A stretch of DNA of 64,000 nucleotides, from IMG/VR virus record IMGVR_UViG_3300029788_000157. One strand, written 5' to 3'. Position 1 is the first letter of the stretch; every line of letters starts with the position of its first letter. Shown in pieces: positions 1 through 64,000 of this stretch. Below the pieces are notes generated by a model that was given only the letters and a program-made list of their open reading frames with translations, had not been told where the DNA came from and did not search any database. A program made the translations under genes and the position numbers. This DNA comes from a virus.

Positions 1-392
1 GTGTTTTGCTAAAAAACTTAATGCAACATTTTGTTCGGAAACTTTTTGAGTTTTTATAGGTTTGGAATATTTGAAATCCAAACCAAGTATCTTATGCAAA
101 TATTTAACAGCTTCCAAAAAAGAAATGTTTTTATTATATTCCACTAATGTAATAATATCGGAGTTATCATCAAACTCTTTTTGTCTTGTCCAGTTGACAA
201 CATTTAGATATTGATTATTTTTTACATTTACAGCACCTACATTATCTCCATTATAGTTTGAACACGAATAAAACTCTTTATTATCATGATATTTGATGTT
301 TTTACATCCAATCTCATCTAATACAAATTCAATTTTCTGATTATCATAGATATATTTTTTCAATGAAATAGTATCCATTACACACCTCCGTA
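1..392 (-). CDS. N-terminal fragment of a CDS that continues past the window start; Cys/His-rich N-terminus (possible primase-type zinc-binding domain)
   Basis: Minus-strand frame opens at the ATG at 392 and stays open to position 1. It sits directly upstream of the DnaB-like helicase. It is absent from the ORF track because it is truncated. Confidence 0.3.
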
Positions 393-1892
393 TTAGAATC
401 CATCGGGTGAAATATTCGTAATACCAACCTCATTGATAATATTCCTTGATTTATCATGTTCTGCAACTATCTGAAATTGGTTTGCTGCTCCTTCCTGATT
501 CTTCACAATAAAAAATACTTGGTATCGTTTATTTTTATCCAGTTTGACAGGTATTTTAGATTTCCCATTTTTACCTTCCAATCTGTAAACTTTTAACGCT
601 CTCTTTTCATCTGTATATTCATCTTCAAAAACATCTCGAATCATAATACAGGTAGATGCTACATCGACAATATTCTTTGCAAGTCCAATATTATTTTGTG
701 TATAATACCTCATTACTGAACTTCCCTTTTCCAACTGGAAGGTAATTAAGATATGTACATTTAAAGCTTCCTGTTTTACAGTATCTTTAATGTCTACCAT
801 AGCCTGTTGCATTTCCAACCATGAATTTCCGCTTACTTTTCCAGCATCCATTTTGAAAGTATCAAGAACAAAATATTTAACACCCATTGCCACATATTTT
901 CTGATTTCTTTAATTGCTTTTGCTGTTTGATATTGGACAAAAGGAATAACAGTAATCATATGATTCTGAGTTTTTTCTTCAAGCCAATCTGCTGCCTTAT
1001 GAAGCATTGCTTTAACATCAGGTGCGTACTTACCATCTCTAACAACGTGCTTCTGAATATCATATTTGAAAATATTATTACAAATCCAAACCAACATTTC
1101 TCTCTGCCATTTTGCAAGAGAATCCTCATTAACCATAATTACTATTTTTTCATTTAATTCAATGATACTTGGAATTGTAGTAGAACGTGCTACTGTTGAT
1201 TTACCAGCGTTAGATACACCACCCAACAAAGTAATTGACCCCATATATTGACCGCCTGTTTCTTTACTCAAAATCGGCATATCATGATATGGTAAACCAA
1301 TGGCAATTCCAGCATCTAATTTTTCAATTAAATCATGAATTTTATAACAAATATCATATGATTTTACATCACTATCAATATTGGCAAAAGTATGATTCAA
1401 ATAAGCAGAATACTCATTGTAAATATCTTCAGCGGTCATATCTGCATAATCAGAAAGTCTTTCTTTTACTGGAAATCCTTTTTTACATAACTGAATAACT
1501 GCTTTCCATTTTCTAAGCTCCTGAATATATCCCTGTAAGTTTTCTACCTTTATGTATTCCATAGCAGACCTTATGGTGTCATACTCTCCATATTCAGTAT
1601 ATTTTGCCTTCAATTTGGGATGTTTCTCTAGGTAAACTCCAATAGTAATATCATCAAGGGCATTTTTCTTTTCTGTCAAAATAATCTCATGAGCTATTTC
1701 AAAGTAAACTCTCCAGACATTGTTTGAGAAATCATCAATAGTAAGATTTGTATTATAAATCTCATCAGGACTTTTATATAAAATACTCACGACATTTGCT
1801 TCTGAAGCAATCTTATATTCCAAAACCTTTTTGGCAGCATCAATTGTTTCCTGTTCAAATGCAGTAAGTTTTACTTGATTCTTCTCTGCCAT
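393..1892 (-). CDS. dnaB: DnaB-family replicative DNA helicase
   Basis: 499 aa with Walker A GGVSNAGKST, a DnaB-like N-terminal domain and a RecA-like C-terminal domain. Confidence 0.85.
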   Translation of the reverse strand: MAEKNQVKLTAFEQETIDAAKKVLEYKIASEANVVSILYKSPDEIYNTNLTIDDFSNNVWRVYFEIAHEIILTEKKNALDDITIGVYLEKHPKLKAKYTEYGEYDTIRSAMEYIKVENLQGYIQELRKWKAVIQLCKKGFPVKERLSDYADMTAEDIYNEYSAYLNHTFANIDSDVKSYDICYKIHDLIEKLDAGIAIGLPYHDMPILSKETGGQYMGSITLLGGVSNAGKSTVARSTTIPSIIELNEKIVIMVNEDSLAKWQREMLVWICNNIFKYDIQKHVVRDGKYAPDVKAMLHKAADWLEEKTQNHMITVIPFVQYQTAKAIKEIRKYVAMGVKYFVLDTFKMDAGKVSGNSWLEMQQAMVDIKDTVKQEALNVHILITFQLEKGSSVMRYYTQNNIGLAKNIVDVASTCIMIRDVFEDEYTDEKRALKVYRLEGKNGKSKIPVKLDKNKRYQVFFIVKNQEGAANQFQIVAEHDKSRNIINEVGITNISPDGF

Positions 1893-1902
1893 AACTTACC
1901 TC

Positions 1903-2403
1903 CTACCATAACTCTTCTAAATTACTTGAAGTTTCTTTAGTTTTACGTTGGTAGGAAGCACCTGTATGTGTCGCAGTTTTAACATCCATTGTCTGAGTCT
2001 TTTCCTCTGCTTTAACCGCATTTTTCATTCGTGTATAAACTGTATTGAGATTAGACTCCACAATCTTTAGCACATAATTGAATCGGTGTCTTTCATCTCT
2101 AAATGAATTACTACGCAATCCCCTCTGAATATCTAATGAGCAATACTTAAATGTATTTAATACTGTTTTATAGGAGTAACTTGCAGTATCCTGAATGTGA
2201 TTGTTCTCCATAAATTTATTACTCAGTAGCCCTTTTAATCTCAATACCATTTCTGACGAAAGAGATTGATTCTGGTCATATCCCATAACCTCTGTTCTGA
2301 CATATTCATACAGTTCATCCCAGTCAGCTTTTTCTTGTTTTGACATATGTTTTCGTGTTGTTCTTGCCATAATTATTACTCCTATTTTTGAAATTTCCCC
2401 CAC
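1903..2403 (-). CDS. hypothetical protein (replication module, possible helicase partner)
   Basis: 166-aa ORF directly downstream of the helicase with no recognisable motif. Confidence 0.4.
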   Translation of the reverse strand: MGEISKIGVIIMARTTRKHMSKQEKADWDELYEYVRTEVMGYDQNQSLSSEMVLRLKGLLSNKFMENNHIQDTASYSYKTVLNTFKYCSLDIQRGLRSNSFRDERHRFNYVLKIVESNLNTVYTRMKNAVKAEEKTQTMDVKTATHTGASYQRKTKETSSNLEELW

Positions 2404-2437
2404 GTAAAACGTGAGGGATTTATATTAATTGCAAATC

Positions 2438-3640
2438 TTATTTAAGGGTAAAAGCAAGAATCTTCTTAGCATCTTCAACAGAAGTAATTTCTTTCGGATT
2501 TGCATATCCCATTGATTTAACCTCGTCCATAATAGGCTTAATTACTGTAAGGTCAGATTTATGGGCTGTAAAGAAATCAACAATCTGAGCAATAATTTCA
2601 TCAAGCTCTTTTTCTGTTTTATGCTGCTCTTCCATAGCTGCAACCTTTTCCTCTTTTTTACTTTCAATAGCTGCCTGTTCAGCCTTTGTTTCTTCAAGAG
2701 ACTTGCCAGATTTAGACTGTTCAGCTAAAATAGCATCTGTAATTGCTTTAATGAACTCATCTGGGTCAAGATTAATCTCTGGTACAATATCAGCAAAACG
2801 AGAACCAGAATCTACTGCATAATTATCATCTCTGAATTTAATCTTTCTCTTTTCGTCTTTGACAACATTCTTAACCTCTTCCTTATTGGTAACAATATTT
2901 TTCTTACCTGTTTTCTCTTTCGCAATTGTTCTATCAATATATGCAAGACCAAGGAAATGAAGGTTTTTCTTGAGGGCATTGAAATAATTCTGCTGCTGGT
3001 CAGATGTAAGTGTCTGATAAGTTTCTCCTGAAACAACATCTGTTACATCTTTTGTCTTTACGTGACCAATAACAAATGTCTCAACTCCTACTTTCTTTAA
3101 TTCGGCTTTCATATTGAACATAAGCTCAATAGCCTTCTTTTCTCCTTTACCAAATCCACCCCAAGCAGCATTGATACTCTTTGTACACTTTTCAGGATGC
3201 TGATTTTCTCTACATTCTTTATTCCAAAGACGAATAGCTTCCTGTTCTGCAATAGTGATAAGCTGGTCATATGTATCCCAAACAACTACTTTAAGAGCTG
3301 CATATTCTGTTGATTTGTTTTCAATAATATCTTCACATACATCTGCAAAACCAGCAGAGTTTGTAAGCTCATCAAATTCCATATTCCATTCAGGGCAGTT
3401 TACATGGTTAATACCTTCAATTGCATCTGCACCTCTCTCCTGTCCTAACTCTAAGAACATATATCCATCTTCGCCTACAAGCTTTTCACATACCTGTCTT
3501 ACCAGAGTTGTTTTTCCGACTTTCGCTTCACCTAACAGGCAGCTAGAATATGATAAAGGGTCTAAGTTTACATGATTTTTTCTTCCGAATTTAGCCATTT
3601 CGAATCCTCCAATTTTATTTAATATAAGAGGAGAGAGCAT
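2438..3640 (-). CDS. P-loop ATPase, phage AAA_24/Sak4-like family
   Basis: Walker A GEAKVGKTT near the N-terminus; SD GAGGAGGG sits 6 nt before the ATG; motif A lies just upstream. Confidence 0.6.
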   Translation of the reverse strand: MLSPLILNKIGGFEMAKFGRKNHVNLDPLSYSSCLLGEAKVGKTTLVRQVCEKLVGEDGYMFLELGQERGADAIEGINHVNCPEWNMEFDELTNSAGFADVCEDIIENKSTEYAALKVVVWDTYDQLITIAEQEAIRLWNKECRENQHPEKCTKSINAAWGGFGKGEKKAIELMFNMKAELKKVGVETFVIGHVKTKDVTDVVSGETYQTLTSDQQQNYFNALKKNLHFLGLAYIDRTIAKEKTGKKNIVTNKEEVKNVVKDEKRKIKFRDDNYAVDSGSRFADIVPEINLDPDEFIKAITDAILAEQSKSGKSLEETKAEQAAIESKKEEKVAAMEEQHKTEKELDEIIAQIVDFFTAHKSDLTVIKPIMDEVKSMGYANPKEITSVEDAKKILAFTLK

Positions 3641-3657
3641 ATATCCCTCCTCTGTTA

Positions 3658-3680
3658 ATGTATAACCTTAATAGTTATAC
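3658..3680 (-). promoter_or_regulatory. motif A (gene-strand consensus AACTATTAAGGTTATACA), 14 nt upstream of the SD/ATG of the ATPase gene
   Basis: tgtataaccttaatagttatac on the plus strand. Confidence 0.45.
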
Positions 3681-3686
3681 TGTATT

Positions 3687-4880
3687 TTAAAGATTGTTAA
3701 GCCAATCCATATCTGCTGAAGAACCACCATCTGTTGTTGCAGATGTATCTGCTTCAGGTGCGTTCATAGCATTTTCTACATTCTGCTCTATTGTTTCATT
3801 AAGATAATCAAGAATTAAATCATCTTCCTGATATTTCTCTTCAAATTTCTGTACAACTGGAATCTTATCATCACCAGTCAGTTTAACCATTGGTCTACGA
3901 AGAATCATTCTCTGTTCTCTACCGCCATTAGATGAACATTTTGCAAGAGCTTCCTCTTCAGTAAATACCCCACAAGCAATCAGGTCTTTAATATCTTCTG
4001 GAATATCGTCCAGAGTAGCCTTCACTGTAGCACCACCTTCAATAAATTCTCCTTCAAATGTAACCTGATTAATTCCTTTCTTAACCTTAAACAGCTTTTC
4101 CATAATTGTTGTACACTGTTTCTGATTAGAAATATCAGGAAACTCATACTCAAACTGTTTATTGTAAGGATACTGACCTTTAATTTCGACCCCATTAAGC
4201 TCTTTCAGATAATCAAGTACGATGCCATCCACATACATAACACCCTTATCCTTATCGTAATTATCTTTCAGATTTGCAGAATCCTTATTAAGCAGTACAG
4301 ACTGTGTAAATCTTGCTGCATACTTGGAAACATCATCGGCTTTGCTAAGTACAATACTTGTAACATTCTTTCTGACCTGAACCTTATCCTGATAACTTGA
4401 ATATTTAAGAACACCCTTAACATTTACTACCATACCATCTTCCAAATGCTCTTTGATATATGCGATTGCATCATAAGGGGCAAGGAATTTCTTATAGAAT
4501 GTACTTCCTTTATCAGTCTTTTCAAGTCCTACAGTTAAAAATGATAAATCACCAACTGTCTCAAGAATCTCATCATTAAATCTATCTTCCCAAGCAACCT
4601 GAATCTGTGTCTCAAAATCATCAGAACCATCTTCTTTTTTGCCATGAGCATAAATTAATCCAGCCTGTTCCTCAGAATAACCGCCCATCATTTCACAAAA
4701 TACTGTTCCAAACTTCTCACCACAATCAATACCAAGATTTAACAGATTGTAAATCCAAGAAGATTTCTCACTCTTCTCATCAATCTTGAAAGTATGCTCA
4801 GTAATTTTGGCAGCTCCAATCAGATTAAAACTTGATACCCAGTCACTTTTTTTGATAACTTTCTTTGTAGTATTTGACAT
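3687..4880 (-). CDS. hypothetical protein of replication/recombination module (possible ssDNA-binding/annealing protein by position)
   Basis: 397-aa ORF between the ATPase and a small basic protein; no clear catalytic motif. Confidence 0.45.
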   Translation of the reverse strand: MSNTTKKVIKKSDWVSSFNLIGAAKITEHTFKIDEKSEKSSWIYNLLNLGIDCGEKFGTVFCEMMGGYSEEQAGLIYAHGKKEDGSDDFETQIQVAWEDRFNDEILETVGDLSFLTVGLEKTDKGSTFYKKFLAPYDAIAYIKEHLEDGMVVNVKGVLKYSSYQDKVQVRKNVTSIVLSKADDVSKYAARFTQSVLLNKDSANLKDNYDKDKGVMYVDGIVLDYLKELNGVEIKGQYPYNKQFEYEFPDISNQKQCTTIMEKLFKVKKGINQVTFEGEFIEGGATVKATLDDIPEDIKDLIACGVFTEEEALAKCSSNGGREQRMILRRPMVKLTGDDKIPVVQKFEEKYQEDDLILDYLNETIEQNVENAMNAPEADTSATTDGGSSADMDWLNNL

Positions 4881-4903
4881 TGTATGTCCTCCTTTAAATT
4901 GAT

Positions 4904-5188
4904 TTATTCTGTAACTGCATTATCAGTCTGAGCCTTCTTTTCTTTAAGCCCTGTTAAAAATGACTTCATTGCTCTTAACTGACGTACAATTAACTTACCA
5001 TTGTCATTGTGACGCTTTTTCTTATTAGATGCTTTTCTGGTAACAACTGTATTGCCCTTCATATCTACAGTTTCAACTCTTTTTGAGTGAACCTTATCCC
5101 ACTCTGCTTTAAAATTCTTTGTGTTTCCATTCTTGCGATAACACTGGTTACGAATTACTTCTCTCTGAAGTTTTCTAAGACTACTCAT
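4904..5188 (-). CDS. small basic protein
   Basis: 94 aa, K/R-rich, preceded by motif A and an SD. Confidence 0.4.
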   Translation of the reverse strand: MSSLRKLQREVIRNQCYRKNGNTKNFKAEWDKVHSKRVETVDMKGNTVVTRKASNKKKRHNDNGKLIVRQLRAMKSFLTGLKEKKAQTDNAVTE

Positions 5189-5218
5189 ATTGTCTTACCT
5201 CTCTTTCTTTTATTTGAT

Positions 5219-5238
5219 GTATAACCTTAATAGCTTAC
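5219..5238 (-). promoter_or_regulatory. motif A
   Basis: tgtataaccttaatagctta; a TATAAT-like hexamer lies ~10 nt upstream in the gene direction. Confidence 0.45.
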
Positions 5239-5297
5239 AATATTATTATACGAGAATTACTTTATTTTTAGGAACTACTTTTTCAAGAAATTTTTAT

Positions 5298-5723
5298 TTA
5301 TTTTAAATAAAAATTTGCTACGTGTTCTACCAATTCTCGCATTGAATCACATATACGTGTACTACATTCTACCAACCAAGGATGTAATTTATTACCGTCC
5401 TTATTTAATGCAATAACAGGTATATGATATTCTTTAGCTATCATCAATTCCATAGCAGTACCAATACTTTTAGGGTTATTAAAATTAACCACCACTAAAT
5501 CTGCTTTTCTAAGCCATGCCAATTCAAATTCCATAGCTTCTCTTTCAGATTTATGTTCTGTTGTTGTTGGAGAATAATATTCTGGTGGGCTAAAAAATAT
5601 TGGCTTTTTGATAATATCATAATCACCATATAATAATGCATTTTTAACTTGATTTCTCCATTTTAACTGTTCTTCTAATGTATAGCCAGACATTCCACCA
5701 GCCATATAAATACGCACATCCAT
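5298..5723 (-). CDS. nucleoside 2-deoxyribosyltransferase-like (Rossmann) protein
   Basis: 141 aa starting MDVRIYMAGGMSG; spacing of conserved E/D residues is typical of the PF05014-like fold; ATGA-type overlap with nadM. Confidence 0.5.
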   Translation of the reverse strand: MDVRIYMAGGMSGYTLEEQLKWRNQVKNALLYGDYDIIKKPIFFSPPEYYSPTTTEHKSEREAMEFELAWLRKADLVVVNFNNPKSIGTAMELMIAKEYHIPVIALNKDGNKLHPWLVECSTRICDSMRELVEHVANFYLK

Positions 5724-6319
5724 TACATATCACCTCTCATTTGTTGATAAAATGGTACTGTCATAAGCTCTGCACGAATTTCATCATACATTTTATGAAG
5801 TCTAGGATTTACCCAACGCATCCATTCTTTACGATTATCCTTAACCATATATTCTCTAATCTGAGTAGCGGAAATTGGGATTCTTCCTCTATTAACAATT
5901 AACTGAGACATATCTATAATGTCCTCTGCTGCAAACCATCTGGTTCTTTCTTCATCATTTCCAGAAATCATTAATTCTGGAACTTTATAAATATATCTAT
6001 CAGCATTTCCGAGAAGATATTTACCCCAATCTGGTGTAATATCATTTTCATTTGTCAAATCTGCTAATCCATATATCATAATATTTGAATTGTCACCATA
6101 GATTTCTTTGAGCATTTTGGTTCTAGTATTGATATTCAAAGGATTTCGTTCTGTGCCACATTCTTGAGCAGAACCAATCAAAATCAATACTCTATCACAA
6201 AGTTCTAATCCTGTTTTAACCAATGATTCATGTCCTTTGTGAAAAGTCTGAAATCTACCACAAATCATTCCAACATCATATGGTTTCATATTTCCTCCTT
6301 TAGACAACATATTATCCAA
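5723..6319 (-). CDS. nadM: nicotinamide/nicotinate mononucleotide adenylyltransferase (NadM type)
   Basis: ICGRFQTFHKGH matches the (H/T)xGH nucleotidyltransferase motif; NadM-like size; true start probably the internal MKPYDVG. Confidence 0.7.
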   Translation of the reverse strand: MDNMLSKGGNMKPYDVGMICGRFQTFHKGHESLVKTGLELCDRVLILIGSAQECGTERNPLNINTRTKMLKEIYGDNSNIMIYGLADLTNENDITPDWGKYLLGNADRYIYKVPELMISGNDEERTRWFAAEDIIDMSQLIVNRGRIPISATQIREYMVKDNRKEWMRWVNPRLHKMYDEIRAELMTVPFYQQMRGDM

Positions 6320-6362
6320 AATACGTTAAAATAGGCATTTTTAGACAATATGTTATCCATTA

Positions 6363-6674
6363 TTATTTTCTATTATATCCTAAATCTTGATGCCACTGGC
6401 ACAAATCAAGTAACCATTTAGGAGCTTCTTTCCCTGAATCTTTATAGTAACGCTCTATTTGTTGCGGTCTGGCAATTAATTTGGTGATAAGTTTTCCAGT
6501 ATGATAATTATGTATTAGAATCAATCCTGTATCTGTAATCGAATGTACTTCTAACCCATCCTTATGTCCTTTATCAACTATAAATCCATCAATCATATAT
6601 CCATCACCATTGATAACCTTATTTATTAAGCGTTCTCTTTTATATCTTTGCTTATCATAATGTTTGCTGACCAT
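6363..6674 (-). CDS. hypothetical protein
   Basis: 103-aa ORF. Confidence 0.4.
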   Translation of the reverse strand: MVSKHYDKQRYKRERLINKVINGDGYMIDGFIVDKGHKDGLEVHSITDTGLILIHNYHTGKLITKLIARPQQIERYYKDSGKEAPKWLLDLCQWHQDLGYNRK

Positions 6675-7068
6675 CCTCTTTATCCTCCTGTGAATCAGGA
6701 ATCAACTCAGGATTGTCAAAAATATTACCTACAACTTCTATATTATTCAGACAAATTTCTTTACCTAAAGGATACCATTTATGCTCTGTATAATCCAAAA
6801 ATACATATGCACCATAATCTGAAGAATATGAAATTAAACCAACCATACCCGATTGAATTGCTTTACATATATCTCCCTCAAATATCAACTGTTTATTTTT
6901 ATCCAACAAACCTGTGTCAATTTGATATACATATCTATTCTCTGGTATAAGAGATAAAGTCATATTACCTAAAAGGTTCTTTTTTGCTAAATATAAATCG
7001 TTGTTAGGAGCAAGATAAATATTCTCTTTTACCCATGTAGTTTCCTTTTTGTCATATACTCTATACAT
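6655..7068 (-). CDS. YopX family protein
   Basis: C-terminal GNIFDNPELIP motif typical of SPbeta YopX; start placed at the internal MYRVYDKK to avoid a 70-nt overlap with pnkp. Confidence 0.55.
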   Translation of the reverse strand: MYRVYDKKETTWVKENIYLAPNNDLYLAKKNLLGNMTLSLIPENRYVYQIDTGLLDKNKQLIFEGDICKAIQSGMVGLISYSSDYGAYVFLDYTEHKWYPLGKEICLNNIEVVGNIFDNPELIPDSQEDKEDGQQTL

Positions 7069-9304
7069 TTGCTTCCTCCTGTTCTGCTTTCCATAAGTAA
7101 AATTTCTTTCGGAGATTACAAATATTGGCATATGATTTTGCAGCTTCTTTTTCTTCTGGAGTCATATTTAAGAAAGTTGATTTACACCATCCTAAAAATT
7201 CATTTTCTTCTCTCGTTAATAAACTGCCTGTCCATTTGTAATTACCATATCGTAAAACAGATTGTGCTACTCCTCTTAACTTTTTCCAATACTTATAATA
7301 AAAGAGTTTAAGCTTTGTCATATATCCTACAGAATCTTCTATTACAAATCCCTCTATATCATTACCTTTGTATTTATATCCTTCTGCTGTTACTTCGTTG
7401 TACCAAGCATAAAAATCTTCCCATGATTCAATTACAAATGCCTTTTCTTTTACCTTGATACCTAATTTAGTTGCTAATTGGAATAATTCATCATAAGGCA
7501 ATTTCTCAAACTTCATTTGATTTTTCACTACATCCAATAAAACAACTTTACTTTCTGGATATTCAATAATATGTGGGTCATTTTCCATATCACAACATTC
7601 AAAAACAAATGATACATTATTCTCTTTGATATAATCTTTAATTTTATTCATGGTATCAGTTCCATAAAAGCGATATAAAGCCTGTCTTAAATATTCAGAA
7701 AAGCAGCCTGTAGGTGTTGATTTACTTGTAATTAGCAAATCATCTGATTCTGGATTCCAACCAACAATACCCAAAAATCCATTCTCTTTTACATAAGTTG
7801 TAACTGGGAAATGTAATTTATATTTAAGATTTCCAATTCTAGTTTCAGGTCTTTCATTAATATTAAAGAACTTATCGTATGCTCTGGCTACAATTTTATA
7901 ATCCTGTGTATCAATATAAAGTCCTCTAGCTTTATTCGTAATGGAATCCCATACACCATTTTCAAAAGCCTGTCTTGTGAAATTAAAAGAAGATACTCTA
8001 CCAAATTCTTTTTCAAAAATATATTTGTTCTGTCTTAATTCTGAAACAAAAGAATATACATCAACATCTACATTTTTTGCCATTTCTGATTCTTCAATCT
8101 GTTTTGTTGGTTCTTTAAAAACAGTATTCTGGATTTCAATAGGATATAATTTATCTTCAGTAATCTGAAGAACCCTCAGACATCCACCAAATTCAATTTC
8201 GCCTTCTAAGTTAAAAGTTCTTTCGGTTGTCTGCATAGGTGATTTGACAATATTTCTATGACCATGAATCTGATACATATTATGCGGTGTATTGTCAACA
8301 AATGATTTATCTACAATATCAGCATCCGCATATCTGCCAACACCTTTTATCATCTGTTCTGTTGCAACTTTTAACAAATTATCGTCAGGGAAATTGCTAA
8401 TACCACCATGCGTTACAATAAAAGTTTTTCCTCGATATATAAAATAGCAACACTGATTTAATCTTCGATAAAATTCTCGTACTCTTTTCTGAGATACACC
8501 AGCCTTTACTAACTGTGGCTTTGTCACAAATTCAAATTCTTTTGAACGAGAAATCAGATTATTCGCCCACATCCATAACCATCTCTCATGATTACCTTCA
8601 AGAAAAATAACATTTGGTAATTTACTTAACTCACACAAATAGTTTATTGTTTCTGCATTTTCAATACCTCTATCAATATAATCTCCACAGAATATATAAA
8701 ATTCATCTTCTTTAATATTTTCATTAGAATCCATATACTCTTTAAGAGCTGTATAACATCCATGAATATCACCAAAAACATGAATTTTGTTATACTGGGA
8801 TAAATCCATTGGACGATACCAGATTCTATCTAATTCCTCTGGTTTTAATACAGTAATACCAGATGGAATCTGCTGGGTTTCAAAACGAGAATACATTTTA
8901 TCAATAACTTCTTCAGGAACTCGTTTAAGTGTCTCTCTCTCTGCGTTTCTTCGCTTAGTTTCCTCAATTGGAATATCAGTCATATCAATACAGTAAATTC
9001 TATAACGATAATTTTCAGCCAAATCTTTATACTGATTCATTTCAGATGTCTTTGAATTTGTAGCATCAATCACTGTAAATTCACCATTCTGCATACGTGT
9101 TTCCAATATACGAAACAATGTGTTCCATACAGTTTTTTCATTATTTCCAGAGATAACACATTCTCCATTTATGTCCAATACTGGACTCTGACAAAGCAAA
9201 CGAATATCATCTGCTGATAAAGCATAAGGTTTTAATCCATGCTTTTCAATAAATGTACTTTTGCCACATCCAGCACTACCACGCATAAGTAACAATGCTC
9301 TCAT
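7061..9304 (-). CDS. pnkp: polynucleotide kinase-phosphatase with C-terminal ligase-like nucleotidyltransferase domain (Pnkp-type RNA repair enzyme)
   Basis: N-terminal P-loop MRGSAGCGKST; metallophosphatase motifs GDIHGC, GDYIDRG, GNHE; C-terminal KENG (KxNG motif I of ligases/adenylyltransferases). Confidence 0.65.
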   Translation of the reverse strand: MRALLLMRGSAGCGKSTFIEKHGLKPYALSADDIRLLCQSPVLDINGECVISGNNEKTVWNTLFRILETRMQNGEFTVIDATNSKTSEMNQYKDLAENYRYRIYCIDMTDIPIEETKRRNAERETLKRVPEEVIDKMYSRFETQQIPSGITVLKPEELDRIWYRPMDLSQYNKIHVFGDIHGCYTALKEYMDSNENIKEDEFYIFCGDYIDRGIENAETINYLCELSKLPNVIFLEGNHERWLWMWANNLISRSKEFEFVTKPQLVKAGVSQKRVREFYRRLNQCCYFIYRGKTFIVTHGGISNFPDDNLLKVATEQMIKGVGRYADADIVDKSFVDNTPHNMYQIHGHRNIVKSPMQTTERTFNLEGEIEFGGCLRVLQITEDKLYPIEIQNTVFKEPTKQIEESEMAKNVDVDVYSFVSELRQNKYIFEKEFGRVSSFNFTRQAFENGVWDSITNKARGLYIDTQDYKIVARAYDKFFNINERPETRIGNLKYKLHFPVTTYVKENGFLGIVGWNPESDDLLITSKSTPTGCFSEYLRQALYRFYGTDTMNKIKDYIKENNVSFVFECCDMENDPHIIEYPESKVVLLDVVKNQMKFEKLPYDELFQLATKLGIKVKEKAFVIESWEDFYAWYNEVTAEGYKYKGNDIEGFVIEDSVGYMTKLKLFYYKYWKKLRGVAQSVLRYGNYKWTGSLLTREENEFLGWCKSTFLNMTPEEKEAAKSYANICNLRKKFYLWKAEQEEANV

Positions 9305-9321
9305 ATATAACCTCCTTGTGA

Positions 9322-9340
9322 TGTATAACCTTAATTGTTA
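9322..9340 (-). promoter_or_regulatory. motif A upstream of pnkp
   Basis: tgtataaccttaattgtta. Confidence 0.45.
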
Positions 9341-9801
9341 AGTAATCTATCAACAACCTGATTGATTAATCTGCTGTCTGCTTTTCCTTTTAATTTCGGC
9401 ATAATATTTTTCATAACCATCCCTTTAATCTTTGGACTGATTTTTACATTGACTCCTGTAAGCTCAATAAGTTCACTCTCAATATATTTTTCAAGCTCAT
9501 TTTCAGTCATTTGAGTAGGTAAATATCCACTTAAAATTCCAATTTTAAGTGTAGTAGAAGCATACAAATCAGTATTTTCCTTGCCCTTTAAAGCATCTTT
9601 TGTCTGATTGAGCTGTTTAACCTCTTTCTGAATTGCCTGAAGAATAACATCATCAGGAATATCTTCAGTAACATTGGTCGGATTCTTTTCTTTTACAATA
9701 GCTTTCGCTTTATCGACTACCATCTTTAACACATCTCTTTTCTCTGTGTCTTTGTTCTTCATAGCAGTCTTAATCTCTTCTTTAATCTGTAAATATAACA
9801 T
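9331..9801 (-). CDS. GatB/YqeY domain protein
   Basis: 156 aa with an overall YqeY-like pattern. Confidence 0.5.
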   Translation of the reverse strand: MLYLQIKEEIKTAMKNKDTEKRDVLKMVVDKAKAIVKEKNPTNVTEDIPDDVILQAIQKEVKQLNQTKDALKGKENTDLYASTTLKIGILSGYLPTQMTENELEKYIESELIELTGVNVKISPKIKGMVMKNIMPKLKGKADSRLINQVVDRLLNN

Positions 9802-10191
9802 TTACTCTCCTCCTTCAATTAACTTTGTTATCTGAGAAATCAAATTTAATACACTTGATTTATCTCCACTGAATAACTCACCAGTTGTTTTTATCTGGTA
9901 TTCCCACTCATCAGCATCTACTTTTTTAACTGGATAGCCACTATATACAACTGTACCAACTGGAATAATTCCTTCTGCTCTTGAGTTTGAATATTGATAT
10001 GCTTTTGTTAATATTTTCAAATGTTTTTGACAACCATTTGCATAGAGTCTTGAATTAGTTTTATTAACAAATACATAAGCATATCTAAATCCTTCAGCAT
10101 CTACAATATATTTGAATTTATTGACTATCAACAACACACCATCTTTTATTCGATATATGTCTTGATAATCACATTGGCAAACTACTTCCAT
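9802..10191 (-). CDS. hypothetical protein
   Basis: 129-aa ORF. Confidence 0.4.
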   Translation of the reverse strand: MEVVCQCDYQDIYRIKDGVLLIVNKFKYIVDAEGFRYAYVFVNKTNSRLYANGCQKHLKILTKAYQYSNSRAEGIIPVGTVVYSGYPVKKVDADEWEYQIKTTGELFSGDKSSVLNLISQITKLIEGGE

Positions 10192-10712
10192 ACATCCTCC
10201 TTATATTTAGGGTGTACATAACACATAATATATCTGTTGTCTTTTTCATAAGTTCTTTTTGCCACACAAGACTTATGTTCCATACCTATCATTGTGCCAG
10301 TATTTCCCATTACGACTTCAATTTGATTGTTGATAATATTAATACCAGTTATAATACCAACCTGACATGGATACTCATGTTTATATCCATTACTATGCCA
10401 ATCAAAATAAACAATATCTCCAATTTTAGGATGATAATATTTAGAAGAATATATTTTTGTTCCTTTTTTCTTAAACAACTGTAATTGATGATAGCAAGAA
10501 CATTCTATAGGAATATCTTCTTCTAAACCAGCATATAAAGCCATAACAGATACAAATATACATCCCCATGCATCTCTCTTCATAACTTTATATCCTCTTG
10601 GAATATTCTTTTGTGAATTATATTTGTCTATCATTTCCAAATACATTCTGCTATCTTTATCCATTCCTATATGCTTTTTAGTAAAATATATTAATCTGTC
10701 TACTTTACTCAT
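10182..10712 (-). CDS. putative cysteine peptidase / cell-wall amidase-like protein
   Basis: 176 aa; conserved Cys (DAWGC) with downstream His residues; weak family assignment. Confidence 0.3.
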   Translation of the reverse strand: MSKVDRLIYFTKKHIGMDKDSRMYLEMIDKYNSQKNIPRGYKVMKRDAWGCIFVSVMALYAGLEEDIPIECSCYHQLQLFKKKGTKIYSSKYYHPKIGDIVYFDWHSNGYKHEYPCQVGIITGINIINNQIEVVMGNTGTMIGMEHKSCVAKRTYEKDNRYIMCYVHPKYKEDVWK

Positions 10713-11344
10713 TATCGTTTTACCTTATCATACACATCAAAATCAAATAGTAAGAACTTTCTACTTGCTAGATAATCACACATATGTACAAACTCTTCGA
10801 TTCCAAGTTTGGGCTTTGGAAGAACAACACCTTTTGCATACGGAGCTGTGTCCCATTCACCCATATGCGAAGCGATACAACTATGAACCAATGGAATAAT
10901 CGCCTTCATATAATCCATATTCTCATTTGTCACATATTTGGCAGCAGTATTTTTAAACAAAGTTGCTGCTAACAATGGATGGTCAAATCGTGTACCATGC
11001 TTCGGAGTATCGTCAGGCTTCATACAATCATGTAAAATTAAAGCTGCATAAGCTACATCCTTATAAATCATGATTGTTTCGTAATCATCAGCTCCAACAC
11101 CCAAAGCGATATTCTTAAAAATATCAGTTTCAATCATGCTATGAGCGATTCCAACTGCTGCTCTAACGTGTCTAACCAAACCACCATCACCTAATGAATA
11201 CACTGGATGATACTTTCCAGAACTAGATGCTGGAATGGTTTGAATACATTCTGGAGAAGCATCCAGTGTATCTACCACAATCTTTTTTAATGTCTCATCA
11301 GAAATATATCCAATTTCTTTTGTAAATAACTCAGATGTTTTCAT
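10712..11344 (-). CDS. HD-domain metal-dependent phosphohydrolase
   Basis: H...HD...H...D pattern (GKYHP, LILHDCMK, HGTRFDHP). Confidence 0.55.
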   Translation of the reverse strand: MKTSELFTKEIGYISDETLKKIVVDTLDASPECIQTIPASSSGKYHPVYSLGDGGLVRHVRAAVGIAHSMIETDIFKNIALGVGADDYETIMIYKDVAYAALILHDCMKPDDTPKHGTRFDHPLLAATLFKNTAAKYVTNENMDYMKAIIPLVHSCIASHMGEWDTAPYAKGVVLPKPKLGIEEFVHMCDYLASRKFLLFDFDVYDKVKR

Positions 11345-11805
11345 AAGCTTTCCTTTCTATATCCTTTGTTGTTATCGTGTATAAATCTTAATGTGCCACA
11401 TTTCGGACAAATTTTAATTCTCCCATGAATAGATGAGTTGTACCAATCTTTTTCTTCAGTAAGATAACCACAAGCAGCACATTGAATCTTGTTATCAGAC
11501 TTATCGGCAATACCTGAATTTCTTTTCTGTTGTTCTTCAAAGATTCTCGACTCATCTTTTGATAACCACTTAATCCATTTTCCGCAATCTCCACAATATA
11601 ATCCTATTTGATTGCCATTTGCTTTTGTGAAAAGGTCTTTACTATTACATTTCGGGCAAACAAATTCTTTCATACCAACACCTCCTTTTGTCAAAATAGC
11701 CTTATATAAAATTGAACGAGAATTGCTTATTTTGAATTTAAAATTTTTAAGCAACTTCTTCTTTGTCAAATAATCAATCTTCCAATTATAACAATCCTCG
11801 TTCAA
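11341..11805 (-). CDS. zinc-ribbon protein
   Basis: Two CxxC...CxxC pairs (CPKCN...CGDCG; CAACG...CPKCG); true start probably the internal MKEFVCPKC. Confidence 0.4.
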   Translation of the reverse strand: MNEDCYNWKIDYLTKKKLLKNFKFKISNSRSILYKAILTKGGVGMKEFVCPKCNSKDLFTKANGNQIGLYCGDCGKWIKWLSKDESRIFEEQQKRNSGIADKSDNKIQCAACGYLTEEKDWYNSSIHGRIKICPKCGTLRFIHDNNKGYRKESL

Positions 11806-11829
11806 TTTTTACCGAGAGTATTTAAGATA

Positions 11830-12978
11830 TTACTCTGTTAATAATTGAATCTGCTTCTGCATTTCACGTATAACCTTATCAGTTATATCTGTTGTAATAT
11901 TGTCTGGTAGAGTAATTCTTAACGACTTTACTGCTTCTTCATCAGACAATCCTATAGCTTTCAATACATGAGATGGTACTGAGGAATGTGAATTACAAGC
12001 TGAACCAACGGATACATATATATCACACAAATCCAACAAGTATATCATTGCTTCCCCCATTACATTTTGATTAAAAGTAATATTGATATTATTGGGAAGT
12101 CTGTCAGTATATTGACCATTAAGCTTGCAACCAATTTTATCTAACAATTCACCAATCATATAGTCTCTTTGTTTTATTGTTGTAAGATATTTTTTCTGTT
12201 TCATATCTACAGAACATAATTCAACTGCTTTAGCAAATCCCATTATATAAGGAAGGTTCTCTGTTCCACCTCTTAATCCATTCATTTGACTACCGTAAAT
12301 CAACGGACTGATTTTTACATCTTCTTTTTTATATAAGATACCAATTCCTTTTGGTGTACCAATCTTATGTCCACTGGCACTCAACATATCAATTTTAGAT
12401 GCCTTCACATCAATTGGAATATGACCAAAAGCTTGTACTGCATCAGTATGAAATATTGCTCCATATTTATGTACAGTTAAAGCAATATCGTGAATATGTT
12501 GAATTGTTCCAATTTCATTATTTGCATATTGAATAGACACTAAAATATCTTCTCCACTTTTCTGTGAAATCACATATTTTAAAGTATCTTCTAAAGCTCT
12601 TAAATCAATACAACCGTTTGTATCAACATCTATAAAGTGAACATCAACTCCAATACCATCCACACATGACAATATAGATTTATGTTCGATTACAGAAGTT
12701 ATAACTGAAGGTATTCTACCCTTTCTCAAACGATTTTGTACAAAGCCCTGTATCGCCCAACAATTACTTTCGCTTCCACAACTGGTAAAATATACTTCAT
12801 ACATTTCTGAATTAAGGAAGTGTGCTACTGTTTCTTTTGCAGATTTTAATGCATTAGCAGCTTCTTGAGCTGGACTATATAAAGATGATGGATTATACCA
12901 CATATCCATATAAGAATAAATTGTATCTAAAACCTCTTTCTTTGGTTTAGTTGTTGCTGCTTCATCCAGATATATCAC
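11830..12978 (-). CDS. iscS: cysteine desulfurase (class V aminotransferase, IscS/NifS-like)
   Basis: 382 aa; PLP-lysine motif SASGHK; overall IscS-like layout. Confidence 0.8.
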   Translation of the reverse strand: MIYLDEAATTKPKKEVLDTIYSYMDMWYNPSSLYSPAQEAANALKSAKETVAHFLNSEMYEVYFTSCGSESNCWAIQGFVQNRLRKGRIPSVITSVIEHKSILSCVDGIGVDVHFIDVDTNGCIDLRALEDTLKYVISQKSGEDILVSIQYANNEIGTIQHIHDIALTVHKYGAIFHTDAVQAFGHIPIDVKASKIDMLSASGHKIGTPKGIGILYKKEDVKISPLIYGSQMNGLRGGTENLPYIMGFAKAVELCSVDMKQKKYLTTIKQRDYMIGELLDKIGCKLNGQYTDRLPNNINITFNQNVMGEAMIYLLDLCDIYVSVGSACNSHSSVPSHVLKAIGLSDEEAVKSLRITLPDNITTDITDKVIREMQKQIQLLTE

Positions 12979-12987
12979 AATATCACC

Positions 12988-13479
12988 TCACTTAAAATTA
13001 ATGTATTCTGTTGAACCATAACTGTTATCAATTTTTTTATATAAAACCAACTCCATTCCTTGTCTTGAAACATCGTCAGTTATAATACCTTCAAAATCAT
13101 AACTGGTTATACCATCTACATTATATAATTCATCCAATACAACTTCATGTATTGTATTTGGATAATTTTCATCCAACATTCTATTCAAAGTTACCAAAAT
13201 AGTGTACGCTCTTTGTTCAGCAGAACCACCTTTATATGTAGCAATCTTCAATAAAAATTCATGGTCTATAAAATCCCAATCCATTGACATTCTATCTTGA
13301 AATTTGGTGTACCCATTATCATAATGTGTAACACTACTTTCATTATCATTTATAATAAGTGGTTCTGGTTCGAACTCTTTTACATTGGATTCCTTTAAAT
13401 TTGAATGTGTTGTGCCACAAGAAGCCATAATCAACATCATAGATATTACTATGATACTGCTGACAAACCTTTTAATCAT
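12988..13479 (-). CDS. putative lipoprotein
   Basis: Signal peptide plus lipobox (LIMASCG). Confidence 0.5.
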   Translation of the reverse strand: MIKRFVSSIIVISMMLIMASCGTTHSNLKESNVKEFEPEPLIINDNESSVTHYDNGYTKFQDRMSMDWDFIDHEFLLKIATYKGGSAEQRAYTILVTLNRMLDENYPNTIHEVVLDELYNVDGITSYDFEGIITDDVSRQGMELVLYKKIDNSYGSTEYINFK

Positions 13480-13801
13480 CGACTACAAATCTCCAATCTT
13501 TAAAGAAAGTTGTTTTATCAGGATAGCTTACAAAAAATTTCTCATTCTGAATTAATTGAATTTCATTTTTGTTTTCAAATATACGCACCCAACAATATTT
13601 GTCTTTCTGTATATTTGTAACAGGTTTATCCGTAATGCAAATTAACAAGACCTTTTCATGAGTAGTAACACTTCTTTCAAACCATTTATTTTGAAGAATC
13701 TGTCCATCAACCTCTTTACTTCTTGTGCCAGATGCATACATAAATATCACAAATCCTATTTCTATAATGATAAAAACAACTATTCCAATCAATACCTTCA
13801 T
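13472..13801 (-). CDS. membrane protein
   Basis: N-terminal TM helix. Confidence 0.4.
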   Translation of the reverse strand: MKVLIGIVVFIIIEIGFVIFMYASGTRSKEVDGQILQNKWFERSVTTHEKVLLICITDKPVTNIQKDKYCWVRIFENKNEIQLIQNEKFFVSYPDKTTFFKDWRFVVDD

Positions 13802-13811
13802 TTTTGCTCCT

Positions 13812-14300
13812 TTACTTTTCTAAAGACTCCATCATCTTTCTAATTGTTCTGGAAACATCTTTCTTCGCACCAGTAACCTTATTTAATTCATTCTGAAGGA
13901 ACTGCTCATTACTATTCAGATATTTCTGCTGACAACGGAGATATGCAAGTCTAATACCAAAGAAAAGATTAAATGTATCTCCATGACAAGACGCTTCAGA
14001 GCGAACATTATTGACAGTTCTTACCTGTACCTTTCGTCCATTGGTTCTATAAAAACCAACTACTCCACCATTCTCACCAGCAATCTGTGTCCAAGGTAAC
14101 CATCCCTTTACCTTTTCAGGCTTCTCAAAGTATTCACTTACGACATCAATCGGAAGTGCTGCTACTGCAATTTTTGTTCTTGCATCTCTCATAACTACAG
14201 ATGTCTCTGTAATGTTCGCTACCTCATATGTCATTCCAACCATTTTCATTTTATCGTACTCTTTTGTTAAAATAAGTCTATCTCCTCTTAAAATATCCAT
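13812..14300 (-). CDS. hypothetical protein
   Basis: 162-aa ORF. Confidence 0.4.
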   Translation of the reverse strand: MDILRGDRLILTKEYDKMKMVGMTYEVANITETSVVMRDARTKIAVAALPIDVVSEYFEKPEKVKGWLPWTQIAGENGGVVGFYRTNGRKVQVRTVNNVRSEASCHGDTFNLFFGIRLAYLRCQQKYLNSNEQFLQNELNKVTGAKKDVSRTIRKMMESLEK

Positions 14301-14318
14301 ATCATTACCTCTTCTTTC

Positions 14319-15092
14319 TTATTTTTTATCTTCAAGCCACTTGTTATCCAGATAATAGAATCCTATTACTACTGCAATTATTACAATAATCCAAACAATC
14401 CAGAATATCACAAGTTCAACGCTTGATTCTAAATGGTCAATAGTTTCATCTATATTCAAACCATTATAAAATGATGTATTGTTTGAAATTGTATTATCAG
14501 TCAAAACAGTATATATTGTTCCTGTATATTCTGTTCCAATACCATAATACTTATATCTTATATGACTTGATGTTTTTATTGTATCTATATAATCATCATC
14601 TGGTAATTCTATTTTGCTACTGTCAAATACTACACCACAAAATGATACTTCATTACATTTTATATCTTCGCTACCAACTCTATCCCAAGTCCAATAAGTT
14701 TCTGTTCTAGTGTGAGTCTGCCTTGTTTTACCGCTTCCTGTTGTATAAGTTACTGTTCTGGTATGCATTGTGTATTTTTCTTTGATTTTTTCAACATACA
14801 TATACGCTCCACCGATTTCAGGATAGGTAACTGTATCAACAGCTTTCAAATCACCATGAACAAATGCATTTCCTATATCAGTTCTCATACCATATGAGAA
14901 CATTTCAGAATTATTATCAATCTGTAATGCGGTATTGTATTTTTGATACTCATTCATCAAGTTATCACTTATTTTTCCATGAATCACAAAGCCAATAAGG
15001 GTCATTACAGCTATAATCGCAATGCTGAATAATACCTCTCTCTTTGTAATTTCAAAATCATGCCTTATTTTTCTATAACCGTAATAACCCAT
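14319..15092 (-). CDS. membrane protein (N- and C-terminal TM helices)
   Basis: Hydrophobic segments at both ends; sits upstream of LemA. Confidence 0.45.
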   Translation of the reverse strand: MGYYGYRKIRHDFEITKREVLFSIAIIAVMTLIGFVIHGKISDNLMNEYQKYNTALQIDNNSEMFSYGMRTDIGNAFVHGDLKAVDTVTYPEIGGAYMYVEKIKEKYTMHTRTVTYTTGSGKTRQTHTRTETYWTWDRVGSEDIKCNEVSFCGVVFDSSKIELPDDDYIDTIKTSSHIRYKYYGIGTEYTGTIYTVLTDNTISNNTSFYNGLNIDETIDHLESSVELVIFWIVWIIVIIAVVIGFYYLDNKWLEDKK

Positions 15093-15107
15093 TTTCGTCT
15101 ACCTCAT

Positions 15108-15659
15108 TTAATCAAACAAATTTGTTGGTGCATCATCTGAAACATCAAAATCCAATTTCTGATAATCTCCTTTTTCATATCCCATTAGTCCAAGAATCTG
15201 CTTATTAGGAGAATGTTTTACATACGCATTATACTTCGTAACCCATGTATTATAATTTGTTCTCACATTAGCAATTTTATTTTCTGTTGTGGACAATTCA
15301 TTCATAAGTTCCTTATAATTACTTGAACTCTGTAATTCTGGATATGCTTCAGCAACCGCTTTAATCTGAGTGGTAATCTCTGCTACTGCTGCATCACTCT
15401 TTGTTCCTCTGGAATCAACTACTGCCATCAAGGTGTCATATTCATGTTTATCGTAAGCTTTTACGCAATCTACCAGATTAGGAATCAAATCAGCTCTTCT
15501 CTTTTCCTGAATCTTGATTTCAGATTTAGCAGTTGTAATCTGTTCCTCATAAGAAATTGCTTTGTTCTGTACTCCCCAGAACCCAAATGTAAATGTTCCG
15601 ATAATTGCTACAATAATCGCCATAATAATCAATGGCAGCTTCCATGATTTAGTTTTCAT
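15108..15659 (-). CDS. LemA family protein
   Basis: N-terminal TM helix plus a LemA-like conserved core (YN..V..YN). Confidence 0.6.
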   Translation of the reverse strand: MKTKSWKLPLIIMAIIVAIIGTFTFGFWGVQNKAISYEEQITTAKSEIKIQEKRRADLIPNLVDCVKAYDKHEYDTLMAVVDSRGTKSDAAVAEITTQIKAVAEAYPELQSSSNYKELMNELSTTENKIANVRTNYNTWVTKYNAYVKHSPNKQILGLMGYEKGDYQKLDFDVSDDAPTNLFD

Positions 15660-15673
15660 ATAATCCTCCTTCG

Positions 15674-15695
15674 GTATATAACCTTATCAATTTAT
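15674..15695 (-). promoter_or_regulatory. motif A (variant) upstream of lemA
   Basis: gtatataaccttatcaatttat. Confidence 0.35.
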
Positions 15696-15985
15696 TCTTC
15701 TTTATCTGTAAGTGGTTGGAATCCATCATGTGAATCACTTGCAAAGAATATTTCATAGCCATCTTTTTCTTTACGGAATATAATTGCATCTATGCTTAAT
15801 CCGTCATATTCTGAGCAATTCAATAATGTAAATGATTCTAACCAACCCATAATAATTGATTGTGCTTTTCTGTAATCTGGATAAATACCAGACATAGCAT
15901 CTTCGCAAGGCACAACAACTATATCGTCCTTATATTTAGTAATTGCTATTACATTTTCGTCTTTGAATCCGAACTTTTCAAACAT
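15692..15985 (-). CDS. hypothetical protein
   Basis: 97-aa ORF. Confidence 0.4.
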   Translation of the reverse strand: MFEKFGFKDENVIAITKYKDDIVVVPCEDAMSGIYPDYRKAQSIIMGWLESFTLLNCSEYDGLSIDAIIFRKEKDGYEIFFASDSHDGFQPLTDKEE

Positions 15986-15999
15986 TGCCCTTCTCTTTC

Positions 16000-16920
16000 C
16001 TATTCAATCTTTACACCAATAAACTCAAGCACTTCTTTTAGCCCTAATCCACCTTCTGACATAGGTTTCATACAATATTGCCATAATTTTGGATGGGTTA
16101 TTTTAAGATTTTGAAATCTATTTGGTTCTTTTTCAAGGTGACATCCATACATACAAAAGACACATCCTGTTCTACTGCATTTTGTTGTTTGCCATTTTCC
16201 TTTATTGTCTTGTACAATCTCTCCATATACAGGAGCATAAGGTAAATTGTATTTTTTGATATACTCAAGAATATCTTGCTCTGTCCAAAATGATAATGGT
16301 TGAGAAGTTGGTCGTTTTGTATCAAAAGCATTACACCCATGTACTTTCCATGCAGTTTTTCTTGCCTGACTCTCACAAGCCATAGTTCCGATTATTGGAT
16401 GCTTGCCTGTTTCTTTTTCATATTTCTTTGCTGGCTTCTTTTTCATAATATTGCAACATTTATTACTAATAAGAAATGGAGCATTTAATAAAAATTTCCA
16501 TTTTTCACAATTATAAATACTTTTATTTCCATTTTTATCCAGCAATTCTCCATTTAATCTTTTTATCCGATATGTATATTTTCCTGTTGTTTCATGCCTT
16601 CTTGCTTCCTCAATAACTTGAGAGATTTCTTTACTTACAATCGGATAACCATATGTTTGAATTACTTTTTTGAAATTCATTTCAGGTCTTACCCATGTAA
16701 CATTTTCAACCGATTTTACAAACTCTCTTAATTCTGGATATTCAAGTCCTGTATCAACAAATACTGCTGGTGTATTTGGATAAAGCCTTCTAACCAAATG
16801 TAATAAAACTGTACTATCTTTTCCACCCGAAAAAGAAACATAAATTTGATTGTAAAAAGGAGTAAAGTTAATGGGTAAACAACCTAAAAGTAAGTTCACA
16901 AATGATGATTTAAAAACCAT
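16000..16920 (-). CDS. PAPS/APS reductase-family PP-loop ATP pyrophosphatase with C-terminal Cys cluster
   Basis: SFSGGKDS PP-loop; LHLV...P.PAVFVDTG..YPE matches the CysH-like core; C-terminal CSRTGCVFCMYGC. Confidence 0.65.
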   Translation of the reverse strand: MVFKSSFVNLLLGCLPINFTPFYNQIYVSFSGGKDSTVLLHLVRRLYPNTPAVFVDTGLEYPELREFVKSVENVTWVRPEMNFKKVIQTYGYPIVSKEISQVIEEARRHETTGKYTYRIKRLNGELLDKNGNKSIYNCEKWKFLLNAPFLISNKCCNIMKKKPAKKYEKETGKHPIIGTMACESQARKTAWKVHGCNAFDTKRPTSQPLSFWTEQDILEYIKKYNLPYAPVYGEIVQDNKGKWQTTKCSRTGCVFCMYGCHLEKEPNRFQNLKITHPKLWQYCMKPMSEGGLGLKEVLEFIGVKIE

Positions 16921-17073
16921 GCAAAACTGGAATTTAGACCGTAAAATTGCAACCTCACTTACAAGAATCGCTGAATTTTATGCTAAATATCCTCATGAAA
17001 TTTATGTTTTAAGTGTTGTTAGATACAATATATAGTGTATTCATTTATATACTTATCTATATATTGTATTGCT

Positions 17074-17829
17074 TTATTCCTCACAACAATGTTCGCAATC
17101 GCCCTGACAACACTCTCCACAACATTCCTCAGAACAACACTCTTCAGAACCAACCATAACCGCATTTGCTAATACTTCCTGTAAGAAATACGCTTCCAGT
17201 TCAAAGATTTTTTCCTTAATTTTCCTCTTACAAATCTCAACCCCAATATCCTGACTGTAATTATCAGGAGATACTGATGCTGAAGATTCAGTAATAACAA
17301 ATCCATTAGGCAGCTTGCAAGCAACTACTGTACATTTACCAAATACTGTAGAAATATTAAACTCTGAAGCTTCCATGATTTCATTAACAGCTTCCTCAGA
17401 AACACTTAACATACCTTCATCAATTCCAACCGCTACTTCGGTTACTTCTGCAAAGCACTCATGAAGAATCTCTTCTGATATATAAAATGTTCTGTCTGTT
17501 ACCTCTGATATAATTGTTGCAACTCCAAGTGAAATACCATCAAGTTTAAAAATTTCACCAAGATTTAATCCCTCAAGACCTTCTCTCTCTTTAATCAGAA
17601 CATATTTACCATCTGAGTTTTTGCTATAGTGTATAACCTTATCAGTTATAACCTTCTCAAAATATTTATCAGCTTCATCAGCCGACATTGTTCCCATATG
17701 GCAACCACCAAATCTAAAAGAGATTTCACCATCTGGTTTTATCTCTGTAACTTCACACTCCTCACCAATATTAGTGAAAGCTCCCATTGCCTTGATTAAT
17801 CTGATTTTCTCTCCTACCTTAACTTGCAT
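17074..17829 (-). CDS. hypothetical protein with Cys-rich C-terminal tail
   Basis: Ends ...ECCSEECCGECCQGDCEHCCEE. Confidence 0.45.
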   Translation of the reverse strand: MQVKVGEKIRLIKAMGAFTNIGEECEVTEIKPDGEISFRFGGCHMGTMSADEADKYFEKVITDKVIHYSKNSDGKYVLIKEREGLEGLNLGEIFKLDGISLGVATIISEVTDRTFYISEEILHECFAEVTEVAVGIDEGMLSVSEEAVNEIMEASEFNISTVFGKCTVVACKLPNGFVITESSASVSPDNYSQDIGVEICKRKIKEKIFELEAYFLQEVLANAVMVGSEECCSEECCGECCQGDCEHCCEE

Positions 17830-18973
17830 CCTTTAGTTCCTCTCTTTCTTCATATTTTTTAGAATACCAAGTATTCCACTTGTCAATAACCTCTTGCTGC
17901 TCATCAGATACAGGGTCATTGAATTTTTGTCTTGCCTGAACAATCTTACCTTTTCTTACCTCAATGGTAACAAGTGATTTATCAGGTGAATCTTTATATC
18001 TCAGGAAAAGTATATGACAATTTCCTTCAATAACATTTTTGATATATGAAGCTACACAATTGTTCTGACTTACCGCTTCATCTTTTATGGCTTCTGTTGA
18101 TTCAGGATAAATAAAAGTATAATCTCCAAAAGTCTTTTCCATTCCTTTATTTATTCTTGCTTTAAATTTATCCTCCTCAAACTGTTGAGACAACCTTGAA
18201 TAATTTCTACTTGCAATCTTATGAGTTGTAAGAAAATGCCTTGGATATTTGTCAAACTTATTACTAATTTGTCTCATCATATTGGCATAGTCATAAACTT
18301 CTTCAACTGCAAAACCAGTATCTTCTATTGCTTCAAAAGTCTTTAGATAATCCAGATAATTGAATAATCCTTTAGCAGTATAACCATACTCATTCAACAA
18401 GGTATTTAATATACCTATTTCTTTCCAATTATATTGCCATCTATTCTCTCCATAATATTCTTTTACACTTTTTAATTTGGTAAGGATACGGTGTATATCT
18501 TTATCATCTAATGATATAAACTCCATTTGATACGGAAGATTATAAGCATTTGGATTTTCTTTATAGAATAAAACCAGTTCGTCACTCAATGTTATCTTAT
18601 GGTCTTTGCAGATTTTAATTAAACCTTTTGGTATTTCTTTGATTGTTCCTGAAAAGCTACCACATATATCTTCAAATCCAGCAGAAAAAATTTGCTCATA
18701 TCGTTGATAATATGGAATTTTTGAAAGAATTGTACCAATATTATATATTGGATAATCCCATTTTCTTTGCACAAATTCAAGGAATTTTGCATACTGCTTA
18801 TCCTCACAAGCTTCAATCAATTCATTCATTGAAATACCACTTAACTGTGAACATAAATTTTTTACTATTTTTCCTTTCTTTCCGATACAGGTTTTAGTAG
18901 CAAAATCATATTTTACAGTTTTACCATCCTGAAAATCGAATATGAGGAACTGCTTTTCTTTGTAAACTAACAT
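17819..18973 (-). CDS. hypothetical protein
   Basis: 384-aa ORF; a (GA)n tract lies immediately 5' of its start. Confidence 0.45.
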   Translation of the reverse strand: MLVYKEKQFLIFDFQDGKTVKYDFATKTCIGKKGKIVKNLCSQLSGISMNELIEACEDKQYAKFLEFVQRKWDYPIYNIGTILSKIPYYQRYEQIFSAGFEDICGSFSGTIKEIPKGLIKICKDHKITLSDELVLFYKENPNAYNLPYQMEFISLDDKDIHRILTKLKSVKEYYGENRWQYNWKEIGILNTLLNEYGYTAKGLFNYLDYLKTFEAIEDTGFAVEEVYDYANMMRQISNKFDKYPRHFLTTHKIASRNYSRLSQQFEEDKFKARINKGMEKTFGDYTFIYPESTEAIKDEAVSQNNCVASYIKNVIEGNCHILFLRYKDSPDKSLVTIEVRKGKIVQARQKFNDPVSDEQQEVIDKWNTWYSKKYEEREELKDAS

Positions 18974-18976
18974 AAG

Positions 18977-19029
<53 letters not shown>

Positions 19030-19065
19030 AGAATTTCATCAATCTAAAAATCATATTCTCACCTC

Positions 19066-19308
19066 CTAGAACATTGCTGCAATATCCACACCTGTTAATA
19101 CACAAAGGCAATAAATAATACTAAGCATTGAAATCACACTCAAATATACCCCAAATTTTGTCAGTGCTCTAGTCTTACTGAGTAAAATAATCAATGTGTA
19201 CATGAAAACTGCCAAAGAATAAAACAACAACCAACCAACTCTAATCTTCTGAAAAATTGTTAATAAAAACAATACAATATGCAATACTGCTATTCCAAAT
19301 CCCAACAT
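19066..19308 (-). CDS. small integral membrane protein
   Basis: 80 aa with three hydrophobic helices. Confidence 0.4.
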   Translation of the reverse strand: MLGFGIAVLHIVLFLLTIFQKIRVGWLLFYSLAVFMYTLIILLSKTRALTKFGVYLSVISMLSIIYCLCVLTGVDIAAMF

Positions 19309-19317
19309 AACTCCTCC

Positions 19318-19956
19318 TTATTCAGCTTTTAAATCTTCATATCTTTTGTATAAGTGATTCTCGGCATAATACAAATTGTAATCACATTGTTCAATATACC
19401 ACCAATCCTTTTTATGACCAGCTTTTAATTCGTCATGTAAATGAGAGGATGTATTATAGTTGGAATCTACCATTTGACGAAAACTAAGTTCATCAATTTC
19501 GTTGCTGTTTTTTACAAATTCAGCAATCTCCAAAATGTCTTGCATAGTCATATCATCTGTAACAACATAAACGACTCTAACAATTTCATTTTCCTGTCTG
19601 AAAATTTTTGATAATTGTTCTTTATTCCTTAAATGGTAAACAACCCTTCTGCACATTTTCATTGGAAAATTACTGTCAATATAACTGGTGTGCATTTCTA
19701 AAGGAATACCCATCTCTTCAAGAATATCAAACAACTTTTCATACCAATCTGTATGCTTTTCATATTCGTGCAATGGGTCACCACCACCAGATACAGATAC
19801 AATATTGCAGCTATTTCCAATTAACATTTGTTTCAGATTATTTAATCCTGTTATTGTCGTTTTAGGAACTTTGATATTATTGTTTTTTACAATGCAATAT
19901 GGACAACTATAGTGACATCCAAAATTTGTGATAATACTCAAATATTTTTCAATCAT
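19318..19956 (-). CDS. radical SAM protein (small QueE/NrdG-like)
   Basis: CHYSCPYC matches the CxxxCxxC motif; a GGGDP glycine-rich motif follows. Confidence 0.6.
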   Translation of the reverse strand: MIEKYLSIITNFGCHYSCPYCIVKNNNIKVPKTTITGLNNLKQMLIGNSCNIVSVSGGGDPLHEYEKHTDWYEKLFDILEEMGIPLEMHTSYIDSNFPMKMCRRVVYHLRNKEQLSKIFRQENEIVRVVYVVTDDMTMQDILEIAEFVKNSNEIDELSFRQMVDSNYNTSSHLHDELKAGHKKDWWYIEQCDYNLYYAENHLYKRYEDLKAE

Positions 19957-19970
19957 GTTACTCCTTTCAG

Positions 19971-19993
19971 CATATAACCTTAATTGTTATCAC
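19971..19993 (-). promoter_or_regulatory. motif A upstream of the radical SAM gene
   Basis: catataaccttaattgttatcac. Confidence 0.45.
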
Positions 19994-20651
19994 TTTCATC
20001 ATCATCTTCGACTTCTTCCATCTCCATAACAACATCACAATTGCCACATTTAATAGCAATATCTTTCTTTCCTTTTGCAATTTGCTTACATTCAGGACAA
20101 GTATATTTGAATAAAGTTTTCTTTCGCTTAATTTTAGGCTTAACAGTAATTCCAGCTCTAAAATATTCAAATGCATTTTCGTCTGGTTTAATGTTGGTCT
20201 GAATATATTCTTTTAACTCATCTGACAAAGAGGTATATCCCCAACCAACGCTCTTTCCCTTTTCTACAACAAGTCCTACCGCTTCTGCAAGGGTTTTGAA
20301 TTTTTTGTTGTGGACATTTCCGCTGCAATCTTTAATTTCATTTACTTTATTACAATAATGAACCATTTCATGTAACAAAGTTTCTACAATTTCTTCTGCT
20401 GAACGATTGCCAAACCAACGTGGGTCAATATTGATTTCATAATATGCTTCAGGTTCTTCTGTCGTACTCTCATTTGTTTCCAGAACTTTTTTATCTTTCC
20501 ATACTTTATCCACAGTAAAGTGTCCAAGCGTTATTCCCTTGGTTTTCTGGATAGTAATAACTGGTTCTGGAAGGTTTTCATCGAACTTATCTTTATTTAA
20601 AATATTGAAAATTCGATACAACTCATCTAATGCAATACCAATTACATTCAT
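19980..20651 (-). CDS. SprT-like zinc metalloprotease-domain protein with C-terminal zinc ribbon
   Basis: HEMVH zinc motif; C-terminal CPEC...CGNC. Confidence 0.6.
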   Translation of the reverse strand: MNVIGIALDELYRIFNILNKDKFDENLPEPVITIQKTKGITLGHFTVDKVWKDKKVLETNESTTEEPEAYYEINIDPRWFGNRSAEEIVETLLHEMVHYCNKVNEIKDCSGNVHNKKFKTLAEAVGLVVEKGKSVGWGYTSLSDELKEYIQTNIKPDENAFEYFRAGITVKPKIKRKKTLFKYTCPECKQIAKGKKDIAIKCGNCDVVMEMEEVEDDDESDNN

Positions 20652-20848
20652 TTATCAGTTTCCTCCGTTTCCTTTAATATCAAATCAGGTTCTCTATCTT
20701 TCAGACGAGTTATAATAGCTCTTACTCCTTCAAGATATAATGGATTAGCGTTTATTGAATTAGCTTCTGTCTCAAACTCAACCAATTCAGTAATCATATT
20801 TTCTTTATGAAAATATTCTCCTGATTTATTTACTTTTAAATCGTTCAA
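20648..20848 (-). CDS. hypothetical protein
   Basis: 66-aa ORF preceded by motif A and a sigma-A/operator promoter. Confidence 0.35.
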   Translation of the reverse strand: MNDLKVNKSGEYFHKENMITELVEFETEANSINANPLYLEGVRAIITRLKDREPDLILKETEETDK

Positions 20849-20869
20849 GGTATCCTCCTTTCGATATGA

Positions 20870-20890
20870 TGTATAACCTTAATTGTTACT
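20870..20890 (-). promoter_or_regulatory. motif A
   Basis: tgtataaccttaattgttact, downstream of a sigma-A/operator promoter. Confidence 0.45.
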
Positions 20891-20912
20891 ATACATAAGA
20901 TACCACACATCT

Positions 20913-20929
20913 ATGTTGTTGTCAAGTAG
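20913..20929 (-). promoter_or_regulatory. sigma-A-type promoter (TTGACA-N17-TATCTT on the minus strand) overlapping operator ATGTTGTTGTCAAGTAG
   Basis: Conserved operator/-35 block. Confidence 0.45.
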
Positions 20930-20943
20930 TTATTTGATATAAA

Positions 20944-21747
20944 TTACATAGATTTAAGGTTTTTTAGAATCCATGCTATAACATCTACCGTCCAACCATT
21001 TCCACACAATTCCACTCTTTTTGAAGCAGATTTTACACATTCAGTAAAGCCATCTGGTAGTGTCTGCAATCTTTCAGCTTCAATAGGGTGTATTTTTCTA
21101 AATGAATATTCACCAAGATAAATATTATTTTTGTCATTACCAGAAGAAGGCAGCGTATTCATCTTGATAGTATTATATCTGGCTCTATTTTGTTGTGAAT
21201 AATTTCCTTTTCCGCTTGTATCCCAACTAACAATAGTGTTATCCCTATTAAATCTAATTGTATCTTTGTATTTCTCAAAGCTTTTAATATCATGTTTGCA
21301 TGAATACTCAATATCTTTAATAACTTTATCAGAATGTGGATACTCTTTTGAAAATGGTATATTAGTCCAATACAACCTTTTTCGCATTTGAGCAGAAAAC
21401 TCCATTGAATTTATTTCAACAGGTTCAACCTGTAATCTTTTGGAAATTTCATTTTGAATATCTTTAGATATTGAAGAATTGTTTTCATATAAAAAATACT
21501 CGCAATGGCTTTCATTCAATGCCCTTACAAACTGCATAAACAACTTGAATCCCATGCCATCACAAGTAACCTCTCTATCTGCTCCTCCTCTTGCAATACT
21601 CCAGTATGTACATGGACTTCCACCAATCAGCAAATCAAATCCCTGATATTGCGTGAAATCTCCTTCAAATACATCTCCTAAATATTCATCAGATGGATAA
21701 TTATATTTCGCTACAGCATTGGCAGCTTCTTCTATTTCATACGACAC
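20944..21747 (-). CDS. dcm: DNA (cytosine-5)-methyltransferase (annotated from GTG; conserved motif I lies upstream, see findings)
   Basis: GGSPCTYWS is motif IV (PC box) and YFLYEN the ENV-like motif. The frame continues upstream to ~21876 and encodes VLSLFNGISCGRVALERAGI (motif I), but no in-frame ATG/GTG/TTG occurs there. Confidence 0.6.
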   Translation of the reverse strand: MSYEIEEAANAVAKYNYPSDEYLGDVFEGDFTQYQGFDLLIGGSPCTYWSIARGGADREVTCDGMGFKLFMQFVRALNESHCEYFLYENNSSISKDIQNEISKRLQVEPVEINSMEFSAQMRKRLYWTNIPFSKEYPHSDKVIKDIEYSCKHDIKSFEKYKDTIRFNRDNTIVSWDTSGKGNYSQQNRARYNTIKMNTLPSSGNDKNNIYLGEYSFRKIHPIEAERLQTLPDGFTECVKSASKRVELCGNGWTVDVIAWILKNLKSM

Positions 21748-21854
21748 ATATCTCTCTACTGGAATACCAGCTCTTTCTAAAGCAACTCTTCCGCATGATA
21801 TTCCATTGAATAAACTTAATACTGTAATCCCCTTATCTGGAATTACTCTTTTAT

Positions 21855-21912
21855 GTTGGGTGGCTTCCTTATTTTAAATACTTTGTAGTATTCATTTATT
21901 TAGCCACCCAAC
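21855..21912 (-). promoter_or_regulatory. 11-bp-stem hairpin (GTTGGGTGGCT..AGCCACCCAAC) enclosing a small uORF and sequestering the 5' end of the C5-MTase reading frame
   Basis: Perfect inverted repeat; the second arm begins the motif-I-encoding frame. Confidence 0.4.
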
Positions 21913-22017
21913 ATTTTTATATTATTCTCAAACGAAAGGAGCTTATTTTATGCTTTTTGAACCTCATAAAAGAGTAATTTTATGTGTACTCAAAGTCCTT
22001 ATTTTAAAGCTTTAAAA

Positions 22018-22040
22018 GGTATAACCTTAATAGTTTGCAT
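22018..22040 (-). promoter_or_regulatory. motif A upstream of the structured leader of the C5-MTase
   Basis: ggtataaccttaatagtttgcat. Confidence 0.4.
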
Positions 22041-22548
22041 AGCAACTAAGTTTTTTTTGTACCTTTTTCTTTAATTGTCTTTCATATCGTTCTGACACAT
22101 TCATCAGAACTGCAATTTCTCTACCTTTCAGTCCTTTTAAAAGATAATGAACTAATGTTTGTTCCTGTTCGTTTAAAACACCAAGAAGATATTCGCAATG
22201 CATATTTCCTATCACATCATCAATGACAGATTTAGAGTCAGCAAATGTCTCAGCGAAACTTTCTTCTCCCTCACTATCTGTTGATGCATCGTAAGATAGT
22301 ATGTTTTCCTCTGGAATACTCCTTTTTAAACTAATAGCTCTCCAATAATCATTAATTACGTTCTGCATACAAGAATACGCATATGTTGAAAATGTATTCT
22401 CATTCTCTGAAGAATAAGAAGTTGCTGCATTACATAACCCTATCGCAAGTAATCCATAATAATCTTCAACTACTAAATTTCTCTTTTTTGCAAAATCATA
22501 AATAAGATTATGATTTTCCTCTGCTAATTTTTGCTCTTTTTCTGTCAT
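22027..22548 (-). CDS. sigma-70 family sigma factor
   Basis: Region-2-like YSCMQNVINDYWR and region-4 HTH REIAVLMNVSERYERQLKKK. Confidence 0.65.
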   Translation of the reverse strand: MTEKEQKLAEENHNLIYDFAKKRNLVVEDYYGLLAIGLCNAATSYSSENENTFSTYAYSCMQNVINDYWRAISLKRSIPEENILSYDASTDSEGEESFAETFADSKSVIDDVIGNMHCEYLLGVLNEQEQTLVHYLLKGLKGREIAVLMNVSERYERQLKKKVQKKLSCYANY

Positions 22549-22567
22549 TGATATTCTACCTTTCTTG

Positions 22568-22849
22568 CTATTTTATTGTGTACACCGCAACATTCCTTAA
22601 ACTGATTTCATCAAATCGCTTTCCGATAATAATAACTCTTCCATCGTCAACCAGTTCTGTCAGTCGAGGTGCTGTAGCTTGTCTTTCGTTGCTTCTTAAC
22701 AAGCCTTGATTATAAAGAATAACCGCTACTTCTCTTGCTGTCAGCCCATTTTCTTTATTATCATGTAAAGTTGACAGAATTAAATTATACAATCCATTTC
22801 TATCCAATTTTTCAAGACTTTCAAATCTTGTATCGGTTGTAATTGACAA
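22568..22849 (-). CDS. winged-helix DNA-binding protein
   Basis: 93 aa with an HTH-like segment LTAREVAVILYNQGLL. Confidence 0.4.
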   Translation of the reverse strand: MSITTDTRFESLEKLDRNGLYNLILSTLHDNKENGLTAREVAVILYNQGLLRSNERQATAPRLTELVDDGRVIIIGKRFDEISLRNVAVYTIK

Positions 22850-22861
22850 CTTTATACCTCC

Positions 22862-23620
22862 TTAAATTGCAACAGGTAAATCATTCGGTGTATAAACTGG
22901 CATTGGTTTTAGCTTGAAAATATTCTTCTTATGCATAGAGTCAATCTTATGTTTGATATTTTCATCTTCACATTCACCTGTTCTGATATATCTGTTAAGT
23001 ATTGCATATGAAAATCCCAAATTATCTTCATCTGTAAGTCCACACAAGCCATCAATCGGAACTTTTCTTGTCAACTCTTTAGGTAATCCAAGATACTCTC
23101 CAATAGCAATTACTTCATCTGTTGTAAGCAGAGATAATGGACTAAAATCACCAGCTCCATCACCGTAACGTGTAGCGTATCCAACCCAATCTTCACTAAG
23201 GTTACAAGTATTTGCCACTCTGCCATTTAAAGTCTGTGCAATAGCATATAATGTAACCATTCTAATTCTTGCTGGAAGATTAGTGCTTGTCTGCATACTC
23301 CAATGGTCACACAATTGAGGTTTGATTTCATGTTTCAATGATTTAATTGCCCCATGAATGTCCACCGTATAGTTTTCAATACCAAGATGTTCAACAAGTT
23401 TGTATGCCATATCAATATCTGACTGTTCACCATTTGGCATAAGAACACCAATCACTCTATCTTTTCCCAGAGCTGCTACACATAATGCAGCAACTACGCT
23501 TGAATCTTTACCACCTGAAATACCCACAACAGCATTACAACCATTTCCATTAAGTGAAAACCAGTCCTGAATCCATGCGATAATTTCTTTTGTTGTCTTT
23601 TCTACATTAAATTTATACAT
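22862..23620 (-). CDS. nadE: NH3-dependent NAD+ synthetase
   Basis: GISGGKDSSVVAALCV PP-loop; ~250 aa. Confidence 0.8.
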   Translation of the reverse strand: MYKFNVEKTTKEIIAWIQDWFSLNGNGCNAVVGISGGKDSSVVAALCVAALGKDRVIGVLMPNGEQSDIDMAYKLVEHLGIENYTVDIHGAIKSLKHEIKPQLCDHWSMQTSTNLPARIRMVTLYAIAQTLNGRVANTCNLSEDWVGYATRYGDGAGDFSPLSLLTTDEVIAIGEYLGLPKELTRKVPIDGLCGLTDEDNLGFSYAILNRYIRTGECEDENIKHKIDSMHKKNIFKLKPMPVYTPNDLPVAI

Positions 23621-23680
23621 TCTGTACTTTCCTTTCTATTCAATTTGAGGTGGACTTTCATCCACCTCACTAACAGTTGC

Positions 23681-24208
23681 TTAACCTAAATCATATCTCC
23701 AAATTTCTACATCTACAGAAGATTTACCAAACACATCCTGAATAATTTTATACACATCATTCCAATTTGCACCACCTCTATAGCTTCCAATTCGATATGG
23801 CATAGCAACTGTCGCTCCAATCTTTTCAGCTTTCTCACGAATATCCAAGAAAGCCATTTTCATTGCAGTTAAATCAGTCTGCTGCTCATCCATACCAAAA
23901 TTCTTCTGACCAAAAAGATTGACAATATACTGATACTTAGAATCATATGCTTCAACATTTTCATTCTTCATAGTATCAACCATTACCATAGCCCATGTAT
24001 CAACTGGAACATACTGAACTGTTCCAAGCATTTCAATTTTATTCTTATTACAATGCTTCACATATTTAACATATGCCTTTTCAACATGAGGGTATCTGTC
24101 GGCTACCTGTGCTGCTACACCGCTTCCCATGACACCTAAACAATTTGTCTGGTGTACGATAAAATTTGCATCTGAATCAAAAAGATTTCCATTGATGTTT
24201 TTAATCAT
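23681..24208 (-). CDS. macro domain (ADP-ribose binding/processing) protein
   Basis: Start MIKNINGNLFDSDANFIVHQTNCLGVMGSGVAAQ matches the macro-domain N-terminus; start placed at the internal Met to remove overlap with nadV. Confidence 0.5.
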   Translation of the reverse strand: MIKNINGNLFDSDANFIVHQTNCLGVMGSGVAAQVADRYPHVEKAYVKYVKHCNKNKIEMLGTVQYVPVDTWAMVMVDTMKNENVEAYDSKYQYIVNLFGQKNFGMDEQQTDLTAMKMAFLDIREKAEKIGATVAMPYRIGSYRGGANWNDVYKIIQDVFGKSSVDVEIWRYDLG

Positions 24209-24221
24209 TTTTATCCCTTTC

Positions 24222-25976
24222 TTAGAATCCTTTGCTTTCTGCATGGATGCTATTTCTGATTTCATTTAATGTCTGGTTACGAACAACCTTACCATTAAGG
24301 AATACAGTCTCAAGCATATTAATATCAGACTCTTTCACATCATCTGTTACAACCTGACCCTTTTGGATTCCATCAATATATTTGATTTCTCCATCTTTGT
24401 TACGATATACTCTGACCATACCCTTCTGAGATTTCTTAACACCATCACCTGTTTTCGGGTCTTTATAAACCAAAATAGGTTTACCATTGATTTCAGCATA
24501 TGTAGCTTTATAAGCCCAGCCCTGTGTATCTCTTGTGTTATACTGGAAACTGTAAGAACCAGCACCAAATACTACATTTTCAACTGCATAGCCAAGGTTA
24601 GTCATATGATTACAAATGCTTTCACATCTTTCAAGTGTAATAGCATCTCCGTACACCATTCCAATATGAGGGTCTAATACTTTATACCCCTTAGAGTTTA
24701 TAGTTCCACCGAAAATCTCCCAAAGAATATCCAGTGTTCCTCTCTCTTCAATAGTGGCATCACGATATGTGAATGTGTCGTTTTCACCATCATTAGACCA
24801 TGTAGCAATATATTTCTTATTTCCAATCTCAAGGTAAATTGGAACAAGCTGTCCAGACGTATCTGTTTCATTGCAATAAAGTGACTGCATCATTGGACTT
24901 CTGGTATAGTAAGATTCAAATGCTTCTTTACTTTCATGGGCTTTCCACATTGGGGCAATACCACAAATAATCTCTTCTGGGTCACCGCTGTCAGGTCTAA
25001 TATTGATTCTGCCTGTATGATTAAGAATTACATCCTTATTTTTTCTAACAATATTGTCAACAAAATTCCAGTAATCATAACTGTCTGCCACAAAGCTGAA
25101 AGGTTTATTTGGATAAAGCTCTTTACACATTCTTACAAAAAATGTTTCTTCATCTCCATCTACTGCATAATTGCTTGTAGTACAAGAATGTTCAACAGAT
25201 GCAGACCAGCTTCCAACATCCTCATTTTCAACATCAGCTCCATAGTAATCACAAAGATACTGAATTGAAGGGATTGTAGATGTTTTATCGAAGCTTGTTA
25301 AAAATGCAGCTCCGCTTGTAATAGCAGCATCAAGACTAGCCATACCTCTAAAAGAAAAATCGCCACAACCAACTCTCTTCCAATTCGGATTGTCAGATGT
25401 TAAAACAATATATTTTTCAATAATCTTTCTGTAAATATAAGCTCTTGTTGCTGTTGTTGTAGGTAACCATAAATTACAAGAAAATAATGTCTCAAGATAA
25501 TTTGTTACCCATGCAAAATCAGGATGTGTATTTTCGACTGTACAACAAGGTACTCTATATGGTACTTTTGTACCTTCTGGCAAAGCCTTAATCTCAATCG
25601 GGAGATAGCCAAGTTTATGAAGTGCTTCAATATGTTCTGTATGAGCATTTTCATCAAATGTATTATGGATATACAATTTATACTCATTAAGCACTTCGTC
25701 TAACGGTCTATCAAAGAAATATTCATTAAACTGTTTTACCAAATATTCCTTAATAAATCCCTGTAATCCAAACCAGATTACAAATTTGCTCTGAGGAAAG
25801 AATTTATTACTACGTGGTGTCCAAGTGGAATACATCATTGTCATTCCATCTGGGTACATAGCCCGATGTGCAATTTTATAAAAATCGCATAATAACATCA
25901 TATTCTTCATTTTACTTATCCTCCTTACAATGGCATCCACAACCGCAATCACACACGTTCTCAGCATAATCAACAT
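24222..25976 (-). CDS. nadV: nicotinamide phosphoribosyltransferase-family protein (NadV/NAMPT or Namat-like)
   Basis: LCDFYKIAH and GYLPIEIKALPEGTKVP...VENTHPDFAWVTNYLETL align with NAMPT signature segments. Likely start is the ATG at 25910, 1 nt after the prs stop. Confidence 0.7.
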   Translation of the reverse strand: MLIMLRTCVIAVVDAIVRRISKMKNMMLLCDFYKIAHRAMYPDGMTMMYSTWTPRSNKFFPQSKFVIWFGLQGFIKEYLVKQFNEYFFDRPLDEVLNEYKLYIHNTFDENAHTEHIEALHKLGYLPIEIKALPEGTKVPYRVPCCTVENTHPDFAWVTNYLETLFSCNLWLPTTTATRAYIYRKIIEKYIVLTSDNPNWKRVGCGDFSFRGMASLDAAITSGAAFLTSFDKTSTIPSIQYLCDYYGADVENEDVGSWSASVEHSCTTSNYAVDGDEETFFVRMCKELYPNKPFSFVADSYDYWNFVDNIVRKNKDVILNHTGRINIRPDSGDPEEIICGIAPMWKAHESKEAFESYYTRSPMMQSLYCNETDTSGQLVPIYLEIGNKKYIATWSNDGENDTFTYRDATIEERGTLDILWEIFGGTINSKGYKVLDPHIGMVYGDAITLERCESICNHMTNLGYAVENVVFGAGSYSFQYNTRDTQGWAYKATYAEINGKPILVYKDPKTGDGVKKSQKGMVRVYRNKDGEIKYIDGIQKGQVVTDDVKESDINMLETVFLNGKVVRNQTLNEIRNSIHAESKGF

Positions 25977-26847
25977 TCATAGCAAACACAGTTACATTTT
26001 CATCACTCTTAAAAGGATAAATGCTATCTGTTGTGAACACATGGTCAATCAGCTTTCTGTGCTGAGTTGTTCCAAAAATACTTTTCTTTTCATAGTCCAC
26101 TGTAAGAAGATTCATTTTATCGTCACCAAACTGACCATCATAAATACTCTTTTCACAATGAGAAACAAACAGATAAATGTTTCTTGCTCCCATCTCTTTC
26201 AATTTCTTTGCTGCATAATAGAAAGTTCCACCCTTACTACAAATATCATCACGAATAAGAATATCTCTTCCTTTAATATCTTCAGGTTTAATCCCCATAA
26301 CATCTAATCCAAGAATCCGACCTGTTTCCCATTCTCTCTTCTTAACACCAAATGCATACGGAATCTTAATCCCTTTGGAATATCTCTTCATAGCCCCCTC
26401 ATCAGGGAAAAACATAATCGGTGTAATACCATCGTGAATCAACATATCAAGCACGTTGCTCACAAAAATATTAGTATTGATTACATTGCAATTCTTGATA
26501 GTTGCTGCTACAACACTTGAATGTGGGTCAACTACAAATACTCTGTCAAAATTCAGAGAATTAATCATTTCTGCAAAATACTTCATAGCAAAAATATCAT
26601 TTGGCTCTTCGATTCTGTCCATTCTTGCGTTAGGTACATATGGAAGGAAAAGAGATACATTCATTCCATGTGCCTGATAGAATTTTGTTAAAAATGAAAC
26701 TGCTACAAACTCAGCATCATCCTCATAATTCCAAGTAATAACAACTGTTTCTCCCTGTAAGCTAACATCACCTTTTACATTTGCTGTTCCATCAGGAAAT
26801 CTCTTTACTTCAACTTCTTTTCCATTTACTCTAATCATAATCTTCAC
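25912..26847 (-). CDS. prs: ribose-phosphate pyrophosphokinase-family protein (Prs or ADPR-pyrophosphokinase Adps-like)
   Basis: Prs-like segments FLPYVPNARMDR, DRVFVVDPHS and a PRPP-binding loop; unusual Cys-rich C-terminus CDCGCGCHC. Confidence 0.7.
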   Translation of the reverse strand: MKIMIRVNGKEVEVKRFPDGTANVKGDVSLQGETVVITWNYEDDAEFVAVSFLTKFYQAHGMNVSLFLPYVPNARMDRIEEPNDIFAMKYFAEMINSLNFDRVFVVDPHSSVVAATIKNCNVINTNIFVSNVLDMLIHDGITPIMFFPDEGAMKRYSKGIKIPYAFGVKKREWETGRILGLDVMGIKPEDIKGRDILIRDDICSKGGTFYYAAKKLKEMGARNIYLFVSHCEKSIYDGQFGDDKMNLLTVDYEKKSIFGTTQHRKLIDHVFTTDSIYPFKSDENVTVFAMNVDYAENVCDCGCGCHCKEDK

Positions 26848-26860
26848 CTTTCTTTTTTGA

Positions 26861-26880
26861 TATATAACCTTAACAGATAT
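26861..26880 (-). promoter_or_regulatory. motif A upstream of the prs-like gene
   Basis: tatataaccttaacagatat. Confidence 0.4.
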
Positions 26881-26889
26881 GACTGTTAT

Positions 26890-27525
26890 TTAGTTTTCAT
26901 TTGCCTGTGTGGATTCATCTGTATCTGCCTTTGCTTCCGTTGTTTCTGTAGATTCTGAATTTTCTCCATAATGTCTACCAATTACATCAACCTGACAGCT
27001 TGCCATTGTTCTAAGAGCTGCATTATGAGCTTTAATACTTGTACCAGCACAACAATGACTATCAACTTTAATTACTGTATTTGGCATAGCAGTTCTTAAA
27101 CCAATGGCATTTGCTACAACACAAATATCTGTGCATACTCCACAAAGTTCGATTTCATCACTACTACTGCACACCTGAGAAAGAATTGCAATCAAATCTT
27201 TGCTTGCAAATGTATTTTTATCAACTACACCTACATACTTTTTCTGTTTGCGAAGCATCTGAACAGCTTCCCAAACATCCTTGTTGATACTTTCTCCACC
27301 AGATTTTTTAATACAATGTGGTACAGGAAGTTTCTTGCCTTCAAGAGTATCCAGATAATTGTCATAATGAATATCTCTTGTCAGATAAATAGAATCATAA
27401 TCCTTTCCGTATTTCTTCAGCTTTTTTACAAGCTTTGGCACAATGGCTTTTGTCTCGTCATTTCCTAACGCACCATCAATAAAGTCATTCTGCACATCCA
27501 CTACAACCAAAATCTTTTTGTTCAT
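26890..27525 (-). CDS. pncA: isochorismatase-family hydrolase, nicotinamidase-like
   Basis: VVVDVQNDF and GVCTDICV (catalytic Cys) motifs; 211 aa. Confidence 0.55.
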   Translation of the reverse strand: MNKKILVVVDVQNDFIDGALGNDETKAIVPKLVKKLKKYGKDYDSIYLTRDIHYDNYLDTLEGKKLPVPHCIKKSGGESINKDVWEAVQMLRKQKKYVGVVDKNTFASKDLIAILSQVCSSSDEIELCGVCTDICVVANAIGLRTAMPNTVIKVDSHCCAGTSIKAHNAALRTMASCQVDVIGRHYGENSESTETTEAKADTDESTQANEN

Positions 27526-27576
27526 AGTTTTAACTCCTTTACATTCATATTATCGTTGATTATGATTAACCAACAG

Positions 27577-27660
27577 TGCTGGTGATGGGATTCGAACCCA
27601 CACGTTGTTTCCAACAATAGATTTTGAGTCTACCTTGTCTGCCAGTTCCAACACACCAGC
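27577..27660 (-). tRNA. tRNA-Leu (anticodon CAA), long variable arm
   Basis: Hand-folded: acceptor GCTGGTG/CACCAGC, anticodon loop CTCAAAA, T-loop TTCGAAT. Confidence 0.6.
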
Positions 27661-27664
27661 TTAG

Positions 27665-27737
27665 TGTGCCATATGGGATTTGAACCCATGACCCTTTGAT
27701 TAAAAGTCAAATGCTCTACCAACTGAGCTAATGGCAC
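27665..27737 (-). tRNA. tRNA-Lys (anticodon TTT)
   Basis: Hand-folded: acceptor GTGCCAT/ATGGCAC, D-arm GCTCAGTTGGTAGAGC, anticodon loop CTTTTAA. Confidence 0.6.
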
Positions 27738-28027
27738 ATATCCATAATGACCTTTCATAACATTATGGCGATTTGAGCGATTTCCATTTCTGTTTCATAA
27801 GAATTTTCAGATATTCTCTTATCTTACTTTTTTACTTGAATTATATATCATTTCAAATTCTAAGCTATCTTATAACGGTACTGTGTCTGGGGCTACTCCA
27901 GAGCTGCTAATTTAATAGCTGTCTAATTATCAGTGACACTCCTTTAGTTTTACGTTTCATTCGGGCTTTTGCTCCAATTCTTAATAATGCACACCATATA
28001 GGCGAAACGACAGGTTTTGATATTTAA

Positions 28028-28099
28028 CTGGGGTAATCGGATTCGAACCGATGTATGCAGCAGTCAAAGTGCTGTGCCTTACCGCTTGGCGATACCCCA
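28028..28099 (-). tRNA. tRNA-Gln (anticodon TTG)
   Basis: Hand-folded: acceptor TGGGGTA/TACCCCA, anticodon loop CTTTGAC. Confidence 0.6.
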
Positions 28100-28396
28100 A
28101 TGGGTAGATACAGTTTAACCTATAATTAGTAGCTAATCTAATTATGTTCTCCTACTGTCTAAAGGATGCACATTTTCATTTTAACCCACGCATTGTCTGC
28201 ATTTACAACACTTGAACACTGACGCAGTTCCTTACGCTATCTTCAATATAGCTGTTTATGTTTCTCCAGTGGCGAACTGGCAATGGTTAGCCAACCCATA
28301 TATAATGAAAATAGTCTAAGCGTTAGATAGATTGCTCTATCCGCTGGAATCGTACCAGCCCATCAACTATTGTTGAATCGAACCTCGCTTATTTCG

Positions 28397-28418
28397 TGTA
28401 TAACCTTAATAGTTATAT
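28397..28418 (-). promoter_or_regulatory. motif A at the head of the minus-strand tRNA operon, abutting the IS right end
   Basis: tgtataaccttaatagttatat. Confidence 0.45.
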
Positions 28419-28547
28419 TGTTAAAAGAAATTTTGTTTTCTATCTCTTAACTTGTGTTTAGTATAGCATATTCGTTTCTACTTGTCAACAACTTTTTTAA
28501 AGTTTTTATCACTTATTTATGTTGTTGTAAAATAGTTACCGTTCCTG

Positions 28548-29849
28548 TTATTTTACAAAATTAACTGATTTCGCTATGTTCTTTGCTGCATTAAAATCCG
28601 CATTTTCTTCATGACCACATTTAAGACATCTAAAATAAGATTGACCCTTTTCATTTTTGGGTCTATTCTTTTCATCCACATATCCACAACAACTACAGGT
28701 CTGAGAAGTATAATGTGGGTCTATTTTTCTAACCTCAATGCCATACTTATTTGCTTTGTATGTAATAAAAGACTGTAATTGATAATACGACCATCCTTTT
28801 AAAAATTTATTTACATTTTTACCTTTTGTAATTCCAGACAAATCTTCTATGTTAATATATTTAGCTTTGTTTTTTAAAGCAAAATCAATTACTTGTTTAC
28901 TAATATAATGATTATATGATTGAACCCAATTTCTTTCATAATCAGTAAACTTATCCATTGTTTTTAATTTTCTTTTTCTGCCATGACCACCTTTAGTCAT
29001 TTTAAGATTTGTCTGTAATCTACTCTTTTGATGTTGAATTTTTGTTTTTACTCGCATAAAATCATTTACACTACCAATATATTTTCGTGAATAATCATTT
29101 ATATTTAATCCACAAACCGCTGGTATTGCAATACCAACATCCACTCCAACTACCACATTTTCATCTAATTCCCTCTTTTCTTTTGGAATATCCATAGAAA
29201 GATTTAAAATAATTTTTCTTCCATCAATTTCTATAGAACTACTACAAACCTTATAATATTCTTCGAAAATCATTTGTATTTCGTGTCTAAGTGAAGCAGA
29301 TTTTTTCACATTTCCCAAAATTAATTTAAACGTAATATTATTAGCAAATTTAATAAACACTTCCAAATCTTTGTTATCTAAATGTTCCAAAAATTCTGCA
29401 TGATTTTTATAATTATGATATAAACCAGAATCACGATGCGGATTGTTGCTTCTTAAACGAACATAATCAACATGAATCAAAAGCGGATTATCACTTCTAT
29501 ATGTAGGTAAAGAGACTTTTCCATACATTAACCCATTTTTACAAGATTGTTTAAAATCCTGTTTTACTTTCATAGATAAACTTGAAGCAACTGGCAAACC
29601 TTTTGGAAATACAATATCTTGTGAATACGCAGAACCTTTTTTACTATTTGAAATTCTGCCATATAACTGATTCAATTCTTTTCTATCTTCTTTACTAGCT
29701 TTATTTAATTCTGCTAAATATAACGCAGACATATATTCATTCATAGCTTTATTTTGAGAAATCATACCTTCTCTTATATAATTAAAAACTCTATTTACTT
29801 CATCATTATTACCAACTATTAATAATTGAATTTTTCTTGTTAAAATCAT
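28548..29849 (-). CDS. tnpB: TnpB (IS605 OrfB) RNA-guided endonuclease-like protein
   Basis: RuvC-I VGVDVGIAIPAV; C-terminal HYTSQTCSCCG...FRCLKCGHEENADFNAAKNIA zinc finger plus RuvC-III. Confidence 0.85.
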   Translation of the reverse strand: MILTRKIQLLIVGNNDEVNRVFNYIREGMISQNKAMNEYMSALYLAELNKASKEDRKELNQLYGRISNSKKGSAYSQDIVFPKGLPVASSLSMKVKQDFKQSCKNGLMYGKVSLPTYRSDNPLLIHVDYVRLRSNNPHRDSGLYHNYKNHAEFLEHLDNKDLEVFIKFANNITFKLILGNVKKSASLRHEIQMIFEEYYKVCSSSIEIDGRKIILNLSMDIPKEKRELDENVVVGVDVGIAIPAVCGLNINDYSRKYIGSVNDFMRVKTKIQHQKSRLQTNLKMTKGGHGRKRKLKTMDKFTDYERNWVQSYNHYISKQVIDFALKNKAKYINIEDLSGITKGKNVNKFLKGWSYYQLQSFITYKANKYGIEVRKIDPHYTSQTCSCCGYVDEKNRPKNEKGQSYFRCLKCGHEENADFNAAKNIAKSVNFVK

Positions 29850-30048
29850 TTTTATTTCCTTCTATTTTATATCTCTTAAAGTCTTGATGATTACTCTAGG
29901 TCTGGCAGCAATTTGATACCTATGTAATTTTATATATATCTTAAAGGTCAAAATTTACATAGAATAAAACTACATAGATTTTAGTGAGTAGATATACTCT
30001 CACTTTTTGGCAGTCAAATCTACCAAACAGATATATTCTGTTATTGTT

Positions 30049-30076
30049 CTACTTGTTGTTATAAACAACAAGTAGC
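30049..30076. repeat. perfect 12-bp-stem palindrome CTACTTGTTGTT-ATAA-AACAACAAGTAG (candidate IS200/605 subterminal hairpin, left end)
   Basis: Exact inverted repeat ~200 bp upstream of the tnpB start. Confidence 0.5.
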
Positions 30077-30237
30077 TTTTACGCATAAAACTAATATTTT
30101 ATGTGTTAGTGAGTATGAAATGCCACCTGATTTTAAGTGTGTTTGGGAAAAGCAAGTAACATCCAGCTTAAAAGTTCATGAGCATATAGCCCGAACAGAA
30201 AAGCTTTTTATGTTGCATCCAGATAAATTATATACAT

Positions 30238-30873
30238 TTAAAGGGTGTTAATAGATACGTTGAAGCATAAAATATTAGTTTCTGCCACTTTTCTACACCA
30301 ATCATAGAACTGTTCATAGTCAAATTCACCTGTAGAATACTTTGTAACCCCTTTATATGGTGGGTCACAATAGATTAAAGCACCAGATAATGTATTCATA
30401 TCAATATCCAGATAATTTTTACTGGTCAATTTAACATCTTGAATAAGCGGAACTTGTTTCATAATATTCCTTATTGCTTCATTTGGAATATCTCTAGGGG
30501 TTACACCATCTGCTTTAAATCCTCTGGCATAACCACCAAAGTATTTTGAACCAAATGTACTACAGAATCCAACCAATCCAACATAATAATCAGGATAATT
30601 CTCTTTGTTTAATCTGACAGAATTATATTCATCTTCTGATATTGTTGATGGTGGTATCCAGCCTTCCTGAAGTTTTTTCAATAAAGCAATCAGTTCTTTA
30701 TGAATGTCATTACCCACACGAACCTTGCAATGAATTTTATCCATCATGTTCAATCCACCGCAGAATGGTTCGTAGTAGATACTGACATTATTATCATCAA
30801 TTAGTGATTGTAATATTGGTGCAATTTGTTTTGATACCTTATTTTTGCTTCCAACGTACTTAATAACAATCAC
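30238..30873 (-). CDS. dam: DNA N6-adenine methyltransferase (Dam/D12 class)
   Basis: N-terminal IKYVGSKNK (motif I-like) and LIYCDPPY (DPPY motif IV). Confidence 0.7.
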   Translation of the reverse strand: MIVIKYVGSKNKVSKQIAPILQSLIDDNNVSIYYEPFCGGLNMMDKIHCKVRVGNDIHKELIALLKKLQEGWIPPSTISEDEYNSVRLNKENYPDYYVGLVGFCSTFGSKYFGGYARGFKADGVTPRDIPNEAIRNIMKQVPLIQDVKLTSKNYLDIDMNTLSGALIYCDPPYKGVTKYSTGEFDYEQFYDWCRKVAETNILCFNVSINTL

Positions 30874-30876
30874 TCC

Positions 30877-31176
30877 TTATGCTGCTTTTACCTTCTTTTT
30901 CTTGTTCTTCACAACTACCTTACCATCATCCTTATCCTTACCCCAGAATACATTGCCACTTACAGGGTCAACATAAGGCTTAGTCTGTACAGTATTACGA
31001 ATAAGTGTATCCCACTTCATATCAGATGTCTTAGGTGTCTTACGAGACTTAATCTTCTTACCAACAGCAATTTTCTTTGCCTTTTCCTGTTTGTTGATGA
31101 TATGTCTACCTTCTGCCTTATATTTTGCACAAGCCTTTGCTCTTGCAGAATCCTTACCATGTTTAGTTCTTCCCAT
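30877..31176 (-). CDS. lysine-rich basic protein
   Basis: 99 aa, >30% K/R. Confidence 0.4.
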   Translation of the reverse strand: MGRTKHGKDSARAKACAKYKAEGRHIINKQEKAKKIAVGKKIKSRKTPKTSDMKWDTLIRNTVQTKPYVDPVSGNVFWGKDKDDGKVVVKNKKKKVKAA

Positions 31177-31195
31177 TATTGTGTCCTCCTTTTAA

Positions 31196-32803
31196 TTAAA
31201 ACATTTTATCTTCATCAATGTCTGTATCAACATTGGTGTCGGTGCTTTTATCTGTAGAGATACCTACATTCACACTTGGTACAGATGGTGTACTTAATTT
31301 TCCACCAAGAAAACCACCCAGTAATGCAGTAATATCAATACCTGTAGACTCTTTGATTCCATCTGTAACCTGACTCATAGTTGTCATGATGTTACCAGCT
31401 AACTGTGAAGAATCTCCACCGAACATTTTGATAGAATCAACATTTGTATAACCCTTACCAACAGCTTCGGCAATCTTCGGTAACTGTTCAAAATAAACCT
31501 TGATAGTATCAAGTTCCATCTGCTGTCTAGCTGCCTCACCATATTCTTTCATGGCTTCTGCCTTTTTCTGAATACCAGCAGCTTCTGCTTCTGCTTTAGC
31601 TCTTGTGGCTTCCGCTTCTGCCTGTCCTTTTGCTGCAATAGCTTCTGCTTCTGCTTTACCAGCAGCTTTTACTGCTTCTGCTTCCTGTTCCTTAGAGAAT
31701 CTTTCTGCTTCTGCCTTTGCTTTGCGTGACTCGGCTTCTTTCTCTGCTTCAAACTTGTCTGCTTCTGCTCTTTTCTGTCTTTCAAAAAGCTCTGCTTCTG
31801 CTTCTTTCTGTCTCTCATACTGTTCTGCATCGGCTTTCTGTTGTGCTGCATATTTATCTGCTTCTGCTTTCTTTTTAATAGATGCTTCCAGAGTCTTTTC
31901 CTGAATAGCAACCTCACGTTCCTTCAACTCAAGCTCTTTTTCCTGTTTTGCAAGATTGGCATTAGCAGTTGTAATTTCTACAGTCTTTCTCTGTTCCTCT
32001 TCCTGAATAGTGTAAGCTGCATCTGCTTCTGCCTTTTTAATATCAGACTCTTTCTTTAATTCAGCTTTCTTAATATCCAGTTCATTCTGTTTAATAGCAA
32101 TTTCGGATTCAGACTGTACTCTTGCATCATTCGCTTCCTTAGAAGCTTTTGCCTTTGCGATTTCTACCTCTTTATCAGCATTTGCTTTTGCAATAGCAGC
32201 ATCCTTTTTAATCTGAGAAATGTTATCAATTCCTAAATCATTGATAACGTGATTTTCGTCAGAGAAACGTTGTACATTAAACGATACCAATTCTAACCCC
32301 ATCTTTTTAAGGTCTGGAATAACATTTTCAGACACTTTCTCAACAAAAGTTTTTCTATCGCCAATCAGCTCACGAAGCTTCATTGTACAGATAATCTCTC
32401 GAATATTTCCTTCAAGAACTTCTGTAACAATATCTCCAATTTCCTCTGTAGATTTATTAAGGAAGTTCTGTGCTGCAATCTCAACCATCTCAGATGTAGA
32501 ACCAACCTTAACATTGACAGCAGAATCAACATAAATGTTGATACAATCCGCAGTAGGTACTGCATCTCCTGTTTTAATATCCAGCGGAATAAGCTTGAGA
32601 GAAAGCTTATCCATTCTCTCAAAGAAAGGAACTTTAATACCAGCTTTTCCGATAAGTACCTTTGGCTTTTTTCTAAGTCCTGAAATAATCAATGCTGTAT
32701 CAGGAGATGCTTTAACATATCCAGATGCCAGTACACCTACTCCACCAACACCAACAACAAAAGGTAACGCAACTGTAATTCCATTCATAACTTCATTTAA
32801 CAT
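31196..32803 (-). CDS. SPFH/band-7 (flotillin-like) membrane protein with long coiled coil
   Basis: N-terminal TM helix, SPFH core, then ~250 aa A/E/K-rich coiled coil. Confidence 0.6.
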   Translation of the reverse strand: MLNEVMNGITVALPFVVGVGGVGVLASGYVKASPDTALIISGLRKKPKVLIGKAGIKVPFFERMDKLSLKLIPLDIKTGDAVPTADCINIYVDSAVNVKVGSTSEMVEIAAQNFLNKSTEEIGDIVTEVLEGNIREIICTMKLRELIGDRKTFVEKVSENVIPDLKKMGLELVSFNVQRFSDENHVINDLGIDNISQIKKDAAIAKANADKEVEIAKAKASKEANDARVQSESEIAIKQNELDIKKAELKKESDIKKAEADAAYTIQEEEQRKTVEITTANANLAKQEKELELKEREVAIQEKTLEASIKKKAEADKYAAQQKADAEQYERQKEAEAELFERQKRAEADKFEAEKEAESRKAKAEAERFSKEQEAEAVKAAGKAEAEAIAAKGQAEAEATRAKAEAEAAGIQKKAEAMKEYGEAARQQMELDTIKVYFEQLPKIAEAVGKGYTNVDSIKMFGGDSSQLAGNIMTTMSQVTDGIKESTGIDITALLGGFLGGKLSTPSVPSVNVGISTDKSTDTNVDTDIDEDKMF

Positions 32804-32842
32804 TTATTTTTCCTCCTAAATTAAATTCATACTTGTTTTGAT

Positions 32843-32866
32843 GTATAACTTTGATAGTTATTATAT
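32843..32866 (-). promoter_or_regulatory. motif A (variant) upstream of the SPFH gene
   Basis: gtataactttgatagttattatat. Confidence 0.35.
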
Positions 32867-32867
32867 G

Positions 32868-33464
32868 TTATACGTTAGACAGCTCTTTATACTCTTTAAG
32901 CATTTCAGCCATATCTGGATTAGCTTTTGCTAACATTTCATAAAGTACAATCTCCTGATTGTCTTTAATCATAGCGTCCATTCGCTTCTTCAGAGCATTT
33001 TTCTTCTTACGATTTTCCTTGCGTTTCTCAAAATCTGCAAAGTCAACCTTACACACAACTTCCTTTGTAACTGTAACACCATCATAGTCAACCTGAGATT
33101 TTACTTCAGATACTTTTCCTACAGAAAAACCTCTTGTTGTATCAACCAAGACAAAATCATCCTTTTTGATAGTATCATCGAATAATGCAAATGCATAATC
33201 CTTTGTGGTATTAACCCATTCAGGGAATCTGACCATTGCTACTTTGTAATTACCCTTAACTGCCATATTATCTTCATACCTTTCTAAATATATTTCTTTA
33301 ATCACTAATTCTTTTCTTCCCAGTCCATTCCAATTATCAAAACAGATTTTACAACTGGTCGGAGAATAGTAATTTAAAATTGTTCCTATTTGTTCATATG
33401 ATTGAATATGCTCGGCAGTAACAATTATTCTGTCACCAGATTTAAACTTTTTCATCTGTATCAC
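32868..33464 (-). CDS. hypothetical protein
   Basis: 198-aa ORF. Confidence 0.4.
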   Translation of the reverse strand: MIQMKKFKSGDRIIVTAEHIQSYEQIGTILNYYSPTSCKICFDNWNGLGRKELVIKEIYLERYEDNMAVKGNYKVAMVRFPEWVNTTKDYAFALFDDTIKKDDFVLVDTTRGFSVGKVSEVKSQVDYDGVTVTKEVVCKVDFADFEKRKENRKKKNALKKRMDAMIKDNQEIVLYEMLAKANPDMAEMLKEYKELSNV

Positions 33465-33701
33465 CTATCCAATCTTTCTCAAAGATTCTTCTCTATATTG
33501 ATTAATCCTTCCACTATCCAATTTTACTTGCACGTACTTTCTATTGTATTGTGGTGGATAATCAATATATCGAATTACTTCTCCAGTGCCTTTTGTAGTT
33601 CCACAACTACTTTGTATTTCAACTCTATTACCTTTACAGAATCGCATTAATACTGTACAGCTTCCTGTCTGGTGATAAAGAAATGGATTCCAGCAGCACA
33701 T
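33465..33701 (-). CDS. hypothetical protein
   Basis: 78-aa ORF. Confidence 0.35.
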
Positions 33702-34867
33702 TCATCCCATCTGTCTGTCTCAAAATCCTCTACTTCAACCGTTGTTCCTACACGATAAATGAAATCACTATCGTAATTACTCGGAATTGAAGTTAATCCA
33801 TCATCCTCACCATCTAAAGTTGTAATAGAAAGAACTTCTGCTTTAGAACAACGACACTTACGACTTGTGGCACTGGAACGTAAAGCATCTTCCGTTATTC
33901 TAAGTTTTACAATATGACCATTTGCTTTCTTATAACCAATGAATGAACCCTCTTCAGGGCATACAAGAGCAAAGAACCCTGTACACTCATCATATCTAAC
34001 ATTCAGGAGGTTAGCACTTCTGAGGTCAGCACCACTGAGGTTAGCACTTCTGAGGTTAGCACCACTGAGGTCAGCACCACTGAGGTTAGCACTTCTGAGG
34101 TCAGCACCACTGAGGTTAGCACTTCTGAGGTTAGCACCACTGAGGTTAGCACTTCTGAGGTCAGCACTTCTGAGGTTAGCACCACTGAGGTTAGCACTTC
34201 TGAGGTCAGCACCACTGAGGTTAGCACTTCTGAGGTCAGCACCACTGAGGTTAGCACTTCTGAGGTCAGCACTTCTGAGGTCAGCACCACTGAGGTTAGC
34301 ACTTCTGAGGTCAGCACCACTGAGGTTAGCACTTCTGAGGTTAGCACCACTGAGGTTAGCACTTCTGAGGTCAGCACTTCTGAGGTTAGCACCACTGAGG
34401 TTAGCACTTCTGAGGTCAGCACCACTGAGGTTAGCACTTCTGAGGTCAGCACTTCTGAGGTTAGCACCACTGAGGTTAGCACTTCTGAGGTCAGCACTTC
34501 TGAGGTCAGCACCACTGAGGTTAGCACTTCTGAGGTTAGCACTTCTGAGGTCAGCACCACTGAGGTTAGCACTTCTGAGGTTAGCACCATAAAAATCATA
34601 TTCATTTAATTTATTCTGATTGCCTTTGGCAATCAGTTCCAGAACTTCTTCCCTGTTAAATGGTTTAATGTGACCGATTTTCTCAAAATACTGTGCTTCT
34701 ACTACATAAGATGCTCCAAGACAAAACGGATTACTCTTATGAGACATTACACGTACTTCGATTTCATCTCCATGAACAGAAAGGATTCTACCCCTTGTCA
34801 TATCCATGTCTGTGATACAATACTTATCTGATATTCCTTTTACAATATCATCTACAACAAAATTCAT
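33647..34867 (-). CDS. pentapeptide-repeat protein (about 38 consecutive A(D/N)LRS / ANLSG pentapeptides) with unique N- and C-terminal domains
   Basis: Uninterrupted pentapeptide repeats encoded by a 15-bp periodic DNA repeat at 34003..34590; flanking non-repetitive domains. Confidence 0.7.
34003..34590. repeat. 15-bp periodic tandem DNA repeat (ctgaggt[ct]agcac[ct][at], about 39 units) encoding the pentapeptide repeats
   Basis: Direct inspection; units alternate between two variants. Confidence 0.9.
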
Positions 34868-34893
34868 ACTATTTACCTAACCTTTCTTTGATA

Positions 34894-35166
34894 TTATCCT
34901 GTAAAATTCCATTTAATTGGATATACATTACTTCCGCTGCCTATAAATGTGAAATTATCGCCACAATAAGGACATTTGCCCTGACAAGGTGCATAATGCG
35001 GATTATCCTTTGAATATCGTTCTCTTTCACGATAATCAAATACATGACCTGTTTTGCACTGACACAGAAAACTCATTTTATTTTGCATGGTTTTCTTTTT
35101 CTTTCGGGTGTACTCAGGATGTTCCCTTGCAAATTCTTCCCAAGTCATACGACTTTTCTCTGCCAT
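34894..35166 (-). CDS. small zinc-finger protein
   Basis: CQC...H...CQGKCPYCG. Confidence 0.4.
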   Translation of the reverse strand: MAEKSRMTWEEFAREHPEYTRKKKKTMQNKMSFLCQCKTGHVFDYRERERYSKDNPHYAPCQGKCPYCGDNFTFIGSGSNVYPIKWNFTG

Positions 35167-35636
35167 TATTTTTCCTTTTTCAATGACAGATTCTTAATCA
35201 TTGGCTTATGCTTTAACATTGCTGCATCTGTTGACTGAGTAATATCCACAACAGTTACTACAACCTTTTTTCTGCCCTTCTTTGTATCAGAGACAACCAA
35301 TACATCATCTCCTACTTTTACAGGAATACCTCTAGTGTTCTTCCATGTATATTTCTTATGGCAGTTCCTAAACATCCCAATGATGTAAGTTACTGGTGGT
35401 CTTTCTACCTTATCCTCCTGAGTAATGCAAGGAATTTCTTCCAGACCACATTGATTTGCAACCAGATAACGTACATAATTATCTGTCAGAACTCCATCAG
35501 AATTAACAACAATCGGTTTATCAATGGTATTATGCTTTTCAACATAATTCTTGACTCTTTCAATCTTGTCACTTCTGGGAGTACTTTGAGTGAACTCTTT
35601 CGGAATAATCACTTCCGAAACTTTAATGGTTCTCAT
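35166..35636 (-). CDS. ParB-like nuclease domain protein
   Basis: IVVNSDGVLTDNYVRYLVANQCGLEEIPC matches the ParB N-terminal domain pattern. Confidence 0.5.
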   Translation of the reverse strand: MRTIKVSEVIIPKEFTQSTPRSDKIERVKNYVEKHNTIDKPIVVNSDGVLTDNYVRYLVANQCGLEEIPCITQEDKVERPPVTYIIGMFRNCHKKYTWKNTRGIPVKVGDDVLVVSDTKKGRKKVVVTVVDITQSTDAAMLKHKPMIKNLSLKKEK

Positions 35637-35654
35637 GTTCTTCTCCTTTCTTGG

Positions 35655-35675
35655 TGTATAACCTTAATAGTTTAT
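35655..35675 (-). promoter_or_regulatory. motif A upstream of the ParB-like gene
   Basis: tgtataaccttaatagtttat. Confidence 0.45.
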
Positions 35676-35695
35676 TGTAATTAACTAAGCATAGC

Positions 35696-36049
35696 TTAGA
35701 TAACAACCAAAAGTTTATAAGTAACACTATGTATCCGAAACACAAATTCATACTGTGCTTCGCTATATTTCTTGAACATACACTCTGTAATTTCATTTTG
35801 TAATACATTGAATAAGAATGTATGTTTTCTATCATTCTTGTAAAAGATGATTCTGCCATCCTCAATACTTCCCGACACTTTCTTTTCAGCAAGTCTTGAT
35901 AACAACATATAGGGATTCTCAATATAAATATCCATGTGGATTTCTGATAATTTCAGAATTGTTGACTGCAAAACTTTTAAATCATTATCATTTGCAAATC
36001 CACAATTCTTATAATTTTCAATCTGACTCATAGAATTGACTCCTTTCAA
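35696..36049 (-). CDS. hypothetical protein
   Basis: ORF from the track; start uncertain. Confidence 0.35.
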   Translation of the reverse strand: MKGVNSMSQIENYKNCGFANDNDLKVLQSTILKLSEIHMDIYIENPYMLLSRLAEKKVSGSIEDGRIIFYKNDRKHTFLFNVLQNEITECMFKKYSEAQYEFVFRIHSVTYKLLVVI

Positions 36050-36230
36050 CTAGACAAGAAGTTTTAGATGTGCTAAAATATGGTTGCACAAATATACCTC
36101 TTGTTGGTAATTTAGATGCTGCCTTCGATAGTCGCTCGCCAAAGTCATTATCGAAGGTATTTTTTATTGTATGGACATAATACCATAAATCAAAATGTTT
36201 TGCAAGATTATTTCGAACAAGTGTTCTGTC

Positions 36231-37184
36231 TTATTCTTCGAAAACATCAATATGTCCTTTAACTATTTCTCTAAAAGCTCTAACTTCGTTGTTATAATTA
36301 CATCTTTCCAGCTCTTCAGAAATAATCCTGTGTATTGTTCTGTCTTTCTCTTCTCTTCCAAAGGCTTCCTGTAATGTTATATCATGTTCTGCAAAAATGT
36401 TTTTCAGTCTGTACATGATACCACTTATATATAATTGCATTGGAAGTAAATTATATTCGACATACTCTTCAGAAATCTTTCTCAATTTATTATAGTAACT
36501 AAATTTAACATTTGGAGAATCATTTCTACTTTCCAACTTAAAAACTGTATCTGGATAATCGCCATGCACTTTCATTTCAAATACTCCATAACGATTTTTG
36601 CGTTCCCATGTATCAGTTTGAGATAATTCAATCAAATCTCCGCATAATTCAGATGAAATTTCTAAATCATATCTATGTCCATTTGATTCTTCTAATGTAA
36701 CTTTATTTCCTTGAATGTGAGAACCCCTAAGATTCTTTATTACACTCATATCATTATTATAAATTCCTTCATATAGACAGGAAAATAATGCTTGATAATA
36801 TAACGTATTTAATGGTTCAAAACATTTTATGTCATGAATCACTTCTAAATATTTTTTATGAGATATAAATTTCTGTGCTGCTTTAGGTTTAGCTTTCATC
36901 CATAACACTGACCTGTCCATTGATTGAATCATTTGGTACAGATTATCATTATCAACCAGTCCATCATTTTTTAGCCATTTAGCGTATAACGATAATACAT
37001 AACATATTGTAGTTATATCTTTTTGACTTTTTGGTTTTGAATCCAATATTAGATTCTCCAATTGGATTAGATTGTAATTGATGATGCCATTCCAGTCATG
37101 TTTCGAATTAATTATCGCTGCTTTAACAACCTTTTCCGTATTAGGAGATTCTATTGAGTTTATAAATCTATCTACATTACTCAT
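36231..37184 (-). CDS. hypothetical protein
   Basis: 317-aa ORF downstream of a sigma-A/operator promoter at 37343. Confidence 0.4.
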   Translation of the reverse strand: MSNVDRFINSIESPNTEKVVKAAIINSKHDWNGIINYNLIQLENLILDSKPKSQKDITTICYVLSLYAKWLKNDGLVDNDNLYQMIQSMDRSVLWMKAKPKAAQKFISHKKYLEVIHDIKCFEPLNTLYYQALFSCLYEGIYNNDMSVIKNLRGSHIQGNKVTLEESNGHRYDLEISSELCGDLIELSQTDTWERKNRYGVFEMKVHGDYPDTVFKLESRNDSPNVKFSYYNKLRKISEEYVEYNLLPMQLYISGIMYRLKNIFAEHDITLQEAFGREEKDRTIHRIISEELERCNYNNEVRAFREIVKGHIDVFEE

Positions 37185-37342
37185 GATATGCTCCTTTCTT
37201 TTTCGTTGTTGTTCTTTTATTTCAGCTAATATTATTATACGTAAATTGCCTTAATTTTAGGAACTAACAACCAGATATTTTTTTATTTTTTCTGTAGAGA
37301 TATGTATTTCATCTCTGTATCTATATATTAGCATACATGAGT

Positions 37343-37360
37343 GTAGTTGTCAACAACATT
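37343..37360 (-). promoter_or_regulatory. sigma-A-type promoter (TTGACA-N17-TAATAT) overlapping operator
   Basis: tgtagttgtcaacaacat. Confidence 0.5.
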
Positions 37361-37390
37361 TGTGGTGTTTTTTACCAGAAATCTTACCGT

Positions 37391-37747
37391 CTAACCAGAC
37401 ACAACTCCATATCCTTCATTGGGTTTACAAGTTACAATAAGCTCAACACCATATGCCTTTTCTATCTCTTTAATATGGTCTATTCGCCTTAAAATAATAC
37501 TTTCATGTACATTGGTATATAATACCATGTACTTTCTGCCAGAATCAAAATCTGGATTTGCTCTCAGTTCTCTGGACAATTCAAAACAAATAGCCTGTAA
37601 GAACTCTTCAAATGTATCTGCATCGTAAATAATTGCATTTGGAACTGTATTAAGCTCTTCTTTGTAAGACGCAACCTTTACACCATTTTCCTTTGCCAGC
37701 ATACCAACGATATACGCTTTACCAGCAATGCCCTTTAAAAGTAACAT
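37391..37747 (-). CDS. hypothetical protein
   Basis: Start moved to the internal MLLLKG because motif A occupies 37763..37782. Confidence 0.4.
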   Translation of the reverse strand: MLLLKGIAGKAYIVGMLAKENGVKVASYKEELNTVPNAIIYDADTFEEFLQAICFELSRELRANPDFDSGRKYMVLYTNVHESIILRRIDHIKEIEKAYGVELIVTCKPNEGYGVVSG

Positions 37748-37762
37748 ATAATCTCCTTTCAA

Positions 37763-37782
37763 TGTATAACCTTAACAGGTAG
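37763..37782 (-). promoter_or_regulatory. motif A
   Basis: tgtataaccttaacaggtag. Confidence 0.4.
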
Positions 37783-37825
37783 GAAAGGCGGTAAAACTAC
37801 CGCTGTTCCTACTCTATTATATATT

Positions 37826-39040
37826 TTACGCTTCATGCTCTTCTGAATCTGCCATAATGCTCTCAGCAAAGCTTTCATATCCATCGTTTACATCGTTTTC
37901 AGAATCAACGGTTTCCTCTGATTCTTCTACAGATTCAGAATCAACTTCCTCATTAACTTCCGTATTATCTTCAGCTCCATCCTCATCCATTTTAAAGAAC
38001 TCTGCATAGCTGTCTGCTAATGCCTTATCTCTTGTCTGGATATTCATATTTTTAGATACACCAGAAGTGGCTGCCATATTGTAATCTTCAGATACGCTTG
38101 CACCATCGTCTGTTTTAAAGAAATCAACAATCCAGTCTGCCATAAGGTTTTCATCAATACCAGCTTCTACAGCCTTTTTAAAATAAGGAATAAGTGATAC
38201 CATATGAGTTTCAGTAAACAGTTTCTTAGCAACCTTTTTCTCTTTACGTTCAATCAGATTGTAATGAGTATCAAAGATAAGGTCAAACACTTCAATCAGT
38301 GCCAACTTTTCAGTTTCAGTAATCTCTGTGTTTTCAAGCAATGGATTAAATACTTTACTCTCAAAGCTTACATCCTGAATATCCTGATTCATCATGCACC
38401 AGCACTTCATTACTAATGCTGCCTGATTCTTGTTTTCGATTGCCTTCTCTGTCAACATACCATCTGTAGAACTAAACAGTTTATGAGAACCAATATTTAA
38501 CAGACCTTCAATATCTTTGCAAGATGCAAGTGTTCTTGATTTTGCACTCAGAGGTTTGCCAGCATTTAATCTCTTGAAAAGTTCTTTAGATTCTTCGTTT
38601 GTCAGGTTATCAAAGTAAATAACACTAATACGTGCGTTCTTTACCTTCTCCTGAAGTCCTTCTGGAAGGTCTGAAAATTTCATACCTGAAATATCAACTG
38701 TTTCGTCTGTATCTGTAAGTTCATCATAATATGTTACAGGTGGTAAATCTGTCAATGCAAATTCATCATTGATAAAACTTGCAATAGTAGAAAGTCTCTG
38801 TTTACCATCCATAATGTCATATACATTACTGTTTCTCTTACCAGAACCATCATCAAATCTTCTTGCATATACCGCTGGAATCGGAACACTGATAATTGTA
38901 CTCTCAATCAATCCAGACTTTCTTGCTCTTTCCCATACCAGACCTCTCTGTACAAGATTTGTAAAGACGATTCTCTCATTCTTTACCATAGCTGCTAACT
39001 GTTTTGCTCCCCATGTAATACTTGCGTTTTCAAATGACAT
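37826..39040 (-). CDS. DUF262 (ParB-like/GmrSD N-terminal) domain protein with strongly acidic C-terminal tail
   Basis: IMDGKQRLSTI matches the DGQQR-type motif; last ~55 residues are D/E-rich. Confidence 0.6.
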   Translation of the reverse strand: MSFENASITWGAKQLAAMVKNERIVFTNLVQRGLVWERARKSGLIESTIISVPIPAVYARRFDDGSGKRNSNVYDIMDGKQRLSTIASFINDEFALTDLPPVTYYDELTDTDETVDISGMKFSDLPEGLQEKVKNARISVIYFDNLTNEESKELFKRLNAGKPLSAKSRTLASCKDIEGLLNIGSHKLFSSTDGMLTEKAIENKNQAALVMKCWCMMNQDIQDVSFESKVFNPLLENTEITETEKLALIEVFDLIFDTHYNLIERKEKKVAKKLFTETHMVSLIPYFKKAVEAGIDENLMADWIVDFFKTDDGASVSEDYNMAATSGVSKNMNIQTRDKALADSYAEFFKMDEDGAEDNTEVNEEVDSESVEESEETVDSENDVNDGYESFAESIMADSEEHEA

Positions 39041-39132
39041 AATGTTTCCTCCTTGATATTTAAAATGTTGTGTTTGTGTGTGTTGGGATTTTTATTTCCC
39101 TCTCTTAACTTAACTACATGATACCATATATT

Positions 39133-39149
39133 CATGTAGTTGTCAAGTA
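39133..39149 (-). promoter_or_regulatory. sigma-A-type promoter (TTGACA-N17-TATCAT) overlapping operator; drives the DUF262 gene
   Basis: atgtagttgtcaagtag. Confidence 0.5.
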
Positions 39150-39164
39150 GTTTCAAAATATTTT

Positions 39165-39959
39165 TTACATATATTCTAAACCAAGTTCTACAGAATAATA
39201 CATATCGGCTACTTCTTCATCCTGTAAACCGATATATTTCATTGTTACCTGTGTGCTGGAATGACTAAAGCAACATTGTAACATAACTAGAGCTTTCTGC
39301 TTATCTTTGGCATTATGCCAACACCAATAACCCCAGCTCTTTCTAAGACTATGAGAACCAATGTTCTGTACAATACCAGCTTCTTTTGCTGTATCACTTA
39401 TAATTCGCCACAACGATGCTACAACAATAGGTTTCTCTCCTTTTCTGGAGGTAAATAAATACTCATTAATATTATCGTAAGGATATTCAGATAAATAATC
39501 TTGTACTGCTTTTTTTACAGTCTGATTAAAATAGAGTTTAACGAATTTACCCTGTTTTCTCTGCTTCATCGGTTGTAATACATAGACATCTTTAAATGTA
39601 CCATCTTTATTCAAAAAGAATGACCATTTAAGTGTTCGCAAATCACTTGCACGAATCCCCACATTCATACCAATAAAAAATAGCAGTCTATTTCTATATG
39701 CAATCTGTCTTTTGTTATCGTCTGGTGCTTCTGCAATATGCTTATCAAATATCTGCACCATAGCAGCAATATCTTCCTCTGTCTTAAAAGCATAAACTTC
39801 AGAACTCTCTCCTGATTGTTTATTACAATGAGTACGCTTAACGCTGCCATCTTTATTATACAGTTTTTCGGGCTTTCTCTGGGCTTTCCCATCAACAACC
39901 ATAAGTTGAATCACATTTGAATTTTCACTCTGCTCAATAGCAGCGTTTGTTATATTCAT
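39165..39959 (-). CDS. tyrosine recombinase (phage integrase-family catalytic domain)
   Basis: Catalytic R in IRASDL, HSLRKSWG (HxxR) and a C-terminal Y in TMKYIG. Confidence 0.65.
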   Translation of the reverse strand: MNITNAAIEQSENSNVIQLMVVDGKAQRKPEKLYNKDGSVKRTHCNKQSGESSEVYAFKTEEDIAAMVQIFDKHIAEAPDDNKRQIAYRNRLLFFIGMNVGIRASDLRTLKWSFFLNKDGTFKDVYVLQPMKQRKQGKFVKLYFNQTVKKAVQDYLSEYPYDNINEYLFTSRKGEKPIVVASLWRIISDTAKEAGIVQNIGSHSLRKSWGYWCWHNAKDKQKALVMLQCCFSHSSTQVTMKYIGLQDEEVADMYYSVELGLEYM

Positions 39960-39960
39960 A

Positions 39961-40359
39961 TTACTCCTCCTTTACCCAGTATCCATACATAGAACATTCT
40001 CCAGAATCCCATGTGTCAAAATAATGACCATCCTTGCTACATACATAATGATTTGCCACAATTAAAACGTATGTGCCTTCTAAATGTTCTTTTGTAAAAC
40101 TATCAACAGTAGGACGCTTTGTACCTTTCTTATTACTGATGCCTGTATAAACATATCCTTTGCTTTTTAGAATATGCTCAAATCCATATTTGCAATTCAT
40201 TGGACACTGAACTTCTCTGGAAAGTCTATACATCATATCATAAGCATCAAGCCATGAAAGATTCTCTGCTTTACAGATTGTTCTGATAGCACAATCTCCA
40301 TAATTGTCTTTCAAGTCTTTATCATTAGGTTGATAATAAGTATATCTTCTTTTGCTCAT
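39961..40359 (-). CDS. hypothetical protein
   Basis: 132-aa ORF with its own sigma-A/operator promoter. Confidence 0.4.
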   Translation of the reverse strand: MSKRRYTYYQPNDKDLKDNYGDCAIRTICKAENLSWLDAYDMMYRLSREVQCPMNCKYGFEHILKSKGYVYTGISNKKGTKRPTVDSFTKEHLEGTYVLIVANHYVCSKDGHYFDTWDSGECSMYGYWVKEE

Positions 40360-40402
40360 ATCAATTACTCCTCTCTTAACTTAACTACATGATACCATAT
40401 AT

Positions 40403-40419
40403 TCATGTAGTTGTCAAGT
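40403..40419 (-). promoter_or_regulatory. sigma-A-type promoter (TTGACA-N17-TATCAT) overlapping operator (near-identical duplicate of the 39133 site)
   Basis: atgtagttgtcaagtag. Confidence 0.5.
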
Positions 40420-40425
40420 AGGTGT

Positions 40426-41139
40426 TTAGATTCTCTCTATACTATTTTTATTCAACTCAAAGAGATTAACAACAACTTCGGACTCTCCTCTGCTATCAAA
40501 ATAAGCTAAAATATTTGACCTAGATATATCTACCTTTAAAATATACCCTTCTTCACTACCAGTATCATATCTATGAGCAAACCATTCTGCTTTAGAATAA
40601 TCAGTTGTCCATGATAGACCATGAGGATTTCTATTTACTGCAACACCTCTATACACTGTTAAACACTCTGGGAAATCTTTATATACTTTATACTCCTGTT
40701 CATCCATCAGTATTGTTTTATTGCAGCTCTTAAACCATTTGACAATAGTTTTTAAAGATACGTTTACATCTCCATTTGGATTTTCGCTGGTAACCCATGC
40801 ATGAGCTAACAATTCAGACATATCATTAACCGACAGATATTCTGTTATATACTTGATAAAAGTCAATCTGTATGATTTTCTGATAACTAAATATACATCA
40901 TACACTGTAGCAGCACTATCAATAGTTTCACACACTTGATTCTGAACCTGTTTCAAATTATCTTCATTTGCTGTTATATCAACCATTTTCATTTCGCCAT
41001 TAACTTTAATAGCTTGTATTCCTGTTTCAAAAATTGGATGCATAACAAACATAGGATATAATGATGTTTCAGTTACTTCGATATAAACAAATGATTTTGC
41101 AACCGATTTGATTGCATTTATATCAGATTTCTTTTTCAT
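40426..41139 (-). CDS. hypothetical protein
   Basis: 237-aa ORF with its own sigma-A/operator promoter. Confidence 0.4.
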   Translation of the reverse strand: MKKKSDINAIKSVAKSFVYIEVTETSLYPMFVMHPIFETGIQAIKVNGEMKMVDITANEDNLKQVQNQVCETIDSAATVYDVYLVIRKSYRLTFIKYITEYLSVNDMSELLAHAWVTSENPNGDVNVSLKTIVKWFKSCNKTILMDEQEYKVYKDFPECLTVYRGVAVNRNPHGLSWTTDYSKAEWFAHRYDTGSEEGYILKVDISRSNILAYFDSRGESEVVVNLFELNKNSIERI

Positions 41140-41208
41140 TTTGTTTTCTTAACAACTCCTTTTTCATTTTCTCTCCGTATTCTGTACAAATACATTGTAT
41201 CACTTTTC

Positions 41209-41228
41209 TATGTAGTTGTCAACTACAT
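41209..41228 (-). promoter_or_regulatory. sigma-A-type promoter (TTGACA-N17-TACAAT) within a 19-bp near-perfect palindromic operator ATGTAGTTG-T-CAACTACAT
   Basis: tatgtagttgtcaactacat. Confidence 0.5.
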
Positions 41229-41229
41229 A

Positions 41230-41730
41230 TTATATATTTTTATCACATTCAATTTCAGAATCATAATACCGCCATTTACCATCTGTATCCAGAAATACTC
41301 TTGTAAATGAATCATTCCCTGTTGCAATCACTTTACTATTCAGGTCTTTATACCGCTTTCGTTTCTGCTGCTCCTTCTGCAACTGTGATTCTTCAGCGGT
41401 CAGATTATATCTCCCTAATTGCTTAAATTGCTCTATCTGCACTGTAGAATATTGATGTGAGTTTACATCCTCCCAGAACAGCACTGTATTATCAATAATA
41501 ATATTACCAACATTGTCTCTGTGTGGTTCTGATGCCTGTTCTGGTTTTCTGTATTTTCCATTAGCAAGATTCTTCATGAACTGGTTATTACTGCAATCAG
41601 GATTTAATATGTCTTTCTGTATCAGCTCTCTGTTCTGCCAGTTCTCCGCTGGTATCACTGGTGTACACTTTTCCTGTATCAGTTCTTTACCAGCAAACAA
41701 AACTCCAATTATCCCCAACATATCAAACAT
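41230..41730 (-). CDS. hypothetical secreted/membrane-anchored protein
   Basis: N-terminal hydrophobic segment. Confidence 0.4.
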   Translation of the reverse strand: MFDMLGIIGVLFAGKELIQEKCTPVIPAENWQNRELIQKDILNPDCSNNQFMKNLANGKYRKPEQASEPHRDNVGNIIIDNTVLFWEDVNSHQYSTVQIEQFKQLGRYNLTAEESQLQKEQQKRKRYKDLNSKVIATGNDSFTRVFLDTDGKWRYYDSEIECDKNI

Positions 41731-41776
41731 AATCTCACATCCTTCCTATAAAATCTCAATTTTAAGTGTTCAATCC

Positions 41777-41797
41777 TTACTATTAAGGTTATACGCT
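41777..41797 (+). promoter_or_regulatory. motif A in plus orientation without a downstream plus-strand ORF
   Basis: cttactattaaggttatacgc. Confidence 0.35.
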
Positions 41798-41885
41798 AAA
41801 TAAATAATAGCATATAAATTACCTTAAATCAAGTCCTTTTAAAACAAAAAGGGATAAAGCCTTAAACTTTATCCCTTTGCCTTTT
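41798..41885 (+). ncRNA. candidate small RNA (motif A followed ~50 nt later by an intrinsic terminator; no ORF)
   Basis: Plus-oriented motif A at 41777..41797, then hairpin AAAGGGATAAAGCCTTAAACTTTATCCCTTT and a T-run; both flanking genes are on the minus strand. Confidence 0.25.
41848..41878. terminator. bidirectional intrinsic terminator hairpin AAAGGGATAAAG-CCTTAAA-CTTTATCCCTTT
   Basis: GC-containing stem flanked by A-runs and T-runs on either side. Confidence 0.5.
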
Positions 41886-42099
41886 ATTCCTCTTCGGTTG
41901 TATCTCCCAAGTCTACACTCAGGTTGTTGGATTTTCCGAACTTCAATGTAAATTCTCCATCTGCAAACTGCTTCATGAATGTTTCAATAATAATATTCAT
42001 ATTGATACCTGACTCTTTGCAAGTGTCCTTGAAAGCTGCCAGAACCTCTTCATTGATGGTAGTATTTAACATTGCTCTCTTAGGTTTAATACTAGCCAT
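41884..42099 (-). CDS. small hypothetical protein
   Basis: Start set at MASIKPKR, preceded by SD GAAGGAGAA. Confidence 0.35.
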   Translation of the reverse strand: MASIKPKRAMLNTTINEEVLAAFKDTCKESGINMNIIIETFMKQFADGEFTLKFGKSNNLSVDLGDTTEEE

Positions 42100-42175
42100 G
42101 TTTAGTTCTCCTTCGATAATTTTTTTATGGACTATACAATCTTCCATAATAGATTAACTATATGATACCATACAT

Positions 42176-42194
42176 TCATGTAGATTGCAAGCAT
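42176..42194 (-). promoter_or_regulatory. sigma-A-type promoter (TTGCAA-N17-TATCAT), operator variant
   Basis: tcatgtagattgcaagcat. Confidence 0.4.
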
Positions 42195-42223
42195 ATTTTA
42201 TAAATTTTCCATGATGTACCAAT

Positions 42224-42640
42224 TTATCGAACAGGTTTACTAATTTTGCATCTGGAAATGTAATATTTTGCTAATTGAAAGATATTTCTAATTTCCTGAA
42301 AAGCTGCAATCAGAACGTCAGACATAGATACTTCGTCATAATCTTCTTCGTACTCATCGTCATATTCTTCCAGCTCATCTTCTAATTCGTACTCATCTGC
42401 TTCACACTCAAAGAAATAATCATCCATCCAATATTTCTCTTTTGTAAAAATCAATATGAGTCCAAACGGTATAGATAATAGAGCTATTGTCCAGTCATTT
42501 CCCTGAATTTCTTCATTATAAAGTAATCCAGAATTGCATACAACAATAGTTCCTACTATTGTTACCACTCCAATGAATTTTTGTTTGAGGAAATAGAATT
42601 TTTCCTTCAGTTCCCTCTCTCTCTCAGATTCTTCGTACAT
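42224..42640 (-). CDS. membrane protein with acidic C-terminus
   Basis: Two TM segments followed by an E/D/Y-rich tail. Confidence 0.4.
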   Translation of the reverse strand: MYEESERERELKEKFYFLKQKFIGVVTIVGTIVVCNSGLLYNEEIQGNDWTIALLSIPFGLILIFTKEKYWMDDYFFECEADEYELEDELEEYDDEYEEDYDEVSMSDVLIAAFQEIRNIFQLAKYYISRCKISKPVR

Positions 42641-42667
42641 TTTCCTTTCCTCACTTTCAACAATTTC

Positions 42668-42695
42668 CCCACTCTGCTTTCATACTGACTTGTGA
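42668..42695 (-). promoter_or_regulatory. motif C (gene-strand GTCACAAG-N16-GAGTGG), candidate alternative-sigma promoter
   Basis: ccactctgctttcatactgacttgtgac. Confidence 0.4.
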
Positions 42696-42753
42696 CAGTT
42701 AATCTTCCAGATTAGTAGCATTAAGGAAGCACACATTTCCATGTGTGCTATAG

Positions 42754-42775
42754 TGTATAACTTTAACTATTATCA
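42754..42775 (-). promoter_or_regulatory. motif A (variant), followed by motif C and then a gene
   Basis: tgtataactttaactattatca. Confidence 0.3.
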
Positions 42776-43092
42776 ACTAATTTTCCAGCCTTATATAATT
42801 CCTGTTTGTATCTTCTATGTTCCCTTTGAGTCGCAGCCCATTCTTCCTTCGATGGTTTATATCTTCCATCCGCTTTTCTTTCTTTGAGTTGTTGTGCTGC
42901 TACTTCGGCTTTCTCAGGAAAAAGAATGAAACTTATTAAACGTCTTGACACATTGTATTCTCTTGCCAATGCTCTTTGAGAGAAAATTCCAAGCTCATAC
43001 TTATGTCTTATTTCATCTTTCTGTTCGTCTGATAATTTAACCCTTCTATCCTGTTCTCTTGATAATTTGATTCTTTCTGATTTGTATGGCAT
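42763..43092 (-). CDS. HTH DNA-binding protein
   Basis: FSQRALAREYNVSRRLISFIL helix-turn-helix. Confidence 0.5.
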   Translation of the reverse strand: MPYKSERIKLSREQDRRVKLSDEQKDEIRHKYELGIFSQRALAREYNVSRRLISFILFPEKAEVAAQQLKERKADGRYKPSKEEWAATQREHRRYKQELYKAGKLVDNS

Positions 43093-43094
43093 AG

Positions 43095-43445
43095 TTATTT
43101 CTCCCTTACTATATAATTCCTTGTATTATTCTCATCACGCTCAACGATTTTATCCGCTTTATGATTAAGTAACATCTTTATATGTAATCTACTTGTTTCT
43201 GCTTTTAAAAAGCCCTCAGACCTTAATTCTTTCATAGTTTTTCCAGACAGTAGATACAATCTATCTGTTACTTTCTGATACTGTAAAGCAATCAAACAAT
43301 TTCCATAGCAACCTTTATACCAAGGATAACCATGTTCGTCTGTCTGCTCCTTATCGGACAAATCAGCCATACATAATTTTTCCAGAGAATCATTATAATA
43401 AAGTACATAATCTATTCCATCTAACTCTTTATATGCCATTATCAA
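43095..43445 (-). CDS. hypothetical protein
   Basis: 116 aa; SD AAAGGAGAAA before the ATG. Confidence 0.4.
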   Translation of the reverse strand: MIMAYKELDGIDYVLYYNDSLEKLCMADLSDKEQTDEHGYPWYKGCYGNCLIALQYQKVTDRLYLLSGKTMKELRSEGFLKAETSRLHIKMLLNHKADKIVERDENNTRNYIVREK

Positions 43446-43698
43446 TTTCTCCTTTTATCTCATAGATTGGATGGAAGAGATAGTTAGACTAGCCATGTAC
43501 CGTAGCACTCCACATATTCGCCCCATATCTAGTTTGTCAGGCTTTAGAAACCCTCTCCACTGTATATCAGTTACCTTTTATACCATTCAACCTTTTCCTT
43601 GTAAGCATATCGGATACTTTGGATTTTCCGATGTAGCTTTAATGGATAGGTTTTATCCTATCCACCCATCAGCTTTTATGCTCTGCCTTTGCAGCTTT

Positions 43699-43920
43699 TC
43701 AATCATCAATTAAAACTTCTAAAAATTCTAAATATTTTGCAATTTCTTTTCTGCACTCTAAAAGACCTTCCTCTAATTCTTTTTGTTTTCCTTCATATTC
43801 AAGTGCGAGTCTTTTATTATTACTTATTTTTAACATTTCACAAGTTTCTCTATTATATTTCATATCCAAAACAAGCCTGTGTTCTTCTTTAAGTAACATT
43901 AACAATGATTTATTTAACAT
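43699..43920 (-). CDS. hypothetical coiled-coil protein
   Basis: 73 aa; hammerhead ribozyme HH4 sits in its 5' leader. Confidence 0.4.
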   Translation of the reverse strand: MLNKSLLMLLKEEHRLVLDMKYNRETCEMLKISNNKRLALEYEGKQKELEEGLLECRKEIAKYLEFLEVLIDD

Positions 43921-43955
43921 CTTTCTTCCTCCTTACCTTTTACTGTAGATGTTAT

Positions 43956-44020
43956 CCATCCGACTAGCTGAATTATTCCAGCTAGTTTCGTGCCATTTCA
44001 GGACTACTCATCAGGGATGT
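43956..44020 (-). ncRNA. type I hammerhead ribozyme (HH4, irregular helix II)
   Basis: RNA ACAUCC-CUGAUGA-GUAGUCC..GGCAC-GAAAC-UAGCUG GAAUAAUU CAGCUA-GUC|GGAUGG. Confidence 0.55.
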
Positions 44021-44425
44021 TTAGAAATTGATTGAAAGACCTTTGATTTCTTCCTTAATCTGTTCTGCTAATTCTTCTGTAAGCTCAACCTCATCATTCC
44101 AAACTTCTTCCACGCATTTACACTGACCAATCAGATTTGCACAACCTTCAATAATCATACAAACCATCCATGCTTCAGGATTTTCAAAGGGATTCTGAGA
44201 TACCGAACCATAATTTTCCATCTGATAATCATACACTTCAGCAGCTTCATCAAACCATTCTTTAATGTAATCCATAGCTTTTTGTCTACTGAAAGTAGCA
44301 CTACCATTTACATTGATTTCTTCCGTTAAGGTGCTTGATAAATCACAACCATAGACATCTGTTCCAACATACGCATCCAGATTATCAACGATAAAGTCCT
44401 TACAATATTCTTCAAAAGTTTCCAT
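44021..44425 (-). CDS. acidic hypothetical protein
   Basis: Start at the second ATG, preceded by SD GGAGGA. Confidence 0.4.
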   Translation of the reverse strand: METFEEYCKDFIVDNLDAYVGTDVYGCDLSSTLTEEINVNGSATFSRQKAMDYIKEWFDEAAEVYDYQMENYGSVSQNPFENPEAWMVCMIIEGCANLIGQCKCVEEVWNDEVELTEELAEQIKEEIKGLSINF

Positions 44426-44547
44426 AAATTTATCCTCCATCTTTTTAATTTTCCATTCAACAATTCAGTTAAAGTAGGTACAGGAAGCACCTTCTGGTGC
44501 TTACCTTCCAGTGCTTCCTCCTGATTTCATCTAAAGAAATTTTCCAG

Positions 44548-44712
44548 TTACTTTGTATCTGGAATGTTCAAATAGAATCCATCAGTTTTTGGTTCTGTTG
44601 AGATTTCTTCCATTGGCTTGTCTGCATCCATTAAGGCTTTCTTGATTGTTACACAACCAACTGTTACCTCAAGTATGTAATATCCATCGGATTTTTCCTC
44701 AAGCTTTCCCAT
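44548..44712 (-). CDS. small hypothetical protein
   Basis: Start set at the internal MGKLEE because motif C and SD AAGGAGG occupy the upstream part of the track ORF. Confidence 0.35.
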   Translation of the reverse strand: MGKLEEKSDGYYILEVTVGCVTIKKALMDADKPMEEISTEPKTDGFYLNIPDTK

Positions 44713-44739
44713 ACTGGTGTACCTCCTTTTCCTAAATTC

Positions 44740-44768
44740 TCCACTCTGCATCTTTATGGGCTTGTGAC
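44740..44768 (-). promoter_or_regulatory. motif C (spacing 16)
   Basis: ccactctgcatctttatgggcttgtgac; SD AAGGAGG and ATG follow. Confidence 0.4.
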
Positions 44769-44807
44769 CATTTGGAATTTCTTCCAAGCTGCATTAAAGA
44801 AAAGGGA

Positions 44808-44838
44808 ATGGATTATTTTTCCATTCCCTTACTTATGA
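44808..44838 (-). terminator. intrinsic terminator (AAGGGAATGG..CCATTCCCTT + U-run on the minus strand)
   Basis: Hairpin followed by T/A-runs. Confidence 0.5.
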
Positions 44839-44994
44839 TTATTTCGACCAGACACAATCAACTAATTCTCCATCATCGTCATACTCAAAAATTTCTGTGA
44901 TATTAGAATTTTCCGCTGCTTTCTGTTTTGCTTCTTCCAAGCTCTCTGCTCTATCTAAAGCATAATCATTACCATCTTCCAGTGAGTACCACAT
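44839..44994 (-). CDS. small acidic protein (51 aa, not in ORF track)
   Basis: ATG..TAA frame MWYSLEDGNDYALDRAESLEEAKQKAAENSNITEIFEYDDDGELVDCVWSK, followed by the terminator hairpin at 44808. Confidence 0.3.
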   Translation of the reverse strand: MWYSLEDGNDYALDRAESLEEAKQKAAENSNITEIFEYDDDGELVDCVWSK

Positions 44995-45004
44995 AATTTT
45001 CCTC

Positions 45005-45676
45005 CTATGCCATTGCTAATTGTCTGCTACTAATTGCATTTCTTCCAACTCTGTTACCTTCAGCTCTTGATTCTTCCGCATAATAGCTTCTTGCTTTGAT
45101 TCTATTATTGATTTTCTTAGCATCTTTTGTTCTTTCCGCATAGCCTTCATTAACTTCTTGCGGTACAACAATCATTAAAGCTGTACACTGTTTATCCAGA
45201 ACTTCAGATATTCCTTCCAAAAATCCAACCAAAAAGCAATTCTTAATGCCTGTTCCATCAAAGAATCTTCCACATCTCACAGCTTCATTTCTCATTTTAT
45301 TATAGAAATTTGTAGCAGCTTTATTTCCTGTCTTGAAAAGGAATTTAAAAGTTTCCGCTGCAATCTCTGCATCAACTTCATATCCATAAAAGACAACTGT
45401 AGATTTTCCGTAAAAGAAATGTCTACATCTGAAGTTCTTTGCAATTATTCCAGCTAATGTATATTTCCACTTGCTTCCAGTTCCTATGCTAACAGATTTT
45501 TCCACAATGCTATCAATATCTTCCACCTCATCGACTTCACTCATAGAAATATGATATTCAGCCATAAGCTTTTGAGCTTTTAAAGCTGCTGATTTAGCTT
45601 CTTCCTCTGAAGGATTGTTTCTTGAAAGCTCCAGCACCTTTTTGATTTTCGCAATGATTTTTTCCGTATCCATCAT
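45005..45676 (-). CDS. DUF2786-like protein
   Basis: N-terminus MMDTEKIIAKIKKVLELSRN...EEEAKSAALKAQKLMAEY; SD GGAGGA upstream. Confidence 0.4.
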   Translation of the reverse strand: MMDTEKIIAKIKKVLELSRNNPSEEEAKSAALKAQKLMAEYHISMSEVDEVEDIDSIVEKSVSIGTGSKWKYTLAGIIAKNFRCRHFFYGKSTVVFYGYEVDAEIAAETFKFLFKTGNKAATNFYNKMRNEAVRCGRFFDGTGIKNCFLVGFLEGISEVLDKQCTALMIVVPQEVNEGYAERTKDAKKINNRIKARSYYAEESRAEGNRVGRNAISSRQLAMA

Positions 45677-45724
45677 AAGTTTTTCCTCCAACCTTTTCAC
45701 TATTTTTATTCCACTCTGTATTTC

Positions 45725-45755
45725 TCATCAAGGCTTGTGACTTGCATTGGCTACA
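45725..45755 (-). promoter_or_regulatory. motif C (spacing 19)
   Basis: ccactctgtatttctcatcaaggcttgtgac. Confidence 0.4.
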
Positions 45756-45789
45756 TTAGAATTTTTCCAAATAAAAAAGGAAGCTGCTT

Positions 45790-45813
45790 TTACACAACTT
45801 CCTTTTCCGTATT
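45790..45813 (-). terminator. intrinsic terminator GGAAGUUGUGUAAAAGCAGCUUCC + U-run (minus strand)
   Basis: Hairpin followed by CCTTTTTTATTT. Confidence 0.4.
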
Positions 45814-45893
45814 GATATTGATTATTGAGTTACTTTTTCGATTTCATTCATCTCTGAAAATTCCAGAGGACAAATAGTAGCTTTATTTTCCAT

Positions 45894-46175
45894 CTAAATT
45901 TCTTCCATTGGATTTCCTTTAATAATTGTATAATCATTAGCTTCTAAACATTCTTCCAGTCCTTCTTTGAAGAAATACTGGATAACTGTTTCTGTCTGTA
46001 CATCTTCAGAAAATTCTTCCGCTGGTTGCCATCCATTATGTTTCCAACCGCAAACTAACTCAAGATTGTAATGTAATGAATCATATCCATCATACCCTTC
46101 ATAAGATACGACTTTATATACCAACTTATCTTCATTCTGCACATAGAGTTTTTTATTTTCCAAATATACTCTCAT
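45894..46175 (-). CDS. hypothetical protein
   Basis: 93-aa ORF. Confidence 0.4.
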   Translation of the reverse strand: MRVYLENKKLYVQNEDKLVYKVVSYEGYDGYDSLHYNLELVCGWKHNGWQPAEEFSEDVQTETVIQYFFKEGLEECLEANDYTIIKGNPMEEI

Positions 46176-46482
46176 AAAAGCCCTCCTTATCTATTGGCTT
46201 GAAATTTTCCAATTAAACCCTCCCACTTTCATGTATGTGGTAACTTCCGTTCTTCCTTTAGGTGTAAAAGAAATTTTCCATCTTTGTCCATCAGAGCCAC
46301 CGCACATTTCGGATGCATGGTTGACTGTACTTTTCTTTTTACACTGAAAACCTAGTGGATGCTATTCTCTTAACAATTAGTAGGACTAGGCGGTGTTCAG
46401 TTGTCGGATTTTCCATCAAGATAAACTACCTTGATTTTAACAATTTTTCCAACCAATATCAATACCTTTTATCTTCTTTTCT

Positions 46483-46510
46483 CCACTCTGCATTTACAAG
46501 GGCTTGTGAC
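46483..46510 (-). promoter_or_regulatory. motif C (spacing 16), immediately after the terminator at 46548
   Basis: ccactctgcatttacaagggcttgtgac. Confidence 0.4.
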
Positions 46511-46547
46511 CTTTAGTGTATAAAATTCTCCACTAGCTGCATTAGAG

Positions 46548-46564
46548 AAGGCGGTTGTCTACCG
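46548..46564 (-). terminator. intrinsic terminator GGCGGUAGACAACCGCC-UUCUCU (minus strand)
   Basis: GC-rich stem plus a U-rich tail, followed by motif C. Confidence 0.5.
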
Positions 46565-46574
46565 CCAAATCTCT

Positions 46575-46667
46575 TTAATCTTCCAGTAAGCTATCTAACA
46601 ACCTGTTTACTTTTTCCATGTCGTTGTTGTCTGCTGCTTCCAGAATATCATCAATGATTTTTTCCAT
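46575..46667 (-). CDS. small ORF (30 aa) translationally coupled to the upstream lipoprotein gene via ATGA overlap
   Basis: MEKIIDDILEAADNNDMEKVNRLLDSLLED; its ATG overlaps the upstream TGA; followed by terminator GGCGGTAGACAACCGCC. Confidence 0.3.
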   Translation of the reverse strand: MEKIIDDILEAADNNDMEKVNRLLDSLLED

Positions 46668-47113
46668 CAGTTATCAACCTCTCTGTCAATTACATAATCA
46701 AATCTTTCCAGAATATCATCCGTATAGTTTGTATCAGGATTGTAAATGAAGTAAGTTAAAATTGTATCGCCTTCCTGAAAATCTTCCACACTTCTATATG
46801 AAATGTAATAATAATCAGGGTCAGCACAATTCAAAACTCTTCCATCTCCATCAGAATTTTCCACAACCCCAATGCACTTTTCAATGATGATTTTTCCTTT
46901 TCGATTTTCCAAATCTTCCAGACTTAAATCAGCACTATCAATTATTTCAATAGCACCGATTTCTTCCGAAAGTTCTCTGTAAAAGTCCAAAGAATCAGAC
47001 TTAAAAGAACCAGCTTCTACCTTTACAGGTTCTACTGCTTTAGTATTGCATCCAGAAAATACTCCAGTCGCAACCATAGTTATCATTGATAATACAAGAA
47101 ATTTTTTCCTCAT
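46667..47113 (-). CDS. putative lipoprotein
   Basis: Signal peptide with lipobox VFSGC; hammerhead HH1 in its leader. Confidence 0.5.
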   Translation of the reverse strand: MRKKFLVLSMITMVATGVFSGCNTKAVEPVKVEAGSFKSDSLDFYRELSEEIGAIEIIDSADLSLEDLENRKGKIIIEKCIGVVENSDGDGRVLNCADPDYYYISYRSVEDFQEGDTILTYFIYNPDTNYTDDILERFDYVIDREVDN

Positions 47114-47147
47114 AATAAATTCTCCTTTTCCTTATTCAGTTTGTAGT

Positions 47148-47230
47148 TTCCTACGACAAGCGGAAGAGGTTAGGAAGGTAGAAACTTCCGCTTGTTTCGG
47201 CTGGTTACCATCCAGCTCTCATCAGGTAGG
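47148..47230 (-). ncRNA. type I hammerhead ribozyme (HH1)
   Basis: RNA UCCCUAC-CUGAUGA-G(A)GCUGG..CCAGCC-GAAAC-AAGCGGAAG..CUUCCGCUUGUC|GUAGG. Helix III is an 11-bp hairpin; the GUC cleavage site is followed by the helix I 3' strand. Confidence 0.7.
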
Positions 47231-47237
47231 GAATTGG

Positions 47238-47522
47238 TTAGATTTCCACTATAACTGTTTTTCCATCATCAACAAAACTTCCACGACCGCCAAAATTTTC
47301 TCCAGCGATTTCATAATATTTCCTTCCATTAGAAAGTGTTTTTACTTCACAAGTTGCCTTTTGCAACCAATATAAAACTTCCTTCCTAGTGTTTGGATTT
47401 TCTGGCAATCCCATTTTAAGGAGAATTTTCCTTGCAAGTCCTTCTGTTTTATTCTTCAGTGATGTTTTAACAAAAACATCCTTGCTTCCCAGTGGAAATG
47501 TAAATCCATTCATAATATCCAT
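47238..47522 (-). CDS. hypothetical protein
   Basis: Start at MDIMNG with SD AAAGGAGAAAAAAG; the upstream part of the track ORF overlaps HH2. Confidence 0.4.
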   Translation of the reverse strand: MDIMNGFTFPLGSKDVFVKTSLKNKTEGLARKILLKMGLPENPNTRKEVLYWLQKATCEVKTLSNGRKYYEIAGENFGGRGSFVDDGKTVIVEI

Positions 47523-47544
47523 CTTTTTTCTCCTTTTATCTTTA

Positions 47545-47608
47545 TTTGTGGATTCCCACGACACTCCCAACTTCGGGAGTGTTTCGGCTGCTATCCCTGT
47601 CAGCCATC
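47545..47608 (-). ncRNA. type I hammerhead ribozyme (HH2, one extra U between A9 and helix II)
   Basis: RNA CCCAC-CUGAUGA-U-GGCUG..CAGCC-GAAAC-ACUCCC GAAGUU GGGAGU-GUC|GUGGG. Confidence 0.6.
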
Positions 47609-47619
47609 ATCAGGTGGGG

Positions 47620-48063
47620 TTAGAGTTCTTCTAACTCTTCTTTCAGCTCGTCAATACGTTCCTTGACATCTGCTATCTTTTCTTGTAAATCATCATAAGA
47701 TTCTTTGTAATCTTCATCCCAGAGTTCTTTACGTTCCCAGTCAGCGATACCAATACATTCATCATCGTATTCTGTCTGAAGGTCTGCTACTTCTTCATTA
47801 AGGTCTGATAACTCTTCTTCTGCTTCGTCAATTTCTCCCTGAATTTCACTTTCAGTTCGCAAACCTACCCAACTATAAATCTCATCAGCTTCAAACCATA
47901 ACAGGTCATTTAGTTCTGTTTCGGTCATACCATCAGGGTATGTATCTTCTAAAACTGACTCCAGCTCTTCACATTTCCCTTCACGTTTGATTCTATCTAA
48001 TGTATCAATCGCTCCACTCCATGCCTTAAAAGAGTTTAAATCTAATTCATAAGTAATAGTCAT
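47620..48063 (-). CDS. acidic coiled-coil protein
   Basis: Start at MTITYELD with SD AAAGGAAGG; the upstream part of the track ORF is HH3. Confidence 0.4.
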   Translation of the reverse strand: MTITYELDLNSFKAWSGAIDTLDRIKREGKCEELESVLEDTYPDGMTETELNDLLWFEADEIYSWVGLRTESEIQGEIDEAEEELSDLNEEVADLQTEYDDECIGIADWERKELWDEDYKESYDDLQEKIADVKERIDELKEELEEL

Positions 48064-48096
48064 AATATTTACCTTCCTTTTCCTATATTTGGGTAT

Positions 48097-48158
48097 AATC
48101 CCGACTCCCTGATATTCAGGGAGTTTCGTCTTAATTTTCAAAGACTCATCAGGGGATT
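48097..48158 (-). ncRNA. type I hammerhead ribozyme (HH3)
   Basis: RNA AAUCCC-CUGAUGA-GUCUU UGAAAAUU AAGAC-GAAAC-UCCCUGA AUA UCAGGGA-GUC|GGGAUU; all three helices are canonical. Confidence 0.75.
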
Positions 48159-48416
48159 TTATGCAACTCTTATAACTTCATCTAAATAGATTCTTAAAGA
48201 ACCTTTTCTGATAAAAGCTCTACCAGAAGTTGAGTAGTGTACCATATGTTTATGAAAACCCCACTCATTTTCGCCATTATGCCAACTGCATACATAATCA
48301 CAATCGTATTTATCATTTTCATCAGGTTCGTAAACCTGAAGTCCAAAAGTACCACTGATATATGCAGCTCCTACTGGTTTCTGATTTGCGTATCTTTTAT
48401 ACATAGCTTCCTTCAT
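48159..48416 (-). CDS. hypothetical protein
   Basis: 85-aa ORF with a structured leader. Confidence 0.4.
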   Translation of the reverse strand: MKEAMYKRYANQKPVGAAYISGTFGLQVYEPDENDKYDCDYVCSWHNGENEWGFHKHMVHYSTSGRAFIRKGSLRIYLDEVIRVA

Positions 48417-48528
48417 TTTTATTTACCTTCCTTTTTACCTTTTTATAGGGTTTTCCCTACCCCATCCCCGAAGGGATGGACGCTTGCAACCTAAAGGGCT
48501 ATTTATACACGTTGCAACGTGTTATAAT

Positions 48529-48549
48529 GTATAACCTTAATAGTTATGC
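48529..48549 (-). promoter_or_regulatory. motif A, followed by a 16-bp palindrome and two hairpins before the gene
   Basis: tgtataaccttaatagttatg. Confidence 0.4.
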
Positions 48550-48843
48550 TAAACAAGAATCATCACAAATATCTTTGTTATCAATAGCTTTTTCAATAGC
48601 TTTCTTGTTTACACTCCAGCCTAAAAACTGATATAAGAACTGATACAAGTATTTCATAGTAGTTACACTATAATCCCAGTCTCTACCCAGTGTGAGCTTC
48701 GCAGCTCCCTCTTTTGAGTTGTCAATGATTGCAATAGTGCTGTCATAAGACTGGAATACAATTCTAGTATCATCTCTGATAATAAACTGATTTGCTACTT
48801 CTCTACCACTTCTTGAGCTTGTCATGTTTTCAACTTTCATCAT
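48544..48843 (-). CDS. hypothetical protein
   Basis: Start at ATGATG after SD AAGGAAGG; motif C and motif A lie upstream. Confidence 0.4.
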   Translation of the reverse strand: MMKVENMTSSRSGREVANQFIIRDDTRIVFQSYDSTIAIIDNSKEGAAKLTLGRDWDYSVTTMKYLYQFLYQFLGWSVNKKAIEKAIDNKDICDDSCLA

Positions 48844-48886
48844 AATTTTATACCTTCCTTTTTTATAATCTCTTTTTACTTTGTAG

Positions 48887-48917
48887 CCACTCACATTTTT
48901 ACAATCGGACTTGTGAC
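48887..48917 (-). promoter_or_regulatory. motif C (spacing 19)
   Basis: ccactcacatttttacaatcggacttgtgac. Confidence 0.35.
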
Positions 48918-49013
48918 CGCCTTCGGTATGTTTAACCCTGATAAGATTTTACACGTATTGCAAATAGTATATACGCAACTTATAACCACATGGGTAGCAC
49001 TCAACTATTTTAG

Positions 49014-49035
49014 TGTATAACCTTATCAGTTAGTA
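49014..49035 (-). promoter_or_regulatory. motif A, followed by motif C and then a gene
   Basis: gtgtataaccttatcagttagt. Confidence 0.4.
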
Positions 49036-49216
49036 AAAAGATAAAAGGAAAAGGAATATTCACTTTCCTGAAGCGTTACTTTCTAAAGTGGACAAGTCAC
49101 ACCTTATACGGACTACTTCAGGCACTTATTAAGTTATCAATGTGCAGTTACAAACAACTTTTTGCTTCGCTTAATTGCTTTGCTTTGTTCTTTGTATCTT
49201 TATACTATCATATCTT

Positions 49217-49234
49217 TATGTAGTTGTCAAGTAG
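49217..49234 (-). promoter_or_regulatory. sigma-A-type promoter overlapping operator; first of two tandem leftward promoters at the hub
   Basis: tatgtagttgtcaagtag. Confidence 0.45.
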
Positions 49235-49368
49235 TTATTTTAACTTTTTTAAAAAGTTTTTTGCTGCTTTTCAACTGCTTTTTATATGATGTTTTAAAGG
49301 TACTTTACAACTCCGCTTTGTTTTCTTGCGTTGTCTTGTTTGTTTGTAGCTTTATATTATCATGCTTT

Positions 49369-49388
49369 TATGTAGTTGTCAACTACAA
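49369..49388 (-). promoter_or_regulatory. sigma-A-type promoter (TTGACA-N17-TAATAT) within the palindromic operator; second tandem leftward promoter
   Basis: tatgtagttgtcaactacaa. Confidence 0.45.
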
Positions 49389-49439
49389 ATTTATATTTTT
49401 TTCAATTTATTTTTTGGGGTTGTTTTTCTGCTTTTATTC

Positions 49440-51200
49440 TTTCCAGATTATTATATATAATTTGTTTCTGCTTTTCTTTTCTATGGGGTTTATTTAAGCT
49501 TTAAAGGGCTTTTATTGTTTTAATGTATATTATATAGGGTTATGGGGTTATATTGATTGTATAGGGCTTTAAAGGCTTTTAAAGGGGTATAAAGGTATAT
49601 AATAGGGCTTGTATAGGTGTATAAGGTTGTACAATGATATAAAAGGGATATAAAGCAGCATACAAGGGATATAAAAGGGCTTCAGGGGGTGGAGCTGGAA
49701 AGAATGAAAAGAGGAAAAGAAAAGAAAATATAATTGCTTTATTGTTTGGGTTTATGGGGTATGGTATGAGGTGGAGGGGTGGACTGTATAAGGGTATAAA
49801 GTGGAGATTATAGGGTTGTTTGTGGGTATGTTTAGGTGTATTTGTGGGGGTTGTATGGTATTATATGGGGTTATATTTATATAAAAGTGGGGGAAAGTAT
49901 GGAAAAATGGGAGTTTTTTGTGGGTTTTTAGCTGCTTTTTTGTGTGGGAGTGGGTGGAAGTCTGGAAAGTTTGGAAGGGGTGGAGGGTGTAAAGGGGTTT
50001 ATTTTATGGGGTTATGGAAGTATCTATATAAATTTTTTGAGCTGGAAAGAATAAAATAATAATCGTTATTATTTTCTGAAAACTTCTATATTTGTTATAC
50101 ATATAGTTATGAATACTATATGAAACAATATTCTATACTATGGGAGGGGGTATTTATATAAATTGAATGTGATAAAAACACAGTCTTTCACATTGAAAAA
50201 ATTAAATCCTTAAAACAAGGGGGTAGGGGGCTATTTTACAAATATTTTTTGATTTGAGCCGACCAGCAGCCGACTGTCTGATAAAACTCTTCCCAACCAA
50301 AAAATTTTTTACACTTATCTTTCATTCTAAATCATCCCAAATCATCCCAAATTACTAAAAATCATCAACATATAACCTAACATTATCTCAACACTCAATC
50401 CACTATTCTCCCTTTATCACATCAACATATATCTTTATGCACAACGGTACAATCAACGGTACAAATCCATCTCTTACTCTCTTATTTACCAAATTATCTA
50501 TCAGAAATCATCTGTTTTTCCTGAATCATATTCCAAATTACAATTCATTCCAACTTATTTACACTACAATCAATATACCAATCTAATCTCATTCTATTTC
50601 AAGCCTAACAAATACCCTCTTATCTTATCCTATCTAAAATACCTAATTTATAATACCATTTAATACTATCTCAACATTCTTAAATAGTTCCAAATATTCA
50701 AACTTAATATCCAGAATATTATTATTCCTCTTTTATTCTTCCTCTATCTCTCTTACCAGAACCGATTCAAATAGCTCAAATTAATCATATGAAACAATCC
50801 AATATCAACTACATTCTAACTACAAGTATATTTTAATCCTTCGCCAGAGAACTTTATTTAACAGAATCTTTATTAAAAAGTATTTAAAATAAAGTTCTAT
50901 TTTTGCTTCTACCGTTAATTATTTCCGTTAATTTATATTCTACCTTAATTTCAATACTTTCTAAATTTTTACCGTCTAATTCGATTTTACATAAAATAAA
51001 GTAATATGGTTTTTACCGTTATTTTCAATCATTTTCGAAGTTATTCATAGGTATCCAATAAGTATCTATTCGTAAGTATCTATTCATTCTTAACTATTCA
51101 TCAAATACTTTGATTACTTTACATAGGTTACTTCCTAAATTTGAGAAAAATCTCGTATAATAATTTTAGGCATCACTTTTAATGTCACATGGCAACAAGA
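49440..51200. other. non-coding hub with mirrored strand composition: plus strand is C-poor and G-run-rich to ~50230, then G-poor and C/A-rich; contains iteron-like short repeats. Candidate replication origin / divergent early control region.
   Basis: No credible ORF over 2.3 kb. G-runs (ggggtggagggtgtaaagggg) on the left; atcccaaatcatcccaaat, ggtacaatcaacggtacaa, gtaagtatctattc x2 and taccgtt repeats on the right. Leftward and rightward gene blocks diverge from here. Confidence 0.5.
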
Positions 51201-51281
51201 TTTTTAACCTCATCTCTCGCCAGAGAGATAACTATTCTTATTGTAATAGGTATCTTATATGTTTAGAACTGCAAAAACGTG

Positions 51282-51342
51282 ACAAGATTTGTACCAGCTT
51301 TTCATACCTTGAGAAAAAGCAGGTACAAGATTTGTACCAGCT
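51282..51342 (+). promoter_or_regulatory. two 18-bp direct repeats (iterons) ACAAGATTTGTACCAGCT, each containing the inverted repeat GTACAA..TTGTAC, upstream of the rep-like gene
   Basis: Copies at 51282..51299 and 51325..51342. Confidence 0.5.
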
Positions 51343-51401
51343 ATTGCGTTTTACCTATAATGTGATTATTTGATAGTGAAATATATTATCTTTCTTGGCG
51401 A

Positions 51402-52286
51402 TTGGAGGTGATTAACATTGCTGAAACAAAAAGTGAATACATACCTGTGCAATTAACAGGGGATGCTGGGAAGTATATTACTATCCCATCTTCTATTATC
51501 TTAAACAAGGATATGGATGTCATGCGTGTTGCAGCTTATTCATTTTTTATGTTTCGAAGAGGATTAGACAGTTGTTTATATTTTTCAATCAATGCAATGA
51601 TACATTGGTTCAACAAAAAGCCCAACAGGAATAAAGGACGTATCAATGATAAATTACTTGGGGTAATTAACGATTTAAAGGACTTGGGGTATTTAACATA
51701 TCCTGAAGATGCATTTACCAAAACAAGTAAAGGTACTGCTCCTATTTGGGAACAATTTGTAGAAGCTTCTTTTGACACAGTTAGTGCTGCACAAGAAAAC
51801 AATCATAATAGATTTGCTATTATTTATCTTGATGAGATAAAGGCTATTATGAATTATCAGGGTAATCCTAAAGATGTGTATTTGAACAGTTTTTCATTAT
51901 TGTTGGTATTTGCTTATTTGCGAATGTCGATTATGCGAAGGTCTAATCAGTATAGATTGGACGAAGATATTCTGGAAAAGCAGATACAATTTCCTGAAGC
52001 TTATAATGATTATTATAAAGATATGGCTGATGAATTGGGAGTGTCTGTACGCACATTTGGAAAAATTGTAAATTGTCTCAGAGATGAATTACATTTGATT
52101 CAGTTCGAGGAAATTGGAAGAACAAAATATATAACTGAAGATGGAAAAGTAAAATGGAAAACCAATCATACTATATTTTGTAATTCCTATAAACGAGAGC
52201 GTGATTATCTACTCACTGATTCAGAATCATATTGGATTACTGAAATAGCAAATAAAAAACAAAAAATTGGAATCAAAGGAGATTAG
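51402..52286 (+). CDS. putative replication initiator / origin-binding protein
   Basis: First gene of the rightward block, directly downstream of 18-bp iterons; track start is TTG embedded in SD GGAGGTG (true start uncertain). Confidence 0.4.
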   Translation: MEVINIAETKSEYIPVQLTGDAGKYITIPSSIILNKDMDVMRVAAYSFFMFRRGLDSCLYFSINAMIHWFNKKPNRNKGRINDKLLGVINDLKDLGYLTYPEDAFTKTSKGTAPIWEQFVEASFDTVSAAQENNHNRFAIIYLDEIKAIMNYQGNPKDVYLNSFSLLLVFAYLRMSIMRRSNQYRLDEDILEKQIQFPEAYNDYYKDMADELGVSVRTFGKIVNCLRDELHLIQFEEIGRTKYITEDGKVKWKTNHTIFCNSYKRERDYLLTDSESYWITEIANKKQKIGIKGD

Positions 52287-52289
52287 AAT

Positions 52290-52472
52290 GTGGATACTTT
52301 AGCAAATAAAATTTCTGATAGTTATTATGAATTATCAGAACGAGATTTTTACCCTCCAGAAGATAAACGCACTTTTCGTTCTGGTGTGTTGAATACTGAT
52401 GGAGATAGTTATGAAGAATTTGCACAAGACTATAATGATATGTGTGAAGAGGAAGAAATGTATGAATTATAA
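52290..52472 (+). CDS. small acidic protein
   Basis: GTG start 6 nt after SD AAAGGAGAT. Confidence 0.35.
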   Translation: MDTLANKISDSYYELSERDFYPPEDKRTFRSGVLNTDGDSYEEFAQDYNDMCEEEEMYEL

Positions 52473-52473
52473 T

Positions 52474-52493
52474 TAACTATTAAGGTTATACGC
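52474..52493 (+). promoter_or_regulatory. motif A upstream of the DxDGD-protein gene
   Basis: aactattaaggttatacgc, 20 nt before the SD/ATG. Confidence 0.45.
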
Positions 52494-52516
52494 TTGATAG
52501 TAAGAAAGGTGAAATT

Positions 52517-55366
52517 ATGTTAGATACTCAAATCAATATATATAGTGTGGATACAGGTAACTTTTATAGTAATCACGAAGCCCATCTACACTGGTTAAAT
52601 CACAAATTGCGTTCCGAAAGAAATGCTTTGGTGCAAAAATCAAAAGATATAACCAGTGAACTTTTTAAATACGGAATTGAGCAAAGTGATTTGGATACAA
52701 TGTTAAAATCTGAATATGATTATTCAGGTTGGGGCGAAGATACAGAACGTATTCAATCTCTTGGAAATGAATATGTCAATCTTAAAGAATTGATTGTCAT
52801 GAAAAACAGAAAAATCAAGTATAGCAAAGATACTCTTTTGCAACTTCTGGAAAATAAAGTCAATGCAAATATTGTTTCTGATGGAAAGCATCATATTCGT
52901 GAATTAAAGGAAAATGATGTTTCTGATAAAAAAATAATTTCTGTGTTTGATTCTTCTTTTACAAGAATGATACACGCACAACCTAATGAACTGTCAGAAG
53001 ATTTTATGGTTGTTCAGGTATATTATTTTGATATAATCAAGGATTTAATATACTACGGATTTACATATAAGGGAGAAAAGTATATTTACTTTACTTCTTC
53101 TGCTGGTCAAATTCGAACAAAGAAAACTGTATTCATTAAAGAGTCAACATGGAAAAAATATGAAAAAACAATTATGTGTGGACTAACAATAGATGTCATT
53201 AATTCAAAAGGTGGTAATAATCCTAATAAGCATTTGGCATACACTGCATTAACCAATTCTGCTACAGATGCATGGGAAGAATTTGATATTGACAAAACGA
53301 TTGTTATTGATGATTTTGAGACAAATGTGTTTGGAACATATGACTTAGTAGATGATGCAGACTATTCTATCAAGCGTGTATCAGATTATGTGCCAATTAC
53401 TCATACTGATGGAGCTGGAATGATGTTACCTCATATGGGTAAAAATAGAATGGTTCGTTTACCTTGGGTAAAAGGACTGCTTGGAAAATTTGATTATGTT
53501 CATTTTATAGAGGTTAATGGTTGCTCTCCTATCATCAAGGACATTTATGGAAAAGAACATGATATTATCGCAGAAGGCATTGAAATCATATTTACAAAAT
53601 CACAATTCAAGATGTGGAAGTATTATGATTCATGGGAGCAATACAAAGAGTATTATAAAAAATATCATTGTACTGCTGGATATACTAATCTTGAAGAGGA
53701 TAGAATAAGAAATGCAAAAATCAATTATCAAATGCTTCAGACATTAACCGATATTACTGATGAGGAGATATTGGAAATTGCAAAACCATCTATCAATAAA
53801 TTGCAAAATCTTTGTTCTTCTGTTGAGAACATTAAAGATGCATTTGGTATTACCCCTTATAATTTACATAAAAATTCGTTTCAAAAGTCTGTAGAGCTAT
53901 ATCCTGACCTATTGAATGACGAATATGTAAAAACACAACTGAGGAATACTAAAGATAGCATGATAAAACAGTATAAGTCTGGAAAATTACAGATTTATGG
54001 AAAGTATACTTTTTTACTTCCTGATTTTTATGCAGCTTGTCAATATTGGTTTCAGGGAATAAAAGACCCTGAAGGATTATTGGCTGACCAAGAAGTATTC
54101 TGTTGGTTATTTAGAAAATCAGATAAGTTGGATTGTTTACGTTCTCCTCATCTTTACAAAGAACACGCAATAAGAAAAAATATTGCATATTGTAAAAATG
54201 AACGTCAAAAACTTATAAGAGAATGGTTTGATACTGATGCCATTTATACCAGTTGCCATGACTTAATTAGTAAAATTCTTCAGTTTGATGTAGATGGAGA
54301 TAAGTCTCTTGTGGTGTCTGACAGGAAATTTATTGAAGTCGCAGAAAGAAATATGAAAGGGATTGTTCCTTTGTATTACAATATGCGAAAAGCATCCCCC
54401 ACTCTTCTAACATCTGAGAATATTTATAATGGATTGGTGGCTGCTTTTACAGGTGGAAATATTGGATTGTATAGTAATAATATTTCTAAAATTTGGAACA
54501 GTGAGGTATTTATTTCAGGAACACCAGAGGAAAAACAAGAAGCTATTGACCTTGTTAAACTACTTTGTATGGAAAATAACTTCGTCATTGATTATGCGAA
54601 AACTTTATATAAACCGCAACGTCCAAAAGATGTTCATGAAAAAATCATTGCTCACACCAAAGAGAATGTTCCTCATTTTTTCAAATATGCAAAGGATAAG
54701 GATGAAGTACAGGTTTCAAATATAAATGCAAGTTTTGTAAATAAGCTAAATAGCATTATCCCAAATCCGAGAATTAATTGTAGGTCATTAAAATTAGGAA
54801 CTATAGATTATAAGTTGCTTATGCACAATCCCGATATTGAATGTCGTGTTGATTTTACTGATAGAGGAAAATTAATAAAGGAAAAGACTGACCCCTTGAT
54901 TGTAAAATATTGTGAGTTGAGTAGCAAACATCATTTTCAAATCAATCTCAACTATAAAGAAAATCTTTCTCCTGATTTAATGAAACATTCTCAAATAGTA
55001 CAAGATTTATTATATAAAAATATTTCAAATGAAATAAAAACAGCTTTATCCGAATTTGGATATAGTGAATCAGAAATAGCTGACATACTTGTAAAATATT
55101 TATACGGAATTAAGAAAAGTAAACACAAAGTTGCATTATGGTTATGTTATGGAAATATCATTTATGAAAATATAAAAGAAAATGGATGTAAAAATAATCA
55201 TAAAAGTATTCAGTGTGTAGATTGCGGAGAATGGTTTGATGTGTTGACAAAAAATAATAATACTTGCAGATGTCCAGATTGTTATGAAGAATATAGAAAA
55301 AATCGTAAATTAGAGACTCAAAGAGCAAGAAGAAACAAAATGAAGTCGGGTCAAAAAATTTTATAA
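52517..55366 (+). CDS. large DxDGD-motif protein; candidate YonO-like single-subunit RNA polymerase (alternative: primase-polymerase)
   Basis: 949 aa; QFDVDGDK resembles the two-barrel RNAP catalytic DxDGD motif; C-terminal CVDCG...CRCPDC zinc ribbon; YopX also present elsewhere in the window. Confidence 0.4.
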   Translation: MLDTQINIYSVDTGNFYSNHEAHLHWLNHKLRSERNALVQKSKDITSELFKYGIEQSDLDTMLKSEYDYSGWGEDTERIQSLGNEYVNLKELIVMKNRKIKYSKDTLLQLLENKVNANIVSDGKHHIRELKENDVSDKKIISVFDSSFTRMIHAQPNELSEDFMVVQVYYFDIIKDLIYYGFTYKGEKYIYFTSSAGQIRTKKTVFIKESTWKKYEKTIMCGLTIDVINSKGGNNPNKHLAYTALTNSATDAWEEFDIDKTIVIDDFETNVFGTYDLVDDADYSIKRVSDYVPITHTDGAGMMLPHMGKNRMVRLPWVKGLLGKFDYVHFIEVNGCSPIIKDIYGKEHDIIAEGIEIIFTKSQFKMWKYYDSWEQYKEYYKKYHCTAGYTNLEEDRIRNAKINYQMLQTLTDITDEEILEIAKPSINKLQNLCSSVENIKDAFGITPYNLHKNSFQKSVELYPDLLNDEYVKTQLRNTKDSMIKQYKSGKLQIYGKYTFLLPDFYAACQYWFQGIKDPEGLLADQEVFCWLFRKSDKLDCLRSPHLYKEHAIRKNIAYCKNERQKLIREWFDTDAIYTSCHDLISKILQFDVDGDKSLVVSDRKFIEVAERNMKGIVPLYYNMRKASPTLLTSENIYNGLVAAFTGGNIGLYSNNISKIWNSEVFISGTPEEKQEAIDLVKLLCMENNFVIDYAKTLYKPQRPKDVHEKIIAHTKENVPHFFKYAKDKDEVQVSNINASFVNKLNSIIPNPRINCRSLKLGTIDYKLLMHNPDIECRVDFTDRGKLIKEKTDPLIVKYCELSSKHHFQINLNYKENLSPDLMKHSQIVQDLLYKNISNEIKTALSEFGYSESEIADILVKYLYGIKKSKHKVALWLCYGNIIYENIKENGCKNNHKSIQCVDCGEWFDVLTKNNNTCRCPDCYEEYRKNRKLETQRARRNKMKSGQKIL

Positions 55367-55372
55367 AAGTCT

Positions 55373-55390
55373 TACAATTAAGGTTATATG
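55373..55390 (+). promoter_or_regulatory. motif A directly followed by an intrinsic terminator
   Basis: acaattaaggttatatgc. Confidence 0.35.
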
Positions 55391-55407
55391 CCAAAATTGA
55401 GAATTTT

Positions 55408-55441
55408 TAAAAGCCCTTAAAACAAGGGCTTTTAAATTTTT
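55408..55441 (+). terminator. intrinsic terminator AAAAGCCCTT-AAAAC-AAGGGCTTTT + T-run
   Basis: Hairpin followed by TTAAATTTTTT, after the DxDGD-protein gene. Confidence 0.6.
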
Positions 55442-55527
55442 TGAAATGTTCATTAGGGGGAAAACAAGCTAATTTGTGTAGTTTTAAAAAATTCCCATGA
55501 AATTTAAGTAAGAAGGAGGTTATACCA

Positions 55528-55842
55528 ATGGGTACAGTTAATAAAGAAAAGTTCACAAAAGAACGTCTTATTAAGCGTATTGCGGATGCAGAGCATAAAG
55601 ATATTGCTCTTGTACGTTCTATATATAACTCTTTAGAAGATACTGTAGTTGAAGCACTTGCTTATGCTACACCTGAGACAGATGTTTCAGTAAAATTATT
55701 TGAAGGAATTACTCTTGAAAGTTCTCATGTTCCTGAGAAGGTTAAGAAAAATAACCTTACTGGAAAGAACATTACTGTTGCGGAACATATTAAAGTAAAA
55801 GCTAATATTACACGCAATTATCAGGAAAAGATTAATTCTTAA
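55528..55842 (+). CDS. hup: HU/IHF-family DNA-binding protein
   Basis: 104 aa with the HU-fold pattern (N-terminal helices, beta-arm with conserved R/K/G). Confidence 0.6.
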   Translation: MGTVNKEKFTKERLIKRIADAEHKDIALVRSIYNSLEDTVVEALAYATPETDVSVKLFEGITLESSHVPEKVKKNNLTGKNITVAEHIKVKANITRNYQEKINS

Positions 55843-55953
55843 TTTGTTATAAGCAGTTAAACTGTTTATATAAAACCACCTGTTGATTCTTGTGGTTACT
55901 TCTTACATTCATATTTAACCTTTCTTAATGAGGGTGTACATACACCCGACTTT

Positions 55954-56026
55954 GGCTCTATGGTATAAAGGCAATTATATCCGACTGTCTCTCGGAAGAT
56001 TTGGGTTCGATTCCCAATAGAGTCGC
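55954..56026 (+). tRNA. tRNA-Asp (GTC)
   Basis: Hand-folded: acceptor GGCTCTA/TAGAGTC, anticodon loop CTGTCTC. Confidence 0.55.
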
Positions 56027-56084
56027 TTATTGGAATGTAGTTCAACAAAAGTTGGATGATTTCGTTCCAATTATTCCCTTATAG

Positions 56085-56147
56085 CTCAGTTGGTAGAGCG
56101 TCTGGCTGTTAACCAGAATGTCACAGGTTCAAGTCCTGTTGGGGGAG
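56085..56147 (+). tRNA. tRNA-Asn (GTT)
   Basis: D-arm AGCTCAGTTGGTAGAGC, anticodon loop CTGTTAA, T-loop TTCAAGT. Confidence 0.55.
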
Positions 56148-56152
56148 CTTAT

Positions 56153-56224
56153 AGGAAGTTGGTGTAATGGCAACACAACAGTCTCCAAAACTGTAAGTTT
56201 AGGGTTCGAATCCTTAACTTCCTG
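56153..56224 (+). tRNA. tRNA-Trp (CCA)
   Basis: Acceptor AGGAAGT/ACTTCCT, anticodon loop CTCCAAA. Confidence 0.6.
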
Positions 56225-56230
56225 TTTTAT

Positions 56231-56314
56231 GGGCGAGTATGCAAAATGGTGAAGCGAGCTGACTGTAAATCAGTGACGTAAGATACATTGTGGGTTCGAA
56301 TCCTACCTCTCCCA
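56231..56314 (+). tRNA. tRNA-Tyr (GTA), long variable arm
   Basis: Anticodon loop CTGTAAA, long variable arm, T-loop TTCGAAT. Confidence 0.5.
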
Positions 56315-56320
56315 TTTATA

Positions 56321-56400
56321 GTGAAAGTATTTTAAAAGTAGAATATCCGAATTTATGAATAAGACAACGGAAGGTAGAGGTTCAAATCCTCTCTTTCACT
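56321..56400 (+). tRNA. tRNA-like gene with aberrant/expanded anticodon arm (isotype unassigned)
   Basis: Perfect 7-bp acceptor GTGAAAG/CTTTCAC and T-arm AGAGG-TTCAAAT-CCTCT, but the region between is 8 nt too long for a standard anticodon arm. Confidence 0.3.
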
Positions 56401-56405
56401 AATTT

Positions 56406-56488
56406 GCTGGTGTGGTGGAATTGGCAGACACATTGGGTTTAAGCCCCAATTGCATATAGCAGTACGAGTTCAAATCTCGTCACCAGCA
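56406..56488 (+). tRNA. tRNA-Leu (TAA), long variable arm
   Basis: Acceptor GCTGGTG/CACCAGC, anticodon stem TTGGG/CCCAA with loop TTTAAGC. Confidence 0.55.
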
Positions 56489-56522
56489 TTGTGCTTCTCT
56501 ACATAATGAGAACCTTTATTTT

Positions 56523-56593
56523 AGAGTGTGTGGTGTAATGGTAGCATACGTGATTTGGGGTCATGGGGAGCAGTTCAAATCTGACACATTCTA
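56523..56593 (+). tRNA. tRNA-Pro (TGG), slightly degenerate T-stem
   Basis: Anticodon arm CGTGA-TTTGGGG-TCATG resembles bacterial tRNA-Pro(UGG); acceptor AGAGTGT/ACATTCT. Confidence 0.45.
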
Positions 56594-56600
56594 TTTCTAT

Positions 56601-56673
56601 TGCGGAATAAAGCAGCGGTTAGCTTACCAGTCTCATAAGCTGGGTGTCGTGAGTTCGAATCTCACTTCCGCAT
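56601..56673 (+). tRNA. tRNA-Met/Ile2 (CAT)
   Basis: Acceptor TGCGGAA/TTCCGCA, anticodon loop CTCATAA, T-arm GTGAG-TTCGAAT-CTCAC. Confidence 0.55.
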
Positions 56674-56748
56674 TAATAATGGTATAACTTTGCGGAGTTA
56701 TAGCAGATGAAAACCTACTGCATTAAGGTAAGCAATGACCTTAATTAT

Positions 56749-56821
56749 GGCTTCGTGGTCAAATGGTTAAGACACCACTCTTTCAAGGTGGGATTGATGG
56801 GTTCGATTCCCTCCGAAGTCA
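56749..56821 (+). tRNA. tRNA-Glu (TTC)
   Basis: Acceptor GGCTTCG/CGAAGTC, anticodon loop CTTTCAA. Confidence 0.5.
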
Positions 56822-56825
56822 TTAT

Positions 56826-56897
56826 GGTGTATTTAGTTTAATGGTAAAACGCTAGATTGTGATTCTATGGTTGAGGGTTCGATTCCTTCAATACACC
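56826..56897 (+). tRNA. tRNA-His (GTG) with encoded G-1:C73
   Basis: G-1 paired to discriminator C; acceptor GTGTATT/AATACAC; D-stem GTTT/AAAC; anticodon loop TTGTGAT. Confidence 0.55.
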
Positions 56898-56901
56898 TTT
56901 T

Positions 56902-56984
56902 GGAGAGTAAATCTATATGGTATAGAGCCTGTCTGCTAAACAGTGCGTACCGAAAGGTATTTAGTTCGATTCTAATGCTTTCCG
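56902..56984 (+). tRNA. tRNA-Ser (GCT), long variable arm
   Basis: Anticodon loop CTGCTAA, long variable arm, acceptor GGAGAGT/GCTTTCC with two G-U pairs. Confidence 0.5.
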
Positions 56985-56987
56985 TAT

Positions 56988-57060
56988 GGGATTGTAGTTC
57001 TAATGGGAGAATAACTGCTTTGCAAGCAGAAGGTTGTGGGTTCAAATCCCACCAGTTCCA
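56988..57060 (+). tRNA. tRNA-Ala (TGC)
   Basis: G3:U70 identity pair present; anticodon loop TTTGCAA; T-arm GTGGG-TTCAAAT-CCCAC. Confidence 0.55.
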
Positions 57061-57064
57061 TTTT

Positions 57065-57146
57065 GGATGTGTAGCCAAGCGGTATGGCAACTGGCTTTTA
57101 ACCAGTATATCGAAGGTTCAAGTCCTTTCACATCCACTATTGCTCC
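57065..57146 (+). tRNA. tRNA-Lys (TTT)
   Basis: Acceptor GGATGTG/CACATCC, anticodon loop CTTTTAA. Confidence 0.55.
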
Positions 57147-57151
57147 TATAG

Positions 57152-57223
57152 TGATAATGGCAGCACGTTTGACTTGTAATCAATTAGTCACAGTTCGAAT
57201 CTGTGTGGGAGCTTATGCATTAT
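57152..57223 (+). tRNA. tRNA-Thr (TGT)
   Basis: Anticodon loop CTTGTAA, T-arm CACAG-TTCGAAT-CTGTG. Confidence 0.5.
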
Positions 57224-57226
57224 TGG

Positions 57227-57298
57227 TCTAAAGGCTATGATTTCTGATTTCCAATCAGACGATATGGGTTCGATTCCCATATAATGCTTGTATCCGTA
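57227..57298 (+). tRNA. tRNA-Gly (TCC)
   Basis: Acceptor GCATTAT/ATAATGC, anticodon arm TCTGA-TTTCCAA-TCAGA. Confidence 0.55.
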
Positions 57299-57301
57299 TA
57301 G

Positions 57302-57366
57302 CTCAATGGAATTAGAGCATCGTTCTTCTAAAGCGGTTGTTTTCGGTTCGAATCCGAATACGGATG
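57302..57366 (+). tRNA. tRNA-Arg (TCT)
   Basis: Acceptor ATCCGTA/TACGGAT, anticodon loop CTTCTAA. Confidence 0.5.
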
Positions 57367-57371
57367 TTTAT

Positions 57372-57461
57372 GGAAGTGTACTCAAACTGGTGAAGAGGTC
57401 TGTCCTGAAAACAGATAGGTCGGTGTGAATCGGCATAGGGGTTCGAATCCCTTCGCTTCCG
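57372..57461 (+). tRNA. tRNA-Ser (TGA), long variable arm
   Basis: Acceptor GGAAGTG/CGCTTCC, anticodon arm TCTGT-CCTGAAA-ACAGA, long variable arm. Confidence 0.55.
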
Positions 57462-57494
57462 CTATTAAAATTATGCAATGAAAGGACTGAGAAA

Positions 57495-58838
57495 ATGAAT
57501 CTAACAGATGAAATATCTAAACTTGGATTAACCTCTGAGCAGTATGAAGAGTGTGTCCAGTTAATTATTGATAAAAAAAACAATATCAATGATATTGATT
57601 GGCAAGAAATTTGTAATAAGTATAACTTGCAGATTTCAGCAGATACGCTTCGAAAAGCAAATGGAACAATTTTCGGTGGTGCTTTTGTTGCAGAATATTT
57701 CAATCAAAAAGAAGATACATCAGATGATGATGCTATTGCAAAAATGCAAAAGAATTTTAATTCTGAAACATCTATTAATAAAGATGGTACATATTCATCT
57801 AACAAGCTTTTGATTATGAATGAGGAAGATTCAAAAGACCCTTCATTCATTTTAAAGGCACATGGTTTTGATACTGCTTGTTGGAAAATTGTTAGTGCAA
57901 GAAATAATATTCGCCAAGTAATTAGCAAACAAGATGGTATTGTTACTTTGTATGCAAGTTTTATTACGGTGAAACCTATAGTAGATTTAACTCTGGAGCA
58001 GATAGATACATTTTATAGTGAGTTGGTGAATAAATACACCTCTCCTATTGTTAAGGCTTTAAAACCTTCTCAGAGTGAATTAATGCTAGAAGTACCTATA
58101 GAAGATGTGCATTTTGGAAAATTAAGTATGTCTGAAGATGTTGCAGAACCATATAATTATAATTTAGCAAAAGAATGTGTAAATTCTGTTGTTGATAATA
58201 TTATATCAAATGTTTCAGGAATGAAATTTGAAAAAATTATTTTTCCTGTTGGTTCTGATTTCTTTCATGTAGATAATGTAAATTGTACTACTACTGCTGG
58301 CACAAGACAGGATACAGATTTAAGTCCACAATTAATTTTCAAATATGGGTTGGAATGTTTAATTGAAAATATTCTTAAATTATCTCAACTTGCTCCAGTT
58401 GAAGTGTTTTGTATAAATGGAAACCATGATTTTCTTTCTTCATATCATGCAATTTGTTCATTACAATGTTTCTTTCATAATAATGAAAATGTAATTGTTA
58501 ATACAGATACATCACCTAGAAAATATATTGAATATGGAAACAACCTTATTGGATTTACTCATGGTGACAAAGAAAAGAAACGTATTGAAGGATTAATGCA
58601 GATTGAAGCTAGAGAAGCTTGGGGTAGAACTAAGTTTCACGAAATACATATGGGGCATTTACATAGTGAACACGTAAGAGAGGTAAATGGAATCATTATC
58701 AGAAACTTATCTTCTTTTACAGGAACAGATGCTTGGCATCATAATAGTGGTTATGTTGGTGCAATTAAAAAGTGTCAGTGTTTTATTTGGGATAAAAATA
58801 AAGGTCTAAAAAATATTATAATGACAAATTTTGAGTAA
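57495..58838 (+). CDS. calcineurin-like metallophosphoesterase-domain protein
   Basis: CINGNHDF (GNHD motif), GFTHGDK and HMGHLHS (GHxH motif) in the C-terminal half. Confidence 0.45.
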   Translation: MNLTDEISKLGLTSEQYEECVQLIIDKKNNINDIDWQEICNKYNLQISADTLRKANGTIFGGAFVAEYFNQKEDTSDDDAIAKMQKNFNSETSINKDGTYSSNKLLIMNEEDSKDPSFILKAHGFDTACWKIVSARNNIRQVISKQDGIVTLYASFITVKPIVDLTLEQIDTFYSELVNKYTSPIVKALKPSQSELMLEVPIEDVHFGKLSMSEDVAEPYNYNLAKECVNSVVDNIISNVSGMKFEKIIFPVGSDFFHVDNVNCTTTAGTRQDTDLSPQLIFKYGLECLIENILKLSQLAPVEVFCINGNHDFLSSYHAICSLQCFFHNNENVIVNTDTSPRKYIEYGNNLIGFTHGDKEKKRIEGLMQIEAREAWGRTKFHEIHMGHLHSEHVREVNGIIIRNLSSFTGTDAWHHNSGYVGAIKKCQCFIWDKNKGLKNIIMTNFE

Positions 58839-58887
58839 GAGTGAATTTTTATATTCACTCTTATTTTTATGGAAAGGTGGTGTCGTA

Positions 58888-59880
58888 ATGGGTAGACCTT
58901 CAAAAGCAATGAGCAAAAAACCTACGGTTACGACACTTCAATGTTGTAATTGTAAAACAGATTATGAAGAAACTGAATTTTATGATTCTAACAGTGTGTT
59001 TTTTCAGGGTTCTGGAAAAATACCATATTGCAAAAATTGTATAAATGAAATTTATACGCATTATGTTGAGAAATATGCTTCAGAAGGTTGTGATTTCCCA
59101 GAGCAGAAAGCCATCAAGCGTTTATGCATGGGATTAAACATTTATTATAGTGATGCTATTTTTGATACTGCAAATAGAAATTCTCAGAATCAGCCTAATC
59201 AATCATTGGTCTCTTCCTATTTTCAGTTGGTAAATTTACGACAATATCGAAAAAAGAATTATGATACTACTCTATTTGATTACGAAAAGAGTAATGCGGA
59301 TGATGATAGTTCGTATAAAAAGACTGGTTCAAGAATCAATAAGAAAACCCGAAGATTTTGGGGAGAAGGATTTCCAGATGAAGATTATGAATTTCTTCAG
59401 GAACAATACGATGATTGGACTACTCGGCATGAGTGTAATACAAAAGCTCAAGAAGAGGTTTTTAAACAGATATGTTTTACTCAGCTTGAACTTTTAAAAG
59501 CAACTAAAGCAAAACAGGATACCAAGGATTTGACTGAGACATTTAGAAAATTGTTGGATACAGCAAAATTGCAACCAAAACAAAATTCTTCAGATACGAT
59601 GTCTGATGCTCAAACATTTGGTACTTTAATTGATAAATGGGAAAATACTCGTCCTCTTCCAGAGATAGATGAACAACTACAAGATGTTGATAAAATCGGA
59701 CTCTATATGGATGTATTTTTTAGAGGGCATCTCTCTAAGATGATGGGAATTAAAAATGCATTTTCCAATTTATATACAAAATTCATCAAAAAATATACGG
59801 TTAATAAACCCGAATATGATAGTGATGATAGTTCAGAAGTTATTTTTGATGCAATTTTTGGCAATCATGATTCTGAATAG
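58888..59880 (+). CDS. putative terminase small subunit / DNA-packaging protein with N-terminal zinc ribbon
   Basis: Immediately upstream of terL; start at MGRPSK after SD GGAAAGGTGGTG; CCNC...CKNC. Confidence 0.3.
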   Translation: MGRPSKAMSKKPTVTTLQCCNCKTDYEETEFYDSNSVFFQGSGKIPYCKNCINEIYTHYVEKYASEGCDFPEQKAIKRLCMGLNIYYSDAIFDTANRNSQNQPNQSLVSSYFQLVNLRQYRKKNYDTTLFDYEKSNADDDSSYKKTGSRINKKTRRFWGEGFPDEDYEFLQEQYDDWTTRHECNTKAQEEVFKQICFTQLELLKATKAKQDTKDLTETFRKLLDTAKLQPKQNSSDTMSDAQTFGTLIDKWENTRPLPEIDEQLQDVDKIGLYMDVFFRGHLSKMMGIKNAFSNLYTKFIKKYTVNKPEYDSDDSSEVIFDAIFGNHDSE

Positions 59881-59894
59881 GGGGTGTTGCTTAT

Positions 59895-61676
59895 ATGGCA
59901 GAAACATCCCGAAAAAAATCTGAAAAACAGATTATAAAAGAAAAAGCCCAGCGTTTAATGGAAGGAATTGCAATTTGGGCTTCATTTTACAGGTGTAATC
60001 CTCAAAGATTTGTAAAGGATTATTTGAATATAAATTTAAAATTATTTCAAAAGATATTGCTTTTTGAAATGATGCGTAACAACTATTTTATGTATGTAGC
60101 TGCCAGAGGACAAGGAAAAACGTGGCTTACTGCCCTATTTTGTATCGTTCGATGTATTTTATTCCCTAAGACTAAAATATGTATAGCTTCTGCAACCAGA
60201 CCACAGGCAAACGAGGTTTTGTCTAAAATCACAGACGATTTTATGAAAAACTATGGTTGGGGGTCTGAAAATTTAAAGAATGAAATTTCATACAGTGTTG
60301 TTGGTAATAACAAAGCTGTTATTGAATTTAAGAATGGTTCTTGGATAAAGGTTGTTACTGCTGCTGATAGTGGTCGTGGTAATCGTGCGAATATTCTGAT
60401 TATTGATGAGTTCCGAATGGTTGATTTGGATACTATTAATACAGTTTTAAAAAGATTCTTAACTGCACCTAGACAACCAAATTATTTAAACAATCCTAAA
60501 TATGCTCATTTGCTTGAACGAAATAAAGAAATCTATATGAGTTCTGCATGGTATAAAAGTCATTGGAGTTTTGAAAAGGCAAAAGCATATGTGGTTAATA
60601 CATTGGATGATAAGAAAAAGTATTTTATTTGTGGATTGCCATACCAAATTTCTATTATGGAAGGTTTGCTTTCAAGAGAACAGATTGAAGATGAGATGTC
60701 TGAAAGTGATTTTGATGAGACAAAGTTTTCTATGGAAATGGAATGTCTATGGTATGGAGATACAGATGGTGCTTTCTTTACATTTGATGATATTACCCAA
60801 CGTAGGAAATTACAAACTGCTATATACCCACCAAGTATAACTGGTAATAGTAGATTGTTAAAAATTCCTGAATTACTTCCAAATGAAAGACGAATATTAT
60901 CAGTTGACGTTGCGTTAATGGCATCAAAGAAAAACAAAAATGATGCCAGCTCTATTATTATAAATAGTGCTATTCCAACAAGTAATAATAATTATTTGTC
61001 AAATATTGTATTCCTTGAAAATCACGAAGGTTTAACAACGGATGAATTAGCATTAATAGTTCGAAGATTATATCATCAATATAAATGTACCGATTTAGTT
61101 ATTGATACAAATGGTGTTGGTCTTGGTGTATATGATGCTCTTGTTCAAGATATGTTAGACCATGAAACAGGTGAATTATATCCAGCATTATCTTGTTGTA
61201 ACGACAAGCTCATGGCAGAAAGATGTAAAGTTGAAAATGCTCCAAAAGTTATTTGGTCTATAAAAGCTAATGCCAACTTTAATAATGAAGCTTGTATTTT
61301 ATTAAGAAGTGGTTTCCAATTAGGAAAAATAAATCTTTTGGTTTCTGAATTTGAATCTGAAGAGATTTTGAAAGATAGAATTAAAGGATTTAATAAAATG
61401 CTTCCTTATGAACAAATGCAATATAAAATGCCTTATGTTCAGACTACTCTTCTTGTATATGAGTTAATCAATCTGGAGCATGAAATCAAGGGAACAAATA
61501 TTAAAATCACAGAAAAAAGCGGTATGCGTAAGGATAGATATAGTTCTTTGGCATACAACTATTGGGTTCAATGTCAACTTGAAAGAGAGATGTTGAGGAA
61601 ACCTAAGAGTGGATTTAATGCCGAAGAATATGCTAGTAAATTACGGAAATTAAATAAAAAGCCTAGAGCTTATTAA
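59895..61676 (+). CDS. terL: terminase large subunit
   Basis: Walker A AARGQGKTW, Walker B ILIIDEF, C-terminal nuclease-like region. Confidence 0.8.
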   Translation: MAETSRKKSEKQIIKEKAQRLMEGIAIWASFYRCNPQRFVKDYLNINLKLFQKILLFEMMRNNYFMYVAARGQGKTWLTALFCIVRCILFPKTKICIASATRPQANEVLSKITDDFMKNYGWGSENLKNEISYSVVGNNKAVIEFKNGSWIKVVTAADSGRGNRANILIIDEFRMVDLDTINTVLKRFLTAPRQPNYLNNPKYAHLLERNKEIYMSSAWYKSHWSFEKAKAYVVNTLDDKKKYFICGLPYQISIMEGLLSREQIEDEMSESDFDETKFSMEMECLWYGDTDGAFFTFDDITQRRKLQTAIYPPSITGNSRLLKIPELLPNERRILSVDVALMASKKNKNDASSIIINSAIPTSNNNYLSNIVFLENHEGLTTDELALIVRRLYHQYKCTDLVIDTNGVGLGVYDALVQDMLDHETGELYPALSCCNDKLMAERCKVENAPKVIWSIKANANFNNEACILLRSGFQLGKINLLVSEFESEEILKDRIKGFNKMLPYEQMQYKMPYVQTTLLVYELINLEHEIKGTNIKITEKSGMRKDRYSSLAYNYWVQCQLEREMLRKPKSGFNAEEYASKLRKLNKKPRAY

Positions 61677-61692
61677 AGGAGGTGAGATATGC

Positions 61693-63246
61693 ATGAGTAG
61701 AAAACGAAACAGAAATAAGTCTCAAAATTCTCAGAAAAAATATGCTTATGTTCCTGTGTATTCAAAAGCAGACTATGAAAAAGATGAACGTGATTTTTCT
61801 AAAAGCGAGAAAAATGGAAAAATAAATTGGAGTGCTTTTCAGCGTTTGATGTTAAGAGATTTGTGTACAAATTCACATATTATAGAAACAGGCTATATTG
61901 GTGAAGTAAAATTGGAAGATGCTGAATTGGCTCTAAAATACCCTAAACAGGGTTGGCGAATCTTATTGGCTATTTCTGAAGAACTTATGCATATTTCTCC
62001 ACATTATTTTCGTTTAAATAGTCTTTATAGTAATATGGCATTATTTTGTTGGTGGATTGATTTATATGATGTCAAAGAAAATGCCAATATCACTACTATA
62101 AAAAAACTATATGGAAATTTGGCTGCAAAGCTTGAAACAATGAATCTAAAACATGAATTTGCTAAAATTATGAAGGTAATTCCTTATCAAGATATATATT
62201 GTGGTTTACTTGTTGAAAATCAAACTGATTTTTTTATTCAACAAATAAATTATAAAATATGTCGATTATATGAGGTTCAAGATGGATTATATAATTTTAT
62301 TATTAATCTTTCTGCTATTCAACCTCAGAAGTTGTCAGCTTATCCTGATTACGTTCAAAAGGCTTATCTTGATTTTCAGGATGGAAAGTTGAGTAGCAAT
62401 TGGTATTACCCACCAGCAGACAGGCAGATTTGTGTAAAATTGAATAGTCAGTGGACATATCCCTACCCTCTTCTTATTGGATTGGTTAGGGATATTTTAG
62501 ATTTAGATGTTTATAAAAAACTCAAATTGCAATCTGCAAGAACTGATAACTATAAGGCAATTATGGTTAAAGTTCCAATTGATGAAACAACGGTTGACAA
62601 ACCATTATTAACCCCAGATACTCTTGGAATTTTTGCGGAAATCAACAGAGAAAGTATGAGTGATGATATTGGTTTAATTCATACCCTTGGTTCTGATGGG
62701 GAAGCAATTAGTTTTAAAGACTCAAGCAATACCAGAAACAATGTTTCAGATGCTATTGATGAAATATACAATGCATCTGGAGAAACAAAAGAACTATTTA
62801 ATGGTTCTTCTTCTGGTACAGCGGTTACATTTTCTGTGGAAAATGATTCTGGATTCATTTATGGATTATATCGTCAGTTTGAACGATGGATGAACAGATA
62901 TATCAAACTGAGAAAATATAATAAGTCAACATTTAAGTTCTATTTTTATCTTTTAGATATAACGATTTTTAATCGTGACAATGTATCAAAAAGGTATAAA
63001 GAAGCTTGTACTCTTGGTGCAAATGTCATTGATAAATGGCTTGCCACTTTAGATATGACCCCTTCAAGAACTTTAGGAGCAAAAATTATTCATCAAGATA
63101 TTTTTGATTTTTACAATAATTTTATCCCCCTCTCCTCTTCATACAATGGTGGGGAAGCTGGTAGACCTACTAATGAATCTCAAGGAAAAACTTTGGATGT
63201 TAGCGGAGAAGTAACTAAAAATCGTGATAGCAATAAAGATAGGTAG
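61693..63246 (+). CDS. putative portal protein
   Basis: 517-aa ORF immediately after terL (synteny). Confidence 0.45.
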   Translation: MSRKRNRNKSQNSQKKYAYVPVYSKADYEKDERDFSKSEKNGKINWSAFQRLMLRDLCTNSHIIETGYIGEVKLEDAELALKYPKQGWRILLAISEELMHISPHYFRLNSLYSNMALFCWWIDLYDVKENANITTIKKLYGNLAAKLETMNLKHEFAKIMKVIPYQDIYCGLLVENQTDFFIQQINYKICRLYEVQDGLYNFIINLSAIQPQKLSAYPDYVQKAYLDFQDGKLSSNWYYPPADRQICVKLNSQWTYPYPLLIGLVRDILDLDVYKKLKLQSARTDNYKAIMVKVPIDETTVDKPLLTPDTLGIFAEINRESMSDDIGLIHTLGSDGEAISFKDSSNTRNNVSDAIDEIYNASGETKELFNGSSSGTAVTFSVENDSGFIYGLYRQFERWMNRYIKLRKYNKSTFKFYFYLLDITIFNRDNVSKRYKEACTLGANVIDKWLATLDMTPSRTLGAKIIHQDIFDFYNNFIPLSSSYNGGEAGRPTNESQGKTLDVSGEVTKNRDSNKDR

Positions 63247-63254
63247 GAGGATAT

Positions 63255-64000
63255 ATGGCTTATTCAAAAATTAAAAAATCTGTATTATCCTTTCCTGTCA
63301 TGTTTCAAAAAACTGAGGAAATTGAAAATTCAGATTGTCGATTTACAAAAGTAAAAATTTGGTTAATGCATCTTGGTCAGAATTATAACGGAAGTGTTTT
63401 TGAAAAATCAGTTGTTGATGATGCGTTGCCTACATTGGGATATATTCCTATTGTAGCATTTATTGAAAACAATCGTTCTGGAGAACAGGACTGTTCTGAC
63501 CATAGATATATTATTACAAAAGACGAAAAAGGTGTTCGTAGAAAATATCAGGGTGTTGCATATGGTGTAATTACTTCTGGTGCGGATAACAACGCTCATT
63601 ATGAAGAAAGACTTTGTGATGATGGAGAAACACGAACATTTTTAGTTGTTGATGGATTAATTTGGAATATGTTCGAAGATAGCTCAAACATTATCAATAG
63701 AGATTTGATTAAATCACAATCAATGGAATTGTGGGATGATGGTTCATCTGTAGAGGGCTATGAGGACGAAAATGGAATTTTTCATTTTACCAAATTCTCA
63801 TTCAGAGCTGCTTGTATCTTAGGAAAAGATTATGAGCCAGCAATGATTAATTCAACTGTTGAAGTTCAATTCACTATTAGTGATTTTGTTAAGAATATCC
63901 AGAGTGAATTAAACGATAAATTTACAACTTTCACCAAATTGGTGAATGAGAAAAATACTAAAGGAGGTATTGGAACTATGCCAAATACAGACTTCACACA
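63255..64000 (+). CDS. head morphogenesis protein (partial; continues past window end)
   Basis: Open frame from the ATG at 63255 after SD TAGGAGGA, with no stop before the window end. Confidence 0.3.
   Translation, partial: MAYSKIKKSVLSFPVMFQKTEEIENSDCRFTKVKIWLMHLGQNYNGSVFEKSVVDDALPTLGYIPIVAFIENNRSGEQDCSDHRYIITKDEKGVRRKYQGVAYGVITSGADNNAHYEERLCDDGETRTFLVVDGLIWNMFEDSSNIINRDLIKSQSMELWDDGSSVEGYEDENGIFHFTKFSFRAACILGKDYEPAMINSTVEVQFTISDFVKNIQSELNDKFTTFTKLVNEKNTKGGIGTMPNTDFT

Follow-up and report, generated by a model that had tools for sequence, protein, structure and literature searches.

A probable junction region upstream of yonO in an SPβ-like phage of gut Clostridia, with early promoters, candidate genome ends and a plasmid-type replication-protein module

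Virion termini in relatives and the gap upstream of yonO

The genome of SPβ-type phages has its opening point, together with a fixed block of high coverage of ~250 bp, in the gap between yonR and yonP, and packaging proceeds towards yonO. The published reading for the SPβ phages is headful packaging from a pac site, not fixed terminal repeats. The Psychrobacillus phage Perkons has a PhageTerm-defined 264-bp direct terminal repeat (DTR) located exactly between a G-rich and a C-rich arm. The repeat ends 44 nt past GGGGGTAT and 2 nt before CATCTATCCACACA, which resembles the motif B described below. Neither the motif nor the compositional arms are described in the published papers on Perkons and SPβ-type termini. 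Perkons, SPβ and a B. rugosus prophage (L149) have a left-boundary motif in common at -208 to -221 from the motif A described below, implying a repeat of ~250 bp. In SPβ, the MrpR-controlled sigma-A promoter of yonP is downstream of the C-rich arm.

The 64-kb stretch of viral DNA analysed here (the window) encodes a YonO-type single-subunit RNA polymerase at 52517-55366 on the plus strand, and this gene was the synteny anchor for every comparison. The gene order yonO, HU, exonuclease, yonG, terminase and portal is the same as in SPβ. The neighbouring gene being that of the YonO RNA polymerase, the DNA belongs to a temperate, SPβ-like phage of gut Clostridia. The gene-free hub of ~2.3 kb at 49100-51420 is probably the junction region of this phage. 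On balance, we read it as early promoters joined to a probable genome-end and packaging site with composition arms and to a plasmid-type replication-protein module. The gap is syntenic with the virion termini mapped in relatives; as in Perkons, SPβ, phi3T and Goe11-14, it is bounded by an early block running leftward and by the genes that immediately precede yonO. It also shares with the Perkons and SPβ-type termini the switch from G-rich to C-rich, a C-rich box opening the unique sequence, a centre of ~235-265 bp and a GGGGGTAT-type motif ~45-50 nt before the right boundary of the repeat. The termini of Perkons were measured, whereas those here are predicted. The two arms are longer here and their GC skew is far more extreme, +0.79/-0.75 compared with about +0.56/-0.67 for the Perkons arms and +0.35/-0.64 for those of SPβ. 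A further difference is a Rep-like gene with operators and iteron-like sites; SPβ and Perkons lack this gene.

At least nine independent assemblies carry the hub at 90-97% identity, so it is real and not an assembly artefact. Its non-coding character, proposed in the original prediction, also withstood a coding test that included unusual genetic codes. No credible ORF was found in the hub; a 111-aa ORF (49162-49497) overlaps the promoter repeats. Recoding of TGA and/or TAG gives no long open frame, only recoding of TAA does, and no plausible code fits. No covariance model of Rfam 15 matched 48900-51450 at E≤1. With regard to the SPβ YonO promoter (P_YonO), the hub does not resemble the sequence around the start site mapped for YonO-dependent transcription. 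The primers of Forrest et al. place that site at ~12300-12500 of L001, an interval from which the G5-TTTACA motif is absent.

The centre of the hub, ~235 bp of neutral skew at 50041-50275 (plus strand), is predicted to be a short direct terminal repeat, the concatemer-junction segment from which the virion ends would be formed. The putative left boundary is the start of L182, a 124-kb contig of the same phage with 31x coverage, and the right one was placed by alignment to the end of the Perkons DTR; the start of L182 at 50041 thus predicts a repeat of ~235 bp. Two further contigs of this phage start at 50187 (L171) and 50251 (L172), and in two other clades contigs end at the switch point or at motif arrays. 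The three contig ends in the phage differ in position and the arms are hypervariable; such ends can also arise where an assembly breaks in hypervariable or repetitive DNA. Conservation of the centre relative to L173, an 82%-related phage, is 71.5%.

Within the centre, an inverted repeat, AATGTGA-N15-TCACATT (50166-50194, plus strand), is found ~40 bp upstream of motif A. A counterpart of this repeat with altered stem bases occurs in relatives within the gut clade, and by eye these bases show covariation (T-A, T.G and C-G). Motif A (GGGGGTAGGGGGCTATTTTACA, 50219-50240) is followed by a T-run, a spacer of ~33 nt and motif B (CTGTCTGATAAAACTCTTCCCAACC, 50274-50298), at the opening of the C-rich arm, and the spacing of A and B is fixed. 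They belong to a conserved, single-copy junction module of ~100 bp (GGGGG-N3-TTTACA, ~45 nt, C-rich box; 50209-50310, plus strand). An nhmmer profile of the module gave 66 matches in 2.85 Mb, with E=2e-9 for the match in the window. All 66 are upstream of yonO, at a distance of 0.7-7.6 kb, and on the yonO-sense strand. The profile does not match Perkons, the motif of which is without the TTTACA half. The right boundary of the predicted repeat is marked by conserved sequence; a left-boundary motif is recognisable in Bacillales phages only, and not in the gut clade. LexA-box cores are ~200-fold enriched beside the module in 6 of 34 lineages, hinting that transcription may start there in those lineages; the phage studied here shows no such enrichment.

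In the mechanism that we propose, the centre (~50041-50275) would become the short direct terminal repeat of the packaged DNA. The packaging enzyme would recognise the ~100-bp module spanning the right boundary of the repeat and cut concatemers there, and packaging would then proceed rightward, towards yonO. The concatemer junction of T7, with its 160-bp terminal repeat, is similar in several respects. Strand-biased, non-coding arrays of degenerate short repeats adjoin the T7 repeat, the early promoters (A1-A3) are a few hundred bp inside the end and fire inward, and to the right of the repeat the top strand is rich in C (skew -0.64 over ~150 bp), a polarity shared with the hub. However, the T7 arrays are both C-rich on the same strand and not mirrored, are much shorter and have a recognisable heptamer of the CCTAAAG type. 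T7 also differs in its terminase, RNA polymerase and virion type.

Two tandem sigma-A promoters firing leftward from the left edge of the hub, and a divergent early control region, had been proposed. At this edge both are supported by consensus matches with TG extensions on both promoters and by a palindromic operator, kept in L173. Early promoter P1 with its operator-like sequence (49183-49262, minus strand; 82% conserved in L173) has a -35 TTGACA at 49230-49225, a 17-nt spacer and a TG-extended -10 TAGTAT at 49207-49202. Early promoter P2 (49335-49414, minus strand; conserved in L173) has TTGACA at 49382-49377, a 17-nt spacer and TG with TAATAT at 49359-49354; a perfect palindrome, GTAGTTGTCAACTAC (49372-49386), overlaps its -35. 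P1 and P2 are two copies of an 80-nt direct repeat, 152 bp apart. Judged by its consensus match, P1 would fire leftward into the minus-strand gene block. In our model the twin promoters and their operator would drive early transcription leftward from this edge.

Strand composition of the arms

The G-rich, C-poor arm (49440-50060) is 30.4% G and 4.0% C on the plus strand (A180 C25 G189 T227), and the C-rich, G-poor arm (50291-50900) is 23.8% C and 3.6% G (A225 C145 G22 T218). The mirrored strand composition first noted from the sequence is borne out by these counts and by the skew of both arms (binomial p=2e-45 and 1e-15). Within the 64 kb, an absolute GC skew above 0.6 in 200-bp windows is found in the arms only. 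With 600-bp windows, the skew of the hub reaches +0.79 and -0.75, whereas its extremes elsewhere in the window are +0.32 and -0.45. Stretches without C extend to at most 147 bp in the window (49785-49931) and those without G to at most 158 bp (50281-50438). The G arm has an irregular array of TATGGGG(T) in one orientation (at 49482, 49541, 49753, 49864 and 50005), GGGTGGA units and short G4-tract repeats, TATGGGGTTAT, and is bracketed by a 28-nt inverted repeat (49432-49459 and 50029-50056). The two G-rich strands have no motif in common, and the arms have no excess of shared k-mers. The suggestion that ggggtggagggtgtaaagggg (from 49977) could form a G-quadruplex did not hold. It has three runs of at least three G, with a fourth reached only via a 10-nt loop, and no canonical motif (four such runs with loops of 1-7 nt) was found on either strand of the 64 kb.

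We also examined how the arms evolve. Both are unalignable to L173, and the arms of L173 keep the skew (+0.77 in the G arm and -0.82 in the C arm). Among strains, 13.7% of sites vary in the G arm (A/G 46 vs C/T 10) and 20.2% in the C arm (C/T 83 vs A/G 13), compared with 3.4-4.7% in genes. Transitions that break the composition are 2-3 times rarer among strains than at 4-fold sites (4.0% vs 12.8%, p=8e-4; 5.3% vs 11.2%, p=0.04), and those that preserve it occur in the arms at the neutral rate or above. The enriched base is 3-4 times over neutral, with G at 30% and C at 24% compared with ~8% at neutral 4-fold sites. The depletion of breaking transitions and the excess of G or C indicate that selection acts on the strand composition of the arms and not on their sequence. 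Lineages with unrelated arm sequences, and with hosts ranging from Bacillus to Lachnospiraceae, keep this composition. In 52 of 83 de-replicated loci the strongest G-to-C skew switch is found upstream of yonO at a distance of 0.2-6 kb (27.6 expected, p=4e-8). The C arm is general, and no other compositional feature is conserved as widely in the family. Many lineages have only a weak G arm, so the two halves of the mirror may not form a single functional unit.

A tentative reading is that an undescribed terminus cassette exists family-wide, consisting of the orientation-locked module of ~100 bp at the terminal-repeat boundary and flanking composition elements. If true, the cassette would include hundreds of bp where selection holds one strand rich in G or C and keeps out the complementary base as the sequence drifts at the neutral rate. 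Its arms would act purely by composition, as Rho-loading bidirectional insulators or as telomere-like G-rich 3' strands.

The Rep-like gene and the origin reading

The right part of the hub (50440-51400) has operator and iteron-like sites that, with the adjoining initiator-like gene, would form a plasmid-type replication or maintenance module specific to the gut clade. That gene (51402-52286, plus strand) codes for a 294-aa protein with a double winged-helix fold apparently like those of the RepE and pi initiators. The protein has 180 homologues, several of them on contigs of 113-161 kb, and 20-33 of 54 family members have wHTH Pfam matches. The protein itself has no Pfam, PHROG or sequence-level Rep_3 match, and no homologue was found in deposited phages.

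The iterons claimed to precede this gene were confirmed as two 21-nt repeats (51282-51302 and 51325-51345), 95% identical and 43 bp apart. They are part of a predicted rep promoter and operator (51282-51361, plus strand). A perfect palindrome, GGTACAAGATTTGTACC (51322-51338), lies in the second repeat and overlaps the -35 TTGTAC (51332-51337), which is followed by an 18-nt spacer and the -10 TATAAT (51356-51361). The inverted repeat over the promoter and the candidate iterons have the half-site GGTACAA in common. At the same position, L173 has two repeats with a different palindrome, GACAACTGTTGTC, and its protein is 82% identical, which suggests that operator site and Rep-like protein co-vary. 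We infer that the protein binds GGTACAA-type repeats. Just upstream of the operator is a terminator-like hairpin, ATCTCTC-GCCA-GAGAGAT with a T-rich tail (51212-51239, plus strand), identical in L173.

Further sites are found to the left. Two tandem copies of CAACGGTACAA with a 12-bp period, candidate iterons at 50442-50464 (plus strand), are inside the C arm; they contain the previously noted repeat ggtacaatcaacggtacaa and share GGTACAA with the rep operator, and one copy is kept in L173. Four AACGGTA-type sites in the opposite orientation (50908-51020, minus strand) lie in an AT-rich stretch (GC 22-24%). Of the three taccgtt copies originally listed, two are exact (50910 and 51014), but for the third there are only the variants TTCCGTT (50923) and TACCGTC (50970). 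The block 50808-51025 is 74% conserved in L173. The repeat TAAGTATCTATTCG was found as described, in 1.9 tandem copies at 51059-51085 (plus strand); in its place L173 has an unrelated array of 5-6 copies of ATCAGTATGTATT.

GGTACAA/AACGGTA sites are ~15-20-fold enriched in the hub, which makes a replication module of the plasmid type plausible in 50440-51400. Like the iteron plasmids F (RepE), R6K (pi) and those with Rep_3, the locus has a candidate initiator with an apparent double winged-helix fold and an AT-rich stretch nearby, and its operator over the rep promoter has the half-site GGTACAA of the upstream direct repeats. Iteron plasmids have 4-5 regular iterons of 19-22 bp, whereas here there are two tandem 12-bp repeats and dispersed copies in the opposite orientation. 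A search for at least 3-4 regular direct repeats of 17-22 bp found only the twofold tandem, the four dispersed copies and the two operator repeats. Also unlike these plasmids, there is no Rep_3 sequence match and no DnaA-box cluster in the hub, which has a single site with one mismatch at 50435, and the module is embedded in an SPβ-like phage of ~130 kb.

The original prediction took the region as an origin of replication. This is plausible for the plasmid-type module, but the arms, the G-runs and the centre are not explained by an origin. It is unlikely that the whole hub is a bidirectional origin with arms resulting from replication-linked strand bias, R-loops or G4. R-loops are favoured by G-rich non-template strands, and the adjoining RepE/pi-like initiator gene, the enriched GGTACAA/AACGGTA sites and the AT-rich stretches at 50000-50200 and 50800-51100 fit an origin; the replication origin of SPβ-type phages is not established in the literature. 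However, in SPβ and Perkons the arms and the module are present without the Rep gene and are located at the virion termini. The skew of the hub runs from plus to minus, the reverse of an origin, and in the flanks the minus-to-plus change goes with the orientation of the genes. For R-loop priming, promoters firing inward would be required at the outer edges of the arms, where none stands out; there is neither a DnaA-box cluster nor a canonical G4. A passive footprint of deamination on single-stranded DNA is at odds with arms in which G or C is 3-4 times above neutral.

Possible functions of the arms

Our preferred mechanism for the arms acts on RNA. Read outward from the junction, the two arms of ~600 bp flanking the centre are both C-rich and almost G-free, and RNA leaving the junction either way would be unstructured, C-rich, G-poor and untranslated. 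RNA of such composition is the substrate of the termination factor Rho. The outward-reading strands have C/G counts of 145/22 and 189/25 over ~600 nt and no ORFs, in keeping with the composition of a rut zone, in which ~80 nt or more of the RNA should be C-rich, G-poor, unstructured and untranslated. By acting on the arms, Rho would insulate the early genes on one side and rep and yonO on the other from transcription started in the junction, like lambda tL1 and tR1. The lambda early control region similarly has a central control element, outward transcripts with Rho-loading composition on both sides (tL1/tR1) and operator-controlled divergent promoters (pL/pR). Unlike in lambda, neither outward promoters nor nut-like sites nor an antiterminator could be identified, and promoter-like matches in the hub number 15 compared with a shuffle expectation of 15.0. 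The centre in lambda is the immunity region, whereas here it coincides with the predicted genome ends.

Alternatively, the arms may act as DNA close to the genome ends. After injection, 5'->3' resection would expose 3' strands of G, A and T only, which cannot pair stably, so annealing would be confined to the terminal repeat. In a variant of this explanation, a telomere-like G-rich 3' strand would shield the ends from host exonucleases. As the arms are C-rich outward, the 3'-ending strand of the packaged linear genome would, with termini placed as in Perkons, be G-rich and C-poor just inside both repeats. The C-rich inward-reading strand beside the left terminal repeat of T7 has the same polarity, and the TATGGGGTTAT repeats of the left arm are also consistent with this explanation. 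Taken with its variant, it is nevertheless improbable. Avoidance of pairing does not need 30% G, as plain AT-rich DNA suffices, and the arms begin ~235-260 bp from the physical ends. The weakness of the G arm in many relatives and the lack of a motif common to the two G-rich strands also argue against it. To our knowledge, the known Chi sites of Firmicutes contain C, making them impossible on a C-poor strand.

It is very unlikely that the arms encode functional long ncRNAs, either two divergent C-rich or two convergent G-rich ones, whether as decoys, YonO regulators or leader RNAs. Unannotated ncRNAs are known from SPβ-type phages, and the LexA boxes beside the module in some lineages would imply a transcription start. 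However, the arms have no Rfam match and no convincing promoters, their sequence is unconserved even among close relatives, and RNA free of G or of C has no G-C pairs, making a conserved fold unlikely.

We consider least credible a neutral mutational footprint, e.g. of cytosine deamination on a strand that is habitually single-stranded or not transcribed, for although evolution of the arms is rapid (13.7% and 20.2% of their sites vary vs 3.4-4.7% in genes), mostly by transitions and without conservation of their sequence, deamination would cut the GC content, which the arms hold at 34% and 27%, their enriched base is 3-4 times over neutral 4-fold sites, composition-breaking transitions are specifically depleted (p=8e-4 and 0.04), and the composition is kept across unrelated arm sequences in phages with hosts from Bacillus to Lachnospiraceae.

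Identity of the phage and composition of the hub

The 949-aa gene lying 230 bp downstream of the rep-like gene (51402..52286, + strand) encodes a YonO-type single-subunit RNA polymerase (52517..55366, +) that matches Pfam RdRP and phrog_8308 (E 8e-245). The protein shares 43% identity with SPβ YonO and 52% with its homologue in Clostridium phage D-1873. Downstream of yonO follow an HU-like gene, a tRNA array, a YonJ-like exonuclease, YonG, the large terminase, and the portal, as in SPβ. From the YonO identity and this gene order, the hub, a 2.3-kb gene-free gap at 49100-51420, is the counterpart of the gap between yonR and yonP in SPβ. Relatives with 55-66% identical YonO are found in genomes and MAGs of gut Clostridia and Lachnospiraceae. 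Close YonO relatives are also present in records labelled Paludibacteraceae, Bacteroides, Treponema, or Streptomyces (loci L092, L161, L163, L148, and L124). A Firmicute-type SPβ-like phage is not plausibly hosted by any of these, so the labels probably reflect errors of binning or contamination.

The mirrored strand composition of the original prediction was borne out. The plus strand has 189 G and 25 C at 49440-50060 (the G arm) and 22 G and 145 C at 50291-50900 (the C arm). An absolute GC skew above 0.6 in 200-bp windows is reached in the hub and nowhere else in the 64 kb. With 600-bp windows the skew is +0.79 and -0.75 in the hub and ranges from -0.45 to +0.32 across the rest. The hub also has the longest stretches of the whole window without C (147 bp) and without G (158 bp). 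The hub is non-coding, with no credible ORF even when TGA and/or TAG are read as sense, and an Rfam search of it gave zero matches. At least nine independent assemblies carry the same hub at 90-97% identity, so it is not an assembly artefact; a search of deposited phages for DNA similarity to it found no match. Both leftward promoters agree well with the consensus (TTGACA, 17 nt, TG-extended -10) and sit inside an 80-nt direct repeat. All the repeats listed in the original prediction exist, though "taccgtt x3" is two exact copies plus two variants. The G-quadruplex claim is weak, as the window lacks a canonical G4 motif and the cited sequence requires a 10-nt loop.

The hub had been read as a replication origin with a divergent early control region. 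That reading is supported in part. The early control region exists, and a Rep/iteron module can plausibly be assigned; the mirrored arms and the centre between them are better explained as a terminus or packaging junction. The best supported reading takes the hub as the phage's junction region, with early promoters, a terminal-repeat centre, and a Rep/operator module. The hub has two undescribed features in common with SPβ, for 50 years a model temperate phage.

A module at the skew switch and the predicted genome ends

To place the skew switch across relatives, 83 de-replicated loci with at least 5 kb on either side of yonO were compared. The strongest G-to-C switch is 0.2-6 kb upstream of yonO in 52 of them, while 27.6 are expected from position alone (p=4e-8). 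The yonO-proximal C-rich arm is the most general part across loci; the strength of the G-rich arm is variable. The very distant YonO-like phages CB457P2 and TR-TP1 (~25% identity) are without arms.

A conserved module is found at the switch. Motif A, (a)TAtGGGGGTAnnTTTACA in almost every lineage, lies ~40-70 bp before the C-rich arm and is followed by a T-run, a spacer of ~45 nt, and a C-rich box at the start of the arm. Gut clades have GTGGTACATCTATTCCTCAACA as the box, and Bacillales have ATAGCACTTCCATTTCCACAC. The window copy of the module covers 50209-50310, with motif A at 50219-50240 and the C-rich box at 50274-50298. A profile from 34 de-replicated sequences was searched against both strands of 2.85 Mb (E<0.01). 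It gave 66 matches. Each one has the sense of yonO and lies upstream of that gene, at 0.7-7.6 kb, and the set extends to lineages absent from profile building. Locus L100, from the lysogen Mediterraneibacter hominis NSJ-55, also carries the module. Upstream of motif A there is an inverted repeat whose sequence and position vary across lineages. The L013-L021 clade carries the G5 motif as tandem repeats of ~28 bp (TATATGGGGGGTTGGTTTTTTTGAACGT, three to four copies) with TATTAAAAC as the 3' half instead of TTTACA, for example at L020 1-150 and ~2100-2300 bp upstream of yonO in L018; the arms of this clade are weak.

In SPβ, phi3T, and Goe11-14, restriction mapping and read coverage locate the "genome opening point", where packaging begins, in the gap between yonR and yonP. 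That gap has a fixed high-coverage block of ~250 bp, with packaging towards yonO. According to reviews the pac sequence, packaging mechanism, and replication origin of SPβ are undefined. Psychrobacillus phage Perkons, also a YonO phage, has 264-bp direct terminal repeats defined by PhageTerm. In yonO orientation, Perkons shows an early block, a G-rich stretch (+0.56), ~200 bp of neutral skew, the terminal repeat, and a C-rich stretch (-0.45 to -0.67 over ~600 bp), with yonO further downstream. This arrangement locates the virion ends at the skew switch. The Perkons repeat ends 44 nt past GGGGGTAT and 2 nt short of CATCTATCCACACA, so the boundary falls between the two motifs. SPβ has the same switch in weaker form (+0.35 then -0.64).

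Contig ends point to the same place in the window phage. A 97%-identical metagenomic contig (L182; 124,010 bp, 31x coverage) starts at window position 50041. This is the boundary between the G arm and the centre. From there to the G-run of motif A is 187 bp, compared with 211 bp for Perkons and ~200 bp for SPβ over the corresponding interval. In the window phage, two short assemblies start at 50187 and 50251. Another clade has three contig starts within 50 bp of one another at the switch point, and in a third, three contigs (54-131 kb) end within ~100 bp of the G5-motif arrays, two of them at 125-131 kb, near genome length. Contig ends may also come from hypervariable or repetitive DNA, and those in the window phage do not exactly coincide. 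Taken with the distances to motif A and with Perkons and SPβ, they lead us to predict a terminal-repeat segment at ~50041-50275 (235 bp), coincident with the neutral-skew centre. Contig L062 has a start sequence that occurs only once, so it has no terminal repeat at its other end. BUCT083 is deposited as a circular record and is therefore uninformative.

A left-boundary motif, TCTT(a)CG..ATTCC, precedes motif A by 208-221 bp in Perkons, in SPβ, and in a B. rugosus prophage; it is not recognisable in the gut clade. It would set the SPβ repeat at ~250 bp, in agreement with the reported block. The predicted SPβ block is at L001 (the SPβ locus) ~8073-8322, ending just short of ATAGCACTTCC. We suggest that the block in the read coverage of SPβ phages is a short terminal repeat, as in Perkons. 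The supplements of the preprint on SPβ relatives hold no opening-point sequence in text form. A 28-nt inverted repeat also brackets the G arm (49432-49459, TTTTATTCTTTCCAG..., and 50029-50056, ...CTGGAAAGAATAAAA; 79% complementary), with a third, direct copy, GAGCTGGAAAGAATGAAA, at 49692. The L182 start falls exactly at the right-hand copy.

In the junction reading, the early promoters would occupy the left part of the hub, the centre would be the terminal-repeat segment, the module the signal that is recognised and cleaved in packaging, and the right part would be the Rep/operator module. Packaging would run rightward, by homology with the SPβ phages. The module is a concrete candidate for a terminus or packaging signal common to SPβ, soil Bacillales phages, and a large uncultured gut Clostridia clade, and it is directly mutable in B. 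subtilis 168. Module and skew switch together may help to orient and linearise metagenomic SPβ-like genomes.

Transcriptional roles for motif A were also considered. Published primers put the start site of the mapped YonO promoter at L001 ~12300-12500, where the motif is absent. The MrpR operator SPBRE does not fit either. The SPBRE-like 25-mer, common to the yonP, yonX, and yonT promoter regions, is multi-copy and sits at the yonP sigma-A promoter 400 bp downstream. An ordinary sigma-A promoter is not seen, as the alignment has no conserved -10 at the proper distance from TTTACA. Perfect LexA (Cheo) box cores, GAAC-N4-GTTC, are within 250 bp of motif A in six of 34 lineages (L156, L116, L035, L010, L092, and L067), mostly 14-24 nt after its TACA or just upstream of the module. 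Their density is 0.41 per kb near the module and 0.002 per kb elsewhere (one in the other ~600 kb), a difference of ~200x. This points to transcription from the module in some lineages at least. L156 and L116 are prophages of Neobacillus/Brevibacillus type. SPβ has a one-mismatch LexA box, GAACagatGTAC, at L001 ~8306 that is not among its published SOS boxes. LexA control was rejected for the window phage, whose hub has no Cheo box; perfect cores occur in the window at 36215 and at 39355. The latter is within the gene at 39165-39959 (-) for a short protein of 264 aa matching phage integrase families (phrog_216, E 9e-38), which may be a MrpR/YopR-type repressor with a tyrosine-recombinase fold, not an integrase.

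Selection on the composition of the arms

The sequence of the arms turns over while their composition is kept. The window and its close relative L173 have flanks ~82% identical. They align up to 49415, which covers the promoters, across the centre at 50029-50324 (71.5%), and from 50808 onward. Neither arm aligns to L173, whose own arms differ in length and have skews of +0.77 and -0.82.

Variable sites among four strains of the window phage show the same at short range. Flanking genes have 3.4-4.7% variable sites with balanced transitions, and 4-fold degenerate sites are 16% variable (A/G 11.2% per purine site, C/T 12.8% per pyrimidine site). The G arm has 13.7% variable sites with 46 A/G and 10 C/T, and the C arm 20.2% with 83 C/T and 13 A/G. 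Transitions that preserve composition reach or exceed the neutral rate (G arm 12.5%; C arm 22.9%, excess p=0.006) and those that break it are depleted (4.0% in the G arm, p=8e-4; 5.3% in the C arm, p=0.04). G and C are each ~8% at neutral sites, compared with 30% G or 24% C on one strand of the arms, where the complement is ~4%. The arm values are maintained in all four strains. Passive deamination would reduce GC content and does not fit this pattern. The data fit selection that acts on the base composition of each strand and leaves the sequence free to turn over. Clean cases of selection on strand composition and not on sequence are rare, and in the arms natural strain variation makes both the neutral-rate turnover and the forbidden base measurable.

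For the arms we tentatively favour an action at the RNA level, a serious possibility rather than a probable answer. RNA reading outward from the junction through either arm would be C-rich, G-poor, unstructured, and untranslated, a Rho substrate defined by composition and independent of sequence. It would shield the flanking operons from transcription started at the junction, much as lambda tL1 and tR1 insulate. Rho loading fits the enrichment of a single base with its complement excluded, the free turnover, and the position of the arms between the junction and the next promoters. Those promoters are P2/P1 (the leftward early pair) on the left and, on the right, P_rep here and the MrpR-controlled P_yonP in SPβ. 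Weighing against Rho, no outward promoter was identified in the hub and the G arm is weak in many lineages.

The main rival places the function of the arms at the DNA ends. With termini like those of Perkons, the 3'-ending strand would be G-rich and C-poor just inside both repeats, a telomere-like polarity that agrees with the T7 left end. A literature search gave no relevant account of phage termini with strand-asymmetric flanks. Should the arms prove to be insulators that load Rho, or elements that protect the ends, they would represent a general, sequence-free design principle for phage genome ends.

Further accounts of the arms were rejected. The T7 arrays are not mirrored, so mirrored arrays of that type were rejected. 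A Chi-like decoy was set aside, no C-containing motif being shared by the two G-rich strands. An ancient inverted duplication was rejected, k-mers common to one arm and the reverse complement of the other being not above shuffles. The G arm is an irregular TATGGGG(T) array, holding five of the six plus-strand copies of the 64 kb in a single orientation, and its units are similar to the 5' half of motif A.

The rep-like gene and neighboring loci

The 294-aa rep-like protein has 180 homologues, several on contigs of 113-161 kb. Winged-helix Pfam matches were found in 20-33 of 54 family members and the AF2 model has pLDDT 92.5 and pTM 0.90, with no Rep_3 match at the sequence level. The hub has five GGTACAA and four AACGGTA, with 0.26 expected for each. 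These sites comprise CAACGGTACAA twice in tandem at 50442-50464, four copies in the opposite orientation at 50910-51020, and a perfect palindrome, GGTACAAGATTTGTACC, which overlaps the -35 of the TTGTAC-18-TATAAT promoter of the gene. Operator and iteron-like sites with a common half-site recall RepE, while the repeats do not match a classical iteron array and the hub has no DnaA boxes. At the position of the rep operator L173 has two repeats with a different palindrome, and its protein is 82% identical; the L173 sites are of GACAAC type. A tblastn search of phages with the 294-aa protein gave no match, and SPβ, Perkons, and D-1873 have no homologue. The Rep module is thus a gut-clade-specific addition. 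It is independent of the arms.

Upstream of the rep-like gene, L173 has an array of five to six ATCAGTATGTATT-type 15-bp repeats at 9660-9760, the window equivalent being TAAGTATCTATTCG in two copies; this looks like a fast-changing, iteron-like array. Between the rep-like gene and yonO, at the position of SPβ yonP, is a 60-aa ORF (52290-52472, +), and a 60-residue gene is also called there in the independent assemblies L171 and L173.

The yonO gene is split in several SPβ-group phages (H3-H8, H24), with two tblastn pieces and an inserted ORF. In BUCT083 (L169) the insert is a GIY-YIG nuclease, and the late genes of L173 include HNH and NUMOD3 genes. Homing-endonuclease invasion appears common in this gene block.

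In the window, 15 (ARAGORN) to 16 (Rfam) tRNA genes at 55954-57462 (+) separate the HU-like gene (55528-55842) from the YonJ-like exonuclease gene. At this position SPβ has a 1.7-kb non-coding stretch with the mapped YonO-dependent start site and an "unannotated ncRNA". In the yonN-yonK gap, just upstream of yonK, L001 13381-13446 matches the Rfam DUF3800-VIII RNA above the gathering score (47.5 bits, E 1e-6). This match may belong to the ncRNA that Forrest et al. mention as unannotated. In the hub, a TATAAT at 51156-51161 is followed ~50 nt on by a terminator-like hairpin at 51212-51229, just upstream of the rep operator. Both are kept in L173, and 51130-51239 could be a short rightward transcript or small RNA.
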